This document shows positions 1 to 64,000 of a stretch of 64,000 bases of DNA, piece after piece. Each line of letters begins with the position of its first letter. Within the stretch, counting starts at the first letter, position 1. A program made the translations under genes and the position numbers. Origin of the DNA: a virus; the IMG/VR virus record IMGVR_UViG_3300032116_015770. The stretch is one strand, 5' to 3'. Below the pieces are notes generated by a model. It was not told the DNA's origin and ran no database searches. It saw only the letters and a list, made by a program, of their open reading frames with translations.

Positions 1-2
1 TT

Positions 3-3000
3 TTTAGATTACCTGACGTTCCGATTAAGTATACCAATTCAGCATTATACCCATCTCATTTTTTTGATACTGTAAGTCATCACTTTGCAAACACTGCACC
101 TAATGTGTCCAGTCGTTCCTTTACTATGGAGACTTGGGTACAGACAGATAGTTTTGGTGGTAATACTACGCCTATATTTGTAGTAGGTACTACTGGTGCT
201 GGTAGAAATTATGGAATATTTTTAAATCATGGGGGTGCGGGGTTAAGTATTATGACCCCAAATATTACCAACACTGGTAACGTTATTACCGGGGGTCTGG
301 GTGATTTAGGAAATGCAAATGCTCGCGGAAATTTATGGGTCGGTACTGGTCAACTAACTACCGGAAGTTGGCATCATATTGCATTTACTCATAGTAATGT
401 AAATGGAAACCTAACAGTATTCTTGAATGGTAATGTGGTGAGAGAAGCCAATATTGGTTTTGTCAATATGACCCCGGTTCTTACCCAAAACGTTTACATT
501 GGTACAAGTCCAGACACATCAATTAATAACTTAAGAGGATGGGTATCTGGTGCCGCAATTACCGAGGGTTTAAAATATACATCTAATTTTACCCCTCTTC
601 GTGAACCCTTCCCAATTGCTGGTAATACCTTATTTAATTTAAATTTAAATAATAATGCCAGCTTCACAGCATATATTACACCAGCTAATGTCAGCATTTC
701 TGCTGGTAATGTAGATATTATACCTAGAGTACCAGGAAGAGCTACCGGGGGATCACCTAGATTAGATGGTTATCATTCACCATTTACTTCTACTCAGTTA
801 AGAGCTAACGTATCTCCTAACATGTATCATACGGGTAGAGCAGAAGAAAATGGATTACTATCTTATCAAGGCCTGGCTAGTTACAATAACAGCGGTTTGG
901 ATACTGGTCGAATTTATACTACTCTTAAGCCTTCAGATACTTCTTTAGATTTAGGTACCGACCCCTTTACAATAGAAGCATGGATATATCCAAATAGACA
1001 AAATAATGGTTATGGTCTTTGCGGTAAAGGTTCAACTACTACTGGGTTTAGTTTAGAAGTAGGTACTGTTACTACAAACTTATTGACATTTAGACATGGA
1101 AGCTCTGCAATAACAGCAACTACAGGGGCTATAAGTGTTTATTCTTGGCAGCATATTGTAATTCAAAGATCTAGTACAGGATCTAATGATTTTAGGATGT
1201 TTGTTAATGGTAGATTAGCTCATATTGATACTCTGTCAACAAATTTAACAGATGTAAATACCATATTCTATTTTCTTACTAATAGAACTAATTCTGGAAT
1301 GGCTGTTGATGCCAATCTTTACATTAATAATTTTAGAATTAGTAAAGTAGCAAGGTATCCTACTACTGATACTATTGGTGCATTAGCCTTCACTCCATCT
1401 AGATTACCGCTAACTTCAGACAATGATACATCGTTATTATTATTTAATAACTGGTGGACCGATATAACTATGTCACCCTATCTTGACGTAGGTCATCATC
1501 ATTTTTATGCCCATGATCCTGGTAATGAAAATAAAACTGTTGGAGCTAATCCGGTCTCTAATAAAAACTGGAGCGTATCATTTAACACTAATGCTGTAGG
1601 AATTAGAATTTACAACAGTACAACTAACACTGATGGTTTGAATGCAGATAGTAGTGATTTTGCATTTGGAACCGGTGATTTTACCTGGGAAATATTTGTA
1701 GCTAAAAAATCTCGCTTTAATAATGTAACTAGTACTACAGAAACAGGCTACTTATGGAATTGTAAAAGAGTTAATACTCCAGATGATGATAGCTTGGCTA
1801 TCTATGAAAATCACCAAGGAAAAATTTGTGTTGATTATGGTGATGGTACAAGATCCAGAATAATTCTAAGCTCAAGATCTAGTATAGCTGGTAGTATTGA
1901 AAAATGGTACCACATAGTTCTTCAACGTGTTAATAACAGACTTGCTTTGTATATTAATGGTATAAGAGAAGCAGAGGTGTTGTTCAGCACAGATATGCTA
2001 TGTAGAAACACCACACCATGTATAGGCACTCAAGGTTCCACAGGTGTAGTCACTCAACAAAATTCAAATTCTTTTAGAGGTTTCATGTCTAATTTACGAG
2101 TATTAAAAGGTAAAGCCTTTTATGCTGTAAATGGTGAAAATCCTATTAGATTCGAAGTACCTTCAGATCCTCTAGCTAATGATCCTGCCTGTGTATTATT
2201 AACTTTTAATAACCCTGCATTAATTGATCAATCTTTAGGTGGTAAAAATAAAGGTCAAAAATTAATACATGCAGGAGCATTAACTGACGCTACCGCTTTT
2301 GTTCATGGGGACTATAGTATTACTGCCTTTTCTCCTTTTAAAGAGAAACCTAAATCTTGGAGACAATCTCAAGGTATAGTAGCTGGTTATAATTTTAATG
2401 GTATTTACGGTTATAGCACGGGCGCTGCATCACACGGCTGGCATGGCCATGAGACATATTATCTAGGTATGGGTGAAACTCCATTCACTCTTGAATTCTG
2501 GTTCTATCTAGTTAAAGTTGCAGTATCCGGTAATACAACTTACCCCTATGTTTTCCGTAGTGGGTCCGAAAGCAGTGCATGGAGAGGTATACAGTTAGCT
2601 GTCCACTCTGTTGCAGCACAAAATGCAAATAGATACGGTGCTGTAAGTCTAAGAACATTCTCTGATACTGCAGCAAATAATATATTATCTGGTAACGAAT
2701 ATTCTATGTCTTTATCAGGTACTTATCATCATATTGCTTTGGTTTGTGATCCAGAAGCAACTAATAATAAGTATGCAATATTCGTAGATGGTCAATTAAG
2801 GTCTTGGTCGGGGTTAGGTGCTCAATTTAGTACTGATGACTACGGTGGTACACCATTAGAGTTTAGAGATGGGGCAAACGGTATTGTTCTTACAAGAAGA
2901 GCAAAGTACTCTACTTATCAACCAGTAATCACTGGTATATTTGATGAAAAACCAATCGAAGCATTTACAGCGTTTCAACCTATCACCACAACCATTCACC

Positions 3001-3815
3001 CGGTGCCGGGAGTTTCCTCTACTTCTGGAGCGTATTGTTCTGGTACCAGTGTAAAATATGTTCCTGAAATTGGTAATTTCGGGCGAGGAAGCATAGCAAT
3101 ACAACAACAAAGTGTTCAAAACTCAGGGGGCTTTTGGAATACTACTACTCCCCCCTATGGGTTTCAAGGTACAGATAGAATATATTTTGGTTGGATAGAT
3201 AACGATAATATGCCGGAAGATGGTTTTTCAGGTGATACATATGGAGATTTTACAGTAGAGGGATGGTTTGCCTGGAGAGGTGCAGCTAATCCTAACGACA
3301 GATATTTGTTTGAGTTAAGTAACTCTTTTGCTGTAAGGTTTGGAGGAGGTTCTAGAGGTGGTGAATATAGCATAAGATGGAATAATAATGACGCCTACAT
3401 GTATAATGTTCCTACTGCTAAAAATGCATTCACAACAAGCACAGGATCTAGTATAAATTTTGATCATATAGTGCTTCAAATGCGGGGTGGTAATTTTATG
3501 CTATTCCTAAATGGAAGATTAGTTTATACCTATTCTGTAAGCAGAGTACAAACTGCATATAACCCTATTGCACCCGCTACAAGTTATACTATGCAAGATG
3601 ATTATTCTAGTACAGGTGCTTATTTGCTTCTTGGAGGTGATAACGAACAAACTGGTGCTAAGTCATTTAGAGGATATATACAAGACATCAGATTATCCAG
3701 ACTTGCAAGATATGATGTAAAAGTTATTAATGGTGTAAGTGTTATGGTTCATAGAGGTACTAATACACCTGCCCTTCCAACTAAACCGTTCATACCACCT
3801 GTTTTAGTAAACTAA
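3..3815 (+). CDS. Large virion protein with about 5 LamG/ConA-like domains (5'-truncated)
   Basis: Frame is open from the window start. Repeated FT(I/M/W/L/V)E-x-W/F ... HI motifs typical of LamG domains; lies next to the neck genes. Confidence 0.7.
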   Translation, partial: FRLPDVPIKYTNSALYPSHFFDTVSHHFANTAPNVSSRSFTMETWVQTDSFGGNTTPIFVVGTTGAGRNYGIFLNHGGAGLSIMTPNITNTGNVITGGLGDLGNANARGNLWVGTGQLTTGSWHHIAFTHSNVNGNLTVFLNGNVVREANIGFVNMTPVLTQNVYIGTSPDTSINNLRGWVSGAAITEGLKYTSNFTPLREPFPIAGNTLFNLNLNNNASFTAYITPANVSISAGNVDIIPRVPGRATGGSPRLDGYHSPFTSTQLRANVSPNMYHTGRAEENGLLSYQGLASYNNSGLDTGRIYTTLKPSDTSLDLGTDPFTIEAWIYPNRQNNGYGLCGKGSTTTGFSLEVGTVTTNLLTFRHGSSAITATTGAISVYSWQHIVIQRSSTGSNDFRMFVNGRLAHIDTLSTNLTDVNTIFYFLTNRTNSGMAVDANLYINNFRISKVARYPTTDTIGALAFTPSRLPLTSDNDTSLLLFNNWWTDITMSPYLDVGHHHFYAHDPGNENKTVGANPVSNKNWSVSFNTNAVGIRIYNSTTNTDGLNADSSDFAFGTGDFTWEIFVAKKSRFNNVTSTTETGYLWNCKRVNTPDDDSLAIYENHQGKICVDYGDGTRSRIILSSRSSIAGSIEKWYHIVLQRVNNRLALYINGIREAEVLFSTDMLCRNTTPCIGTQGSTGVVTQQNSNSFRGFMSNLRVLKGKAFYAVNGENPIRFEVPSDPLANDPACVLLTFNNPALIDQSLGGKNKGQKLIHAGALTDATAFVHGDYSITAFSPFKEKPKSWRQSQGIVAGYNFNGIYGYSTGAASHGWHGHETYYLGMGETPFTLEFWFYLVKVAVSGNTTYPYVFRSGSESSAWRGIQLAVHSVAAQNANRYGAVSLRTFSDTAANNILSGNEYSMSLSGTYHHIALVCDPEATNNKYAIFVDGQLRSWSGLGAQFSTDDYGGTPLEFRDGANGIVLTRRAKYSTYQPVITGIFDEKPIEAFTAFQPITTTIHPVPGVSSTSGAYCSGTSVKYVPEIGNFGRGSIAIQQQSVQNSGGFWNTTTPPYGFQGTDRIYFGWIDNDNMPEDGFSGDTYGDFTVEGWFAWRGAANPNDRYLFELSNSFAVRFGGGSRGGEYSIRWNNNDAYMYNVPTAKNAFTTSTGSSINFDHIVLQMRGGNFMLFLNGRLVYTYSVSRVQTAYNPIAPATSYTMQDDYSSTGAYLLLGGDNEQTGAKSFRGYIQDIRLSRLARYDVKVINGVSVMVHRGTNTPALPTKPFIPPVLVN

Positions 3816-3816
3816 A

Positions 3817-4083
3817 ATGGAAGAATATTTAATAGTTAGAGATTATTTACTAGAGAGAATGCCGGAGGACTACACTATGTTCACTCCGTATCTTGAACCA
3901 CTAGAAGCATGTTATCAAAGATATATTGAAAACAGACTAACAGAAAATTTTGTTAATTTTAATTTTAACCGCATACCTTATTTTAATAATGAGTTAAGAT
4001 TTATGCCAGAAGGTTTAGAGGATAAAATAGATAATATGTATGCACTTTTTTTAGAGAAGGCTAGGGAACAATCTAATGTCTAA
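3817..4083 (+). CDS. Hypothetical protein
   Basis: Coupled ORF in the late operon. Confidence 0.6.
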   Translation: MEEYLIVRDYLLERMPEDYTMFTPYLEPLEACYQRYIENRLTENFVNFNFNRIPYFNNELRFMPEGLEDKIDNMYALFLEKAREQSNV

Positions 4084-5026
4084 TCCATCATCCAGACAGG
4101 GTTTAATTGATTACTGCTTAAGAGAGCTAGGTCACCCTGTTATTGAAATTAATGTTGATGATGATCAGATAGAAGATAGAATCGACGAAGCTTTTCAATT
4201 CTACCGAGAGTTTCATTATGATTCGGTAGAAATGGTTTATCTATCTGAAAAGGTGGTTGCTTCGAACGCTACTGTGTCAGGTAATGCAACAGTATTTACA
4301 GGTGGTGAATTAATTACCGGTAACATATCTAATGCTACTGCTTTCGTACATCAGGCACCTAACTCCACTCTATTAAATATCTACGATATCACCGGTACAT
4401 TTACTGATGGTGAATTAATTACAGGTAACAAATCAGGTACTATTGCAACTATATCCAACGTCAATAAAAATAATTACGATAACAGATACTTCAATTTAAC
4501 TGATTTAATTACCGGTGTTTCAAAGGTACTGCAGTTGTCCAATAAATCATCTGGTACTAGCATGTTTGACGTTCAGTATCAGCTTATGTTAAATAATATT
4601 CAATCTCTAACTAATACAGACATTATATATTATACCCAGCTCAAAACCCATTTTAATCTTATTAATGATTTAATGACCGGTCAAAAACCAGTACGTTTTA
4701 ATCGTCATATGAATAGATTATTTGTGGATATGAACTGGAGAAAAGACATTGCAATCGGTGACCATATCATCGTAGAAGCATTTAGAATTCTAGATCCTAA
4801 TACCTTTACAGATGTTTACAACGATTACTTTTTAAAGAAATACGCTACTGCTTTAATTAAGAAACAGTGGGGATCTAATCTTAAGAAGTTCGAAGGTGTA
4901 CAAATGCCTGGAGGGGTAACACTTAATGGCCAGAAAATATACGATGAAGCTGTAGATGAAATAAAGCAACTTCAATTAGACGCTCAATCAATCTATCAGC
5001 TACCTGTTGATTTCTTTGTCGGATAA
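4076..5026 (+). CDS. 13: Neck protein gp13
   Basis: LIDYCLRELGHPVIEINVDDDQ and KKQWGSNLKKF..MPGGVTLNG motifs; T4 synteny. Confidence 0.93.
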   Translation: MSNPSSRQGLIDYCLRELGHPVIEINVDDDQIEDRIDEAFQFYREFHYDSVEMVYLSEKVVASNATVSGNATVFTGGELITGNISNATAFVHQAPNSTLLNIYDITGTFTDGELITGNKSGTIATISNVNKNNYDNRYFNLTDLITGVSKVLQLSNKSSGTSMFDVQYQLMLNNIQSLTNTDIIYYTQLKTHFNLINDLMTGQKPVRFNRHMNRLFVDMNWRKDIAIGDHIIVEAFRILDPNTFTDVYNDYFLKKYATALIKKQWGSNLKKFEGVQMPGGVTLNGQKIYDEAVDEIKQLQLDAQSIYQLPVDFFVG

Positions 5027-5094
5027 ATACCTTCAAGGGACCACATATGGATTTTATGTGTTAATCAACTAAAAATCAATAGCAGTTTACCAAA

Positions 5095-5835
5095 ATGGCC
5101 ACAAATCATTATTTTCAATCAGGTAGGAACATAGGAAGAGCCTCAGAACAATTTCTGATGGAAGATCTTACTATTGAGTGTTTGAAAATATATGGTTTTG
5201 ATGTCTTTTATATACCTAGAAAATCAGTAAATTTTGATAATATTTTTACAGAAGATGCTCTTAATAAGTATGAGCATGCTTATCCTTTAGAAATGTACTT
5301 ACAAAACGTTACAGGTTTTGAAGGTGAGGGTGATCTATTATCTAAGTTTGGTGTTGAGATCAGAGACACAGCTACGTTCATTGTAGCAAGACGTCGCTGG
5401 GATGAAGTAGTAGCCAGAACTGGTAACGTACAATTAGAGAAAAGACCTGCTGAAGGTGATGTAATCTATTTCCCTTTAACAAAAGGTTACTTTGAAATTC
5501 GTAGAGTAGAAACAAAAGAACCTTTCTTCCAGGTTGGCCAGTTATATGTTTATAAACTAGAGTGTGAATTAATGCAGTACTCTGGTGAGAGATTTGATAC
5601 TGGTGATGGAGAAATTGATTCTATTGAAGAAATCTCATTAGATATTAAATCACATGAGCTATTGTTAGAAGACGGTGGATCATTACAACTAGAATATTTT
5701 ACTCCTTCTAGTATGATATTAGAGGGTTATACTATGGTTAATATAGATCCAGAATCTCAAAACGAGGCATTTTATAATAACATAGATATTCTTGACTTTA
5801 CAGAACGCAATCCATTTGGTGAGGTAATTGCGTAA
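5095..5835 (+). CDS. 14: Neck protein gp14
   Basis: SKFGVEIRD, RPAEGDVIYFP, FTERNPFG motifs; synteny. Confidence 0.93.
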   Translation: MATNHYFQSGRNIGRASEQFLMEDLTIECLKIYGFDVFYIPRKSVNFDNIFTEDALNKYEHAYPLEMYLQNVTGFEGEGDLLSKFGVEIRDTATFIVARRRWDEVVARTGNVQLEKRPAEGDVIYFPLTKGYFEIRRVETKEPFFQVGQLYVYKLECELMQYSGERFDTGDGEIDSIEEISLDIKSHELLLEDGGSLQLEYFTPSSMILEGYTMVNIDPESQNEAFYNNIDILDFTERNPFGEVIA

Positions 5836-6590
5836 TGTTAAACCAAAAATTTTATTGGGGAACTACCCGCAAAGCAATTATTGCTTTCGGCAACATGTTT
5901 AATAACATTCATATAGATAGAAGAAATGCTGCCGGGCAAGTTATTCAAACATTAAAAGTACCTTTATCATATGCTCCTAAGCAAAAATTTATTGCTAGAA
6001 TTACAGCGCAACCCGGAGACCCGATTCAAAGGGATCAAGTAGTAATACCTAGAATGGCTTTTGAAATTGTAGGTATTCAGTACGACCCTAATAGAAGAAT
6101 AAGCCTTGTACAGCAAAACCGTGGTACAAATAATACAGCAGATACTTTAAATTCACAATACGCACCTACGCCATATAATATTAATATGGCTTTATACTCA
6201 TATACAAAAAATCAAGACGATGGTTTACAAATCGTCGAACAAATACTTCCATACTTTAATCCTGATTTTAATTTATCCCTTAATGCTATTCCTCAGCTCG
6301 GAATTAAAAATGACTTACCTATCATTCTAGATTCCGTATCTTACGAGGATGATTATGAAGGAGACTTTAGAAATAGAAGAGCTATTATTTGGACATTAAA
6401 TTTTACTATGAAGCTTAACTACTTCGGTCCGATTAGTAAGCAAGGCATTATACGATCTACAAACGTCAATACATTTTCAAATCCTGAACTTACACAAAGA
6501 CAGCAAGCATACAACGTTACAGTTACACCTAACACAGCTGTTCCAGGCGATACATTTGATTTTGTTGAAACGTTTGAGGATTTTGAATGA
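5835..6590 (+). CDS. 15: Tail sheath stabilizer/terminator gp15
   Basis: AFGNMFNNI, VPLSYAPKQKF, QIVEQILPYFNP motifs. Confidence 0.93.
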   Translation: MLNQKFYWGTTRKAIIAFGNMFNNIHIDRRNAAGQVIQTLKVPLSYAPKQKFIARITAQPGDPIQRDQVVIPRMAFEIVGIQYDPNRRISLVQQNRGTNNTADTLNSQYAPTPYNINMALYSYTKNQDDGLQIVEQILPYFNPDFNLSLNAIPQLGIKNDLPIILDSVSYEDDYEGDFRNRRAIIWTLNFTMKLNYFGPISKQGIIRSTNVNTFSNPELTQRQQAYNVTVTPNTAVPGDTFDFVETFEDFE

Positions 6591-6991
6591 AAATGGAAAA
6601 AAAACTAAATGACCTTTTTAACATTTCCATAAAACCTGTTGATGTAGTAGATGTTAAAGAAGGTAAGTCTGAAGATAAAGACGACTTTACGGTTGCAAGA
6701 GAAACCTTGCGCGATATGATTACAAAAAATGAAGATGTGATTAATGATCTAGTATCTATTGCTAAGCAATCAGAACACCCGAGAGCGTTTGAAGTAGTAG
6801 CAGAACTAGTCAAAGCTCAAACAGGTCTTGCAAAAGAGTTAATGACGCTTCATAAGATTAAAAAAGATGTAGATGGTGAACAGGAACCTTCAAAAATAGG
6901 TACTCAAAACAATATTGTATTTGCAGGTTCCACCGCTGACTTAATGAAAATGATCTCAGCAGAAAGAGCAAAAATAATTGACTCAAAGTAA
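6587..6991 (+). CDS. 16: Terminase small subunit gp16
   Basis: HPRAFEV and FAGSTADLMK motifs; precedes gp17. Confidence 0.9.
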   Translation: MKMEKKLNDLFNISIKPVDVVDVKEGKSEDKDDFTVARETLRDMITKNEDVINDLVSIAKQSEHPRAFEVVAELVKAQTGLAKELMTLHKIKKDVDGEQEPSKIGTQNNIVFAGSTADLMKMISAERAKIIDSK

Positions 6992-8639
6992 AAATTCTTA
7001 TAACGGTAACAGGTCGTTAAAGCAGATTGGTTATGCAATTCCATATACTCAAGAACAAGTATATGAGCTCTTAAAATGTAAAGATGATCCAATCTACTTT
7101 ATAAAGACCCATTGTAAAATCGTATCTCTAGACTCAGAGATGCTGGTTCCGTTTGAGCTATACGGTTATCAAGAAAAATTTATTAATATTATTCAAGATA
7201 ACAGACGAGTAATTAGTATGCAGCCTCGTCAAATGGGTAAATCCCAAGTGGTAGCTGCTTACATTTTATGGTATACTCTATTCAACAATAATAAAACGGT
7301 TGCAATATTAGGTAACAAATCAGATGCGGCTATGGAAATTCTTGGCCGTTATCAGTTAATGTATGAAAATGTACCTATATGGATGCAACAAGGAATTAAG
7401 ACATGGAACAAAGGTGATGTGGAACTGGAAAACGGGTCTTCTGTTTTTACTGCCGCTACTTCTTCTGCTGGTATTAGAGGTAAGTCTGTTAATATACTTT
7501 ATGTTGACGAAGTAGCTATTATTCCAAACAATGTAGCTGAAAGCTTCTTTACATCTGTTTACCCTGTTGTATCTGCTGGTGAAACCACTAAGATTATTCT
7601 TACCTCTACCCCGCTAGGTTATAATCACTTCTGGAAATTCTGGAATGATGCAGAGAATAATGCTAATGGTTTTGTACCATTAAGAGTAGAATATTGGGAA
7701 CATCCAAAGCGAGATGCTAAATGGGCTGAAGAACAAAAACGTATACTTGGTGAGATTAAATTTAATCAAGAAGTCTTATGTGCATTCCTTGGTTCGTCTA
7801 ATACACTAATTAATGCAGATACAATTGCAAGATTATCTCCAGTTCCTTATGTATATTCTAAAGAAAATATTGATATACTAGAAGAACCAAAACCAGAACA
7901 CCTTTACTTTATTACAGTAGATACATCAAGAGGAGTTGGAGGTGATTACTCAGCCTTCACTGTAGTAGATTGTACAGATTATCCATTTACTGTAGTAGCT
8001 AAATATCGGGATAATAAAATTAGTCCTTTATTGTATCCTAATATTATTCATAAGATTGCTAAGGACTATAACAGTGCATATATTTTAGTAGAAATAAATG
8101 ATATCGGTCAACAAGTAGCTGATATCATTCATAATGATTTAGAGTATGAAAATATGCTTTGGGTAGGTAGTGATCCAAAGTATGGTCAATTTTTATCTAC
8201 ATCAGGAAGAAGCGCAGTTCTTGGTGTTAGAACTACCAAACAAATTAAACGAATTGGATGCGCATCATTAAAAACGTTAGTAGAAAATAATAAATTATTA
8301 GTATTTGATAAGGATATTATATCTGAATTTTCAACCTTTATCGAGCATAACGGATCGTTTGAAGCTGATGAGGGTTATCATGATGATTTAACCATGACAT
8401 TGGTTTTATTTGCGTGGGCGTCTAACGATATCTTGTTTAAAGATCTGATGAACGCTAACAATAGAAAGGCGTTGTTCAGCTCGCAAATGAAATCCATCGA
8501 AGAGGATTTAACTCCTTTTGGATTCGTAGATAACGGAATTTTACCAGAAGAAAAAGCTGAAGTTATCGATGGAGACTTATGGTTAACAGACAAATATCAT
8601 AAAGATTTAAGCGATTTTTTGCGTGATAGGTCATGGTAA
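6978..8639 (+). CDS. 17: Terminase large subunit gp17
   Basis: PRQMGKS Walker A, YVDE Walker B, STPLG, HDDL nuclease motif. Confidence 0.97.
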   Translation: MTQSKNSYNGNRSLKQIGYAIPYTQEQVYELLKCKDDPIYFIKTHCKIVSLDSEMLVPFELYGYQEKFINIIQDNRRVISMQPRQMGKSQVVAAYILWYTLFNNNKTVAILGNKSDAAMEILGRYQLMYENVPIWMQQGIKTWNKGDVELENGSSVFTAATSSAGIRGKSVNILYVDEVAIIPNNVAESFFTSVYPVVSAGETTKIILTSTPLGYNHFWKFWNDAENNANGFVPLRVEYWEHPKRDAKWAEEQKRILGEIKFNQEVLCAFLGSSNTLINADTIARLSPVPYVYSKENIDILEEPKPEHLYFITVDTSRGVGGDYSAFTVVDCTDYPFTVVAKYRDNKISPLLYPNIIHKIAKDYNSAYILVEINDIGQQVADIIHNDLEYENMLWVGSDPKYGQFLSTSGRSAVLGVRTTKQIKRIGCASLKTLVENNKLLVFDKDIISEFSTFIEHNGSFEADEGYHDDLTMTLVLFAWASNDILFKDLMNANNRKALFSSQMKSIEEDLTPFGFVDNGILPEEKAEVIDGDLWLTDKYHKDLSDFLRDRSW

Positions 8640-8655
8640 TTAAAAATTTTAAAAG

Positions 8656-8663
8656 TATAAATA
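8656..8663 (+). promoter_or_regulatory. T4-type late promoter TATAAATA (gp18)
   Basis: Exact gp55 consensus in the intergenic space; gp55 is encoded in the window. Confidence 0.85.
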
Positions 8664-8714
8664 TCCTAGTAGACAATATTTGTTATGAAATACTAACATC
8701 ATAAGGAGAATAAG

Positions 8715-10388
8715 ATGGCATTTCAGCTTTCACCAGGCGTGCTAGTTACAGAGAAGGACCTAACTTCGGTCGTTCCTTCCGTTGCTACTACAGCCGGCGG
8801 CTTTGCTGGCGCCTTCCAATGGGGACCTGCTGAGCAGGTTGTGACCGTAGATTCTGAAAATATGCTTGTAGAGAGATTTGGTGTACCTGACGATAACACG
8901 TACGAGTCATTCTTTACTGCTGCAAACTTCCTATCATACGGTAACAATCTACAAGTGGTTAGAGCAGTTCCTGCTGGCGCACGAAATGCAGTTGCTAATG
9001 CATCTGCTACAGCCGTATTAATTAAAAACGAAGATCAATATGTTGGATCATATCAAGATGGTGCAGGAAATGTAGGAGAGTTCGCAGCTAAGTATCCTGG
9101 TACCCTAGGTAATGGAATTAAAATTTCCATGGCTGATGGAGACACATATAGCACCTGGGCATATAAAGATTTATTCGACGCAGCACCTAATGTATCACCT
9201 TACGCATCAAGCTTTGGTGCAACTCGTGATGAGATGCATATCATTGTTATTGATGCTGATGGTAAGTGGACAGGTCAAAAAGATACTGTTCTAGAAAAAT
9301 TCCCATTTGTTTCTAAAGCTAAAGACGCAAAAAGATCAGACGGTACATCTATCTATTACAAGAACGTAATTAACGACCAGTCTAAGTATATTTGGTGGAT
9401 GGATCATCCAGCTAATATGACTAACTGGAATACCGCAGCTGATGGTGGTACAGTGTATGATGTTTTAGCTTCTAACGTTACTGTAACATTAAGTAACGGT
9501 ACTACATCTACCACACCAGTAGATGCTAATATTATTTCAGCAATCAATCTATTCAGCAACAGTGAAAAGTTTGACATCTCCTTATTCCCTGTAGGCCCTG
9601 CCTCTTCAGCAGTAGCAGCTGCTGCTATTGCAATGGCAGAAACTCGTAAAGATTGTATCGTGTTCTTATCACCTGAAAAGTCTGATGTAGTAAACAATAT
9701 TGGAAGTGAAGCAACAGATTCAATTGCATTTAGAAATCTACTCTCATCTTCCTCGTATGCTTCTATAGACTCGGGTTGGAAGTATCAATACGATAGATAT
9801 AACGATGTATATCGCTGGGTACCATTAAACGGAGATACAGCCGGTCTATGTGTAAGAACTGACTTTACTGCTGATCCATGGTTCTCACCAGGTGGGTTTA
9901 ACAGAGGACAAGTTAAGAATGTTGTTAAGCTAGCTTTCTCCCCAAGTGCTACTGAAAGAGATAGCTTATACAAAGCAGGAATAAACCCAATTGTTACTTT
10001 CCCAGGTCAGGGTACTGTCTTGTTTGGTGATAAGACAATGCTATCAAGACCTTCAGCGTTTGATAGAATTAATGTACGTAGATTGTTTATCGTACTTGAA
10101 AAAGCTATCGCTGTGGCTGCTAAGTACCAACTGTTTGAATTCAACGATGCGTTCACAAGAGCACAGTTTAGAAATCTTGTTGAGCCATTCTTGAGAGATG
10201 TTCAGGGTCGTCGTGGTATTGTTGAGTTTAAGGTAGTATGCGATGACACAAATAACACTTCGGCAGTAATTGATAGAAATGAGTTTGTTGCTGACATCTT
10301 TGTCAAACCAGCTCGTTCAATCAACTTTATCCAGTTGAATTTTATTGCAACTAGATCAGGTATTTCGTTCGAAGAAGTTGGAGCCTAA
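8715..10388 (+). CDS. 18: Tail sheath protein gp18
   Basis: SPGVLVTEKD N-terminus, WFSPGG, FDRINVRRLF, KPARSINFI. Confidence 0.97.
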   Translation: MAFQLSPGVLVTEKDLTSVVPSVATTAGGFAGAFQWGPAEQVVTVDSENMLVERFGVPDDNTYESFFTAANFLSYGNNLQVVRAVPAGARNAVANASATAVLIKNEDQYVGSYQDGAGNVGEFAAKYPGTLGNGIKISMADGDTYSTWAYKDLFDAAPNVSPYASSFGATRDEMHIIVIDADGKWTGQKDTVLEKFPFVSKAKDAKRSDGTSIYYKNVINDQSKYIWWMDHPANMTNWNTAADGGTVYDVLASNVTVTLSNGTTSTTPVDANIISAINLFSNSEKFDISLFPVGPASSAVAAAAIAMAETRKDCIVFLSPEKSDVVNNIGSEATDSIAFRNLLSSSSYASIDSGWKYQYDRYNDVYRWVPLNGDTAGLCVRTDFTADPWFSPGGFNRGQVKNVVKLAFSPSATERDSLYKAGINPIVTFPGQGTVLFGDKTMLSRPSAFDRINVRRLFIVLEKAIAVAAKYQLFEFNDAFTRAQFRNLVEPFLRDVQGRRGIVEFKVVCDDTNNTSAVIDRNEFVADIFVKPARSINFIQLNFIATRSGISFEEVGA

Positions 10389-10402
10389 TAGGGAGAGAAT
10401 AA

Positions 10403-10975
10403 ATGACAACATTTAATATAGAGCGTTTTAAATCTGCTCTTACCAATGGTGGCGCTCGCCCTAATCAGTTTGCAGTTCAGTTATCATACCCTACGTATGT
10501 AACTAACCAAAGCTTAGCTGTAGCGCGTTCACCGTTCTTAGTTAGTGTAGCAGAATTACCAGGTCAGACTGTTAATCCTGCGGTAGTGCAGTATAGAGGT
10601 CGTGAAGTTAAGTTTGTAGGTGATCGTATCTACGCACCATGGACCATTACAGTTCTAAACGATTCTGAAATGTCCATTAGAACAGCCATCGAGCAGTGGA
10701 TGGGAGGTATGGAAGACTATGCGTCTAAGATTGGTCGTATGGAACCTTCTACATACATGCGTGACTTCGATGTATTCCAACTAGATAGAAATGGAAACAT
10801 TTTAAAGTCATACAAGCTTGTAAATGCATTCCCAATTGAATTATCTCCTGTTGGTCTAGACTTCGGTGCTAATGATCAGATCTCGTCCTTTACAGTGACT
10901 TGGACTTATCAGCACTTTACCACATCGAGCAATCCATTGGGTAGCATTATTGATTTTGGTAGAATTTTTAGATAA
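10403..10975 (+). CDS. 19: Tail tube protein gp19
   Basis: GGARPNQF, GDRIYAPWTITVLND motifs. Confidence 0.95.
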   Translation: MTTFNIERFKSALTNGGARPNQFAVQLSYPTYVTNQSLAVARSPFLVSVAELPGQTVNPAVVQYRGREVKFVGDRIYAPWTITVLNDSEMSIRTAIEQWMGGMEDYASKIGRMEPSTYMRDFDVFQLDRNGNILKSYKLVNAFPIELSPVGLDFGANDQISSFTVTWTYQHFTTSSNPLGSIIDFGRIFR

Positions 10976-10993
10976 TATTTTTTATATAATTTA

Positions 10994-12538
10994 ATGGCTA
11001 TTACACTATTTGGCTTTACTATTGGTCGTGACAATAGGCAGCAGGAGTTAAAGAATCAATCTTATATAACTCCTGTTGCTGAAGATGGTGCTTCTACTGT
11101 ATCTGCAGGGGGCTATTATGGCACGTATGTAGATATCGACGCATCTGCGAGATCCGAGTCTGAATTAATAACACGTTATAGAGATATAGCTAACTACCCT
11201 GATGTAGATACGGCGGTAGAAGAAATTGTTGCAGAGGCTATCGCCGCTGTTGACGACGAGCCGCCAGTATCTATTAATATAGATAATTTAGATTTAGATG
11301 AAAGTATTAAAGATACTATTAAAGAAGAGTTTGATGAAATACTAAGCTTACTTGACTTCAATGATAAAGGTCATGATATTTTTAGAAGATGGTATATTGA
11401 TGGAAGAGTATATTATCAAAAAGTAATCAATACAGCTCAACCTAAAAAAGGTATTCAAGAGTTAAGATATATTGACCCGCGTAAGATTAGAAAAGTACGT
11501 GAGGTACAAAAAGAAAAAACAAAAGACGGGGTAGAGTTAGTTAAGAAGATCGATGAGTTCTTCGTCTACAACGAAAAAGGAATTAGTGTAACACCTGGTT
11601 ATGCTCCATCTAACAACCAAGGTGCGGGTATTAGAATTTCTGTAGATGCTATTGCATTCTGTCCTTCAGGTCTTTTAGATCTAGATAGGAATGTAGTCTT
11701 AGGTTATTTGAACAAAGCAATTAAACCTGTGAATCAGCTAAAGATGATGGCTGATTCTCTTGTCATTTATAGACTAGCAAGAGCTCCGGAAAGAAGAATA
11801 TTTTATATCGATATCGGTAACCTTCCAAAGCAGAAGGCCGAGCAGTACATGAAAGATATCATGAATCGATATAGAAACAAAATCGTCTATGATTCTACTA
11901 CAGGTGAGATTAAAGACGATCGTAAGTTTATGACCATGTTAGAAGATTTTTGGCTTCCCCGAAGAGAGGGTGGTCGAGGTACCGAGATCACCACTTTACC
12001 GGGTGGTGAAAATCTCGGTCAGATACAAGACATTGAGTTCTTCCAAAATAAAGTTTATCAAGCATTGAATGTACCTGCTTCAAGATTTAAAGAAGGTAAT
12101 GGTTTTAATTTCGGTCGTCAGGCTGAAATTAGTAGAGACGAATTAAAGTTCTCTAAATTTGTAAATCGTCTACGCAAAAAGTTTAATGAGTTGTTTGACG
12201 ACTTACTTAAGACCCAATTACTTCTTAAAGGTGTTATTGTAGAAGAAGATTGGCAGACGATAAAAGAAAAAATTCAATATCGTTATGCACAAGATCAGTA
12301 TTATCAAGAAATGAAAGATGCTGAAAATCTTCGCAATAGAATGGACGTATTAAATCAAATGACACCTTATGTTGGTACATATTATAGTATGCAGTATGTA
12401 CGTAAAAAAGTTTTACGTTTAACTGATGAAGAGATTGATAATATTAAACAACAAAATATGGAAGAACCTCCATCAGTTATGCCTGGTGCACCAGGTTCAG
12501 AACAAGCCGCCGCATTAAGCGGCGAAGTAAATCAGTAA
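10994..12538 (+). CDS. 20: Portal protein gp20
   Basis: YRLARAPERRIFYID, EDFWLPRREGGRGTEI motifs. Confidence 0.97.
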   Translation: MAITLFGFTIGRDNRQQELKNQSYITPVAEDGASTVSAGGYYGTYVDIDASARSESELITRYRDIANYPDVDTAVEEIVAEAIAAVDDEPPVSINIDNLDLDESIKDTIKEEFDEILSLLDFNDKGHDIFRRWYIDGRVYYQKVINTAQPKKGIQELRYIDPRKIRKVREVQKEKTKDGVELVKKIDEFFVYNEKGISVTPGYAPSNNQGAGIRISVDAIAFCPSGLLDLDRNVVLGYLNKAIKPVNQLKMMADSLVIYRLARAPERRIFYIDIGNLPKQKAEQYMKDIMNRYRNKIVYDSTTGEIKDDRKFMTMLEDFWLPRREGGRGTEITTLPGGENLGQIQDIEFFQNKVYQALNVPASRFKEGNGFNFGRQAEISRDELKFSKFVNRLRKKFNELFDDLLKTQLLLKGVIVEEDWQTIKEKIQYRYAQDQYYQEMKDAENLRNRMDVLNQMTPYVGTYYSMQYVRKKVLRLTDEEIDNIKQQNMEEPPSVMPGAPGSEQAAALSGEVNQ

Positions 12539-12546
12539 TATAAATA
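12539..12546 (+). promoter_or_regulatory. Late promoter TATAAATA
   Basis: Exact consensus upstream of the prohead core genes. Confidence 0.8.
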
Positions 12547-12571
12547 TTATATAATTTTTCAAGGAGTTATT

Positions 12572-12805
12572 GTGGAAAACGCAGACATTATTAACAAAAT
12601 GATTGATGACATCCTTAACGGTGATAACGTTGAAGCAGAGCAAGGTGTTAATGCCGTTCTTGCTAGTAAGATTTCAAGTGCATTAGATGACCGTAAGGTA
12701 GAAATTGCACAATCAATTTACGGAAAAAAAGACGATGAAGTTTCGCAGGAAGACTTACCTGAAGAAGAAATTGATGTTGAAGAAGATACGACAGAGGTCG
12801 AGTAA
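12572..12805 (+). CDS. Prohead core protein, gp67-like
   Basis: Small acidic protein directly after the portal gene. Confidence 0.65.
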   Translation: MENADIINKMIDDILNGDNVEAEQGVNAVLASKISSALDDRKVEIAQSIYGKKDDEVSQEDLPEEEIDVEEDTTEVE

Positions 12806-12813
12806 AGGCTAAC

Positions 12814-14499
12814 ATGGCAATTAATTTTCTAAACCTTAGAGCATCGCTGGAAGAAAAAACATTAACACCAGCAGAAAAGAAAAAGCGCGAAGAAGTAGCT
12901 AAGGCTATTGAGCGTGAAAATCCAAACATGCCTATGGGTATGAAAATGGCTATTGCTACAAAGACAGCCAAGCGTGTTGCAGAAGAGACAAAATATTATT
13001 CTTTAGTACATAAAGCTACTAATAAGGTTTTAAGTACCCATAAAGATCTAGAATCCGCTAAAGACGAACACCGAGGTATGGATCAAGGTGAGCGAGCTCA
13101 CTATCGTATTGCCACGTCAACTAAAGAACCAAAGACATGGAATATGAAAGAAGAGTTAGATGAATTAAATCAAATGACTCTCCAGCGTTATGCATCTAAA
13201 GCTTATAGAGTTGGTATGCAAGGTGGTCCTAAATCAGCTAAGCATTTAGCTGGTGCACAAAGAGCAAAAGAAAAATTAAAGTATGGTGATTATAGCGAAG
13301 AAGTTGAACAAGTTGACGAGTTAAAACAGTCTACTGTTAAAAGTTATATGAACAAATCTATTTCAGACTTTGGTCATCAAAACTTTATGAGCCGTGTTGG
13401 TAAAGGCTCCGATAAAGAAACTGCTACCAGAAAAGCCAAGAATAGATCCCTAGGTATCGAACGAGCAAATAAAAAAGTTGTCGGCGAAGATTTAGAACAA
13501 GTCGATGAAGTCTCTAAGAAGACAGCCTTAAGTTATATTCAAAAGAAAGTATCTCAGATTGCAAAACGGCCTGGTGAAGCTATGTTATATACCACCAAGA
13601 TGACCGGTAAAGATTATTCGAATTTAAAAAAAGCATATAAGCGTGCTGGAGTTAAAGAAGAATTTGAAATTTCTGAAGCTTATACTGAAGACGATATTGC
13701 CAATGGTGGTACAGTCATATACAAGCACCAAGGCAAACATTATATGAGCAAAGTTTCTCATAAAACAGGTGGTGGTGCCGGCACCAAAATTCATACTACA
13801 TCATCCTTAGGTCATGTAGTACCTTTACATAACGTAGTTTCCACAGACGCTTCAGATTGGAACACTTATAAAAACAGACCTGTTAAAGAAGAATTTGAAC
13901 TTGACGAAGCCAGTCAGTTTCCATCTAAAGAGCATGCTATTAAATATGCTAAAGAAAAAGTAAAGACACATAAGGACTCCGACGATGGCATTGAAGTATA
14001 TTCTATGCCTAGTGGTGGAGCTAGAGTAGTACATACTATGAATAGTCAAGGCCGTCAACAGGTATTAAAAGGTGGCGGTAAAAAAGTAACTACAGTTACA
14101 CGCGAACAAGTTGAGTTAGATGAAGCTGGACCTTTTTCTTATGGTATGAAGCCTCCTAGAAAAGGTACCATAGCTTATAATGCTATGATGAAGCGTAAAG
14201 AGCAAGAAAAAGGTAAACAACCTATTGAACCAAAAGATCAAATGGTTGGTATAGCTAAAAAATTAACTAAAGAAGAAGACACTCACTATTGTGCCAAGCA
14301 TGTATACTCAGAGCTGTTTGGTGAAGGTCAAGTTGTTGAAGGTGATCATGCTGAGCCAAATGAAGACGGTCACGTAGAGTGGTACAACGTACAATTCGAA
14401 CATGGTATTGAAAAAGTATTTACTGAAGATATCGAAATTATGATGGCAGAATATCATGCTAATCATAAACGCAAAAAGAGAATGACAAATGGCAGATAA
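12814..14499 (+). CDS. Prohead core/internal head protein with repeated acidic linkers (modular polyprotein-like)
   Basis: Between gp67-like and gp21; recurring EELDE/EQVDE/ELDEA linkers separate basic modules. Confidence 0.55.
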   Translation: MAINFLNLRASLEEKTLTPAEKKKREEVAKAIERENPNMPMGMKMAIATKTAKRVAEETKYYSLVHKATNKVLSTHKDLESAKDEHRGMDQGERAHYRIATSTKEPKTWNMKEELDELNQMTLQRYASKAYRVGMQGGPKSAKHLAGAQRAKEKLKYGDYSEEVEQVDELKQSTVKSYMNKSISDFGHQNFMSRVGKGSDKETATRKAKNRSLGIERANKKVVGEDLEQVDEVSKKTALSYIQKKVSQIAKRPGEAMLYTTKMTGKDYSNLKKAYKRAGVKEEFEISEAYTEDDIANGGTVIYKHQGKHYMSKVSHKTGGGAGTKIHTTSSLGHVVPLHNVVSTDASDWNTYKNRPVKEEFELDEASQFPSKEHAIKYAKEKVKTHKDSDDGIEVYSMPSGGARVVHTMNSQGRQQVLKGGGKKVTTVTREQVELDEAGPFSYGMKPPRKGTIAYNAMMKRKEQEKGKQPIEPKDQMVGIAKKLTKEEDTHYCAKHVYSELFGEGQVVEGDHAEPNEDGHVEWYNVQFEHGIEKVFTEDIEIMMAEYHANHKRKKRMTNGR

Positions 14500-14881
14500 A
14501 CATATTTTAAAAAATACTCGCAGACAAGCTGCGGTAAAAGTATCTGGCACCGGTAGTGCAACTATCAGTGTCCAAGAACTAGCGTATGGTGATCAAACTA
14601 TCACTACAGCTAATCTTCAGTTAATGCTAACCGATGCGTCTTTTATGACATTAGCTAACGGTAATGTTACACGCAACGGTAACTTAATTTTAGTTATGCC
14701 AGCCGGTTCTGCTGATACTCTCACATTTACAAATGACCTAGGGGTTCATCTTAACGAACAAGCAAATGCTAACGTTGTAGTTAACCTAGGTGCGTCTGAA
14801 GGTGTCGTTATTCTTCAATTCTCTAAGGGTGATGGATACAACGATCCTAACAGACAAAATCAAGGACCAGGCTCACTATGA
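14489..14881 (+). CDS. Hypothetical head-module protein
   Basis: Coupled ORF just before gp21. Confidence 0.6.
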   Translation: MADKHILKNTRRQAAVKVSGTGSATISVQELAYGDQTITTANLQLMLTDASFMTLANGNVTRNGNLILVMPAGSADTLTFTNDLGVHLNEQANANVVVNLGASEGVVILQFSKGDGYNDPNRQNQGPGSL

Positions 14882-15525
14882 AACTAATTACTGAAACAGT
14901 TCAGGACGTTAAGTTCCTTACCGAAGCTAGAGAAGACGGTAGAAAGAATTTTTACATCGAAGGTATCTTCGGTCAGTCCGATAAAGAAAATAAAAACGGT
15001 AGAATCTATGGCTCTAACTTAATGGAGCGTGAGGTCGGTAAGTATCAAGACCTTATTAACGAAAGACGTTCATTAGGTGAATTAGGTCATCCTCCTAATC
15101 CTTCCGTTAATTTAGATAAAGTATCACATTTAATTACCAAGTTAGAAATGAATGGTAAAGATGTGTATGGTAAGGCAAAAATTTTAGAAACTCCTATGGG
15201 TAATATTGCTCGTAATCTAATTGAGAACGAGGTTCGTTTAGGAGTATCTACGCGTGGTCTGGGTTCATTAAAAGCTAATAAACAAGGCGTTAATGAAGTA
15301 CAAGACGATTTTCATTTAGTTACAGTGGATATCGTTGCTGATCCTTCTGCACCAGATGCTTTTGTACAAGGCATTATGGAGTCTGCAGAGTGGATTTTAG
15401 AAAACGGAGTTTGGAAAGCTGTACAAGTTGAACAAGCTCAGAAGGCGATTAAAAAGGCTTCAAAAACCGAATTAGCAGATACAAAATTGCGTGTTTTTGA
15501 ATCATTTTTAAGAACTATCAAGTAA
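14878..15525 (+). CDS. 21: Prohead protease gp21
   Basis: GELGHP, GVSTRGLGS, DIVADPSAPDAFV motifs. Confidence 0.96.
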   Translation: MKLITETVQDVKFLTEAREDGRKNFYIEGIFGQSDKENKNGRIYGSNLMEREVGKYQDLINERRSLGELGHPPNPSVNLDKVSHLITKLEMNGKDVYGKAKILETPMGNIARNLIENEVRLGVSTRGLGSLKANKQGVNEVQDDFHLVTVDIVADPSAPDAFVQGIMESAEWILENGVWKAVQVEQAQKAIKKASKTELADTKLRVFESFLRTIK

Positions 15526-15533
15526 CTAATCTT

Positions 15534-15541
15534 TATAAATA
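15534..15541 (+). promoter_or_regulatory. Late promoter TATAAATA (gp22)
   Basis: Exact consensus. Confidence 0.85.
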
Positions 15542-15574
15542 TTAATTGTTAAAACAAACTCTTAGGAGATCAGG

Positions 15575-16678
15575 ATGTCAGTCGAAGCTAAAATTAAAGA
15601 ATTGCTATCTCGTGCAAACGAGCAGAAGCAATTGACTGAAGAGTCTGCAGAAAACCTAAATGCAGCTGGCTATGGTGATGCCGGCAGCAAAGCAGCTAGT
15701 AGCGCGAAGAAAGACACTTCTAAAGCTGGTCAGGCTGCCATTGCTGGTGATACCACTCAACCTAAGCAAGGTTCATCTGAAGATCCTTCCATGGAAAAAC
15801 TAGACGATTTAGAGCCAGGTAAAACTGCTTCTTCTAAAATGTCTAAAGAGCCAAACACTCTTAACACAAAGGGTGATGCTAAGTCTGTAAAGACTCAAGC
15901 AATGGAAGAAGAAGAACATGACGAAGAAGTTATCGTTGAAGAAGAGGAAGAAGCACTAGATGTTAGTGCTGAACTAAACTCTATCTTCGGTGAAGAACTA
16001 TCAGAAGAATTTAAATCAAAAGCTACTTCTATTTTCGAAGCAGCAGTTATTGCAAGAGTTAATTCCGAAATGGATAAAGTAGTTGCAAAGCTAGAAGAGC
16101 AAGCAGCTGCTGAATTAGCAACATTTAAAGAGACAATCGTTGAGAAGGTTGACGGTTATCTTAATTATGTTGTTGAGCAATGGATGGAAGAAAACCAAGT
16201 TGCTATTGACTCTGGTTTAAGAACAGAGATTGCTGAAGACTTTATTTCTGGTCTTAAGAACTTATTTGTTGAACATTACATCGAAGTACCTGAAGAGAAG
16301 TATGATGTGATGGATGAACTTCAGACTAAGACTGAAGAACTAGAAAGCAAGTTAAATGAATCTATTGATGCAAATATTGAGCTCGCAAAAGAATTAGAAG
16401 AACTAAAAGCTTCTAAGATTTTTGAAGAGCAAACCAAAGGTTTAGCCGACACTGAAGTTGCAAAACTTAAGAAGTTAGTGGAAGGTATTGACTTTGGTTC
16501 AGAAGATCTCTACCGTGAGAAAATTTCAGTTATTAAAGAAAATTATTTCCCTAAAGCTGCAAAGAATTCTCCAGAGAAAATGCTCGTTGAAGAAAGTGGT
16601 ACAACACCTACTTTCAACAGTAACGATCCAATGGCTAAGTACGTTCAGAGCTTATCAAGAACCGTCAAGTCACGTTAA
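15575..16678 (+). CDS. 22: Prohead scaffold protein gp22
   Basis: FKSKATSIFEAAV, YLNYVVEQW motifs; acidic coiled coil; synteny. Confidence 0.93.
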   Translation: MSVEAKIKELLSRANEQKQLTEESAENLNAAGYGDAGSKAASSAKKDTSKAGQAAIAGDTTQPKQGSSEDPSMEKLDDLEPGKTASSKMSKEPNTLNTKGDAKSVKTQAMEEEEHDEEVIVEEEEEALDVSAELNSIFGEELSEEFKSKATSIFEAAVIARVNSEMDKVVAKLEEQAAAELATFKETIVEKVDGYLNYVVEQWMEENQVAIDSGLRTEIAEDFISGLKNLFVEHYIEVPEEKYDVMDELQTKTEELESKLNESIDANIELAKELEELKASKIFEEQTKGLADTEVAKLKKLVEGIDFGSEDLYREKISVIKENYFPKAAKNSPEKMLVEESGTTPTFNSNDPMAKYVQSLSRTVKSR

Positions 16679-16680
16679 TT

Positions 16681-16688
16681 TATAAATA
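16681..16688 (+). promoter_or_regulatory. Late promoter TATAAATA (gp23)
   Basis: Exact consensus followed by an AAGGAG SD. Confidence 0.85.
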
Positions 16689-16717
16689 ATAAAACATTTC
16701 CATAAAAGGAGAAGGTA

Positions 16718-18049
16718 ATGTACCTATCAGAACAACTTCAGGAAAAGTGGGGCAAGATCCTAAACCACGAAGATCTTCCTGAAATTAAAGATCAATATAA
16801 GAAGTCGGTTACCGCCGTTCTTCTTGAAAACCAAGAGAAAGCTCTTCGTGAAGAGCGTGCAATGTTGCAAGAAGCAGCACCTGCAAACAACATTTCTGAC
16901 ACAGCTGGTATCGACAAGTATGACCCAATTCTTATTGGTCTAGTTCGTCGTGCAATGCCTAACTTAATGGCATATGACATTTGCGGTGTTCAGCCAATGA
17001 CTGGTCCTACAGGTCTAATTTTTGCAATGCGTTCCGTATACGGTAACGTTCGTACAGATTCAGGTCTAACTGAAGCTCTATACAACGAAGCTGATACCGA
17101 CTTCTCGTCTTCAGGTTACGATACAGCATACGCTGGTACAGCTAAGAACGGTTCACACACTGGTTCAAACCCAGTTGATGGTTCTTACACAACTGGTGGT
17201 GGTATGACCACAGCTGAAGCAGAAGCTTTAGGTGATGCTTCTACTAACAACTTCGGTTCAATGGCATTTGCTATTGACAAGACAACTGTTACAGCTCGTT
17301 CACGTGCTCTAAAAGCTGAGTACACTCTAGAATTAGCACAAGACTTAAAAGCAGTTCATGGTCTTGACGCTGAGTCAGAGTTATCAAACATTCTTTCACA
17401 AGAAATTATGTTTGAAATCAACCGTGAAGTAGTTCGTACAATCTACAAAGTTGCTAAGCCAGGTTCACCTGCTACAGCAACAGCTGGTACCTTTAACCTA
17501 GATGTTGACTCAAATGGCCGTTGGTCTGTTGAGCGCTTCAAGGGTCTCTTATTCAACATCGAGCGTGATGCTAATCACATCGGTCAAGACACCCGTAGAG
17601 GGAAAGGTAACTTCATCGTATGTTCAGCTGACGTAGCTTCTGCATTGTCAATGGCTGGCGTACTTGACTACGCACCTGCTCTATCAACTAACTTAAACGT
17701 TGATGACACAGGTAACACTTTTGCTGGTATCCTAAACGGTCGTTATCGTGTCTACATCGACCCATATTCAGCTAACCTAGGTGCTGCATCGCAGTTCTAC
17801 GTTGTTGGTTATAAGGGTACTTCACCATATGACGCAGGTATGTTCTACTGCCCATATGTTCCTCTACAGATGGTTCGTGCAGTTGATCCTAGCAGCTTCC
17901 AGCCAAAGATTGGCTTCAAGACTCGTTACGGTATGATTGCTAACCCATATGTAACAACTAACGCTAATAGTGCAGTTGCAGATACAGATACATTTACTGC
18001 AAACCGTAACCAGTACTATCGTCGTACTAAGGTTGTAAACTTAATGTAA
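16718..18049 (+). CDS. 23: Major capsid protein gp23
   Basis: GVQPMTGPTGLIFAMR, ELAQDLKAVHGLDAE, FQPKIGFKTRYG motifs. Confidence 0.98.
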   Translation: MYLSEQLQEKWGKILNHEDLPEIKDQYKKSVTAVLLENQEKALREERAMLQEAAPANNISDTAGIDKYDPILIGLVRRAMPNLMAYDICGVQPMTGPTGLIFAMRSVYGNVRTDSGLTEALYNEADTDFSSSGYDTAYAGTAKNGSHTGSNPVDGSYTTGGGMTTAEAEALGDASTNNFGSMAFAIDKTTVTARSRALKAEYTLELAQDLKAVHGLDAESELSNILSQEIMFEINREVVRTIYKVAKPGSPATATAGTFNLDVDSNGRWSVERFKGLLFNIERDANHIGQDTRRGKGNFIVCSADVASALSMAGVLDYAPALSTNLNVDDTGNTFAGILNGRYRVYIDPYSANLGAASQFYVVGYKGTSPYDAGMFYCPYVPLQMVRAVDPSSFQPKIGFKTRYGMIANPYVTTNANSAVADTDTFTANRNQYYRRTKVVNLM

Positions 18050-18093
18050 TCTAGCTCTGCGGGGCTAGAAAGTAACCGACATAGATCGGGTTT

Positions 18094-18120
18094 AAGAGGG
18101 CCTTCGGGCCCTCTTTTTTT
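18094..18120 (+). terminator. Intrinsic terminator after gp23
   Basis: AAGAGGGCC-TTCG-GGCCCTCTT hairpin with a C(UUCG)G tetraloop and a U tract. Confidence 0.92.
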
Positions 18121-18163
18121 ATGGATAAATATATAAAAGTACTAAAAAGGATGGATTTTTTTC

Positions 18164-18751
18164 ATGTTTACTACTAATATAGCAGAGTTAAAAGAGTCTA
18201 TTAGTTCCGGTCCTCCGGTAGTATATAATTACTTACGTCCTAATGCGTTTAGATTCGTAATTAAGGATTTACCCAGAGTGGCTTACACTTGTCAATCGGC
18301 TAATTTACCGCAACTGGCATTAGGTTCAGCAATTCAACCTACACCTTTTGTAGACGTTCCTGTTTTTGGTGATAAGTTAGGTTACGGTGATTTTGCTATT
18401 AGGTTCCTAATTGCAGAAGATATGTCAAATTATCTGGAATTATTGGAATGGATGATTGCACTTGGCTTCCCTAACAACTATAATGATTATAGTGCATTTG
18501 TAGGTGAAAGGCTAAACCGTTTTCCATTTGTTTCAGCAGATGGTACTAGATCAACTGGAGGTATAGCTTATTCTGATGCAACGTTAACTATCTTAGATAG
18601 TAATAATATACCAAAAACAGAAATATTATTTAAGGACACATTCCCAGTTTCAGTTGAAGCATTAGATTTTGATATAACGTCGAGTAGTGTAGAATATTTT
18701 GTAGGAATCGCTTCATTTAAATATACGACATTTGAAGTGAAAACACTTTAA
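18164..18751 (+). CDS. 3: Tail completion/tube terminator gp3
   Basis: NYLRPNAFRF, SDATLTIL, FKDTFPVS motifs; position after gp23. Confidence 0.82.
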   Translation: MFTTNIAELKESISSGPPVVYNYLRPNAFRFVIKDLPRVAYTCQSANLPQLALGSAIQPTPFVDVPVFGDKLGYGDFAIRFLIAEDMSNYLELLEWMIALGFPNNYNDYSAFVGERLNRFPFVSADGTRSTGGIAYSDATLTILDSNNIPKTEILFKDTFPVSVEALDFDITSSSVEYFVGIASFKYTTFEVKTL

Positions 18752-18769
18752 TTTTTTATTGGAGTTATT

Positions 18770-19681
18770 ATGGAAGTAGAAAATATGAGTAAGAATCAAA
18801 GACAAATTCAGATCAACGTTGAAGAATTGCGTAAGAATAAATTCTTCATCGCCACTCCTTGTTATGGTGGTCAGTTAAACGAACCGTACTTCCGTTCTGT
18901 CATCAAGATGATGACATTCTTTAATCAGCATCAAGTACCTCTAGCATTTGGTACTATTGCTAACGAATCGCTAGTAACACGCGCACGTAATGTGCTAGTA
19001 GCTTACTTCCTTAACTCCGATTATACACATCTACTCTTCATCGATGCTGATATTGAGTTTCAAGTAGAAGATGTTCTTAAACTATACTACCATGATAGAG
19101 ATGTAGTGGTTGGTGCTTATCCTAAAAAGGGTGTTGCATGGCAGCGTATTAAAGAAACCATGCAGGATAGTAATTTTAAAGACAAGCAATTGTCTGATAA
19201 AGAGATTGCTGCCTTTGGTTCTGACTATGCTATTAACTTCAAGTTTGTAGATAAAGAGGCAAAGTCTGTTGCTGTAGATCGTGGAGTAATTAAACTACAT
19301 GATGCAGGGACCGGCTTTATGATGATTAAGAGAGACGCAATTCTTAAAATGATCAAAGCCTATCCTGAGCTAAGATACAACAACGATGTTGCTCTAGGTA
19401 ATACTGATCTAGGTGATAATTTCTATGCCTTATTCGATACTATGATCGATCCTATTGATCGTCGTTATCTATCAGAAGATTATACCTTCTGTCGTCGTTG
19501 GCAAGAACTAGGTGGTGATATCTGGCTTGACCCTTCTATCTCGCTTAACCACTATGGTCACTTCTGCTTCCAGGGTAATCCTCAGGCTATCATTCAATTC
19601 GGGCCTCCTATTGAGACAACACAACCTGTTCGTCAAGATATTAAGACCATTGACCTCCCTGACGAGCTAGAGCGCGCTTAA
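18770..19681 (+). CDS. GT-A fold glycosyltransferase-like protein
   Basis: IATPCYGG, ESLVTRARN, LFIDADI (DxD), GTGFMMI, SEDYTFC motifs. Confidence 0.75.
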   Translation: MEVENMSKNQRQIQINVEELRKNKFFIATPCYGGQLNEPYFRSVIKMMTFFNQHQVPLAFGTIANESLVTRARNVLVAYFLNSDYTHLLFIDADIEFQVEDVLKLYYHDRDVVVGAYPKKGVAWQRIKETMQDSNFKDKQLSDKEIAAFGSDYAINFKFVDKEAKSVAVDRGVIKLHDAGTGFMMIKRDAILKMIKAYPELRYNNDVALGNTDLGDNFYALFDTMIDPIDRRYLSEDYTFCRRWQELGGDIWLDPSISLNHYGHFCFQGNPQAIIQFGPPIETTQPVRQDIKTIDLPDELERA

Positions 19682-19695
19682 TAACACCTTATATT

Positions 19696-20136
19696 ATGAA
19701 ATTAAGTGAATTACAAGAAGAGTGGAAAAGGGACTCTGTTATAGATGAACTTAATCTAGGTAGAGAATCTACTAAGGTTCCCACTCTTCACTCCAAATAT
19801 ATTACCTTTCTATCTAATGCGAAATTAAAACTTCGCAAAGCTGAGTCAGAGTATTATAATACCCGAAGAATGAAGTATCGTTATTATCGAGGTGAGCTAT
19901 CGCAGGAAGAACTCATCCAGTATGGTTGGGAACAGTGGCAAGGTAATAAACCACTTAAAAACGAGATGGACGAGTTTCTTAACTGTGATAAAGATCTTAT
20001 AGAATTTGAAGATAAAATAGAATACTTTAGAACTATAGTGTATACGTTAGAACAAATTATTCGTTCACTTAACTCTAGAACTTGGGATATAAAATCGGCT
20101 ATAGAATGGCATAAGTTTTCTAATGGTATGATTTAA
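19696..20136 (+). CDS. uvsY: Recombination mediator UvsY
   Basis: LHSKY, YYRG, IKSAIEWHKF motifs. Confidence 0.9.
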   Translation: MKLSELQEEWKRDSVIDELNLGRESTKVPTLHSKYITFLSNAKLKLRKAESEYYNTRRMKYRYYRGELSQEELIQYGWEQWQGNKPLKNEMDEFLNCDKDLIEFEDKIEYFRTIVYTLEQIIRSLNSRTWDIKSAIEWHKFSNGMI

Positions 20137-21623
20137 TGTCGGTAATCAAATTAATAAAGAAAAATGATGTATACTTAAGTGTGCATACAGATCCTTCTAC
20201 ATCACAGGAGATATCTGATCATTTTACTTTTGAAGTACCTGGCGCTAAATTCAGTCCATTATACAGAAACAAGATGTGGGATGGAAAGATAAGATTATTT
20301 TCTATGCTAACTCGAGAGTTATATGTTGGGTTAAAATCTTATCTAGAGCATTTCGCGCAAGTAAACGGTTATACTGTAGATAACTCTGAATATGTAGAGA
20401 CAAGCGATAGTGTTACATACGAGATAGTTGAAAAGTTTTGTAAAGAGTTAGATTTATCTTTACCTGGCAATGAGACTATTCGAGACTATCAAATCGACGC
20501 AGTATTCAGAGCTATACAAGACGGAAGACGTTTACTCCTATCACCTACCGGGTCAGGTAAATCTCTAATCATATATTGTCTTCTTAGATGGAATGAGTTG
20601 TTTAAAAGAAAGCAGCTCATTTTAGTTCCTACTACATCTCTAGTTGAACAGATGTATTCAGACTTTCAATCCTATTCAAAGAATAACGAATGGAAAGTAT
20701 CTAGACATTGTGCAAAGATATATTCAGGGTTTGAGAAGTCTAATGAATCAGAGATAGTTATATCTACTTGGCAGTCAGTATATGAACTTCCTAAGCAATT
20801 CTTTGCCCCATTTCAAGTAGTCTATGGTGACGAAGCACATACATTCAAGGCTAAGTCGTTAACTAGTATTATGCATAAGATGGTTAACTCCCCTTATAGA
20901 GTTGGAACTACAGGTACACTAGACGGCACAAAGACACACAAGTTAGTTCTAGAAGGCTTGTTTGGACCGGTATATAAGGTCACAACAACTAAAGAGCTCA
21001 TGGATCGTGAGCAATTGGCAGAACTAAAAATCAAAGGTATTGTTTTACAGTATGAAGATAGTATAAGAAAACAATGCAAAGAATATACTTATGCAGAGGA
21101 AATGGAGTTTTTATGCACGTTTCCCCCTAGAAATAAGTTTATTCGCAACCTAGCTTTAGCACAGACAGGAAACACACTAGTACTATATCAATTCGTAGAA
21201 AAACACGGTAAAATACTGAATGATTTAATTCAAGCAAAAGCTCAAGATAGAAAAGTATTTTTTGTCCATGGTGGTGTAGAGACTCAAATTAGAGAAGATA
21301 TTAGGAAGATTACAGAAGAGGAAACAGATGCTATTATTGTAGCTTCTTACGGTACATTTTCCACAGGGATAAATATAAGAAACCTACACAATGTTATATT
21401 TGCATCACCTACCAAGTCAAGAATTCGAAATCTTCAATCTATAGGTAGAGGATTAAGAAAAAGTGATACTAAGAATACCTGTACACTCTTCGACATTGGT
21501 GATGATTTAACCTGGAAGACAAGGAAGAATTATACTCTACTACATATGATTGAAAGAGTCAAGATTTACAATGATGAGCATTTTGAGTATAAACTTATAA
21601 AGGTAGATATTAATGCAATGTAA
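20136..21623 (+). CDS. uvsW: Helicase UvsW
   Basis: SPTGSGKS, DEAH, QSIGRGLR SF2 motifs. Confidence 0.95.
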   Translation: MSVIKLIKKNDVYLSVHTDPSTSQEISDHFTFEVPGAKFSPLYRNKMWDGKIRLFSMLTRELYVGLKSYLEHFAQVNGYTVDNSEYVETSDSVTYEIVEKFCKELDLSLPGNETIRDYQIDAVFRAIQDGRRLLLSPTGSGKSLIIYCLLRWNELFKRKQLILVPTTSLVEQMYSDFQSYSKNNEWKVSRHCAKIYSGFEKSNESEIVISTWQSVYELPKQFFAPFQVVYGDEAHTFKAKSLTSIMHKMVNSPYRVGTTGTLDGTKTHKLVLEGLFGPVYKVTTTKELMDREQLAELKIKGIVLQYEDSIRKQCKEYTYAEEMEFLCTFPPRNKFIRNLALAQTGNTLVLYQFVEKHGKILNDLIQAKAQDRKVFFVHGGVETQIREDIRKITEEETDAIIVASYGTFSTGINIRNLHNVIFASPTKSRIRNLQSIGRGLRKSDTKNTCTLFDIGDDLTWKTRKNYTLLHMIERVKIYNDEHFEYKLIKVDINAM

Positions 21624-22053
21624 ATTTTTAAAGCTAACTAATGGTGAGGATGTTATAGCTATGGTGAGTGATGATTATTTACCCGGTGCTACTATCTCCT
21701 TTATACAAATACAAGACCCTGTACTGATTAGATCCGCAAGATTTCCTCGGGGTAATATGGTAATTGAAACTTATATTATGCAACCATGGATTAAGATATC
21801 TAAATCTAACATCATGGTTATACCTACTTCTTCTATACTAACTGCTGTAGATATTACGGATAGTGCTGTAGAGCAGTATAATGAGTTTTTACAAATGAAA
21901 CACGATCAAGAATTTCAAGAGAGTCAAGAAGCATCACCTGAAGCTTTATCAGAAAGTGACATCTTGCAACAATTAATGGAAGCAGTATCAGCTCGTGATG
22001 AGTTGTATGATGAAGAGGAAGAAGATGATGGAGCAACAAGAACATACCACTGA
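21613..22053 (+). CDS. Conserved T4-like hypothetical protein (uvsW-gp55 interval)
   Basis: KLTNGEDVI N-terminus; conserved position. Confidence 0.65.
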   Translation: MQCKFLKLTNGEDVIAMVSDDYLPGATISFIQIQDPVLIRSARFPRGNMVIETYIMQPWIKISKSNIMVIPTSSILTAVDITDSAVEQYNEFLQMKHDQEFQESQEASPEALSESDILQQLMEAVSARDELYDEEEEDDGATRTYH

Positions 22054-22603
22054 ACAAAAAAAGGTTCCTGCTCATTACGTAGATAACAAAAAATTTTTTG
22101 AAGCGCTAGTTGAGTATAAGAAGCAGGTGGATCACGCAGTAGCTAATGGTTTAGAAAAGCCTAGAGTTAGTAATTACTTAGGAGAATGTTTTTTAAAAAT
22201 TGCAACTCACTTATCCTATAAAGCTAATTTTATAAACTATTCCTACAAAGACGATATGATATCGGACGGTATCGAAAATTGTCTTACTGCTGTAGAAAAA
22301 TTTGACCCTACTCGATCTACAAACCCATTTGCATATTATACACAGATTATTTACTTTGCGTTTGTAAGGCGTATTCAGAAAGAAAAGAAACAACAAGCAA
22401 CAAAATATAAGTTACTAGAAAATATTGACTTTGAACAGTTACTTGAACATTCTTCGGATAACGAAGAATATACAAATCACATTATAGAACTTATGCGTAA
22501 ACAAGTAGATACTATAGAGCCTGAGCGAAGAGAAGTAACTACTAAAAAGAAAAAGAAAGAAAAAGAAGAAAATATACCAAACTTTCTTGATGATTTAGAA
22601 TAA
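22028..22603 (+). CDS. 55: Late sigma factor gp55
   Basis: HYVDNKKF, MISDGIENC, NPFAYYTQI, RRIQKEKKQ motifs; start refined from the ORF track. Confidence 0.95.
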   Translation: MEQQEHTTEQKKVPAHYVDNKKFFEALVEYKKQVDHAVANGLEKPRVSNYLGECFLKIATHLSYKANFINYSYKDDMISDGIENCLTAVEKFDPTRSTNPFAYYTQIIYFAFVRRIQKEKKQQATKYKLLENIDFEQLLEHSSDNEEYTNHIIELMRKQVDTIEPERREVTTKKKKKEKEENIPNFLDDLE

Positions 22604-22669
22604 ATAATATATTATATCATGTACGTGTGATCGGGTGCCCTTCCACCCGTCATCTAACTAGGAGCATTA

Positions 22670-23503
22670 ATGTCAAAGATTAAAGTCGCGGAGTTATTTT
22701 ACTCCATTCAAGGTGAAGGTCGCTATATGGGCGTACCTTCTGTCTTCCTAAGAACCTTCGGATGTAACTTCAAATGTGAAGGTTTCGGTATGCCTAAAGG
22801 TGAAAGGACCGATGAGTATCTTAAAGTTAACCCTGATAGTTACAAATCTTACCAGGATCTTCCTCTTGTATCTACTGGCTGTGATTCTTACGCTTCTTGG
22901 GATCCTCGCTTTAAGCACTTATCCCCTGTTCTGGATAGTGAAGCAATTGCACAAGCCATTATCGAAATGCTTCCGCATAAAAGATGGAAAGATGAACATC
23001 TAGTTATTACTGGTGGTGAGCCTCTATTAGGATGGCAAAAAGCTTATCCTGATTTACTAAGCCATAGACTTATGTTAGGTCTTAAAGAAGTTACTTTTGA
23101 GACTAACGGTACTCAAGAGCTGTCTAGCGAGTTTAGAAAATATCTAACTAACTCTTTTAATTACGACGAAATAACTTTTTCAGTTTCACCTAAACTATCT
23201 GTATCAGGTGAGAAGTGGGAAGAGGCTATCAAGCCAGAAGTTGTTCGTGAATATGAAAAGGTTGGTTACACCTATCTTAAGTTTGTCGTTGCTACAGAAG
23301 AAGACGCGGAAGAAGCGCAAAAGGCTGTCTTCCAATATCAAAGTGCAGGTTTTAGTGGCCCGGTTTATTTAATGCCTGTAGGTGGTGTAGAATCTGTATA
23401 CCACATGAATAATAGAAAAGTAGCTGAATTAGCTATGAATAAGGGTTTTAGGTACTCAGATAGATTACAGGTACCTCTTTTTAAAAATGAATGGGGTACA
23501 TAA
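22670..23503 (+). CDS. queE: 7-carboxy-7-deazaguanine synthase (radical SAM)
   Basis: ELFYSIQGEG, FLRTFGCNFKC, ITGGEPL, ETNGT, VSPKL motifs. Confidence 0.93.
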   Translation: MSKIKVAELFYSIQGEGRYMGVPSVFLRTFGCNFKCEGFGMPKGERTDEYLKVNPDSYKSYQDLPLVSTGCDSYASWDPRFKHLSPVLDSEAIAQAIIEMLPHKRWKDEHLVITGGEPLLGWQKAYPDLLSHRLMLGLKEVTFETNGTQELSSEFRKYLTNSFNYDEITFSVSPKLSVSGEKWEEAIKPEVVREYEKVGYTYLKFVVATEEDAEEAQKAVFQYQSAGFSGPVYLMPVGGVESVYHMNNRKVAELAMNKGFRYSDRLQVPLFKNEWGT

Positions 23504-23688
23504 TGTCAGAGACACATAGAAGGACTATAGTAAGAGCTATTACATGGCGAATTGTTGCTACTTTGGTAACAGCTGTATGGACAGGTTTGTCGGGAGCTAT
23601 CATAATTAATATCTTCATGACAATAGCTCATTACATACATGAAAGAGCTTGGTTAAAAATTAAATGGGATACGGAAACGGAGAACTAA
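23503..23688 (+). CDS. Small membrane protein, DUF2061-like
   Basis: ETHRRTIVRAITWR...HERAW pattern. Confidence 0.65.
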   Translation: MSETHRRTIVRAITWRIVATLVTAVWTGLSGAIIINIFMTIAHYIHERAWLKIKWDTETEN

Positions 23689-24366
23689 ATGTCATTACAA
23701 GTCGGTAAAACAGATCCAGAGCTAGGTTATAAGATTGAGGAATATCTTCGTGAGAAGGGTGTACATACACCTACTATCATCGATAAGCTTAATGTAAAAG
23801 AAAAGTCGAAGATTAACAAGATCGAAAAGCACTTTGCTGCTATTATGGATATTCTTGGTCTTGATCGTGAAGATGACTCATTGACTGATACTCCTCTGCG
23901 AGTAGCTAAGATGTATGTAAATGAAATCTTCTGGGGTTTGAAACCAGAGAACTTTCCTAAATGTACTGTCATCGAGAACAAGATGGGGTACGATGAAATG
24001 GTTATCGAGAAGGACATTACACTAATGTCTAACTGTGAACACCATTTTGTTACTATTGATGGTAAGGCCCATGTGGCTTATATTCCTAAAGGTAAAGTAT
24101 TAGGTTTATCTAAACTTAATCGTATCGTTGAATATTTTGCACGTAGACCTCAAGTACAGGAACGTATTGCAGAACAAATCTATCATGCACTAGCGTTTAT
24201 TCTGGGTACAGATGATATTGCTGTTGTAATTGAAGGTACACACTACTGTGTAAAGAGCAGAGGTGTAGAAGATCATTCGTCTTATACCTACACAGCTAAG
24301 CTTGGTGGTTGTTTTAGAAGTGAACCAGAAGCACGTGCTGAGTTTATGACCTTGATTAAAAAATAA
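23689..24366 (+). CDS. folE: GTP cyclohydrolase I
   Basis: [37 protein letters not shown] motifs. Confidence 0.96.
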
Positions 24367-24368
24367 TT

Positions 24369-24737
24369 ATGAATCGATATATGAGGGGTGCTAAGATATA
24401 CTTAGCAGAATTCACCGATAAGGTAAATGGTGATACATTTTTAAAATTTGGTTACACAGGTTATAAAGATGCTGCTGATAGATTTCGTTTTGAGCCAGAG
24501 CAATACTCAAAGTGGGATATACGTATTCTTTGCACCGCTTATCATCCAGACAAAAGTGTTATTGAGCAAACAGAAGAGAGATTGAAGAAAAAATATCCTA
24601 AGAATTTTTGGTTAGAAGAAAAAATTGTAGGGGTAACTGAAATAGTTAAGATGAGCAAATCTACTAGATACGCAGCTATTCAGGAAGTTCGTAATCTTAA
24701 TGAGCAATGGAAAAAAATATATGTTAATCAGCCATGA
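24369..24737 (+). CDS. Hypothetical protein, possible GIY-YIG-like fold
   Basis: KIYL...LKFGYT....DRF resembles a GIY-YIG/T5orf172-type N-terminus. Confidence 0.4.
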   Translation: MNRYMRGAKIYLAEFTDKVNGDTFLKFGYTGYKDAADRFRFEPEQYSKWDIRILCTAYHPDKSVIEQTEERLKKKYPKNFWLEEKIVGVTEIVKMSKSTRYAAIQEVRNLNEQWKKIYVNQP

Positions 24738-25515
24738 AGTACCACTATCTTTACTAGGAAAATCTATAGCATTTAATGATTATGACTATGCTCTAGTTCA
24801 TCTGTTTGAAACAGAGCCACTATACTATAAGTTTTTTGAGGAGTCACTAGCTCAAGGAAGAAAAGTTATCTTAGATAACTCGGTGTTTGAATTAGGTGAA
24901 GCTTTTAACATGAATACGTTTGCAAAATATGTTAACCAGCTTAAACCTACAGAGTATATTATACCAGATGTTCTAGAGAATATGGAAAGAACAATTGGTA
25001 ATGCTATGATGTTTAAAGAGCTATTCCCTGATCTACCAGGAAAATCTATTGGTGTCGTTCAAGGCAAAAATTATAGGGATCTAGTTACATGTTATGAGGA
25101 ACTAGATATACTAGGTGTAGATAAAATTGCTTTTTCATTTGACTATAGTTATTATGAAGATTTATATAAGCACCCTAACAAATGGATGTCCTTTACACTA
25201 GGTAGAGTACAAACACTAACGAGAATGTTAAATGAAGGAATTATTAACAAGGATAAACCACATCACCTACTGGGTTGTTCACTACCTATCGAATTCTTGT
25301 TTTATAGACAAGGGTTCGAATGGATTGAGACCATGGATACTTCCAGCCCTGTGGTTCATGGGCTTCTTAATACTCTTTACGAGCCTGGTGGTTTGGTTGA
25401 TAAGCAGTCCATTAAACTGGTCGACTTATTATATTCCGTACCCGATCATGAGCAGATGAGTTTTATTCAAGCAAACATTAATTACTTTAGATCGTATGTA
25501 AAAGGTACAGAGTAA
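24721..25515 (+). CDS. dpdA: TGT-fold guanine transglycosylase, DpdA-like (possibly DpdA3 type)
   Basis: ILDNS, PDV, GVVQG, HLLG and DTSS motifs in the TGT/DpdA order; embedded in the que cluster. Confidence 0.72.
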   Translation: MLISHEVPLSLLGKSIAFNDYDYALVHLFETEPLYYKFFEESLAQGRKVILDNSVFELGEAFNMNTFAKYVNQLKPTEYIIPDVLENMERTIGNAMMFKELFPDLPGKSIGVVQGKNYRDLVTCYEELDILGVDKIAFSFDYSYYEDLYKHPNKWMSFTLGRVQTLTRMLNEGIINKDKPHHLLGCSLPIEFLFYRQGFEWIETMDTSSPVVHGLLNTLYEPGGLVDKQSIKLVDLLYSVPDHEQMSFIQANINYFRSYVKGTE

Positions 25516-26078
25516 TGTACTGGATTGCTTTTTTTAGTCAAACAGGATCAGAGATAGTTCATCTATCTAAAGAACTAGGTCGCTCACCTGATTTAATTCT
25601 TACTAATAACAAAGATGTTTCAACATATCACCCTGATATGGTACTTCTAAGTATACCAATGTACGTAGCAGGGCATGATGGTCTAATGCAATTTCTTCGT
25701 GATAATTATAATAACCCTAAAGAAGTACTGATTACTCTACACGGGTATTTAAGAATTATACCACCAGACGTTTGTGAACGATTTGAAATCTATAACGGCC
25801 ATCCCGGCTACATTACAGCATACCCTGAACTTAAAGGTAAAGACCCACAAGTAAAAGCTTGGGAAGCCAGGCATCGTTGGGTAGGTTGCGTTATACACAA
25901 AGTAACAGCAGGTGTAGATGAAGGTCCTATTGTCGACCAGACAGGCGTACCGAATACAGCTAATTCATTAGACGAATTGTATAGCCTATTAAAGAGAAAA
26001 TCGCTATACTTATGGGAAAAGTTTATGTGGGGAAAGTTAAATGAAAATAGCGATAAGCGGCGCTCAATCAGTAGGTAA
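25515..26078 (+). CDS. PurN-like formyltransferase (candidate preQ1 formyltransferase, DpdN-like)
   Basis: FFSQTGS, LHGYLRII, NGHPG, HKVTAGVDEGPI formyltransferase motifs. Confidence 0.75.
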   Translation: MYWIAFFSQTGSEIVHLSKELGRSPDLILTNNKDVSTYHPDMVLLSIPMYVAGHDGLMQFLRDNYNNPKEVLITLHGYLRIIPPDVCERFEIYNGHPGYITAYPELKGKDPQVKAWEARHRWVGCVIHKVTAGVDEGPIVDQTGVPNTANSLDELYSLLKRKSLYLWEKFMWGKLNENSDKRRSISR

Positions 26079-26598
26079 GACTACATTAATTAATGCTTTA
26101 CGTTCTGAAGAAGCATTAAAGCAGTATACCTTTTGTACCGAAGTGACTAGACGTGTTAAGGGTTATGGGTTAAACATAAATGAAGAAGGTGATGACATTA
26201 CGCAGAGATTGATAATGCAAGAACATATTGTTAATGTCTTTATGAACGACAATATGATATCAGATAGATGTGCATTAGACGGTATTGTTTACTCTCACTA
26301 CTTAGCAGAAAATAAAAAAATAACTCAGAAGACATATGATTTTGCTGATAACATATTCAACAAACTCATGCCAAAGTATGACCTAGTCTTTTATATTCCA
26401 CCAGAATTTGAAATAGAAGATGACGGAACAAGAAGTATTAATAGGCATTTTAGAGATAGAATTGTAACATTATTTGATAGTTATATTAAAGAAAAACAAT
26501 TAACTACCGTCTACCTAGTAGGTTCAGTTAGAGAAAGAGTAGATACGGTACTTAAATATATAAAGGATGTTGAGCATGAGCAATCAAGAAGAACTTAA
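26041..26598 (+). CDS. P-loop nucleotide kinase-like protein (AAA_28/dNMP kinase-like)
   Basis: GAQSVGKTT Walker A; SDRCALD motif as in NMP kinases. Confidence 0.7.
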   Translation: MKIAISGAQSVGKTTLINALRSEEALKQYTFCTEVTRRVKGYGLNINEEGDDITQRLIMQEHIVNVFMNDNMISDRCALDGIVYSHYLAENKKITQKTYDFADNIFNKLMPKYDLVFYIPPEFEIEDDGTRSINRHFRDRIVTLFDSYIKEKQLTTVYLVGSVRERVDTVLKYIKDVEHEQSRRT

Positions 26599-27499
26599 TA
26601 AGCTAGTATCAGTTCACTTAGGTAAGGCAGGTGACGGTACGGTTGTAAAACCTTATGTTACACCTGACGATGTAGATCCTACTCTACTAGTAGCTGTACC
26701 AAGACATTTAAACAGGACGCAATATGATATTCAAGAAGATGACTTACCGTTTGTGGGAGTCGATGCGTGGAACGCTTATGAGTTCTCAACTCTTTTGGAT
26801 AATGGTTTTCCCGTCTCTGGTTGGCTTAAGTTTGTCTATGATTCTGATTCCCCTAATATTGTGGAGTCTAAATCAGTAAAGCTATACCTTAACTCTTATA
26901 ACATGGCGCGTCTCATTACATCTACATCTGACTTCTGGATGGTAGAAGATAGGATTGCCAGAGACTTGAGTGATGCTACCGGTGGTGAAGTAGAAGTATA
27001 TGCGTTCTTTGGAGATGTAGATACTACAAGACCTATTAGTAGTGATTTTGTATCTCTCGAATCTTACTGTAATGTAGAAAAAATGCAGTTTACAGACTAT
27101 AATGAGTCTGCCAGTATTTTAGAAGTTGTTCCTTCTATTGGTCGTTATGAAAGATGGCGTTCACATTCTCTACGTTCAAATTGTCGAGTAACTAATCAAC
27201 CGGATTGGGGTGATGTGTATGTACATATTAAAGGTGATAAGGCAGTTACTCCAGAATCTCTATTGCAATATATTGTTAGCATGCGCAAAGAGAACCACTT
27301 CCACGAAGAAATTTGTGAATGTATTTACAAACGTTTGTGGGATCTATTACAACCCGAGGAACTATTCGTGGCATGCCTCTATACTCGGAGAGGTGGTATT
27401 GATATTAACCCTGTACGAGCTTCAAGCCATGATGTGCTCTACACGTACGGTAACATAGCCAGTTCAATTACAGCATGTACTAAAACAGCTAGACAGTGA
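26576..27499 (+). CDS. queF: NADPH-dependent preQ0 reductase (bimodular type)
   Basis: ESKSVKLYLNSY QueF motif, SNCRVTNQPDWG catalytic Cys, YTRRGGIDINP. Confidence 0.95.
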   Translation: MSNQEELNKLVSVHLGKAGDGTVVKPYVTPDDVDPTLLVAVPRHLNRTQYDIQEDDLPFVGVDAWNAYEFSTLLDNGFPVSGWLKFVYDSDSPNIVESKSVKLYLNSYNMARLITSTSDFWMVEDRIARDLSDATGGEVEVYAFFGDVDTTRPISSDFVSLESYCNVEKMQFTDYNESASILEVVPSIGRYERWRSHSLRSNCRVTNQPDWGDVYVHIKGDKAVTPESLLQYIVSMRKENHFHEEICECIYKRLWDLLQPEELFVACLYTRRGGIDINPVRASSHDVLYTYGNIASSITACTKTARQ

Positions 27500-27506
27500 G
27501 GATATT

Positions 27507-27977
27507 ATGGGATTAGTTGCCTATGCAGAAAATGAATTAGATCGTATCGGTATGACCGATGACGGAGATATGAATGGTATTATGCGTAAACATCTCCTTC
27601 ATATGGTACATGAGTTCGCTGAAGAAGGTCACTCTGGGTTTTCAGCCAGTTATGCCTTACAATGTCTTAAAAAACTTCTTAACTTTAAACCACTATCACC
27701 ATTGACAGGTGAAGATGATGAATGGTCAGAAGTTACACAAAGGAGTGGATACCCACATTTCCAAAATAAACGTTGTGGTTCTGTATTCAAAGATGGTAAG
27801 AATGGTGAAGCATATGACATCGATGGTAAGGTATTTTGGGAATGGTATATTGATAAAGAAACTGGTGAAAAACAAAAATCATACTATACCTGTTTTGAAT
27901 CTAGAGTACCTGTAACTTTTCCTTATGTAGTGCCCGACGAGCCAATTTATGAATATAGAGAAAGTGGTGCAGAATGA
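27507..27977 (+). CDS. Conserved phage hypothetical protein
   Basis: GHSGFSA...PLSPLTGEDDEW...QNKRC pattern. Confidence 0.65.
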   Translation: MGLVAYAENELDRIGMTDDGDMNGIMRKHLLHMVHEFAEEGHSGFSASYALQCLKKLLNFKPLSPLTGEDDEWSEVTQRSGYPHFQNKRCGSVFKDGKNGEAYDIDGKVFWEWYIDKETGEKQKSYYTCFESRVPVTFPYVVPDEPIYEYRESGAE

Positions 27978-28186
27978 AGTCACCAGATAATAATGTAAAT
28001 GAAATATGTGAACAGTTTGTAACTCGTTCGCAACATGGGTTTAATAAGTACGGGGTAACTACTGAACGTACTGACTTAGACTTTGATCAATGGATACAGC
28101 ATCTGAAAGAAGAACTTATGGATGCTGTAGTTTATATTCATCGTATACAAAAAGAAAGAACTAAGTACAGAGATGACATTAAATGA
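27974..28186 (+). CDS. Small MazG-like nucleotide pyrophosphohydrolase
   Basis: KYG...HLKEELMDAVVY (EExxD metal motif of all-alpha NTP-PPases). Confidence 0.5.
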   Translation: MKSPDNNVNEICEQFVTRSQHGFNKYGVTTERTDLDFDQWIQHLKEELMDAVVYIHRIQKERTKYRDDIK

Positions 28187-28934
28187 CGCCCTAGACCTTT
28201 TACCAGATACTTCCGGATGTGTAGTTATTTTATCCGGTGGTATGGATTCTACTATTGCTATGAGATTGGCTGTAGAAAAATATGGTAGTAAAAACGTATC
28301 TGCCTTAACTTTTGATTATGGTCAAAAGCAATCAAAAGAGATTACTATGGCAGGTATTTCAACTGCTATACTTCGTGTTACTCATAAAGTAATAGATGCT
28401 TCGTTCTTAGGTGATATATCTAAAGGCTTTTCAGCCAATGTAGATAAAGATATCGCCATGCCAACGATTAAAGAAGTGTTAGGTGATCCTAGACCAAAGA
28501 CATATGTACCTAATCGTAATATGATCTTAATGTCTATTGCAGCAGCCTATGCTGAAACGAGAAACGTAGATACTATTCTTTGTGGCTTACAGGTACATGA
28601 CGAGTATGGTTATCATGATACTACTCAAAGGTGGGTTAATAAAGTAAACGATCTACTATCAGAAAATAGAATTATAAAAATTAAACTGGTAGCACCGTTT
28701 AGTAAACTATCCAAGTATGATGAGTTACAGCTACTTCGGGAAATGGAAGGCAATCTACAATTGACTGCTTTCACATTAACATGCTATAATCCCAATGAAG
28801 ATGGAGACTCATGCGGTAAATGTCCTAGTTGCTCTGAAAGAATCGCTAACTTTGCTAAGATAGGTGAAAGAGATCCTAAGACTTACTCTATGAGTATACC
28901 TTGGGATGACTTGATTAGTAAAATGAAAGTATAA
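28173..28934 (+). CDS. queC: 7-cyano-7-deazaguanine synthase
   Basis: SGGMDS, FDYGQ, YVPNRN, TCY...CGKCPSC motifs. Confidence 0.96.
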   Translation: MTLNDALDLLPDTSGCVVILSGGMDSTIAMRLAVEKYGSKNVSALTFDYGQKQSKEITMAGISTAILRVTHKVIDASFLGDISKGFSANVDKDIAMPTIKEVLGDPRPKTYVPNRNMILMSIAAAYAETRNVDTILCGLQVHDEYGYHDTTQRWVNKVNDLLSENRIIKIKLVAPFSKLSKYDELQLLREMEGNLQLTAFTLTCYNPNEDGDSCGKCPSCSERIANFAKIGERDPKTYSMSIPWDDLISKMKV

Positions 28935-28935
28935 T

Positions 28936-29550
28936 ATGTGCGCTATATTCTGTTCTTTTGATGTAAACACACTCAATAAACTTTATAAGCTAAATGCATA
29001 TCGAGGTGAGCTTGGTTACTCATTAGGCATCTTTAAAGCAGAAGCAGTTGCTGTTATACAAAATCTTTTCCAAGAAAGAGAACCTTATCCTGAAGATTTT
29101 ATTTCTAAAATAGGTGCACCAGGTTATTACTATGTAGGGCATAGTCAAGCACCAACTACAGATAACGATAATCAGCACCCCAGTGTAGTTAACGGTACGT
29201 ACCTATGGCATAATGGTATTATTAAACAATCTAATATACCTGAAGGGTACTGGGATACACTCTGGTTACATGAAAAACTGGTTTATAAAGGTTATCATGC
29301 GTTATCCGAAGTAGATGGTACTTTTGCCTGTGTATACTATAATAACTATGAGTTGATGGTTTTCCGAAATGAAATTTCTCCTCTTTATTATGACGAGAAT
29401 CTAAACATATCTTCTACTGAGTTCGAAGGTAGTACATTATTACCACCTAATAAAATATTCAGAATCAACTTACATAACTATAAAGAACTACCTATGTCTG
29501 AAATACATAGTTTTGATACAAAAGAGAATCCTTATTTTATACCGGAGTGA
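28936..29550 (+). CDS. Class II (Ntn) glutamine amidotransferase-like protein
   Basis: N-terminal MC, GHSQAPT, HP, HNGII, DGTFA motifs. Confidence 0.75.
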   Translation: MCAIFCSFDVNTLNKLYKLNAYRGELGYSLGIFKAEAVAVIQNLFQEREPYPEDFISKIGAPGYYYVGHSQAPTTDNDNQHPSVVNGTYLWHNGIIKQSNIPEGYWDTLWLHEKLVYKGYHALSEVDGTFACVYYNNYELMVFRNEISPLYYDENLNISSTEFEGSTLLPPNKIFRINLHNYKELPMSEIHSFDTKENPYFIPE

Positions 29551-29552
29551 TT

Positions 29553-30050
29553 ATGAAGCATGTAGCTGGATCCAACAGCAAAACAACTCTCACTAATGTA
29601 CAAGAAGGTGACGTACAGCCTAATGCAATAGACCTGAGACTAGATAAAGTATATTCCATTAACGAACAAATATTTGAGATTAGTAATGATCATAAAAAAC
29701 ATCGTGGGTCTACGGAAATCTTTCCTGACGAGGATGGATATTTTACGCTTTCACCGGGGTCTTATGAGATCGTTATGGAGAACATCATCCATGTGGGAGA
29801 GGGTGAAGCTGGTTGGGTCATTACTAGGAGCACTCTTAACAGAAACGGCTGCTTCATTACTTCAGGTTTGTATGATTCTGGTTATCATGGTGTTATGGCC
29901 GGGGTACTACATATTCAGGTTGGTACGGCGAGGATTAAAAAGGGTACAAGGGTAGGTCAGTATCTATCGTTTGATGCCGAAGCACTACATAACTATGATG
30001 GTGATTACGGTATAAACAAAGAGCACGATAAAAAATATAGCCAAGTATAA
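29553..30050 (+). CDS. Trimeric dUTPase/dCTP deaminase-fold protein
   Basis: QPNAIDLRL, RSTLNRNG, YDSGYHG, RVGQ, YDGDY motifs. Confidence 0.85.
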   Translation: MKHVAGSNSKTTLTNVQEGDVQPNAIDLRLDKVYSINEQIFEISNDHKKHRGSTEIFPDEDGYFTLSPGSYEIVMENIIHVGEGEAGWVITRSTLNRNGCFITSGLYDSGYHGVMAGVLHIQVGTARIKKGTRVGQYLSFDAEALHNYDGDYGINKEHDKKYSQV

Positions 30051-30054
30051 CATT

Positions 30055-31008
30055 ATGGCAAAGAATATTCTCGTTACAGGCGCTACCGGTTTTATTGGTG
30101 GCGCTATCTGCATTGAGTTAAATAGGTTAAAACATAATGTAATCGGTGTTGATAAAGTATACCGAGAAAGAATTAACCCCTACATAGATAAGTTCTATAA
30201 GGGGGACATATTAGATGTTATTACTCCAGAATTTTTACAGCAATATAAGTTTGATGCTGTAATACACTGTGCGGGTACAAACCTAGTTGGTCCAAGTATA
30301 CATTGGCCAGACAACTATTATGTAAATAACGTATCTAAGACTATACATCTAATAAGCTTACTTAGTAGATATCAAAAACACACACACTTCATGTTTAGTA
30401 GTAGTGCATCTGTCTATAGAACTAATAACAATCTATTAGACGAAGAAGCTGTAAAAGAACCACAATCACCTTATGCCAGAACAAAGTTAATGGTTGAGGA
30501 GGTTCTTGAAGACTATAGAAAAGCTCATGACTTTAAATATACAGCCTTCAGGTATTTCAATGCATGTGGATCCGTAGGTAGTATACATGGTCAAGAACCT
30601 CACTCGACACATATCTTTCCTCAGTTATTCGAATCTAAATCATTTGTATTAAATGGTACGGATTATAAAACTGAAGACGGTACTTGTGTAAGAGATTATA
30701 TTCATATTAACGATATTGCTACAGCACATGTTAGAGCTATGGAAAGACATGCCATAGGAGTATATAATCTAGGTAGTGGTGTAGGCATGTCCAACCAGCA
30801 AATTATTAACAAAGTGTTTGAGAAGATTGGTGAACAACCAATACGCATAGGTCCTAGAAGACCTGGAGATTGTGATAAGCTAGTAGCAGATATATCTAAA
30901 GCTAAAATGATATTACAATGGACACCAGTTTGTACATTATCAGATATAGTTAATGATCTAGATGAATGGTATAAATCTTCTAACTATAGAAAAATAAAGT
31001 TTTATTAA
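30055..31008 (+). CDS. galE: UDP-glucose 4-epimerase-like SDR
   Basis: TGATGFIG, SSSASVY, YARTK, RYFNACG, DGTCVRDYIH motifs. Confidence 0.88.
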   Translation: MAKNILVTGATGFIGGAICIELNRLKHNVIGVDKVYRERINPYIDKFYKGDILDVITPEFLQQYKFDAVIHCAGTNLVGPSIHWPDNYYVNNVSKTIHLISLLSRYQKHTHFMFSSSASVYRTNNNLLDEEAVKEPQSPYARTKLMVEEVLEDYRKAHDFKYTAFRYFNACGSVGSIHGQEPHSTHIFPQLFESKSFVLNGTDYKTEDGTCVRDYIHINDIATAHVRAMERHAIGVYNLGSGVGMSNQQIINKVFEKIGEQPIRIGPRRPGDCDKLVADISKAKMILQWTPVCTLSDIVNDLDEWYKSSNYRKIKFY

Positions 31009-31017
31009 GAGGTAAAA

Positions 31018-31530
31018 ATGTCCGATCAACGCATTTCAAGAACTTACAAATATGTAAGTACAAAAGAGTATCACGATTCGTTTCCTTGTGCATATCGCCA
31101 ATGGCGTGCCGACTCACATTGTAACCTAATTCATGGTTACAGTTTTAACATGAAGTTTTATTTCGGTACAGATCATCTAGATGTACGTAATTGGGTAGCT
31201 GATTATGGTGGTTTAAAAGAGCTGAAGAACGTCCTAGAGGATCAATTTGATCATACTTTACTTGTAGCTCAGGATGATCCAGAAATTGATATGTTTTATA
31301 AACTACAGGAGAAAAAATTAGCTAAGCTTACTATACTACCTAGGTTAGGATGTGAGGGTCTAGCTGATATGCTTTATAAGTATGTAAACGGGGTATATAT
31401 CCCCGACATGTGGGGTCCCGGTGAAGCCGATCGCTTATGGTGTTATAGAGTAGAAGTAAGAGAAACACAGAGCAACATGGCATGGCGTGAAGGTCATAGG
31501 GAGTGGAACGAAGATCTTTTCGAAGGATAG
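31018..31530 (+). CDS. queD: 6-carboxytetrahydropterin synthase
   Basis: HCNLIHGY, DYGGLK, FDHTLL, VRET motifs. Confidence 0.88.
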   Translation: MSDQRISRTYKYVSTKEYHDSFPCAYRQWRADSHCNLIHGYSFNMKFYFGTDHLDVRNWVADYGGLKELKNVLEDQFDHTLLVAQDDPEIDMFYKLQEKKLAKLTILPRLGCEGLADMLYKYVNGVYIPDMWGPGEADRLWCYRVEVRETQSNMAWREGHREWNEDLFEG

Positions 31531-31533
31531 CAT

Positions 31534-31707
31534 ATGAAAAAAGTAGATTATCTTGAAGCGCTTCAAAAACAACACGACGATTTAGATAAAATTATTGATG
31601 AGGAGTATAGGCATTTCAAAGATGATAATCTTGTAAAACATATGAAAAAGAAGAAACTACAACTTAAAGATGAAATCGAAGTATTGAGCAAACAATTAAA
31701 TGGCTAA
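31534..31707 (+). CDS. Small coiled-coil protein, DUF465-like
   Basis: Translated by hand (57 aa): QHDDLDKII...MKKKKLQLKDEI. Confidence 0.65.
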   Translation: MKKVDYLEALQKQHDDLDKIIDEEYRHFKDDNLVKHMKKKKLQLKDEIEVLSKQLNG

Positions 31708-32752
31708 AGTAGCGTTAGTAACCGATACACATTTTGGGGCAAGGTCAGATTCAATTCCAATTGATAACTTCATTAGAAAGTTTTATGAGGAATGTTTCTG
31801 GCCTGAAATAGACAGAAATGAAATTAGAACTATTTTTCATCTCGGTGATTGCTTTGATCGCCGCAAGTATATTAATTTCAATACTCTAAAATCATGTAGA
31901 GAATATTTCTTCGATCAAGCAAAGAAAAGAGATATTCAGCTAGTAATGATTGTAGGTAATCATGACACGTTTTTTAAAAATACTAACGGTGTTAATGCAC
32001 ATAGTCTACTACTAAAAGAATATGATAACATCCTTGCTTATAGTGGTCCTACTGATTATAGTATTAGCGGAAGAACTATTCTATTGATGCCATGGATATG
32101 TACTGAAAATTATGAAGAATCGATGGATGCGCTTAAAACAACAGACTCAAAAGTTTGTTTTGGACATTTTGAAATTGCTGGTTTCCAAATGTATAAAGGG
32201 CATGAAAACGATGATGGATTTGATCCTAACATTTTTAGTAGATTCGATATCGTATGTTCTGGCCACTATCATCATCGTTCCAATAATGGTAATATTCATT
32301 ATCTTGGGAACCCTTATGAGCTTACTTGGGCTGATTATGATGACCCCCGTGGCTTTCATATATTCGATACGAAAGATCTTTCCTTAGAGTTCATACAAAA
32401 CCCTTTCAATATCTTCTCAAAAATCTACTACGACGATACAAAAGATATCAGTTATAGTAAAGAAGATTTCGAAGGCAAGCATCTAAAACTTATTGTTGTT
32501 AATAAGACTGATCACTATAAATTTGACAAATTTCTCGAAAAGATATATCAATCTAATCCATTAGAGCTTAAAATTATAGAAGACCTATCTGAGTTTGAGT
32601 CAGATGCTTTAGATGATGAGAATCTAGACCTAGAAGATACTATGTCACTACTATCACAGTATGTTGATAGTCTTGAGACTGAAGCTAACAAAGACAGAAT
32701 TAAGACTATTATGAAAACATTGTATGTGGAAGCACAAAACATTGAAGAATGA
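31700..32752 (+). CDS. 47: Recombination endonuclease subunit gp47 (Mre11-like)
   Basis: DTHFG, GDCFD, GNHD, GHYH motifs. Confidence 0.95.
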   Translation: MAKVALVTDTHFGARSDSIPIDNFIRKFYEECFWPEIDRNEIRTIFHLGDCFDRRKYINFNTLKSCREYFFDQAKKRDIQLVMIVGNHDTFFKNTNGVNAHSLLLKEYDNILAYSGPTDYSISGRTILLMPWICTENYEESMDALKTTDSKVCFGHFEIAGFQMYKGHENDDGFDPNIFSRFDIVCSGHYHHRSNNGNIHYLGNPYELTWADYDDPRGFHIFDTKDLSLEFIQNPFNIFSKIYYDDTKDISYSKEDFEGKHLKLIVVNKTDHYKFDKFLEKIYQSNPLELKIIEDLSEFESDALDDENLDLEDTMSLLSQYVDSLETEANKDRIKTIMKTLYVEAQNIEE

Positions 32753-34464
32753 TTATATTTAAATCGATCAAGTATCGTAATTTTCTATCGACCGGTAGCC
32801 AGTTTACAGAAATATACTTTAACAAATCACCTATGACGTTGATTGTAGGTGAGAATGGTGCGGGAAAGTCTACCGTGCTTGATGCGTTATGTTTTGTATT
32901 GTTTGGTAAACCGTTTAGAAATATTAACAAGCCTCAACTGATTAATAGTATCAACAACAAGCAGCTAGAAGTTGAGGTTGAGTTCAGCATTGGTACAAAA
33001 GAGTATAAGATAAGACGAGGTGCAAAGCCAAATATCTTTGAAATATACTTGAACGACCAATTGCTGAATCAAGATGCAGCTGCTAGAGACTACCAAAAGT
33101 ACTTAGAAGAGCATGTTCTTAAACTTAACTTCAAGTCTTTTACGCAGATCGTTATTCTTGGTTCAGCATCCTTTACACCTTTTATGCAACTACCCACAGG
33201 GCATAGAAGAGAAATTATCGAAGACCTTTTAGACATAAAGATCTTCTCTGTAATGAACGATGTATTAAAGCAAAAGTATAACGATATAAAAGATAAGGTC
33301 AGTGCTCTTGAAAGTGAAATTAGTGTAGGTAAGACAAAAGTCAAGCTACAGCAAGACTATGTTAAGACCTTAGAAGATGATAAGCAAAAGAAGGTAGAAG
33401 ATGTACAAAAACGCATATCTGAATCGTCTGCAGAGATTACAAAACTCAATGCTAGCGTTACAGTCGAGAAAGAAAAAGAAACTGGCCTTCAATCCAGTAT
33501 ACTCGACGCGAAGGAGAAGCGTGGCAAGAGATCTGAAATGGAAGCTCTCCTTAGAAAACTTGCCGAAAAAATTAAGACTCAAGAAAAGCATATTGGGTTT
33601 TACGAGCAACATGATGTATGCCCGACATGTAATCAAGGGCTTGATGAGTCACACAAGCATGAAGCGATCACCACGCATACGCATAAGATCGGAGAAGTAC
33701 AAACTGCCATCGAATCTCTCTCCTCACAGCTTGAAGTTATTGAAACTAGACTTGATGAGATTGCTGCTATCGAGGAAGAAATTTCTCAATGTAAAGAAAA
33801 TATTATCGAGCTCAATACAAAAATTATCGCCGAACAAAACTACATTAAAAAGCTCCAGGATGAGCTTCAGGCTCAAGCGACTGACAACGCTAATGTCGAG
33901 GACGAGAAGAAGAAAATCAAAGACTTGGCGAAACAAGTGGTTGAACTCGCCAATAAAAAAAGTGAATTATCGGAGGAAAGGTTCTACCTGGAAGTGGCAG
34001 GTATCCTTCTCAAAGACACCGGAATTAAAACTAAAGTCATAAAGCAATATTTACCAGTCATTAATAAGCTCGTTAATAAGTATTTACAGGCTATGGACTT
34101 TTTTGTCCATTTCGAATTAGACGAGACATTTAATGAAACAATCAAATCAAGACATAGAGACGAGTTCTCATATGCGTCGTTTAGCGAGGGTGAGAAGCAG
34201 CGTATTGATCTTGCTCTTCTTTTTGCTTGGCGTACTATTGCAAAGATGAAGAACTCAATAAGTACAAACTTATTGATGTTAGACGAAGTATTCGACTCCT
34301 CACTAGATATAAATGGTACCGACTTTGTAATGACATTACTACACACTCTGGGTGATGAGACTAATGTGTTTATTATTAGTCATAAGGATGCTTTATTCGA
34401 TAAGTTCAGAAGTGTAATTAAGTTTGAAAAGAAGAATGGTTATAGTCAGATTGCGAGAAACTAA
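32749..34464 (+). CDS. 46: Recombination ATPase gp46 (Rad50-like)
   Basis: GENGAGKS, CPTC hook, FSEGEK, LDEVFD motifs. Confidence 0.96.
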   Translation: MIIFKSIKYRNFLSTGSQFTEIYFNKSPMTLIVGENGAGKSTVLDALCFVLFGKPFRNINKPQLINSINNKQLEVEVEFSIGTKEYKIRRGAKPNIFEIYLNDQLLNQDAAARDYQKYLEEHVLKLNFKSFTQIVILGSASFTPFMQLPTGHRREIIEDLLDIKIFSVMNDVLKQKYNDIKDKVSALESEISVGKTKVKLQQDYVKTLEDDKQKKVEDVQKRISESSAEITKLNASVTVEKEKETGLQSSILDAKEKRGKRSEMEALLRKLAEKIKTQEKHIGFYEQHDVCPTCNQGLDESHKHEAITTHTHKIGEVQTAIESLSSQLEVIETRLDEIAAIEEEISQCKENIIELNTKIIAEQNYIKKLQDELQAQATDNANVEDEKKKIKDLAKQVVELANKKSELSEERFYLEVAGILLKDTGIKTKVIKQYLPVINKLVNKYLQAMDFFVHFELDETFNETIKSRHRDEFSYASFSEGEKQRIDLALLFAWRTIAKMKNSISTNLLMLDEVFDSSLDINGTDFVMTLLHTLGDETNVFIISHKDALFDKFRSVIKFEKKNGYSQIARN

Positions 34465-35057
34465 TGGAACATCAATTATATGATTGGCCTCTAGATGTTA
34501 TAGAAGGTCCGCTTTATATTACCTTTGAAGACTTTCTAACCCCTGAAGAGGTAGATAAGGTACACCAACTAGGCAATGCTCAAGTGATGAGAAGAGCGTC
34601 TACCTATACAGATGGAAGTGAAGATCCTGAAGTAAGAAAGTCTACCATAAGCTGGATTCCTTCTAATAATACTAATGCTCATTGGTTATTTAAGAAGCTT
34701 CAGAATAAAATATTTGAAGTTAATAACGATAAGTACAAATATGATTTGTTCTCAATAGATCATCTTCAATATGCTATTTACGGTAAGTATGAGCATTTTA
34801 CTGACCACATAGACATTAGTAGTGCAGGGAGAATGGGAATACGAAAGCTAAGTTTTTCTATTCAACTAACTGATGGTGACACATATAAGGGTGGAGACTT
34901 ATCGTTGAAACACATAGAAGTTAAACCGGTAGTTCTATCTCGTAAAAAAGGATCGATTTCTTTCTTTCCAGCATACATTGTACATGGAGTCTCTCCTGTA
35001 CTGCAAGGAGAAAGAAGAGCCCTAGTTGGTTGGGTTCAGGGTCCTAGATGGAGATAA
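34464..35057 (+). CDS. 2OG-Fe(II) oxygenase
   Basis: HID...RKLS, YKGG, HGVSPV..GER.ALVGW motifs. Confidence 0.88.
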   Translation: MEHQLYDWPLDVIEGPLYITFEDFLTPEEVDKVHQLGNAQVMRRASTYTDGSEDPEVRKSTISWIPSNNTNAHWLFKKLQNKIFEVNNDKYKYDLFSIDHLQYAIYGKYEHFTDHIDISSAGRMGIRKLSFSIQLTDGDTYKGGDLSLKHIEVKPVVLSRKKGSISFFPAYIVHGVSPVLQGERRALVGWVQGPRWR

Positions 35058-35072
35058 TGAAAGAGAGAAAAA

Positions 35073-35345
35073 ATGTCAAACATACCTCCAGAGTATCTAG
35101 ATGATAGCTTTGACTTTGGCTTTACAGCTGTAGACGAAGAATACATTACCTCACCAGTATTAACAGAAACCTACACTACAGTAGAAGGTGAGTATAAAGC
35201 TAAATTAAAAGCTGTAGAGCAACTTATTATTCCTTTGCTAGTTAACCTGATGAAGAATCCTGATAAGGATTATATTAAGTGGCCTAATAGAGCTCCACAG
35301 ATACAAAAGCAAATTGATAAAATTTTAGGGATTACAAGAAGCTAA
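35073..35345 (+). CDS. Conserved hypothetical protein
   Basis: DFGFTAVDE...NPDKDYIKWPNR pattern. Confidence 0.65.
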   Translation: MSNIPPEYLDDSFDFGFTAVDEEYITSPVLTETYTTVEGEYKAKLKAVEQLIIPLLVNLMKNPDKDYIKWPNRAPQIQKQIDKILGITRS

Positions 35346-35788
35346 TGTTTAGTAAAAGAGATAAAGACCTATATTTAGACAACTCGTCTATAAGAAACTA
35401 TACACTAGAGATTATCAAGCAAATGAATCAGGATAATTGGACTCCTGATGTAGTGTTAGGTTTTGCAAGAGGGGGTTTAATTCCTGCTATCTTTATTAGT
35501 CACTGGTATGATATACCTATGATAGCTATTAATAAAGATAAAGAGTTTGATAACAGGTTAGACTATGACAACGTTCTTGTTATTGACGATATAAACGATA
35601 CAGGTAATACGCTTGCTTATTTCGATGAGAAGGTTAGACCTAGGTTTAGAAACGTAAAATATGCTGCTGTAATTAACAACGAAGCATCTAAGTTTGACAT
35701 TAATTACTTTGGGTATTCTTACAACAAAACAGAAGAGCCTAACTGGATCGTCTTCCCTTGGGAAACCTGGTGGCACGACCGGCTATAA
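35345..35788 (+). CDS. Type I phosphoribosyltransferase (gpt-like)
   Basis: ARGGLIPA, VLVIDDINDTG PRPP motif, WIVFPWE. Confidence 0.88.
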   Translation: MFSKRDKDLYLDNSSIRNYTLEIIKQMNQDNWTPDVVLGFARGGLIPAIFISHWYDIPMIAINKDKEFDNRLDYDNVLVIDDINDTGNTLAYFDEKVRPRFRNVKYAAVINNEASKFDINYFGYSYNKTEEPNWIVFPWETWWHDRL

Positions 35789-36290
35789 TTAGAGATTCAA
35801 TTGAATCATAGTCTTTACCTAGAATAAAACCTTTAGGTAAAAAGTGTCTGGACTTTGATCTTATTTCTTTTGATGTATCAGGGTTATATGCCCAGTAAGT
35901 TCCTCTTACGTTTTTATTACCTACTTGGGCGTTACCAATTAGTAGTTTAGATTGCCTACTATGCTGCTTTCCTTGAAAGTTTGATTTACCTTTCATGGTC
36001 ATAGATATTTTACGTTTAGTTTCTTCACTTTGCTTTCCACCCATTTTAGCGTCTCTCATCTTCTTACGAGCTTCTTCCGTAACGATAGGCTTAGGTGGTT
36101 TAAACCATTCTTCTATGTTATAATTAGAATGTTGACGTAACAACTTATCTTTGTAAAGTTCGTAACTGCTTTTTTCTTTAAACGAATTCAATATCTCATA
36201 GCCGTAACCATAGCGTTTCTTCACGGAAGCCGTGGGGAAATCCGATATTATAATTTTTTTAACAGTATAATTGCAGTAAATATGTAACAT
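35739..36290 (-). CDS. NUMOD3-repeat protein (homing endonuclease-related)
   Basis: TEEARKKMR, SEETKRKIS, GKQHSRQSK NUMOD3-like repeats; no clear nuclease motif. Confidence 0.6.
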   Translation of the reverse strand: MLHIYCNYTVKKIIISDFPTASVKKRYGYGYEILNSFKEKSSYELYKDKLLRQHSNYNIEEWFKPPKPIVTEEARKKMRDAKMGGKQSEETKRKISMTMKGKSNFQGKQHSRQSKLLIGNAQVGNKNVRGTYWAYNPDTSKEIRSKSRHFLPKGFILGKDYDSIESLIIAGRATRFPKGRRSS

Positions 36291-36291
36291 G

Positions 36292-36320
36292 TTGCACGGA
36301 ATAAGTTTTGCTCATATAAT
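36292..36320 (+). promoter_or_regulatory. Sigma70-type early promoter
   Basis: TTGCAC-N17-TATAAT. Confidence 0.8.
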
Positions 36321-36349
36321 ATGTATGTTACTTGATAAGGAGATATATT

Positions 36350-36769
36350 ATGATGCCAGCTGGACGTTACTATGTAGGTGACTTGTGCTATGTTATGACT
36401 GATAAAGAGTGGGATGAATTCTGCGCTCTTACTATCGTTGACAATGATTGTGTACATGGTGAGTTTACTTTTGCAGACGGTCGTCGTTTTGCAACGTATG
36501 GTACTAAATGGGGTGATGGTATCTATCGCTCTAACATTAACACAAAGCATTCCGTAGATGCTGGTTTGATTGGATGTATTCGTATTGATGATATTAACCC
36601 AGAAAAACTAGATGAAGAAAATATGGAAGAACTGGGTGCCGTTATTCATTTTGATTATAGCTTTAGTACAGGTTCAAGAGATGGAGTTATCACCTTCGGT
36701 GATGTTATAATACATACAGATTCCGATGAGGAATACTATGACGAAGAAGAGGACTACGAATATGAGTAA
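36350..36769 (+). CDS. Conserved hypothetical protein
   Basis: AAGGAG SD; YYVGDLCYV..TKWGDG..VDAGLIG pattern. Confidence 0.7.
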   Translation: MMPAGRYYVGDLCYVMTDKEWDEFCALTIVDNDCVHGEFTFADGRRFATYGTKWGDGIYRSNINTKHSVDAGLIGCIRIDDINPEKLDEENMEELGAVIHFDYSFSTGSRDGVITFGDVIIHTDSDEEYYDEEEDYEYE

Positions 36770-37046
36770 GGTGCAGTTACAAAACAGACCTATTGTAGCA
36801 TTTGATCCTACTAAAAAACTTCATCGTAAGATTTTTTACGATATGATGAAGTATCGTACCTGGGGTCGATCGCCTATTAGGTTCTGGTTAGAAGAAGATA
36901 ATTATAATCTTATCGACCAACTACAACGTAAAATGGCTAGGTATTACATGGAGAAAGAATTTGGCTCTCTAGAAAATCTAGAAGAGAAGCCATTGTCAGA
37001 AGGTGAAGTACGTACTAGACCTAACCCTTATTGGATTGAATCTTAA
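36762..37046 (+). CDS. Hypothetical protein
   Basis: Coupled ORF. Confidence 0.6.
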   Translation: MSKVQLQNRPIVAFDPTKKLHRKIFYDMMKYRTWGRSPIRFWLEEDNYNLIDQLQRKMARYYMEKEFGSLENLEEKPLSEGEVRTRPNPYWIES

Positions 37047-37202
37047 TGCTATTGGAACAATTTATTAAAGCTATACGGGCATTCAGAAATAAACCTGCAA
37101 TGCTCCGTCAAGCTATTCGTGATGCTGAATTATATCATAAAGAAGGTGAGCTTAGTTCAGCTGAGCTTACTATGTTAAAAAGACTCGCCATGGGAGGTGT
37201 AG

Positions 37203-37343
37203 ATGGCTAAACAAGTATCAACAGGCGTAGCTAAACATGAATCTCTAGTAAAGAGAACTAATCAGGGTGGTAAAATTAAAACATCCACTCTAAGTAAACA
37301 TAAGAAAAGATGTTTTAAAAGATATAGAGGACAAGGAAGATGA
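37203..37343 (+). CDS. Small basic protein ending RYRGQGR
   Basis: Translated by hand (46 aa); GGAGG SD. Confidence 0.6.
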   Translation: MAKQVSTGVAKHESLVKRTNQGGKIKTSTLSKHKKRCFKRYRGQGR

Positions 37344-38164
37344 AAATCGCAGTAGCATCAGATCTCCATTTAGAGTTCGGACCGATCACTCTTAAGAATA
37401 AAGAGAATGCTGACGTATTGATTCTCTCAGGAGATATCTGTGTTGCTGCAGACATTAAACCTAAAGATGACCCATACTATAAGCAGCTAGATAGATTTGG
37501 TCGTAGTGAACAGGTGTATGAGTTCTTCGCCAATTGCTGTAAGGAGTTTAAGAACGTTCTTTACGTTATGGGTAATCATGAATACTATCATGGTGACTAT
37601 GCATTTGTTGTTGATTATTTACTTGAGCATTTAAACTACGATAATCTTCATATCCTAAACAATGATGTGTTTAAGATTGACGATCTTACTTTTATCGGTG
37701 GTTCATTATGGACTGATATGAACAAGGAAGATCCTATTACAATTAATCAAGCTTTGGGCTACATGAATGACTATCGTCAGATTAGAAATTCAAAGCATAA
37801 TGTTAATGGTAGATTCCTTCCTCAGGATACAGTAGAAGAGCATAAAGAAATGCTTAAGCTAATTAAGGATACTTTGGCTGCTTCGAATCCAGAAGATAAG
37901 TTTGTAGTTGTTGGTCATCATGCTCCAACCAAGATGAGTACTCATCCAAGATACAAAGACGACCACTACATTAATGGCTGTTATAGTTCTGATCTAAGTG
38001 AGTTTATTTTAGACAATCCTCAGATCAAACTTTGGACTCACGGTCATACTCATCATGTGTTTGACTATATGGTTGGTTCAACACGTATCGTTTGTAACCC
38101 TAGAGGTTATGATGGCTACGAGGATAGAGCAGATCAATTTGTTCTAAAATATGTGGAGGTCTAA
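37340..38164 (+). CDS. Metallophosphoesterase
   Basis: SDLHLE, GD, GNHE, HHAP, HGHTH motifs. Confidence 0.9.
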   Translation: MKIAVASDLHLEFGPITLKNKENADVLILSGDICVAADIKPKDDPYYKQLDRFGRSEQVYEFFANCCKEFKNVLYVMGNHEYYHGDYAFVVDYLLEHLNYDNLHILNNDVFKIDDLTFIGGSLWTDMNKEDPITINQALGYMNDYRQIRNSKHNVNGRFLPQDTVEEHKEMLKLIKDTLAASNPEDKFVVVGHHAPTKMSTHPRYKDDHYINGCYSSDLSEFILDNPQIKLWTHGHTHHVFDYMVGSTRIVCNPRGYDGYEDRADQFVLKYVEV

Positions 38165-38377
38165 ATGGGCTGGGCTAGTGGATCAGATGTAGCATATCAA
38201 ATGATTAAGTCTTTAAAGAAAAATGTTAAAGACGATAAGACTAGAGAAAAAGTTTATTCGGACTTAATTACAGTTTTAGAAGATCATGATTGTGATACGT
38301 TATGTGAGTGTATGGAGGAAGATCCAGTGTTTGATAAGGTTCTTCTCTCCATACACCCAGACTGGGATGAAGATTAA
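38165..38377 (+). CDS. Hypothetical protein
   Basis: GGAGG SD; coupled ORF. Confidence 0.6.
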   Translation: MGWASGSDVAYQMIKSLKKNVKDDKTREKVYSDLITVLEDHDCDTLCECMEEDPVFDKVLLSIHPDWDED

Positions 38378-38844
38378 TCTAGCTTAGGTGTGATTAATCT
38401 TTTTCCTTCTAAAGAACTACCCATGGTCGGCGTACTACCCATAGTAGGTGCCGGTGATGGACTAGAATCCATAGACATAGGAGGAGCATCTAAAGTAGGC
38501 TCGCTTCTGGTAAAGCTGGGAGTTGAAGGAGGTGCTGGGGGAGGAGTGTATGGCTTGTTAGCTGCATCAATAGCTTTAGCTCTTAACTCTTTATCATCTC
38601 CAGCAAGCATAATACCTGATAGAGTACCAGTCAGGAATGTCGCTACAGGAATTATAAGCTCAAAGAATTTATTATCAACCGGTGACATTCCATTCATTGG
38701 CTGAGTAACAAAAATAAGGCTATACAGAACTACAAATACAATTCCGAATAGTGTTAGACCAAGAATAATACCAATAAAGAACTTCAGTCTTGCATTCAAT
38801 TCTTCGGTAGTATATTTTTCTTCTGACCATAGCTGTTTAATCAT
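38374..38844 (-). CDS. Two-TM membrane protein with Pro/Ser-rich tail
   Basis: Two hydrophobic segments; part of a minus-strand operon. Confidence 0.7.
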   Translation of the reverse strand: MIKQLWSEEKYTTEELNARLKFFIGIILGLTLFGIVFVVLYSLIFVTQPMNGMSPVDNKFFELIIPVATFLTGTLSGIMLAGDDKELRAKAIDAANKPYTPPPAPPSTPSFTRSEPTLDAPPMSMDSSPSPAPTMGSTPTMGSSLEGKRLITPKLD

Positions 38845-39095
38845 TTACATTCTCCTTTTTTTACTGCTCCACATTGTGAAGGTTGCATGCTTGGTGTTGT
38901 GTGATTGGATGAACTAACAACCTTTTCTTTTTCATAAGGTGTTAAATCTTCTGGACATGTTCCATTAGCACTGCAAATAGGTTTCTTGCAGTAGGATTCT
39001 TTCCAATTATTAGGGTCTTGACAAGGGTAACGATATCTTTCTTCACACCCAGATAAGAGTAGGAAAATAGGAACTAGTAACAATAGTTTCTTCAT
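38841..39095 (-). CDS. Cys-rich lipoprotein
   Basis: Signal peptide with LSGC lipobox; YRYPCQDP..C..PIC...TC. Confidence 0.75.
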   Translation of the reverse strand: MKKLLLLVPIFLLLSGCEERYRYPCQDPNNWKESYCKKPICSANGTCPEDLTPYEKEKVVSSSNHTTPSMQPSQCGAVKKGECK

Positions 39096-39323
39096 TTACT
39101 CTCCATTCTGTTTTTTGGTAAATTTTTCTGATGCTGTGAATCCTAATCCGCCAATAACTATATACATCATGGCTTCATAGGTTTGAGGGCTTACTTTTAA
39201 ATTAAAGAACAATTCAGTAACAAATCCTATAGCAACTAAAAGAAAAGCAAGAAACGTAATAGTCCTCTTACTACTAGGGTAATTTTCACCTTCTGCAGTT
39301 AAAACTCGTAACAAAATACCCAT
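39096..39323 (-). CDS. Small two-TM membrane protein (holin-like)
   Basis: Two TM segments, charged C-terminus, AAGGAG SD. Confidence 0.55.
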   Translation of the reverse strand: MGILLRVLTAEGENYPSSKRTITFLAFLLVAIGFVTELFFNLKVSPQTYEAMMYIVIGGLGFTASEKFTKKQNGE

Positions 39324-39351
39324 TTTTATCTCCTTTTCTTATGTTTTCGTA

Positions 39352-39359
39352 TATTTATC
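39352..39359 (-). promoter_or_regulatory. Putative late promoter GATAAATA for the minus-strand membrane operon
   Basis: One-base variant of the consensus; the same variant occurs at 5022 and 18124, before gp14 and gp3. Confidence 0.55.
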
Positions 39360-39371
39360 GTAACGAAACAG

Positions 39372-39400
39372 TTGATTTACGATATAATACTATATACAAT
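39372..39400 (+). promoter_or_regulatory. Sigma70-type promoter
   Basis: TTGATT-N17-TACAAT. Confidence 0.7.
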
Positions 39401-39422
39401 AAGAGAACATTAAGGAGTCAAT

Positions 39423-39758
39423 ATGATACTAGTTCGCGAAACTACTGAATGGAGTGATAATACTCCTAATCATTACTATCTCTTATCTAACGATAAAATG
39501 AAGATGTTTGCTTATATGTCCGATTGCGGTATAAGTAAAGAGTTCAAGAATCCTATAGACTTCTTTCCAAAAGGTAGAAAGTTTGATGTGGTAGAAAAAT
39601 ATGCTGATCAGGATAAAGGTATAGCTGTAACTGGTTCTAAAGGTGACGTTTATTATGTAACGTCAGTAAATGGAGAGTACAAATGTACCTGTGTTGGTTT
39701 TAAGTATCACGGTACATGTAAGCATATAGAAAAAGTAGTAAATGATTTGGTAAATTAA
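39423..39758 (+). CDS. SWIM zinc-finger protein
   Basis: CTC..F.....CKH motif. Confidence 0.75.
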   Translation: MILVRETTEWSDNTPNHYYLLSNDKMKMFAYMSDCGISKEFKNPIDFFPKGRKFDVVEKYADQDKGIAVTGSKGDVYYVTSVNGEYKCTCVGFKYHGTCKHIEKVVNDLVN

Positions 39759-39760
39759 TA

Positions 39761-39789
39761 TTGTTTTTTGGATCCTGTGTATCTATAAT
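39761..39789 (+). promoter_or_regulatory. Sigma70-type promoter
   Basis: TTGTTT-N17-TATAAT. Confidence 0.6.
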
Positions 39790-39817
39790 ATCGGGGTTCT
39801 TTTTATTAGGAGTTGAC

Positions 39818-40087
39818 ATGAAATCGATTAAGAAAATTACTGTATTTTATACTGATGGTACGTTTGAAGATATTGAAAAAACTCAAACGTTTGATATAAG
39901 TAAAATTAATACAGCCCCCGTTGTAAATACAAACCCTTGGTGGAATAATAATCCTACCAGCTATACATACACAGCATCATCTCCAGCTGCCGGGCTTAAT
40001 ATTGCCCCTGTAGCATCTCTTACTACAGCTCAAATCAGTACTATTTCAGGAGGGTCATTGTATGACGGTTGGAAACCCCAAGCCTAG
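39818..40087 (+). CDS. Hypothetical protein
   Basis: AGGAG SD before the ATG at 39818. Confidence 0.55.
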   Translation: MKSIKKITVFYTDGTFEDIEKTQTFDISKINTAPVVNTNPWWNNNPTSYTYTASSPAAGLNIAPVASLTTAQISTISGGSLYDGWKPQA

Positions 40088-40617
40088 TCTATGGCGTAAG
40101 CGTAAAATTCAAGAACAGGTTAAAAAAAGCAAATAAATATGGAAAAAGATACATACTTTATTATCGGGGTTGTTGTTATTATTTTAGCTTTTTTGATAAC
40201 TCTCGGTTATGCTGAGAATGCAAAGCTAGAATGTAGACAATATGCTATTCAACAAGGTCTTTCAGCATCGGATGTTCAAGCTATCTGCAAATGAAACATT
40301 GTTGTAACGACGAATGTATTAATTCGAGAGATTGTGAAGAGCGAGCAAAGAGGAGATGGTCTAAACAACCATCTCTCTTTGTCATGTTTATTACTAACCC
40401 ATTAGTTATTTTTGGTATAGGTTTCTTGCTTGGGTTTGTTTTTGGAGTAATATAATGGTTGCAGAAATACCATACATGATAGTTTGGGGATTTTTCTCTG
40501 CTATGGGATGGATGACAGCTAACTGGACTGTAGAAAAAATTGCTCCAGATAAACCTCCTATTGAGAAAAAAGTAGAAGATAACAAAATAGAAGAGAAGAA
40601 AGTGATAGAACAAAAAA

Positions 40618-41259
40618 ATGACCCGTAAGACTATTGCTATATTTGTACAACACCCAAAGTGCTCTGTACAATCTTGCAATGGTTTAATAAAAGCGCTAAC
40701 TCCTCATTATGACTTTAAAATATTTTCTAAGCATGAAATTGAAGATGATTTTTTTGATGGTGTTGATGTAGTAGCTTTTCCGGGAGGAGTAGGTGACTCC
40801 GACAACTTTGATCATTTATTTAAGTTTCATTCTAATCCTGTACGTAATTTTCTTAATGCAGGGGGCAAATACCTGGGCATATGCATGGGCGCATATTGGG
40901 CTGGCCATCATTATCTCAATATCCTTGACGGTGTTACTTGCGAGCAGTACATTAAGCGGCCTAACTCAGGAATTCGTAGATACTATTCTAAAGCCATTCC
41001 TGTAACATGGAACGGGGCTCATCATCATGCTTTCTTCTATGACGGACCAGCATTCGTTGGAGACGAGAGTAAATTTAAAACTATAGCTCGTTATAGTAAT
41101 GGTGATCCAATGGCAATCATTCAAGGTAACATAGGTTTGATTGGTTGTCATCTGGAAAGTGAACGATATTGGTACGATAAAAAGTATCTAGAACCATATT
41201 ATCATCAAGGCGTACACCATAAACTATTAAGAAACTTTGTTGATTGGTTAGTTGCCTAG
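40618..41259 (+). CDS. Class I GATase-like (BPL_N-type) domain protein
   Basis: FPGG, YLGICMGAY, HLE motifs. Confidence 0.75.
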   Translation: MTRKTIAIFVQHPKCSVQSCNGLIKALTPHYDFKIFSKHEIEDDFFDGVDVVAFPGGVGDSDNFDHLFKFHSNPVRNFLNAGGKYLGICMGAYWAGHHYLNILDGVTCEQYIKRPNSGIRRYYSKAIPVTWNGAHHHAFFYDGPAFVGDESKFKTIARYSNGDPMAIIQGNIGLIGCHLESERYWYDKKYLEPYYHQGVHHKLLRNFVDWLVA

Positions 41260-41324
41260 CAAATATTTAAAATCGATGAATAGCTAGATAATATAGCCAA
41301 TGTTGGCTTTATCTAGGAGTTATT

Positions 41325-42350
41325 ATGAAAAAAATTATTTTAGCATTGTTGTTTCTTTTAGCTGGTCCTGCTTTTGCTGCGGAATTTACTGGAGCAGGAG
41401 CTACATTTCCATATCCAATCTACGCTAAATGGGCAGAGGCTTATAAAGCCCAGACTGGTATCGGTCTCAATTATCAATCTATAGGTTCAGGCGGCGGTAT
41501 TCGTCAAATCAAAGCTAAGACAGTAGACTTTGGTGCTAGTGATATGCCGTTAAAGCCAGAGGAATTAGAAAAAGAGGGTCTAGTACAATTTCCTGCTATT
41601 ATCGGAGGTGTAGTACCTGTTTATAATCTAGAAGGAATAGAAGCAGGTAAACTAAAATTAACCCCAGAATTAATTGCTAACATTCATTTAGGTAAAATTA
41701 CCAAATGGAATGATAAAGCTATTTCAGATTTAAATCCAGGTTTAACTCTTCCTGCTCTTAACATTACAGTCATACATCGCGCGGATGGTTCAGGTACTAC
41801 TTTTATTTGGACAAATTTCTTAGGCAAAGCTAATGCTGAGTTTGCTAAAGTGGTAGGTGAAGGTACAGCTGTTAAATGGCCTACAGGGGTCGGTGGTAAA
41901 GGTAATGAAGGTGTAGCCGCTCAAGTACAAAGACTAAAAGGTGCTTTTGGTTACGTAGAATACGCATATGCTAAGCGTAATAAGATTCCTTTTGCAGCTG
42001 TAAAGAACCGCGATGGTAACTTTGTATTACCAGACGACACTACATTTAAAGCTGCAGCAGCTAATGCTGATTGGAAAAACGCTCCTGGTATGTATCTACT
42101 CTTAACCTGGCAAACAGGTAAAGATGCATGGCCAGCTACAGGTGCTAGTTTTATTTTAATGCATAAACAACAAGCTGATGCATTGACAGGTCGTGCTGTA
42201 TTAAAGTTCTTTGACTGGAGCTATAAAAACGGAAGCAAGATGTCTGAAGAGTTGGAGTACGTACACATGCCTGCTGATGTAATTAAGTTAGTACAAGAAA
42301 ATTGGAAGCGTGACTTTAAAGGTCCCGACAGTAATCCTATTTGGAAATAA
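41325..42350 (+). CDS. pstS: Phosphate ABC transporter periplasmic binding protein
   Basis: Signal peptide, GAGATFPYP, GSGGG, DFGASD, RADGSGTT motifs. Confidence 0.96.
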   Translation: MKKIILALLFLLAGPAFAAEFTGAGATFPYPIYAKWAEAYKAQTGIGLNYQSIGSGGGIRQIKAKTVDFGASDMPLKPEELEKEGLVQFPAIIGGVVPVYNLEGIEAGKLKLTPELIANIHLGKITKWNDKAISDLNPGLTLPALNITVIHRADGSGTTFIWTNFLGKANAEFAKVVGEGTAVKWPTGVGGKGNEGVAAQVQRLKGAFGYVEYAYAKRNKIPFAAVKNRDGNFVLPDDTTFKAAAANADWKNAPGMYLLLTWQTGKDAWPATGASFILMHKQQADALTGRAVLKFFDWSYKNGSKMSEELEYVHMPADVIKLVQENWKRDFKGPDSNPIWK

Positions 42351-42359
42351 GGGTAAATC

Positions 42360-43766
42360 ATGACTCTGTTCAAAAAAATTATTTTAATTACAGCTTTAGC
42401 AGCTGCATGTCCTTCATATGCTGATGAGTATAAAAATACTCTTCTTATTCTTAAAGAAAAATTCATAATATCTCAACAGGAGTATGAAGATAAACTTAAA
42501 GCGTACGAAGAAAGAGAAGAAAATAAAAAGTTCGCTGAGCAAAGAATCGACAAAGATGTTAGCGATAACAACAAGTGGAGACAAGCCAGAGTTAATGACG
42601 GATCAGTCACCGAAAATGGAATCGGGCTCAAGAGTAAAGATGGAAACAATACCATCCAACTTACAGGTCGAATTCATAATGACTATAGACACTATTCACC
42701 CTCTTACGGTCTCAATCAAGCCACGGATACGTATCAAAACGTAATTGAAATGCGTCGTGCACGATTAGGTGTAAGAGGCCAATTTGCAAAAGACTTTAAG
42801 TACGAAGTTGTAGGTAACTTTGGTAATGATGTCGGAGCATCTAGTACTTCTACTACTATGGACGTAGCCTGGGTTAATTATGCTGCTAGCCCAGAAGCTC
42901 AGTTTCAGTTTGGTTTGTTCAAGATGCCATTTAGCTTGGAGCAACTAACTAGCTCTAACAATATTGACTTTATGGAGCGTAGTTTAATTGGTCAAGTAGA
43001 AGGTGAGTTCATCCCTGGTAAAGAAACTGGCTTCATGCTGCACGGGGTACCTAAGCCTGGTCTTACCTATGCTGTTGCTTTAAGCCGAGGCAGAACTAAC
43101 AAAGACGCTGTGTCAGATGGTTTAGATTATATCGGTAGAGTAACAACTAACATCGCTGACTTAACAGGAAGTAAAGCTTTTACAGCTCATTTAGGTGCTG
43201 CGTATAGCCAAGGTGAAGTAAGAGGTGGTGTTACTCCTTCTAGCGGAAGAACTGAATCACGTTCACAAAATGCATTCTTCACAGGCCCTGCATTGGGTGG
43301 AGTTACCACAAGAACACGTCAAGGTATAGAAGCAGCTTTTGCATATAATGCATTCAAAGTTCAAGCAGAGCAATTTAACTTTAAATACGATCCTACAACA
43401 GGTAGTGATCAAGAGATTAAAGGTTACTATGTTCAAGCTGTCTATAACCTAACTGGTGAGAGCTTTAATTACAAAGACGGTGTATTCAGCTCAATTAAAC
43501 CTGCTTCACCTATAGACAAAGGTGGCAAAGGGGCATGGCAGGTTGGTGTTCGTATGAGTGAGTTTGATGCAAGCCCTATTGCTGTGGCTGCAGGTAAAAC
43601 TAATCGTGCTGTAGCAACAACTTATGGTATTACCTGGTTTGCTACAGAAAATTTACGTTTTATGGTAAACTATGTAGACACTAAATACGACCATTTAGTT
43701 GGCTCTTCCGGCGGAAGAGTAAACGGAGATAGAGCAATTATGTTTAGAAGCCAGTTAAATTTCTAA
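42360..43766 (+). CDS. Phosphate-selective porin, OprO/OprP family
   Basis: Signal peptide, RRARLG, FKMPFSLEQLTSS..IDFMERS, C-terminal Phe; adjacent to pstS. Confidence 0.85.
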   Translation: MTLFKKIILITALAAACPSYADEYKNTLLILKEKFIISQQEYEDKLKAYEEREENKKFAEQRIDKDVSDNNKWRQARVNDGSVTENGIGLKSKDGNNTIQLTGRIHNDYRHYSPSYGLNQATDTYQNVIEMRRARLGVRGQFAKDFKYEVVGNFGNDVGASSTSTTMDVAWVNYAASPEAQFQFGLFKMPFSLEQLTSSNNIDFMERSLIGQVEGEFIPGKETGFMLHGVPKPGLTYAVALSRGRTNKDAVSDGLDYIGRVTTNIADLTGSKAFTAHLGAAYSQGEVRGGVTPSSGRTESRSQNAFFTGPALGGVTTRTRQGIEAAFAYNAFKVQAEQFNFKYDPTTGSDQEIKGYYVQAVYNLTGESFNYKDGVFSSIKPASPIDKGGKGAWQVGVRMSEFDASPIAVAAGKTNRAVATTYGITWFATENLRFMVNYVDTKYDHLVGSSGGRVNGDRAIMFRSQLNF

Positions 43767-43770
43767 TTAG

Positions 43771-43799
43771 TTGATTTACTTCTTCTGACCCCCTATAAT
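43771..43799 (+). promoter_or_regulatory. Sigma70-type promoter overlapping a terminator
   Basis: TTGATT-N17-TATAAT. Confidence 0.7.
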
Positions 43800-43817
43800 C
43801 TTCTTATAGGGGGTTTT
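43788..43817 (+). terminator. Intrinsic terminator after pstS-porin
   Basis: ACCCCCTATAA/TTATAGGGGGT stem followed by Ts. Confidence 0.7.
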
Positions 43818-43820
43818 ATT

Positions 43821-44249
43821 ATGGATAGAGAACTAGACGAAAAACTTTGTAGTAAGTATCCGCTCATCTTTGCTGACAGGCATAGGTCTATGATGGAAAC
43901 GGCTATGTGCTGGGGCTTTGAGTGTGGTAACGGATGGTACGATCTTATCGATACGCTATGTGAAAGGATCCAACTACATATAGAAAGTACAAACAGACAT
44001 CGTGAGATTATGTTAGCCAAGCCGACAGGCTATATTCCTGAAGAGGTTCCTCAGGTGGTAGCTGTTCAAGTTAAAGAGAAGTTCGGTATGCTTCGTTTCT
44101 ACTATGATGGTGGAGATGAACATGTACGCGGTCTAGTAAATATGGCAGAGGCTATGTCTATTAAAATTTGTATGACTTGTGGTAAACCTGGAGTATTGTA
44201 TACTAGTGGCTGGTGGAATGTAGCTTGTGAGGAGCATAAAATTGATTGA
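43821..44249 (+). CDS. Conserved phage hypothetical protein
   Basis: GFECGNGW, QVKEKFGMLRFY, C..CG motifs. Confidence 0.7.
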   Translation: MDRELDEKLCSKYPLIFADRHRSMMETAMCWGFECGNGWYDLIDTLCERIQLHIESTNRHREIMLAKPTGYIPEEVPQVVAVQVKEKFGMLRFYYDGGDEHVRGLVNMAEAMSIKICMTCGKPGVLYTSGWWNVACEEHKID

Positions 44250-44384
44250 CGCAATTGTTCTTATTTGGTATGAGTTTCTAAGTCGCATTCTTACAACTCT
44301 ACTAGGCATTCTCTTCATCTTTATAGGTGTATTATCTCCTGATGCTGCCTATAATGCGATGAAGAAAGCTTTAAAGGATTACTA

Positions 44385-44582
44385 ATGGCCATTCTTGACC
44401 TTGTAGCTTATCGAAACCATAGAGACATTCTTAGACAGGAAGACAGTGCTATTCCTATTTTAGAACTTATCGAGAATTTAGACAAATTAGACCAGTGTCT
44501 TACAGAAGATATATACTTTGGTATTCTAAAAGGTAATGTGTCTTTAGATGACTTTAGGTACTGGTGTAAAGTAAAGAGGTAA
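44385..44582 (+). CDS. Hypothetical protein
   Basis: ORF with SD. Confidence 0.5.
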   Translation: MAILDLVAYRNHRDILRQEDSAIPILELIENLDKLDQCLTEDIYFGILKGNVSLDDFRYWCKVKR

Positions 44583-44736
44583 GCTATGACTGTCCGATAC
44601 TCTGAGCGATATGACGCATTGTATGATGATGAAGACATGTTATGGATAGATGGTAAGTGTAGTGACCCAGAATGCGACTACTGTGCTGATAGGCCAGAGT
44701 TTCCTGAATTAGATTCTAACGATAGAGTGGTAAATA

Positions 44737-44982
44737 ATGCTAAGTTTTGATTGGAAGATTATAGATGATAGATTTTATTACTATGAAACCAATTCAGGTA
44801 AGATTGTTGGGTTTGTTCATAAACATGCCCTTACCTCTATTTGGAATTCAGTAATTTACGTAGGTAATGAAAGGCACATTGCAGGTAATGAAATCGGTCT
44901 TGGTCAGTATATAGATATGGACTTTGCAAGAAGAGCTGTTATTAATTACTGGGAAATAGAATCTAGGACGCTGCTAGAATGA
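44737..44982 (+). CDS. Hypothetical protein
   Basis: Coupled ORF. Confidence 0.55.
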   Translation: MLSFDWKIIDDRFYYYETNSGKIVGFVHKHALTSIWNSVIYVGNERHIAGNEIGLGQYIDMDFARRAVINYWEIESRTLLE

Positions 44983-45203
44983 TTAATGGATTAACTAAGA
45001 AACAAAAAACATTTGCAAAGATCTTACAAGAGTTTGATTATGTAGATCAGATCAATCAGTTTATAGAATCCCTTCCCGATATAGATAAAAAGGACGCTAT
45101 CACGGTGTATGAGTTAATGATAGCACACTACATCGATCAATACGATGAGACTGAGATTGCTGATGCACTATGGGAAGATTTAACTAATAAGTGGAAAGAA
45201 TGA
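44979..45203 (+). CDS. Hypothetical protein
   Basis: ATGA overlaps at both ends. Confidence 0.55.
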   Translation: MINGLTKKQKTFAKILQEFDYVDQINQFIESLPDIDKKDAITVYELMIAHYIDQYDETEIADALWEDLTNKWKE

Positions 45204-46264
45204 AGCCCTCACATTTTTATTTTAGCGATACCATTTTTCAGAAAGAGCAAGGTCTATTTAATCAAGCAGGTTACCTAGGTCATGAGATTCATCTTCAAAC
45301 TAACAATTATTATTGTCCTCCTCACGATCCTGGTAAAGTCCTGGTTAATAATAAAAATGGTATAGAATGTCTCAGTAATGTATGTAGACATCGCCAGGCC
45401 ACTATCATGAATAGATCTGGTAACTGTGCCAATCTAGTATGTCCTTTGCATGGCTGGACATATGACATGGAAGGTAAATTAATCGGTGCTCCTCATTTCG
45501 ATCAGCAAGATAGGCATCTAGATAAGTTTAACACACAAACATGGAATGGTCTTATCTTTGAGAAGAAAGGTAAAGACATCGTTAGTGACTTAAGCCGTAT
45601 GCAGCTGGGTAAGTATTTCGACTTCACCGGTTATGCATTTCATTCTAAAGTCGAGCATATCTGTAACTATAACTGGAAGACGTTTATTGAGGTCTACCTC
45701 GATGACTATCATGTAGATCCATTTCATCCAGGTTTAGGTAATTTTGTGGATTGTAATAGTTTGTTATGGGAGCATGGACCTAGCTATTCTGTTCAAGCTG
45801 TAGGAATCAAGAACAAGCTTCAGACACCAGGTACGGCTACCTATAAGAAATGGCATAAAGCTTTACTGGACTATACTAAAGGTAAAGTTCCGGAGCATGG
45901 AGCGATCTGGCTAACTATCTATCCTAATATTATGGTAGAATGGTATCCTGAGGTTCTGGTCATCTCTACATTATGGCCTGAGTCACCTGAGAAAACCAGG
46001 AACATAGTTGAGTTCTATTATCCAGAAGAGATCGTTCATTTTGAATCTGAGTTTGTAGAGTGTCATCAGGCCGCTTACATGGAGACATGCGATGAGGATG
46101 ATGAGATTGCCGAGCGTATGGATTTAGGTAGAAAGCAATTACATAAGAGACAAGCTAGTGACTATGGACCAGTTCACAATCCAATGGAGATAGGTCTTAA
46201 TTACTTCTACGACTATTACAACAGTTATCAAAATATTAACTTTATTAACTATAAACCCGAATAG
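45200..46264 (+). CDS. Rieske non-heme iron oxygenase, alpha subunit
   Basis: CRH...CPLHGW Rieske motif; NWKTFIEVYLDDYH...H; D..IA mononuclear Fe ligands. Confidence 0.9.
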   Translation: MKPSHFYFSDTIFQKEQGLFNQAGYLGHEIHLQTNNYYCPPHDPGKVLVNNKNGIECLSNVCRHRQATIMNRSGNCANLVCPLHGWTYDMEGKLIGAPHFDQQDRHLDKFNTQTWNGLIFEKKGKDIVSDLSRMQLGKYFDFTGYAFHSKVEHICNYNWKTFIEVYLDDYHVDPFHPGLGNFVDCNSLLWEHGPSYSVQAVGIKNKLQTPGTATYKKWHKALLDYTKGKVPEHGAIWLTIYPNIMVEWYPEVLVISTLWPESPEKTRNIVEFYYPEEIVHFESEFVECHQAAYMETCDEDDEIAERMDLGRKQLHKRQASDYGPVHNPMEIGLNYFYDYYNSYQNINFINYKPE

Positions 46265-46293
46265 TTACTAAAATGTTAACTAAATAATTTCCG

Positions 46294-46319
46294 AACCCAC
46301 GATTTCCGTGGGTTTTTTT
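46294..46319 (+). terminator. Terminator hairpin of a promoter cassette
   Basis: AACCCACG-ATTTC-CGTGGGTT followed by a T run. Confidence 0.8.
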
Positions 46320-46331
46320 GTTACGTAACGC

Positions 46332-46360
46332 TTGCACCAAAACCCGTTTGCCTGCATAAT
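46332..46360 (+). promoter_or_regulatory. Early promoter with CCCGTTTG spacer motif
   Basis: TTGCAC-N17-CATAAT. Confidence 0.78.
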
Positions 46361-46390
46361 GACAATATGAAAACGAGAAAGGAAAACGAC

Positions 46391-46747
46391 ATGAAGATCT
46401 CTTACGACGAGAACATTATCAGCGATTTGCACAAAGATGCATATGGCTTTCGTCCAGACGGTTCGTTCTGGGGAACATGGGCAGCTTTCAATCCTATTCA
46501 AAAGCAGGCGTTGTGGGATAGTATGCTAGCTGATCTTACTCGTGCTATTGAGGATGAAGAAGAGGGTTACAAGATGGCTGTAGAAGAATTTGAAGCTCGT
46601 ATTGACAACTTAATGCATGATTGTTCAAATCGTAAGGCTATTGTAGGTTGGTTCTTGCGAGCAGAAAATCATGAAAATGAAATCGAGAGTTTCGAATTCA
46701 TTAACGGTCTCCCGTTTGGTTATCTCAAGAAAATGGAGTATGTATGA
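46391..46747 (+). CDS. Hypothetical early protein
   Basis: AAGGA SD; SDLHKDAYGFRP motif. Confidence 0.65.
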   Translation: MKISYDENIISDLHKDAYGFRPDGSFWGTWAAFNPIQKQALWDSMLADLTRAIEDEEEGYKMAVEEFEARIDNLMHDCSNRKAIVGWFLRAENHENEIESFEFINGLPFGYLKKMEYV

Positions 46748-46953
46748 CGAACGATATTTTACAATTAGCAGAAGACTTTTGTCTGGATAATATTCGGTAT
46801 ACAGAGTTTAATTTCCTGTATGAGATGTATCGTGAGAATGTAGGTATTGAGCGCTCGGTGATGCTTGCGCTAAACGAATTAGGTTTATTGAGTAAGTTTA
46901 TTGACAAGAATTGGAGTAAATTATCATGTATATCGCCCATAACTACGGACTAG
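46744..46953 (+). CDS. Hypothetical protein
   Basis: Coupled ORF. Confidence 0.5.
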   Translation: MTNDILQLAEDFCLDNIRYTEFNFLYEMYRENVGIERSVMLALNELGLLSKFIDKNWSKLSCISPITTD

Positions 46954-47150
46954 TCAGAATCGTTCATGACGGTAGTCCGTTCAACACCGCTTATGACATT
47001 AAGGTAGAATGGCGTGAGACAGAAGACAGTGAATGGACTATGTATTCTGGCTACAATTCATTAAGTAATGATTATGCATATTCAGAAGCTAATCAAGCGG
47101 CAACTCGTGCTATGGCAGAATTAGCTAGGAGGAAAGCAAACAATGAATAG
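46926..47150 (+). CDS. Hypothetical protein
   Basis: GGAG SD. Confidence 0.55.
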   Translation: MYIAHNYGLVRIVHDGSPFNTAYDIKVEWRETEDSEWTMYSGYNSLSNDYAYSEANQAATRAMAELARRKANNE

Positions 47151-47415
47151 AGAAGAGTTAGCCGAACAATGTCGCCTGGAGAGGTTAGATTGTCAGGATG
47201 CTTACAACAAGATCAAAGCCGGGCAGATGACCTTTGAAGACTTTTACTATGGATGGTTGGATAATATTCGTTCTATAGATTTCGATCATGGATATGAATA
47301 TGCCATGGACAATGTAGAAGATTTTATTCAAGACGCCGAGGGTGATATAGATTACGTCAGATTCCTAATTGAAAAAGACCGTAATGCTAGAAATGGCGAG
47401 CTGGATATCATATAA
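47143..47415 (+). CDS. Hypothetical protein
   Basis: Coupled ORF. Confidence 0.55.
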   Translation: MNREELAEQCRLERLDCQDAYNKIKAGQMTFEDFYYGWLDNIRSIDFDHGYEYAMDNVEDFIQDAEGDIDYVRFLIEKDRNARNGELDII

Positions 47416-47438
47416 TAGAGGTTCAATGATAGGGGGTC

Positions 47439-47648
47439 ATGATGAGAAAAACCAAATATTTCGATGTAAATTATATTATGGGTGAACCTGCACTCTTTAA
47501 CGACAAGATTTCCACAGGTCGTTCGTTGAAGTGGTTTACAGGATACTTTACAGAATCGCTCTTTAAGAATAGAGGACCTCGTCTGTTGCAGATTCCGTAT
47601 GTGAAGAATGTCAAGCAGGGCCGCGGTTGGATTAGAGTTTACGTATGA
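47439..47648 (+). CDS. Hypothetical protein
   Basis: ORF track. Confidence 0.45.
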   Translation: MMRKTKYFDVNYIMGEPALFNDKISTGRSLKWFTGYFTESLFKNRGPRLLQIPYVKNVKQGRGWIRVYV

Positions 47649-47884
47649 GGTATTGGACTATAGTTTATCCAGATGTAACGTCTACAGGTGCAGAGTACGA
47701 TCATTGGGAGACGTTATCAGAGAAAGAGATTTTAGATCAATACTGGGTATACTGGTTTACAAAGATGATTAATAACCAGCAATCGTTAGAGGATTTAACT
47801 TCTGAGAGGTGCATTGAAGACTGGTGTATCGTCCATTGGGCATCTCGTAACTATTGGCGTGAAATGAAGGAGTGTATACAATGA
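47645..47884 (+). CDS. Hypothetical Trp-rich protein
   Basis: SEKEILDQYW...CIEDWCIVHWA. Confidence 0.6.
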   Translation: MRYWTIVYPDVTSTGAEYDHWETLSEKEILDQYWVYWFTKMINNQQSLEDLTSERCIEDWCIVHWASRNYWREMKECIQ

Positions 47885-48057
47885 TGGATAAGATTAAGAA
47901 TTTTCTATATCAGCATCGAGTCAAGATTAGTTATTTTATCGGTGGGGCTAACATTCTATCGGGGCTATTAAACATTCTTATAGGTAATGTGGTCTTAGGT
48001 CTATTTTGGCTCAGCATGGGTGCTTTTATTATTTTCGATGTACGTACTTACTCATGA
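47881..48057 (+). CDS. Small membrane protein
   Basis: Two hydrophobic stretches. Confidence 0.55.
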   Translation: MMDKIKNFLYQHRVKISYFIGGANILSGLLNILIGNVVLGLFWLSMGAFIIFDVRTYS

Positions 48058-48224
48058 ATGAGAATGACATTGTTTATCGTTTAAGAAAGCGTGCTGAGAT
48101 TCGTCGGCAGATTCCAACGCGTAAGTCCGTACAAGAGGGTCAGGCCGATCGATTAGCTGATTTATTAGAAGAGGCCGCTATAGAGATTGAGCGTTTGAGG
48201 AAGCAAGATGAAACCATTGTTTAA
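48054..48224 (+). CDS. Hypothetical protein
   Basis: RLRKRAEIRRQI...DLLEEAA pattern. Confidence 0.6.
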   Translation: MNENDIVYRLRKRAEIRRQIPTRKSVQEGQADRLADLLEEAAIEIERLRKQDETIV

Positions 48225-48441
48225 GACCGTCAAGGTAATCTATAATGCTATAGATGAGTCTTATGAGATTTGGTATCGCAACTGGTTTGTATGGAACTTC
48301 GATAGCAGCTACAAATTCGATAAGCCAGATAACAAATACCCTATTCATTATAGGACTAAAGAGCAGGCCGAGCAAATGGCCATTAATCGCGCGGCAGCCA
48401 TGCTTAAGTCGGTAGAAGTATTTCGAGGAACTGCGACATGA
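48208..48441 (+). CDS. Hypothetical protein
   Basis: Coupled ORF. Confidence 0.5.
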   Translation: MKPLFKTVKVIYNAIDESYEIWYRNWFVWNFDSSYKFDKPDNKYPIHYRTKEQAEQMAINRAAAMLKSVEVFRGTAT

Positions 48442-48689
48442 AGAAGTTAGCTATTGTTTTCGTTCTGTTTCTAGCAGCATGTGAGAGAACGGAGATTATA
48501 AAAGAGCCTATAGTTTCAGATCAATGTTTGCGTCGTGAGTTATTCAACGAGTGTATGAAATCATTGCCAGCCGGGCCTGTTGCTACTCAATACAATGATT
48601 GGGATGATGTAGTATCCGAATGTCGATCTTACGCATGGTCTGTATCGACGCGTTTGGAATCCATGATTAAGAAAGAATGCCGAGGGTAA
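48438..48689 (+). CDS. Putative lipoprotein
   Basis: LAAC lipobox after a signal peptide. Confidence 0.65.
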   Translation: MKKLAIVFVLFLAACERTEIIKEPIVSDQCLRRELFNECMKSLPAGPVATQYNDWDDVVSECRSYAWSVSTRLESMIKKECRG

Positions 48690-49013
48690 ATGAATTATCA
48701 TGCTCATATCTACTGGAAGCATATAGGTGAACGCGTCCAGGCCTTATCACTTCGTCCGCTACTAGAATCATTAGGATGTGGTTTAGGTGCTATTCATGAT
48801 AAGCCAATAGGTCCTCATCCATTGCCGATGTATCAAGCCATGTATGATAGCTCCAATAAAACCGAGGTAGAATCGTTACTAAAAGCTCAATCCATGTCTA
48901 TTCTACTGCATGAAGATATTGGTCTAGATCATGTAAGAGATCATACCGAAGGTGCTCGTTGGATTAATGAGTCGTTAGAATTAGACCTGAAGTTTTTAGA
49001 GGATTTTGAATGA
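48690..49013 (+). CDS. DOPA 4,5-dioxygenase family protein
   Basis: YHAHIY, PIGPHP, SILLH, DHT..A.W motifs. Confidence 0.78.
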   Translation: MNYHAHIYWKHIGERVQALSLRPLLESLGCGLGAIHDKPIGPHPLPMYQAMYDSSNKTEVESLLKAQSMSILLHEDIGLDHVRDHTEGARWINESLELDLKFLEDFE

Positions 49014-49152
49014 ATCAGCCTTGGTATGTGAGATTGTTATGGTGGGTATGTGAGAGAATGAATCATCCGATGATTAACAAAGGATGGATATATGATGGAC
49101 AATATCACCGTGACTGCCGCCTATGCAAGAGAATAATCTCTGAGGATATAAA

Positions 49153-49386
49153 ATGAACGAATCAATCAAAGAATTAGCCGAGAGAGCTGGATTTTCTCTA
49201 TGGGAAGATGAGCCCTGGAAACCCAATGGAGCTATCATCGATTGGTGCTGCAATTATGATCGTGAGTTAGAATTATTTGCAGAATTAATTATTCAAAGAT
49301 GTATAGAAATATGCGAAGAAGGATCGACATCTCAGATGACTAGTACGGGTGCAGCTAATCTTATTAGAATGACGTTAGCAAAGTAA
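49153..49386 (+). CDS. MNERI-type paralog
   Basis: MNESIKELAERAG...FAELIIQRC. Confidence 0.65.
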   Translation: MNESIKELAERAGFSLWEDEPWKPNGAIIDWCCNYDRELELFAELIIQRCIEICEEGSTSQMTSTGAANLIRMTLAK

Positions 49387-49390
49387 GAAA

Positions 49391-49621
49391 ATGAGCCTTC
49401 TACCCTGCCCGCAATGTAATTCTGAAGCCGAAATCTTCTCCACGGGTACGTCAGAATGTTATGGTTGGGCATGGCAAACGTATGGTGTGAGATGTAAAGA
49501 TGACCATAAGAAGCATTGCGATATGGAAATAAGTATGACTGCTGATTTCTTCTATGTAGATATCCATGATGAATATTGGGAAAAGATTTGGAATAATTTA
49601 CCAGTAAGGGCAAAGATATGA
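49391..49621 (+). CDS. Zinc-ribbon protein, Lar (restriction alleviation)-like
   Basis: LLPCPQC...VRC......C...WN pattern. Confidence 0.5.
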   Translation: MSLLPCPQCNSEAEIFSTGTSECYGWAWQTYGVRCKDDHKKHCDMEISMTADFFYVDIHDEYWEKIWNNLPVRAKI

Positions 49622-49812
49622 ACGATCGAATTCATGAATTAGCCAAAGAATGCTACGTATATACAGGTTCGGTACATACTAATCATTTTGCCTATTGGAA
49701 GTTCGCTGAGTTGATTATCGCTGAATGTATCGAAGCCGCTAGAACAGTTGGTGGTGATGCAGGTATTGAAATGGAAACAACTATTAGAAATATATTTGGA
49801 GTTGAAGAATGA
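49618..49812 (+). CDS. MNERI-type paralog
   Basis: MNDRIHELA...FAELIIAEC...FGVEE. Confidence 0.65.
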   Translation: MNDRIHELAKECYVYTGSVHTNHFAYWKFAELIIAECIEAARTVGGDAGIEMETTIRNIFGVEE

Positions 49813-50167
49813 ACGAACGATTGGAGATGTTGAGTGATAAGGTTCGTCGAGGCGAACCGATTGACTTCAGCGAGGCTATTGAGGTTATTGAATATCAGGA
49901 ACAATTGAAACAAGAACGAAAAACAAATTCTTTTGTTAGCCGTGTGCGAAAATTTTTTGGAATAGAATGATGTTTTGGTTGATGATATGCCTGGTCATCT
50001 TGGTCTGGATTCTACGATGAAATATCTCTTCTATCGATTTCTCTATAGACCTCTCATGAAGTTGATGCACCGTTATAATTGGCATCATATGTCGCGTAAC
50101 CCGTATATAGAACCAGGTGTGACTCATCTATGGTGTCATTGGTGTGGTGTACGATCGAAGATAAGAA

Positions 50168-50217
50168 ACCACGAGGATAGTCGTGTTAACTTAAACTAGT
50201 CTTCGTGGGTATTTTTT
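50168..50217 (+). terminator. Hairpin/terminator before the repeat cluster
   Basis: CCACGAGGA/TCTTCGTGG stem followed by a T run. Confidence 0.55.
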
Positions 50218-50341
50218 ATAATGTAAAACGCGCTACGAATGTTTTATAATGCAAAATATTTTACGATGCAAAACGCTGTTAATAATTTTATAATGTAAAA
50301 CCTGTTATTAGAATATAAACTATGGTTTTACGATGCAAAAC
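50214..50341. repeat. Five copies of the quasi-palindrome TTTTAYRATGYAAAA
   Basis: Copies start at 50214, 50242, 50259, 50286 and 50326. Confidence 0.9.
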
Positions 50342-50351
50342 ACCCTGAGAG

Positions 50352-50377
50352 ACCCCACGGATTCTGTGGGGTTTTTT
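50352..50377 (+). terminator. Terminator hairpin of a promoter cassette
   Basis: ACCCCACGG-ATTC-TGTGGGGT followed by a T run. Confidence 0.8.
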
Positions 50378-50391
50378 GTTACGAAAAAAGC

Positions 50392-50420
50392 TTGATTTTG
50401 GTCCCGTTTGCTTCCATAAT
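50392..50420 (+). promoter_or_regulatory. Early promoter with CCCGTTTG spacer motif
   Basis: TTGATT-N17-CATAAT. Confidence 0.78.
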
Positions 50421-50451
50421 AGAGGTACGTTAAGAGATAAGGAGAAACGAG

Positions 50452-50706
50452 ATGAATGAAGCAGAAAAGCGTATGTACGGTATGTCGCAGGAAGACATTC
50501 AAGAGCAGTATATGGATAGCCTGACGGCAAAATTTTGCGGTCTTGAGATGGTGGTAGCCGGTTTGTTGTCCGATACCCAGGAGCTAATGGCCATGGGTGG
50601 TAATGAGAGGAACCCGTTGTTGGATCAAGCTAGGAAGAATCTGAACATCGCGAAGTTCGTGCTGTTCGAGATGATGGATGCTAGACGTGAGAAGGAGGCT
50701 GCATAA
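50452..50706 (+). CDS. Hypothetical early protein
   Basis: AAGGAG SD. Confidence 0.65.
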   Translation: MNEAEKRMYGMSQEDIQEQYMDSLTAKFCGLEMVVAGLLSDTQELMAMGGNERNPLLDQARKNLNIAKFVLFEMMDARREKEAA

Positions 50707-50984
50707 TGAGAATCGAAATCGGCTCAATAGTGACATGGAGTTCAGGCGCCGGCCAATTGCTCGGCGAGGTAGTCAACATGAAGCTGGATATGAATGCTGC
50801 TGATACCATTGTTCCATGGATCGTGATCAGCAGACTCGATACCGGTACTAAGGTGACTCTATGTGGTACTGATCAATATATCAAGATGATGAAGCTGAAA
50901 GTCATCGAGATGGAATTCGAAGAAGAATATGAGCTGGTATCATCTGATGGTACTGTGATTGATTCTTATACGGTGAGGCTCTAA
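50706..50984 (+). CDS. Hypothetical protein
   Basis: GGAGG SD; coupled ORF. Confidence 0.6.
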   Translation: MRIEIGSIVTWSSGAGQLLGEVVNMKLDMNAADTIVPWIVISRLDTGTKVTLCGTDQYIKMMKLKVIEMEFEEEYELVSSDGTVIDSYTVRL

Positions 50985-51138
50985 TGAGCGGCCCGTTGAT
51001 AGCTGAATGTATTCGTGTAATCGCGTACAATGATGTATCACCATCGATTACCGTGTTCGAATCCTATGAGATCAAAGCGGCCTTGAATCTGATCAATACG
51101 TATGTGAAAGATAATATACCCTTTACTGTGGAGTACAA

Positions 51139-51411
51139 ATGAAATCGAAAAAAGCCCTATTTGAAGTGTTGGATATGTATTTTGCTACTAATCGCTTCAC
51201 TACTGATAAATTGAACGCCAAAGGCATCTCCAACGAGACCTATGGTAGGAAGTCCTGCATCTACATCAATTGTGGATTCACCGATTCGCGTAGGGAATTA
51301 GAAAACTTCCTAACCGCACATGGCTTTAAGGTGAACCGCGATTACGATCGAGGCGGTGTACGGACCGAAGTCACCGTATCGTACTTCAGAGGTGAGCGCT
51401 GGTATGTCTAA
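51139..51411 (+). CDS. Hypothetical protein
   Basis: GGAG SD. Confidence 0.6.
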   Translation: MKSKKALFEVLDMYFATNRFTTDKLNAKGISNETYGRKSCIYINCGFTDSRRELENFLTAHGFKVNRDYDRGGVRTEVTVSYFRGERWYV

Positions 51412-51563
51412 TATGTACGGATGCTACTTCTATAACTTCGATATCACTCACTGGTTCGATACCCTTGAACAGGCTAAAGAATATGGTGAGAAAGCCGGAT
51501 TCCAGTATAGTGTTATCAAAAAGATAACGGAAAACACCACAGAAACCGTGGTGTAAATAACAG

Positions 51564-51592
51564 TTGATTTTGGTCCCGTTTGCCTCCATAAT
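51564..51592 (+). promoter_or_regulatory. Early promoter with CCCGTTTG spacer motif
   Basis: TTGATT-N17-CATAAT; nearly identical to the promoter at 50392. Confidence 0.78.
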
Positions 51593-51981
51593 CACCATAT
51601 AGACATTGATTAGGAGGTTAATAAAATGTTAATAAACAAATATTACGAATCTATTAAGATCTACCTGTCGATGCCCAAAGATATGGGTTTCGAGTATATG
51701 GAAGTGATCCTCGACGAGATGGTAGATGAGGGTCGGACGTTTGGTGAGGCTTACGCGTTGTTTGGTGAGATGGTCGATTTTGTGATTGATATGGAGCGTG
51801 TATGATGACTCTAGATGAAATTAACATGGAGCTGAAGGCTCTGGCGGCGTATAACCTGGAGATGGAAACCAAAGCCATCTACGATGAGATGGTCAACGAG
51901 ATGTGTGCTGAATTCGAGATGTTGGAATATGCAGCACGCTCGTATGATGCAGATTGTTTAAGTTACGGGATGAAGTAACAG

Positions 51982-52010
51982 TTGACTCAAAACCCGTTTG
52001 TGACGATAAT
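51982..52010 (+). promoter_or_regulatory. Early promoter with CCCGTTTG spacer motif
   Basis: TTGACT-N17-GATAAT. Confidence 0.75.
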
Positions 52011-52051
52011 CATAGTGTAGTAAATTTTTCAACTTTTTGAGGAGTATCTAA

Positions 52052-52426
52052 ATGACTAAAGTAACTAATCTTTCCAAAGCCACCGAGATGGTAAAAGTAG
52101 CCGTTGAGGCTCGCACCCCTAAAGCCGATATTATAGCTCAATTGGTGGCCGAACTCAATATCTCGAAGGCTAACGCGTTCGTGTACTTCACCAAAGCCTC
52201 GAAAGCTTTAGGGTTCACGATCACTAAAGATAAGGGTGCGACGAAAGTAGCCGCACCTGCTGAAGGTGTCACCGTAGTCAAGGATGGCAAGCGTGTGACT
52301 AAAGCAAAAGTCAAGGAGCTGGCTGATGAACAGAAGGTAGCCGCCTTCTTCGAGAATGCTCAAAAGCGTATAGCAGAGAAGGCTAAAGCTCAACCAGCAT
52401 CGGTCTTCGCAGCATTGGGCGTATAA
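52052..52426 (+). CDS. Basic Ala/Lys-rich protein, possibly DNA-binding
   Basis: GAGGAG SD; own promoter; helical N-terminal domain. Confidence 0.55.
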   Translation: MTKVTNLSKATEMVKVAVEARTPKADIIAQLVAELNISKANAFVYFTKASKALGFTITKDKGATKVAAPAEGVTVVKDGKRVTKAKVKELADEQKVAAFFENAQKRIAEKAKAQPASVFAALGV

Positions 52427-52486
52427 TTATCGCGTGTGAGGCTGGAGGCAATGTCAATAAGTCCTCCACCTAATCCAGAGACTAAT

Positions 52487-52645
52487 ATGAGCGAATTGCA
52501 TATTGAAATTATGGAGCTTCTAGAGAATAGCAAGCTCACCTATCAGCAGATAGCCGATAAACTACAAATACCTCTAGTATGGGTGGAGGCTGTAGAAGAG
52601 AACATTCTGAAGAACTATAATTTAGATAAGGCTGAAAGAATATGA
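52487..52645 (+). CDS. Small HTH-like protein
   Basis: LTYQQIADKLQIPLVWV. Confidence 0.5.
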   Translation: MSELHIEIMELLENSKLTYQQIADKLQIPLVWVEAVEENILKNYNLDKAERI

Positions 52646-52910
52646 AATCATTCCTAATTGAGCTGTTAGCTTTTATAGCCTCTATAGTAGCTATCGGCGG
52701 ACCGTTTTTCTACTACATGTTATTTGTGATGAAGCCGTAAATTAGAGATATGTAGTACAACTTTTCAAAAAAAGTATTGTTACTCTATACAACCAGGTTA
52801 CAGGCATTAACGGTCCTTTAAACACAAAATTTTCCCGCGCGCTATAGTTCACTTCTATAGATCCCGCTATAATACTAATATCTCAAAATTTTTCCGCTCG
52901 CGCTCACACC

Positions 52911-53126
52911 ATGAATGAACGAATTCGACTACTTGCTGAACAGGCTGGATACAAACATCCAGATGCCGTAGGTATGTGTGAAGATTATTCTTATTTTAAC
53001 CATGAAAAGTTCGCCGAGTTGATTGTTCGGGAATGTGCCGATCAATTTAGACTGGTATATACAGATGAACAATATCAACGTAGGATTGACAAAACTATTC
53101 TTAAACATTTTGGACTTTACGAATGA
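52911..53126 (+). CDS. MNERI-type paralog
   Basis: MNERIRLLAEQAG...EKFAELIVRECA...KHFG. Confidence 0.65.
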   Translation: MNERIRLLAEQAGYKHPDAVGMCEDYSYFNHEKFAELIVRECADQFRLVYTDEQYQRRIDKTILKHFGLYE

Positions 53127-53380
53127 ACGATCCATTCAAAGAGATAGCTGATAGAGCACATTTCAATATATACCATAGTGACTTATGGAGTGGGACCGGT
53201 AGACGTTTTGCTGAGATGATTGCTAAGGAATGTGCTGCCTGTTGTGGATCACAGGCCGATAAACGTAACATATTAAAGCGATTTGGAATGCCAGTAGAGT
53301 CTAACGTTCAGTATCCAGGACCTGATCCTCATGGTTCTATTACTTCACAGTATACCAGGGAGTACAATATCCCTAAATGA
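53123..53380 (+). CDS. MNERI-type paralog
   Basis: FAEMIAKECA...KRFG. Confidence 0.6.
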   Translation: MNDPFKEIADRAHFNIYHSDLWSGTGRRFAEMIAKECAACCGSQADKRNILKRFGMPVESNVQYPGPDPHGSITSQYTREYNIPK

Positions 53381-54837
53381 AGGCTATTATTTTTAGTATG
53401 GAAGCACCCATTCCATACCGTAGTTTAGGTGCACATAGAATATCCAGTTTCCTTCGCCAGCATGGTTGGGATATGGAGGTGGTGAACTATGCTAGTTACT
53501 TTACCACCGAAGAGCTAATTCAATTATTTAAATCCAGGTATACTCAGGATTTGAAGTTTATTGGTGTCAGCTGTAACTTTGGTGTGTATGATCAAACGTT
53601 TGATGCGTTTGTCTTTTGGGTCAAGCAATATTATCCTTATGTAAAGATATTGATCGGGGGGCAGTATTTGCCCGAGCATATGACCGAGGCCGCCGATTAC
53701 TTTATAACGGGCTTTGGTGAGAATGCTATGTTAGCCCTCACCAGGTATCTCTTTAGTAACGGGGAATCGGTTAAGTTTAAAATCGGTCGAGGTAAGAAAG
53801 TCATCGACGGTACTGGATTCTATCCTAGTGCGCCGATGAAGGCGTTGTATGTGGAATATGAGAAACGAGACTTTTTGGACCCAGACGAATGGGTGGGGAT
53901 TGAGTTTGGAAGAGGCTGTAAATTCGAATGCCCATACTGTAACTTTCCCATCCTGGGTATTAAAGGTGACTTTACCAGAGATACCGATGACTATCTAAAA
54001 CAAGTTAGACATGCCTACGATAACTACGGTATTAGTAAATATCTGGTGGCCGATGAAACGTTTAATGATACGACCGAAAAGATTATTAAGTTTGCCGATG
54101 CTACCGAACAACTAAACTTCCAACCCTATTATTCCGGATTTGCAAGAGCCGATCTTCTGGTGATTAGAAAAGAAGATCGTGAACATATGGCACGGATGGG
54201 GTTCTTGGGACACTTCTATGGTGTCGAAAGTATGAACCAGGAAACATCTAAAGTGATCGGTAAAGGAATTAAAACCGAACGTCTACAAGATGGCTTACTG
54301 GAGGTGGATAAGTACTTTAGAGATCTAAATCTACCCTATAGAGGCACCCTGGCCCTGGTCGTAGGCCTACCAAAAGAAACCGTGGAGTCTCAGAAGGCTA
54401 CCTTTAAATGGGTAACAGAAAATTGGCTACCTAATCATCATACTCTGTGCTGGGGTCTGGATATACCATCACCAGAAAGTATCGCTCTTAAACCTAGTAA
54501 GATAAGTTTGGATCTACCTAAATACGGATATAAGATTAATCCGGCCATACGGGAAGAAAAACCATACCTGGACTTCCATCTATTCTATAACGATAGCGTA
54601 CCCTGGGAAAGCGAACACTTTAATCATACTACGGCAAAATTAATGGCTGAGGAATTCATGAACAGTATAGACGATCGTAACATGATAGGTAACTTCGATC
54701 TACCTAACTATAGACTACACCCAAGAGATTCTATTGGTAAACGCTTTATTAAAAAGAATGAAGGAATGTCTTCCTTTATAAATTATAACCTCGCCTTTGT
54801 GGATAGATACAAGAGCCGTAAATTAAACTACCAATGA
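53377..54837 (+). CDS. Cobalamin-binding-type radical SAM protein
   Basis: GRGCKFECPYC (CxxxCxxC), N-terminal ILIGG/GFGE domain, ADETF, GVES, GLP.ET. Confidence 0.82.
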   Translation: MKAIIFSMEAPIPYRSLGAHRISSFLRQHGWDMEVVNYASYFTTEELIQLFKSRYTQDLKFIGVSCNFGVYDQTFDAFVFWVKQYYPYVKILIGGQYLPEHMTEAADYFITGFGENAMLALTRYLFSNGESVKFKIGRGKKVIDGTGFYPSAPMKALYVEYEKRDFLDPDEWVGIEFGRGCKFECPYCNFPILGIKGDFTRDTDDYLKQVRHAYDNYGISKYLVADETFNDTTEKIIKFADATEQLNFQPYYSGFARADLLVIRKEDREHMARMGFLGHFYGVESMNQETSKVIGKGIKTERLQDGLLEVDKYFRDLNLPYRGTLALVVGLPKETVESQKATFKWVTENWLPNHHTLCWGLDIPSPESIALKPSKISLDLPKYGYKINPAIREEKPYLDFHLFYNDSVPWESEHFNHTTAKLMAEEFMNSIDDRNMIGNFDLPNYRLHPRDSIGKRFIKKNEGMSSFINYNLAFVDRYKSRKLNYQ

Positions 54838-54960
54838 GACAACTGGCCATCTTCCTTTACTTTCTTTCCTTTCTAACGCTGGCGTTACATAATGGAGATT
54901 GGGTAGGGGTTCTGGTATTACTGTCTCTGTTTCTTCCTTTCTTTTCTTACGCCGAAGAAT

Positions 54961-55245
54961 ATGATCATCCCTAGAGTATCGTCTACGTTACTTAAAGCCG
55001 TATCTATGGACCAGCTACGTAGTTACTGGGTCAAGGAACGTATCGATGAAATGAATCGTGAAAAGCTGGCTGAAGAGCAGTTAAAGTTGATTGGCAACCA
55101 AGAAGCTATTAGAATAATGAGAAATGTTAATTACCAGAAAGATACAGAAGAGTTACGACAGTACGCCTACTACGAAGGTGTAAAAGAGCAACAACTTCTG
55201 GCTCGGTCTACGGTAAGAGGTATCTTTATTGATCGTTATGTGTGA
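54961..55245 (+). CDS. Hypothetical protein
   Basis: ORF track. Confidence 0.55.
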   Translation: MIIPRVSSTLLKAVSMDQLRSYWVKERIDEMNREKLAEEQLKLIGNQEAIRIMRNVNYQKDTEELRQYAYYEGVKEQQLLARSTVRGIFIDRYV

Positions 55246-55251
55246 GGTGTT

Positions 55252-55584
55252 ATGCTAGTCTATACGAAAAATACTTTTAAGAAACCTAAAGGTTACTCTT
55301 CTGCAGCAAGTAAGAAGGCTTTGTTTGAATATGAGCAATGGCTGGCAAAACATAAAACTAATGTTAAGGTAGAGAAGAAAGAATATGTTCCCCCGAAATC
55401 TATTACTCGTCCTACTGTTTTTGTTCCTTCTTTGGATTCTGGTATAGGCAATGCAACGAAACCTATCGAAGGTAAACGCTATACCGGAACTAGTATGATC
55501 GGTATTGCAACGATGCATAAGAGTAATCTGGTACCAGTCTTTCAAGAAGAAAATTGTAAAGAGCTGGCTAAGATGCGCCGATGA
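55252..55584 (+). CDS. Conserved T4-like hypothetical protein
   Basis: YTG..MIGIATMHKSNLVPVF...MRR pattern. Confidence 0.7.
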   Translation: MLVYTKNTFKKPKGYSSAASKKALFEYEQWLAKHKTNVKVEKKEYVPPKSITRPTVFVPSLDSGIGNATKPIEGKRYTGTSMIGIATMHKSNLVPVFQEENCKELAKMRR

Positions 55585-55908
55585 AGTATATAATAGCTAT
55601 ACTGTTTGTAAGCGATACCATTCAGGTAAATTTACAACCTGATCTGTCGTTTAAGACTTATAATGAGTGTTTAATGTTTCAACGCTATATGAATATGAGT
55701 ACACCAGTGAACTCTAATACGGTGTTCTGGTGCGTGAAGAAAAAGTGAGATATTATGAACATTGGTTCTATTGTTATGACAGTCTTGTTTCTCTGGTTTA
55801 TCTTTAAGGGTGAACCAGATATCTTCGATAACGTTCAACGTGCTGCATTTAAAGCTACTGCATCAGTTGCAAAGTAATAAATAATAATTTACACACACAA
55901 TTTAAAAA

Positions 55909-56709
55909 ATGAAAAACTTCTTTTTGGCACTGATGGTGCTTTTTTCTTTTTCTGTTCAAGCCAAATCTAAACACCCTCCCACGCCCAGCTACGATACACT
56001 CTACGTGGCTAATGAATCGAAAAAAGAAACTCTGGTAGACATTAACTCCGATCTAGTCAGACCTATTGCCTCTATTACTAAGCTTATGTCTGCTATCGTC
56101 GTATTGGATAAATGCCAACCTCTGAACGAAAAGCTAGCATTTAAAGGTTCACGCTCATTACCCAGAGGTAAGTATACACGTGAAGAGTTACTATCGGCTA
56201 TGTTAGTAAAATCAGATAACGTGGCTGCAGAAACTTTGGCTAAAAACTACCCCGGGGGTAATCAAGAATTCTACCTACAGATGAATAGAACGGCCGAAAA
56301 GTTAGGTATGAAAGAATCTACCTTTGTAGATGCATCCGGTCTTGGTGGTGGTAATCGTTCTACAGCTAAAGAGCTAACCATACTACTTAAAGAAGCTTAT
56401 CGTTACGATACTATTAAACATATGGCTAGTTCCCCTGTAACACATCTTACAGCAGAGGTACAGCAGAAAAAGAAAAAGAAACTGATTGAAAAAGTTCGTG
56501 AAGTAAAACTGTCTAATACTAGTCACGAGTTGCTAAAAGAATTTAATGAGATTATAATATCTAAAACTGGCACAACCAGTCAAGCAGGTAAATGCCTAGT
56601 CTTACTTGTACGTAAAAATGATGAGTTTTACTCTATAGTAATCCTAGGGGATCAGAGACGTAAACATGTCACTGATACTGCAAAACGTTTATTAACACAA
56701 AGTATCTAA
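55909..56709 (+). CDS. D-Ala-D-Ala peptidase, S11 family (PBP7-like)
   Basis: Signal peptide; SITK, SDN and KTG catalytic motifs. Confidence 0.9.
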   Translation: MKNFFLALMVLFSFSVQAKSKHPPTPSYDTLYVANESKKETLVDINSDLVRPIASITKLMSAIVVLDKCQPLNEKLAFKGSRSLPRGKYTREELLSAMLVKSDNVAAETLAKNYPGGNQEFYLQMNRTAEKLGMKESTFVDASGLGGGNRSTAKELTILLKEAYRYDTIKHMASSPVTHLTAEVQQKKKKKLIEKVREVKLSNTSHELLKEFNEIIISKTGTTSQAGKCLVLLVRKNDEFYSIVILGDQRRKHVTDTAKRLLTQSI

Positions 56710-56710
56710 A

Positions 56711-56935
56711 ATGAATGAAAATGTTTTATCAAGTATTATTTACGCCGCACAGTTTTCAGTAGCTGCAACAATTATTTGTATCGGTGTTATGGTTCTCGCT
56801 GTAACAGCTATTGCACTTAATCAAATGTTTCATAGGTACTGGATACCTGTTAATCTGTTTAAATGGATCAATGAGTCCTTAAGACAGGACGATCCTTCTA
56901 AAAAGAAGGGAACACAAGATAATGGAAAAACTTAA
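56711..56935 (+). CDS. Small membrane protein
   Basis: One TM segment. Confidence 0.55.
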   Translation: MNENVLSSIIYAAQFSVAATIICIGVMVLAVTAIALNQMFHRYWIPVNLFKWINESLRQDDPSKKKGTQDNGKT

Positions 56936-57161
56936 CATCAAAGAGTATCTCGACTCTGTAAAGAATATGGAGTTCTTTACGGTTAAGAAACAATTGTTGG
57001 AGCCGTTACCTTTTAACGGCCCGATCCCTTTCGACATTAAAATCAACAAAGCCGGTGTTGCAGCTTTTAAAGTACTGGCTACCTCTAAAGATGATGCGTT
57101 ACGTAAAGTAGATGATTGGATCAGCGGATTGTATAACGATCCTAGTGAAGACTACTTATAA
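56922..57161 (+). CDS. Hypothetical protein
   Basis: Coupled ORF. Confidence 0.55.
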   Translation: MEKLNIKEYLDSVKNMEFFTVKKQLLEPLPFNGPIPFDIKINKAGVAAFKVLATSKDDALRKVDDWISGLYNDPSEDYL

Positions 57162-57182
57162 AAGTATTAACAAACGTAACAG

Positions 57183-57211
57183 TTGATCGTAACACCGTTT
57201 CCCGCTATAAT
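57183..57211 (+). promoter_or_regulatory. Early promoter (CCGTTT in spacer)
   Basis: GTAACAG-TTGATC-N17-TATAAT. Confidence 0.75.
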
Positions 57212-57233
57212 ATAGGTATAGTGAGGAGATTCT

Positions 57234-57773
57234 ATGTGCTTTAATAAAACCGACCGTAAAGTATCTAGTAACATCTGGATGGCTCAGTCCGTGTTAAATA
57301 ACGACAAGGCTATTCTTATTGCTAAGCTTATAAAGGCAACACTTCCAGAGTACCGTAAGTTACTTAAGTTTCCTAAAGATATAAAGTTTCGAGTCGGACC
57401 TATTAAGAAGCGTACTGCTACAGGTAGGTATTGGAGTAGATCTAAGACGGTAGAGATATGTACTAGTCAAACACCCGAGCAGGCCCTAATATCTCTTGCT
57501 CATGAACTGGTTCATGCCGAACAGTACCATCAAGGGCGCTTACAAAATAAATGGAAAGATAGAATTGGTTGGGTATGTTACTGGAATGGTAAAGTAAATA
57601 AGTCAAGAGGTGCTACTTTTAATAGTTACATGAAGCAGCCTTGGGAAGTGGAAGCATACTCTCGACAAGAGTCACTAGCGCTAGCCGTTCACAACTCAAT
57701 GATTAAAAAGATAGAGAAACAAAATGAGAAAAAGCAATCCCGTACACAAAGACCTAAGAACACCCAAGTATAA
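57234..57773 (+). CDS. Zincin-like metallopeptidase-domain protein
   Basis: AHELVHAEQ and PWEVEA motifs. Confidence 0.72.
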   Translation: MCFNKTDRKVSSNIWMAQSVLNNDKAILIAKLIKATLPEYRKLLKFPKDIKFRVGPIKKRTATGRYWSRSKTVEICTSQTPEQALISLAHELVHAEQYHQGRLQNKWKDRIGWVCYWNGKVNKSRGATFNSYMKQPWEVEAYSRQESLALAVHNSMIKKIEKQNEKKQSRTQRPKNTQV

Positions 57774-57840
57774 GATGCGGGTTGTTAAGTCTAAGAAAGT
57801 GTATAAACGAAAAGTTAAACATAGAGGCTACGATGAGTAA
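57724..57840 (+). CDS. Small basic protein, ArfA-like
   Basis: Translated by hand: MRKSNPVHKDLRTPKYKMRVVKSKKVYKRKVKHRGYDE. Confidence 0.5.
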   Translation: MRKSNPVHKDLRTPKYKMRVVKSKKVYKRKVKHRGYDE

Positions 57841-58441
57841 CTTTATTGTAGAACGCTACATAAATTCCGGTTTATGTGATGATATTGTAAAGAATTTTAA
57901 CGAGAGTAACCCTTCATGGACTAATTCTACCCGTGGCTACTGGTTAGTATCTAGTAATCACATGGATCAAGACCTTATGATGAGGTACAAACGTGAAATT
58001 TTTAAACATCTACAGTTCTATAAGGAAGTTTTTCCAGCCGCCTTTGAGGGTTTTGCGGCTTTACAGCTAACTGAACCGTTTAACGTGCAAAGATACGAAC
58101 CAAATCAGTTTTATTCACGGTGGCACTGTGAAAATAACGGTCATCAGGCGTTTCAAACCCGGGTTCTTGCGTTCATGACGTATTTGAACACAGTAGATGA
58201 TGGGGGTGAGACGGAATTTATGTTCCAAGACATGAAAACCCGGGCAAAAAAGGGTAAAACATTGATTTGGCCTGCATATTTTACACATACACACCGTGGT
58301 ATCCCTTCTCCAACACAAAATAAGTACATAATTACTGGTTGGGTAGAGGTTGCCCCATGGGAAGACATTGACTTAGATGAAAGTGATGAGGATTTTTACA
58401 AAAAATTGGATACTATTGACACTGTTTCGAGGTTTCTATAA
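57833..58441 (+). CDS. 2OG-Fe(II) oxygenase
   Basis: WHCE, YLNTVDDGGET, THTHRG, KYIITGW motifs. Confidence 0.88.
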   Translation: MSNFIVERYINSGLCDDIVKNFNESNPSWTNSTRGYWLVSSNHMDQDLMMRYKREIFKHLQFYKEVFPAAFEGFAALQLTEPFNVQRYEPNQFYSRWHCENNGHQAFQTRVLAFMTYLNTVDDGGETEFMFQDMKTRAKKGKTLIWPAYFTHTHRGIPSPTQNKYIITGWVEVAPWEDIDLDESDEDFYKKLDTIDTVSRFL

Positions 58442-58707
58442 TGATTGAGATGAATAAACAGCATGATGAAGTGTTACTCATACTTCAAGAAGAGTGTGCA
58501 GAGCTTATTCAAGCCATCTGTAAAGTAAAACGTTTCGGGTTACAAGAAAACAAGGAGAATCTGTTACAAGAGATTGCTGATGTACTTTGTATGATTAATT
58601 TAGTATACGATAAAGGTGTTTTAGAAAAAGACGAAGATATGTTACGTGAACGTATTACGGTTAAAGCAGAACGTTTAAAAATTTATTCCGATATCTTTAA
58701 GACGTAA
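58441..58707 (+). CDS. MazG-like NTP pyrophosphohydrolase
   Basis: QEECAELIQ...EIADV motifs. Confidence 0.78.
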   Translation: MIEMNKQHDEVLLILQEECAELIQAICKVKRFGLQENKENLLQEIADVLCMINLVYDKGVLEKDEDMLRERITVKAERLKIYSDIFKT

Positions 58708-58710
58708 CCA

Positions 58711-58739
58711 TTGATTTTGTCAGGCGACCGCTATATAAT
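58711..58739 (+). promoter_or_regulatory. Sigma70-type promoter
   Basis: TTGATT-N17-TATAAT. Confidence 0.75.
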
Positions 58740-58770
58740 GTACATGTAGTTAATTGATAAAGGATATATT

Positions 58771-59748
58771 ATGTCACATGAAATTGAGATCGTCGACGGT
58801 GTTGCTAATATGGCTTATGCAGGTGAAGTGCCTTGGCATGGTCTTGGTAAGCGAGTACCACATGATGTAACACCTGAGCAGATGTTGAAGGCTGCTAATC
58901 TGGATTGGACGGTAGAGAAACGTAGCATGTTCTTCACTGACCGTAACGGTTCTCCTGTTCTTACTAAAGCACAAGCACTGATCCGTTCAACCGATGAAAA
59001 AGTTCTTACGGTTGTAACTGAGAAATGGAATCCAGTTCAGAATCAAGAAGCGTTCGAGTTTTTCAACGACTTCGTAAGTGCTGGTGATATGGAGATGCAT
59101 ACGGCTGGTTCCTTGAAGGGTGGTACTATTGTATGGGGAATGGCTCAAATCAAAGACAGCTTCGAGCTGTTCGGTGGAGATAAGGTTGAAGGATTCCTTC
59201 TATTTTCAAATCCTCATATTTTCGGTCGTTCTATCGACATTAGATTTACACCCGTACGTGTGGTTTGTAATAACACTCTTACCATGGCTCTTAATTCTAC
59301 CTCTGATACAAGGGTTACCGTCAACCACAGAAACGTATTTAACGGAGACCGAGTTAAGGAAACCTTGGGTATTGCGAAGGAGAAACTGGCCTTCTACAAA
59401 GAGCAGGCATCGTTCCTGGGTAAGAAAAAGTACAATGGGGAGACGATCATCGAGTATTTTAATCGTGTGTTCCCGTCAATGAGTAAGGATCAAGTTACTA
59501 GTGACGACATGCGTAAAGCACCTATCTCGCGTCAAGCAGAAGATGCTATGGATTACTTGCATACTCAACCGGGTGCTAACTTTGCCGAAGGCTCCTGGTG
59601 GCAGGCATTTAATACAGTAACGTATATGACTGACCACGTTCTAGGTCGCTCGGCTGATACACGTCTTACTTCAGCCTGGTATGGTCAGAATAGAATCAAG
59701 AAAGAAAAAGCTCTAAACCTGGCAGTAGAATATGCTGAGGTAGCATAA
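58771..59748 (+). CDS. DUF932 family protein
   Basis: PWHGLG, TAGSL..G, TPVRVVCNNTL, NTVTY..DH motifs. Confidence 0.85.
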   Translation: MSHEIEIVDGVANMAYAGEVPWHGLGKRVPHDVTPEQMLKAANLDWTVEKRSMFFTDRNGSPVLTKAQALIRSTDEKVLTVVTEKWNPVQNQEAFEFFNDFVSAGDMEMHTAGSLKGGTIVWGMAQIKDSFELFGGDKVEGFLLFSNPHIFGRSIDIRFTPVRVVCNNTLTMALNSTSDTRVTVNHRNVFNGDRVKETLGIAKEKLAFYKEQASFLGKKKYNGETIIEYFNRVFPSMSKDQVTSDDMRKAPISRQAEDAMDYLHTQPGANFAEGSWWQAFNTVTYMTDHVLGRSADTRLTSAWYGQNRIKKEKALNLAVEYAEVA

Positions 59749-59758
59749 ATAAAATGTA

Positions 59759-59782
59759 GTTACGGGGCCTAGGCCCCGTAAC
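59759..59782. repeat. Perfect 24-bp palindrome (hairpin, possibly a terminator)
   Basis: GTTACGGGGCCT-AGGCCCCGTAAC. Confidence 0.85.
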
Positions 59783-59784
59783 AG

Positions 59785-59813
59785 TTGCAAGTAACTCACT
59801 TATGGTATACAAT
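59785..59813 (+). promoter_or_regulatory. Sigma70-type promoter of the tRNA-array leader
   Basis: TTGCAA-N17-TACAAT. Confidence 0.72.
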
Positions 59814-59821
59814 ATAGTTCT

Positions 59822-59941
59822 ATGTTAAGCAAATCATCAACACTACAGCATTTTATTAGAGTAAATAATAGTTTACTCGGGTATTGCTTTGGTTCGATCG
59901 ATCGCAATACATGGGAGCCAGAGGAGTCGAGGGACGTGTAA
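59822..59941 (+). CDS. Putative leader peptide (39 aa) of the tRNA-array attenuator
   Basis: MLSKSSTLQHFIRVNNSLLGYCFGSIDRNTWEPEESRDV*; ATG about at the predicted +1; no SD. Confidence 0.6.
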   Translation: MLSKSSTLQHFIRVNNSLLGYCFGSIDRNTWEPEESRDV

Positions 59942-59974
59942 CTAGTACTACAAATACACCAAACCCTCGGCTCC
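59923..59974 (+). promoter_or_regulatory. Antiterminator hairpin
   Basis: GGAGTCGAGGG (59923-33) pairs with CCCTCGGCTCC (59964-74); inner GTGTA/TACAC stem. Confidence 0.7.
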
Positions 59975-59995
59975 AAAAGACCCGAGGGTTTTTTT
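59961..59995 (+). terminator. Intrinsic terminator (attenuator)
   Basis: AAACCCTCGG/CCGAGGGTTT stem and a run of 7 Ts. Confidence 0.85.
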
Positions 59996-60013
59996 ATGTA
60001 ACACACAACGCTG

Positions 60014-60042
60014 TTGCATTTACTTGAGTAGTATAATATAAT
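60014..60042 (+). promoter_or_regulatory. Second sigma70-type promoter directly before the tRNA array
   Basis: TTGCAT-N17-TATAAT. Confidence 0.65.
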
Positions 60043-60064
60043 CTTTAAAAATTTGCGTACCTTA

Positions 60065-60140
60065 CCTTCCTTAGCTCAATTGGGAGAGCGTTCGCTTGAT
60101 AAGCGAAAGGTACCTGGATCGAAACCAGGAGGAAGGACCA
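60065..60140 (+). tRNA. tRNA-Ile(GAT)
   Basis: Cloverleaf, encoded CCA; T-loop ATCGAAA. Confidence 0.9.
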
Positions 60141-60142
60141 GT

Positions 60143-60217
60143 GCACCGTTCGTCTATCGGTTAGGACATTGCCCTTTCACGGCAGTAAGAGGAGTTCGAT
60201 TCTCCTACGGTGTGCCA
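60143..60217 (+). tRNA. tRNA-Glu(TTC)
   Basis: Cloverleaf, CCA. Confidence 0.92.
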
Positions 60218-60220
60218 TTC

Positions 60221-60332
60221 AATATGCTAGTTGTAAGCCATGGGTTCGATCAAACCTGAGTAACTATGTACACAAACGGTAAAGCCGGCCGGACACTCCG
60301 TTGAGCATAGCAAATAGTGCAGCTGGCATATT
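60221..60332 (+). ncRNA. Unassigned structured RNA within the tRNA array
   Basis: 15-bp closing stem with G-U pairs and nested helices. Confidence 0.55.
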
Positions 60333-60336
60333 TAAT

Positions 60337-60414
60337 GGTATGGTGCTAGAGTGGTCCAATAGAACGGTCTGCAAAACCGTAAAGTCGTCGGTTCAAATCC
60401 GACCCATACCTCCA
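60337..60414 (+). tRNA. tRNA-Cys(GCA)
   Basis: Cloverleaf, U73, CCA. Confidence 0.9.
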
Positions 60415-60415
60415 A

Positions 60416-60492
60416 GGGCCGGAAGCTTAATTGGTATAAGCGTCCGACTCATAATCGGGGGACAGTGAGTTCGAGTCTCACCCGGCCCACCA
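60416..60492 (+). tRNA. tRNA-CAT, probably Ile2 (lysidine)
   Basis: GACTCATAATC anticodon arm typical of Ile2. Confidence 0.8.
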
Positions 60493-60496
60493 ATAC

Positions 60497-60573
60497 GGCT
60501 CGTTAGCTCAGTTGGTTAGAGCGCATGCCTGTCACGCATGAGGTCACCGGTTCGAGCCCGGTACGAGTCGCCA
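60497..60573 (+). tRNA. tRNA-Asp(GTC)
   Basis: Cloverleaf, G73, CCA. Confidence 0.93.
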
Positions 60574-60583
60574 AAGGATTTTT

Positions 60584-60832
60584 ATGGACTATGTTGTAAC
60601 TTTTTTTGCTATATTTTTTCTTGATATTGTTAATGCTTGGTATATTAAAGCTATTAGTGATGAAAGACCTTTTATGGCTAGTGTATGGGCTGTAGTAGTA
60701 ACCTTAGCTTCAAGTGTTGCTATTATTAGCTATACAAGAGATAATACTATGGTTATACCTGCTCTTGCAGGAGCATTTGTTGGAACCTATGTTGGTATAG
60801 TAATAAGAAAACGTAAGATTATTGCCGAGTAG
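60584..60832 (+). CDS. Small multi-TM membrane protein
   Basis: Three hydrophobic segments; stop codon lies inside tRNA-Asn. Confidence 0.65.
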   Translation: MDYVVTFFAIFFLDIVNAWYIKAISDERPFMASVWAVVVTLASSVAIISYTRDNTMVIPALAGAFVGTYVGIVIRKRKIIAE

Positions 60833-60898
60833 CTCAGTGGTAGTAGCAGTTGACTGTTAATCAATTGGTCGTAGGTTCGATCCCTACCTCGGCAGCCA
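60823..60898 (+). tRNA. tRNA-Asn(GTT)
   Basis: Cloverleaf, CCA. Confidence 0.92.
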
Positions 60899-60905
60899 GT
60901 TGTAA

Positions 60906-60990
60906 GGGTGGCGAGCAGCATTGGTGACTGCAGCGGACTGTAAATCCGTCGCCTACGGCACACGGGGTTCGATTCCCTGGCCACCCACCA
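60906..60990 (+). tRNA. tRNA-Tyr(GTA)
   Basis: Long variable arm, CCA. Confidence 0.92.
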
Positions 60991-60997
60991 GTAGTAA

Positions 60998-61072
60998 GCG
61001 TCGTTAGTTCAGAGGTAGAACGCTGTCTTTACACGGCAGTTGTCGGTGGTTCGATTCCATCACGACGCACCA
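60998..61072 (+). tRNA. tRNA-Val(TAC)
   Basis: Cloverleaf, CCA. Confidence 0.92.
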
Positions 61073-61073
61073 A

Positions 61074-61149
61074 GGGGGTATAGCTCAGCTGGGAGAGCAG
61101 TAGCTTTGCAAGCTAAAGGTCATCGGTTCAATCCCGTTTACCTCCACCA
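61074..61149 (+). tRNA. tRNA-Ala(TGC)
   Basis: G3-U70 pair, CCA. Confidence 0.92.
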
Positions 61150-61152
61150 TAT

Positions 61153-61229
61153 CCGAGTTTAGCGCAGCCCGGTAGCGCATCTGCTTTGGGAGCAGAGGGT
61201 CGGGAGTTCAAATCTCTCAACTCGGACCA
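61153..61229 (+). tRNA. tRNA-Pro(TGG)
   Basis: Cloverleaf, CCA. Confidence 0.93.
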
Positions 61230-61231
61230 AT

Positions 61232-61305
61232 TGGGGTATGGTGAAATGGTATCACACAGGATTTTGATTCCCGTGTCCTAGGTTCGATTCCTAGTACCCC
61301 TGCCA
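61232..61305 (+). tRNA. tRNA-Gln(TTG)
   Basis: Cloverleaf, 1-72 mismatch, CCA. Confidence 0.88.
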
Positions 61306-61401
61306 CCTATAAGGAGAATAACAAATGGGGCAATGCTGGTTTGTATCTTTGTAGTAATATTTTTAATTTTTGTGCATAAGAATTTTTAAGGAGATCCTGT
61401 T

Positions 61402-61440
61402 ATGGATAGTGACAAGAGTGGTAAGGTGAAGGGAGTATAG
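61402..61440 (+). CDS. Putative 12-aa mini-ORF (MDSDKSGKVKGV) overlapping tRNA-Lys
   Basis: AAGGAG SD at 61388-93. Confidence 0.35.
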   Translation: MDSDKSGKVKGV

Positions 61441-61506
61441 TCAAACGGTTAAGACAGCGGACTTTTAATCCGTCAGGTCAGGGTTCGAGTCCCTGTGCTC
61501 CCACCA
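61431..61506 (+). tRNA. tRNA-Lys(TTT)
   Basis: Cloverleaf, CCA. Confidence 0.92.
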
Positions 61507-61581
61507 TATAAAAACACATTAGTTCTAAGGGTTGTTCCGAAGGTAATTATCTTCTATGAAGTCCTAGTGTGTTTCTATATG
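61505..61581 (+). ncRNA. Long hairpin element between tRNA-Lys and tRNA-His
   Basis: CATATAAAAACACATTAG / CTAGTGTGTTTCTATATG terminal inverted repeat. Confidence 0.45.
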
Positions 61582-61654
61582 TTGTTCCTAGTGTAGTGGT
61601 CGCACACCTGTCTGTGAAACAGGTAGAGAGGGTTCGATTCCCCGGTTCAACCCA
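61581..61654 (+). tRNA. tRNA-His(GTG), atypical
   Basis: G-1:C73; two U-U mismatches in the acceptor stem; bulged T-stem. Confidence 0.75.
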
Positions 61655-61656
61655 AT

Positions 61657-61732
61657 GCTACTTTAGCTGATGTGGTCATAGCGGCGGTCTGAAGAACCGT
61701 TGAACCAGGTTCGATTCCTGGAGGTAGCACCA
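61657..61732 (+). tRNA. tRNA-Phe(GAA)
   Basis: Cloverleaf, G37, CCA. Confidence 0.9.
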
Positions 61733-61741
61733 TAAGTAAAT

Positions 61742-61829
61742 GGAAGTGTGGTCGAGTGGTCTATGGCGCTAGTCTTGAAAACTAGAGGCTCGAAAGGGTC
61801 CGTGGGTTCGAATCCTACCACTTCCGCCA
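61742..61829 (+). tRNA. tRNA-Ser(TGA)
   Basis: Long variable arm, CCA. Confidence 0.93.
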
Positions 61830-61835
61830 TTACAA

Positions 61836-61926
61836 GGAGATATGGCTGAGAGGCTTAAGGCAGCGGTTTGCTAAACCGTCGATCATTTAAAATGATCCGT
61901 TGGTTCGAATCCAACTATCTCCGCCA
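61836..61926 (+). tRNA. tRNA-Ser(GCT)
   Basis: Long variable arm, CCA. Confidence 0.93.
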
Positions 61927-61927
61927 A

Positions 61928-62002
61928 GGTGATATGGCGTAGACGGATGCGCACAAGTTTCATAAGCTTAGGAGATTGGATCGTTACCAATTATCACCAC
62001 CA
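61928..62002 (+). tRNA. tRNA-Met(CAT), atypical T-loop
   Basis: Acceptor GGTGATA/TATCACC; T-loop ATCGTTA. Confidence 0.78.
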
Positions 62003-62011
62003 GGAGATACA

Positions 62012-62200
62012 ATGGATACTTTAATCGATGCTTTACCTTGGTTACTAGTCATACATTTATGGACTGACCCACCACCTAAGATGCAATTTGTTTATAAGAA
62101 AGAATATCCATCCTATCAACAATGTATGCAAGCAAGAGAAGAATGGATTAAGGTAAATAACCCACCACCTGATTTTAAGGTGTTATGTTTACTAAAATAG
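62012..62200 (+). CDS. Hypothetical protein
   Basis: GGAG SD; start refined to lie outside the tRNA. Confidence 0.55.
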   Translation: MDTLIDALPWLLVIHLWTDPPPKMQFVYKKEYPSYQQCMQAREEWIKVNNPPPDFKVLCLLK

Positions 62201-62283
62201 CGGATATGGTGTAATGGTAGCCACGCTGGTCTTAGAAGCCAGTGCCGTAAGGCGTGGGGGTTCAAGTCCCTCTATCCGCACCA
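62200..62283 (+). tRNA. tRNA-Leu(TAG)
   Basis: Long variable arm, CCA. Confidence 0.92.
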
Positions 62284-62292
62284 AGGATAATT

Positions 62293-62469
62293 ATGGAAGA
62301 TATAGTTTTAACTAAACAACAAATTTTTAATCTATTAAAAATATACGATCACTTTCGTAACTATGATGACTTTACGGTAACCTTAGGTCAAGAAGGTAAA
62401 GTGAGCGTTAGTTTTGATTCTAGAAAACTAGATCAAAAGATTGATAGAACATTTGTTCCAACCCTTTAA
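62293..62469 (+). CDS. Hypothetical protein
   Basis: AAGGA SD; start refined. Confidence 0.55.
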   Translation: MEDIVLTKQQIFNLLKIYDHFRNYDDFTVTLGQEGKVSVSFDSRKLDQKIDRTFVPTL

Positions 62470-62470
62470 C

Positions 62471-62545
62471 CTGGCGTTAGTATAATGGACAATACAGGAG
62501 ACTTCTAATCTCTAGATGGGGGTTCGATTCCCTCACGCCGGACCA
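62471..62545 (+). tRNA. tRNA-Arg(TCT)
   Basis: Cloverleaf, CCA. Confidence 0.92.
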
Positions 62546-62550
62546 ATTTT

Positions 62551-62627
62551 CCGCCCTTAGCTCAATGGACAAGAGCACTTGGCTACGGACCAAGAGGTTA
62601 GGAGTTCGACTCTTCTAGGGCGGTCCA
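62551..62627 (+). tRNA. tRNA-Arg(ACG)
   Basis: Cloverleaf, CCA. Confidence 0.92.
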
Positions 62628-62632
62628 AGACT

Positions 62633-63190
62633 ATGGAAAAAAATTTATCTTATTACATACGTAAGTATAAAGCCTTTGATGATAACAAGTGTGATGAAAT
62701 AGTTTATGAGTTATCTAATGTAGAGTGGTTACAACATAAATTCTATAACAGTGCTAGTAATACCTATGCAAGTTATGATAAAGAGCTTTCTATTTCTCAT
62801 GATAGTATCAGCTATACTAGTTATCTTGAGAGACAAATTAATAGAACGATGAGTTTGTATTTGGAGGATTTAAATTTTCCATGGTACTCTAGTTATAATC
62901 AATCTCGTCCTCTCAGATTTAACAGATATGAGAAAAATACTTTAATGAGAGAACACTGTGACCACATTCATGATATGTTTGATGGTACACGTAAAGGTAT
63001 ACCTGTTCTTTCTGCTGTAGGGTTATTGAATGATAATTTTAAGGGTGGTGATTTAATATTTTTTGGTGATACAAAAATAAAACTAGGTAAGGGGCAAGTC
63101 GTTATATTTCCTTCTAATTTTTTGTTTCCACATTTAGTAAGTGAAGTTACTGAAGGTGTCAGGTATACTGTAGTAACTTGGGCATGGTAA
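62633..63190 (+). CDS. 2OG-Fe(II) oxygenase
   Basis: HCD, LNDNFKGG, FPSNFLFPH.V..VTEG.RY motifs. Confidence 0.88.
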   Translation: MEKNLSYYIRKYKAFDDNKCDEIVYELSNVEWLQHKFYNSASNTYASYDKELSISHDSISYTSYLERQINRTMSLYLEDLNFPWYSSYNQSRPLRFNRYEKNTLMREHCDHIHDMFDGTRKGIPVLSAVGLLNDNFKGGDLIFFGDTKIKLGKGQVVIFPSNFLFPHLVSEVTEGVRYTVVTWAW

Positions 63191-63199
63191 GGAGAATGT

Positions 63200-63391
63200 A
63201 TGAGTGGTAAAGGAAGTAAACCCAGGCCGTATAGCGTTGATCAAGAAACGTTTATCAATAACTGGGATAGAATATTTGGAAATAAAAAAAGAGAAAAAGC
63301 TTTAGATGAAATGATGAGAATTAGTGATGAGATAGGTGCTTATGTAGATGAACCTATTGATAATCCTCTTATTAAAAAGATTCCGGAGTAG
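63200..63391 (+). CDS. Conserved small phage protein
   Basis: MSGKGSKPRP...NWDRIF; AAGGAG SD. Confidence 0.65.
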   Translation: MSGKGSKPRPYSVDQETFINNWDRIFGNKKREKALDEMMRISDEIGAYVDEPIDNPLIKKIPE

Positions 63392-63397
63392 TCAAAA

Positions 63398-63434
63398 GTC
63401 TCCAAATTATAAATAAATAAAATAGTTTGGAGAC
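63398..63434 (+). promoter_or_regulatory. RBS-sequestering hairpin containing a late promoter
   Basis: GTCTCCAAA/TTTGGAGAC stem covers the GGAG SD; TATAAATA at 63408-15. Confidence 0.75.
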
Positions 63435-63438
63435 GATT

Positions 63439-63852
63439 ATGAAACAATGTAACAGGTGTAACGAAGAAAAAGAAATAACTGAATTTTATAAAAATTCTAA
63501 ACGGGTTTATCCATATTGCAAAGCATGTGCTAGAAAAACATATGCTGAAACACATTATCAGAATAATAAAGAGTTATACTTGAAACGCACAGCTGGGCGT
63601 AATAAGATGTTACGTAAAAGCTGGATTGAATTTAAAAGTAAATTTAAATGTACTAAATGTAACGAAAATAGACATTGGTGTATAGATTTTCATCATGTCG
63701 ATAGCTCCTTAAAAGAAGGGTTAATACCTAAGTTTTTTAAAGAGCGTTCTCGTGAAGTATTTGAAAAAGAATTTAATAAGTGTATCCCATTATGTCGTAA
63801 TTGTCATGCGGATTTACACTACAATGAAAGACAAAATTCTATCTCGGTGTAG
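63439..63852 (+). CDS. HNH homing endonuclease
   Basis: C..C, C..C, C..C, DFHH...K, LCRNCH..LH motifs. Confidence 0.85.
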   Translation: MKQCNRCNEEKEITEFYKNSKRVYPYCKACARKTYAETHYQNNKELYLKRTAGRNKMLRKSWIEFKSKFKCTKCNENRHWCIDFHHVDSSLKEGLIPKFFKERSREVFEKEFNKCIPLCRNCHADLHYNERQNSISV

Positions 63853-63918
63853 CTCAATTGGCAGAGCAGTGGTCTCCAAAACCAAAGGTTTGCGGTTCAA
63901 CTCCGTACACCGAGGCCA
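63843..63918 (+). tRNA. tRNA-Trp(CCA)
   Basis: Cloverleaf, G73, CCA. Confidence 0.92.
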
Positions 63919-64000
63919 TCATAATGAGTAAGAGCAATAAGAAAGGTTAATATGAAAATTTACATTGGTAATTACTGGGTTCCTTTTCCGTCATCTGAGT

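Follow-up and report, generated by a model that had tools for sequence, protein, structure and literature searches.

In the stretch of viral DNA analysed here, a window of 64,000 nucleotides, the leader upstream of a phage tRNA array is very probably a ribosome-mediated transcription attenuator, which, to judge from comparative sequence analysis, would audit decoding capacity and gate the array. We are largely confident that this variant of translational attenuation is real and conserved, and it is apparently unpublished. The features of the locus are collected in Table 1.

Table 1. Features of the leader and its surroundings in the window.
Feature	Position	Strand	Details
DUF932 gene, upstream of leader	58771..59748	+	Pfam PF06067, E 2.6e-36
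Palindromic hairpin, 10-bp stem	59759..59782	.	stem listed on minus strand
P1, sigma-70-type promoter	59785..59813	+	TTGCAA 59785-90, 17 nt, TACAAT 59808-13
Leader ORF, leaderless, no SD	59822..59941	+	39 codons; 19 amino acids, 30 codons used
Weak hairpin within ORF	59881..59910	+	-8.5 kcal/mol
Antiterminator 5' arm	59923..59940	+	outer 59923-33, inner 59936-40; overlaps codons 34-39 and stop codon
Antiterminator 3' arm	59955..59974	+	59964-74 pairs with outer, 59955-59 with inner segment; 59964-70 common to terminator 5' arm
Intrinsic terminator	59961..59995	+	stem 59961-70/59982-91, U tract 59989-95
P2, promoter-like	60014..60042	+	TTGCAT-17-TATAAT; -35 3/6, -10 perfect
boxA-like Nus antitermination remnant	60042..60051	+	TGYTCTTTAAMA in relatives; 5' end cut by P2 insertion
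tRNA array	60065..63918	+	21 genes in window; Gly-TCC, Thr-TGT, Leu-TAA past window end

The window comes from an uncultured T4-like myovirus with terminase, tail sheath, portal and major head genes, and its head protein is 66% identical to the counterparts in Pelagibacter phage Mosig and Methylophilales phage Melnitz. The same locus occurs on contigs of about 165 kb from other assemblies. The hairpin between the DUF932 gene and P1 may end the DUF932 transcript and insulate the leader promoter. Two genes for 2OG-Fe(II) oxygenases were also noted, one inside the tRNA array (62633–63190) and one upstream of it (57782–58441).

A sequence-only reading of this DNA had described a promoter TTGCAA-N17-TACAAT with its +1 near the ATG at 59822 and, starting there, an ORF of 39 codons lacking a Shine–Dalgarno sequence, and all of these are present. 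The −10 box of P1 lies 8 nt from the ATG, with the predicted +1 at the ATG or 1–2 nt before it. A promoter scan of the window overall performed at chance level (21 sites found, 21 expected); the P1 site is kept in six relatives, and TTGC and TA.AAT are invariant in an alignment of 7. The leader ATG and TAA are likewise invariant in aligned relatives, and among 30 pan-type leaders there are 21 in which the ATG falls 5–9 nt past the −10 box. A GTAACAG/GTAAC motif was seen just 5' of the −35 box at several promoter-like sites in the window (57183, 58711, 59785 and 36292), and the leader promoters of relatives also carry it there. Recounting gave the same composition of the ORF as the earlier reading, that is, every amino acid but Ala and 30 distinct codons, the last new residue being Pro33. 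The absence of Ala is real, because five other assemblies carry exactly the same leader region. The peptide has no Pfam match. A simulation of chance, which that reading had proposed, found the ORF to be only mildly unusual: at least 19 amino acids are expected in a single genome with P = 0.047 (phage proteome) or 0.065 (random DNA), and 19 amino acids jointly with 30 codons with P = 0.005 or 0.033, respectively. Taken alone, the amino-acid diversity of the window ORF is suggestive only.

The end of the ORF overlaps an antiterminator, made of a perfect 11-bp outer helix and an inner helix that the earlier reading did not contain. Folding confirmed that the 11-bp pairing overlaps the 5' arm of the terminator, and the two structures are mutually exclusive by computation, as expected of an attenuator. 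Computed energies are −23.3 kcal/mol for the antiterminator with its inner helix and −16.9 kcal/mol for the terminator. The terminator is present as had been described, except that the seven Ts are seven in total, three of them paired with AAA, and do not follow the stem as an extra run. The 186-nt leader RNA folds well (z −5.1), its best fold contains the antiterminator rather than the terminator, and the terminator probability in naked window RNA is 0.00.

Ribosome footprints were then imposed on the fold. A ribosome on the stop codon allows the terminator to form with probability 1.0; by A-site codon, the terminator probability is about 0 at codons 2–31 and 0.85–1.0 from codon 32 on, in an equilibrium folding that ignores that the antiterminator is transcribed first. 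Shorter footprints shift the switch point to codons 33–34, and with a 13-nt footprint Glu32 and Pro33 lie beyond the read-through zone. The window switch is among the cleanest of the family. The proposal that a stall at almost any codon leads to read-through is therefore upheld by footprint folding in the window, where a ribosome at the end of the ORF masks the antiterminator and a stalled one does not, but the effect is clear in only about half of the pan-type relatives. The upstream partner of the terminator 5' arm averages −16.7 kcal/mol, compared with −9.0 kcal/mol for a control set of 57 terminators that do not precede tRNAs (p = 2e-10), and across the family this partner begins 5–36 nt ahead of the stop codon. 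In one relative, L004, both helices have changed in sequence yet still pair, which is the covariation that had been suggested as a check. The hairpin GTATTGC/GCAATAC inside the ORF exists, but the pause role once assigned to it is unsupported: it is weak, missing from the MFE fold, mismatched in some relatives and not evident in L004. It ends before 59923 and excludes the antiterminator arm, so that it does not correspond to the 1:2 pause or protector hairpin of classical leaders, and no pause site of the kind needed for transcription–translation coupling was identified.

The relatives provide the stronger test of composition. Three phages fetched through the upstream DUF932 gene share a common layout, with a promoter, an ATG 6–7 nt past the −10 box, an ORF of 37–41 codons with a similarly placed stop, an antiterminator, a terminator, a boxA-like motif and tRNA-Ile as the first tRNA, and each of their peptides contains all 20 amino acids. 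Further loci were gathered with patterns for the terminator and boxA, which take no account of the peptide. A fixed rule gave 76 terminators before tRNAs, 59 of them with a short ORF ending 42–68 nt 5' of the U tract, and the leaders before phage tRNA blocks comprise 56 different peptides, which fall into 26 clusters when grouped at 50% identity. Among the 29 leaders of at least 36 codons, 24 contain 20 amino acids and 27 at least 19. When the worst member of each of 14 clusters was taken, 9 of 14 were complete against 0.06–0.09 expected (p = 4e-14, a value that treats the clusters as independent although they are not fully independent lineages), while off-frame translations of the same DNA reached 20 amino acids in 2 of 145 cases. 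Three 31-codon leaders from one cluster also hold all 20 (P = 0.0003–0.002 each). The ORF rule chose the wrong start for L218 and L072; L218 was kept in the statistics, which is conservative, and L072 starts with GTG and contains 20 amino acids.

Between related leaders, residues present in a single copy change at 9% of aligned positions, compared with 29% for redundant ones (odds ratio 3.6 within residue type), and 24 of 26 changed singletons reappear elsewhere in the leader. Related leader pairs stay complete in 15 of 17 cases (4.3 expected). Trp, His, Tyr and Asp average 1.0–1.25 copies per leader, and an internal Met occurs in only 15 of 30 leaders. Family-wide, 6.1 codons follow the last new residue, compared with 3.0 in shuffles, a longer tail, as expected if the ribosome covers it. 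Against a uniform synonymous null, the excess in codon diversity taken by itself is weak (p = 0.06). Upstream of tRNA arrays, start, stop position and length are therefore conserved while the peptide changes freely and its completeness is far above chance, as the earlier reading had said should be looked for; this pattern fits a peptide selected for its composition and not for a fold. The window thus has a short ORF under selection as an ORF, lying between a promoter and the genes to be regulated, as in leader-peptide attenuators.

Array heads were also chosen independently, by way of an RNA inside the arrays. A leader was present at about 5 of 13 such heads, the five having 34, 31, 31, 41 and 40 codons with 19, 18, 20, 20 and 20 amino acids, respectively; at the other 8 or so none was found, and some of these loci may stop short of the true head. 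Exact-motif scans with the window's own leader returned nothing related (L071 is an unrelated GC-rich match), and the pattern used on metagenomes was strict and yielded 3 loci. In bacterial genomes, 1 of 53 pattern matches had a leader ahead of tRNA genes in an array (L267, on a short MAG contig that is possibly phage). The array RNA is a conserved, structured element of about 115 nt found at 20 viral loci (60219–60335 in the window; L292–L310 and L132), with compensatory changes in 18 of 33 pairs, invariant loop motifs and no Rfam match, and it is reminiscent of the stable RNAs encoded in the tRNA clusters of T4. Another non-tRNA hairpin element lies between tRNA-Lys and tRNA-His (61507–61580, −19.5 kcal/mol), with weak matches elsewhere. 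The ORFs 62254–62469, 60584–60832 and 63427–63852 are interleaved with the tRNAs, and each stops at the following tRNA gene or within it. The last of them contains CxxC pairs and looks HNH-like without matching Pfam, and in assembly L312 ARAGORN calls no tRNA-Trp after its counterpart.

The leaders were next compared with the tRNAs that they precede. The 21 tRNAs previously counted downstream of the leader were confirmed in the window, and other assemblies of the same phage give a full array of 24 tRNAs for all 20 amino acids. Of the 22 non-CAT tRNAs in this array, 21 have a codon in the window leader. Ala (though tRNA-Ala is in the array), AUA and elongator Met are left unsampled; the two CAT tRNAs of the window array, which the leader does not sample, are by inspection probably Ile2 and elongator Met. 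Shorter leaders (n = 13) do not contain every amino acid, but they cover 97% of those of their own block, compared with 72% when pairings are permuted, and 12 of 13 cover their block completely. In multi-codon families, the leader offers a readable codon for 98 of 110 array tRNAs, compared with 78 after synonymous redraw. The control codons are thus related to the downstream product, by block and by anticodon, as in known attenuators. These comparisons support a general rule by which a leader would sample the tRNAs of the block it heads; the window leader would be pan-amino-acid because a single array holds all the tRNAs. Loci L163, L218, L223, L169 and L121 have two to four separate leader cassettes, each matching its own tRNA block.

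Among cultured phages, blastn and tblastn found no homolog of the window leader; in Salmonella phages Arash and 7t3 the tRNA blocks that were inspected lack a leader of this kind, and a match in pVp-1 has no annotated tRNA there. Mesorhizobium phage Cp1R7A-A1 (L291, MT188704) has two block-matched leader/terminator cassettes, at 2036–2110 and 3499–3630. The first consists of a 24-codon ORF rich in Val, Ile and Glu and a terminator before Val, Ile, Val, Glu and Glu tRNAs. The second consists of a 43-codon ORF, annotated as a hypothetical protein, and a terminator; all 14 amino acids of its block occur in the ORF, and Cys and Pro are absent from both. Modelled switching in this phage is partial. 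In the 735-kb phage LR756501 (L290), a 22-codon leader with 7 Leu codons at 2874–2942 is followed by a terminator, a boxA-like motif and five tRNA-Leu genes.

In the trpL, pheL, thrL, leuL and multivalent ilvL leaders, and in pheM of pheST, a short ORF runs at its end into an antiterminator whose formation excludes that of an intrinsic terminator, and the window ORF has this arrangement in common with such leader-peptide attenuators of amino-acid operons. The his leader is built in the same way, a stall giving read-through (PMC12360218). As had been claimed, the window thus has the trp/his geometry but no control-codon runs devoted to one, two or three amino acids, and it falls outside the classical family. 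Unlike the trp, his and phe leaders, it contains single codons for nearly all amino acids, starts leaderless, and leads into phage tRNA genes rather than enzymes. Since it has no 1:2 protector helix, its default when untranslated would be read-through, unlike in the classical leaders. The best Rfam match is His_leader, below threshold at 23 bits against 49. A structured ncRNA, a T-box riboswitch or another Rfam cis-regulator was rejected, as no covariance model matched.

The closest precedent for broad sensing is the whiB7/wblC uORF attenuator of Actinobacteria, in which uORF composition likewise sets the starvations sensed. Single codons of the whiB7 uORF decide which starvation is sensed, and in M. 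smegmatis it contains every amino acid but Cys and loss of its start codon raises read-through (10.1101/2023.06.02.543512). Unlike the window family, this uORF is Ala-rich, and it lacks several amino acids in other species, so that completeness is not a conserved trait there; it controls a bacterial transcription factor, whereas the window leader has no Ala and heads phage tRNA genes. The earlier statement that no general tRNA-pool sensor has been described in phages stands in so far as we found no paper on attenuation of tRNA genes, in a search that covered few subscription journals, but a near-complete sensing uORF was already known in bacteria. The tRNAs of the T5 tRNA-rich region offset tRNA-cleaving defences through strong expression from a strong promoter, in a report that does not mention attenuation (PMC11555353). 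Two further reports describe phage tRNA-rich regions as countering such defences (PMC11464382; PMC10264068). These regions carry the same kind of cargo as the window and offer a plausible reason to sense tRNA loss. As in rrn-type boxA/Nus antitermination, relatives have a boxA-like motif directly before an untranslated RNA array; unlike in rrn, the motif sits just past a regulated terminator and is degenerate in the window, and Nus binding is putative. Many relatives were found with a pattern that included boxA, so its frequency among them is not independent evidence.

The proposed mechanism is as follows. RNAP would start at P1, and a ribosome would initiate on the leaderless AUG. If all codons are read promptly, the ribosome at codons 32–40 is computed to cover 59923–40, so that the terminator folds and an RNA of about 170 nt would be released. 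If the ribosome stalls up to about codon 31–33, or fails to initiate, the stronger antiterminator is predicted to capture the terminator 5' arm, giving read-through, which in relatives a boxA/Nus complex may aid. The new tRNAs would relieve the stall and close a negative feedback loop. Comparison of the leaders indicates that selection holds at least one codon per class of tRNA ahead of the zone that the ribosome masks. Candidate natural triggers are cleavage of host tRNAs, decay of tRNAs in the course of infection, and starvation. Against the attenuator reading, besides the residues that this copy does not sample, the unclear switching in about half of the pan-type leaders and the array heads without a leader, a single missing codon stalls more weakly than a run of codons, and P2 could bypass the switch.

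The significance of P2 depends on the relatives. A downstream promoter had been raised earlier as a caveat, and the site is indeed present in the window, within a 42-nt insertion relative to L001 and L005, but as a caveat it concerns this lineage rather than the family. In L001 and L005 the terminator and the first tRNA are 34–37 nt apart with no promoter in between, and most pan-type relatives lack P2, with a distance of 34–46 nt, so that read-through is apparently the sole route into the array head in them. The window copy is an imperfect family member, with no Ala, Glu32 and Pro33 at the switch edge, elongator Met unsampled, and P2 cutting boxA. The description of the leader as sensing all tRNAs accordingly holds for completeness in the family, for conserved start, stop and length and for the paired helices, and fails in this copy for Ala, elongator Met and AUA, with Glu and Pro at the edge. 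It is possible, though we consider it rather unlikely, that the family is real and this copy relaxed, P2 driving the array constitutively while the leader decays or forms a minor inducible part. The window has lost Ala although all six of its closest relatives keep it, the P2 insertion damages boxA, and possible stages of loss are seen in L299, where P2 accompanies a TTG-started leader without Ala, and in L298 and L301, where terminator and P2 remain and the leader is gone. On the other hand, L004, L172 and L181 retain 20 amino acids despite P2, and in the window the reading frame with its start and stop is intact, as are both helices, the antiterminator pairs perfectly, the switch is clean and nearly every tRNA is still sampled. 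The likeliest state of the window is an attenuator in which P2 adds a basal supply to the inducible output of P1, with Ala not sensed.

Two other explanations concern the family as a whole. The leader might be a generic sensor of ribosome slowdown, caused by antibiotics, toxins or ribosome shortage, with the variety of amino acids incidental. In the model any stall or failed initiation does give the antiterminator, and whiB7- and topAI-type uORFs respond to antibiotics. Yet completeness, the relocation of singletons, the block-matched short leaders and the anticodon matching are left unexplained, making this a poor candidate; a generic slowdown response is probably a side effect rather than the selected function. 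Still less credible is a functional small peptide, or a small RNA merely ended by the terminator. A GY[CR]FG..W motif is common to the subfamily of the window and the RNA is well folded, but the 26 clusters have no motif in common, conservation falls on the residues present once, the composition tracks the tRNAs downstream, the L001 and L005 arrays have no other promoter, and neither an Rfam nor a Pfam family was matched.

Attenuation of the tRNA array by translation of the leader is thus the reading that we prefer, and the phage probably makes extra tRNAs whenever some codon cannot be read. On balance we lean towards a programmable audit of the tRNA pool, in which each block would be gated by a leader written in the codons of its own tRNAs and a complete array by a minimal all-amino-acid leader. 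Such a device would detect the loss of almost any host tRNA, including cleavage by anticodon nucleases, and answer with the phage's own tRNAs and no protein regulator. It would extend attenuation to tRNA genes and to viruses, with selection shown to act on how complete a peptide is in amino acids and not on its sequence, and the leaders could be used as they stand to report tRNA damage. Such a switch also bears on the reasons for which phages carry tRNA arrays and on the dosing of these arrays: being tuned to the tRNAs that it controls, it argues for on-demand supply after tRNA loss over steady codon compensation.
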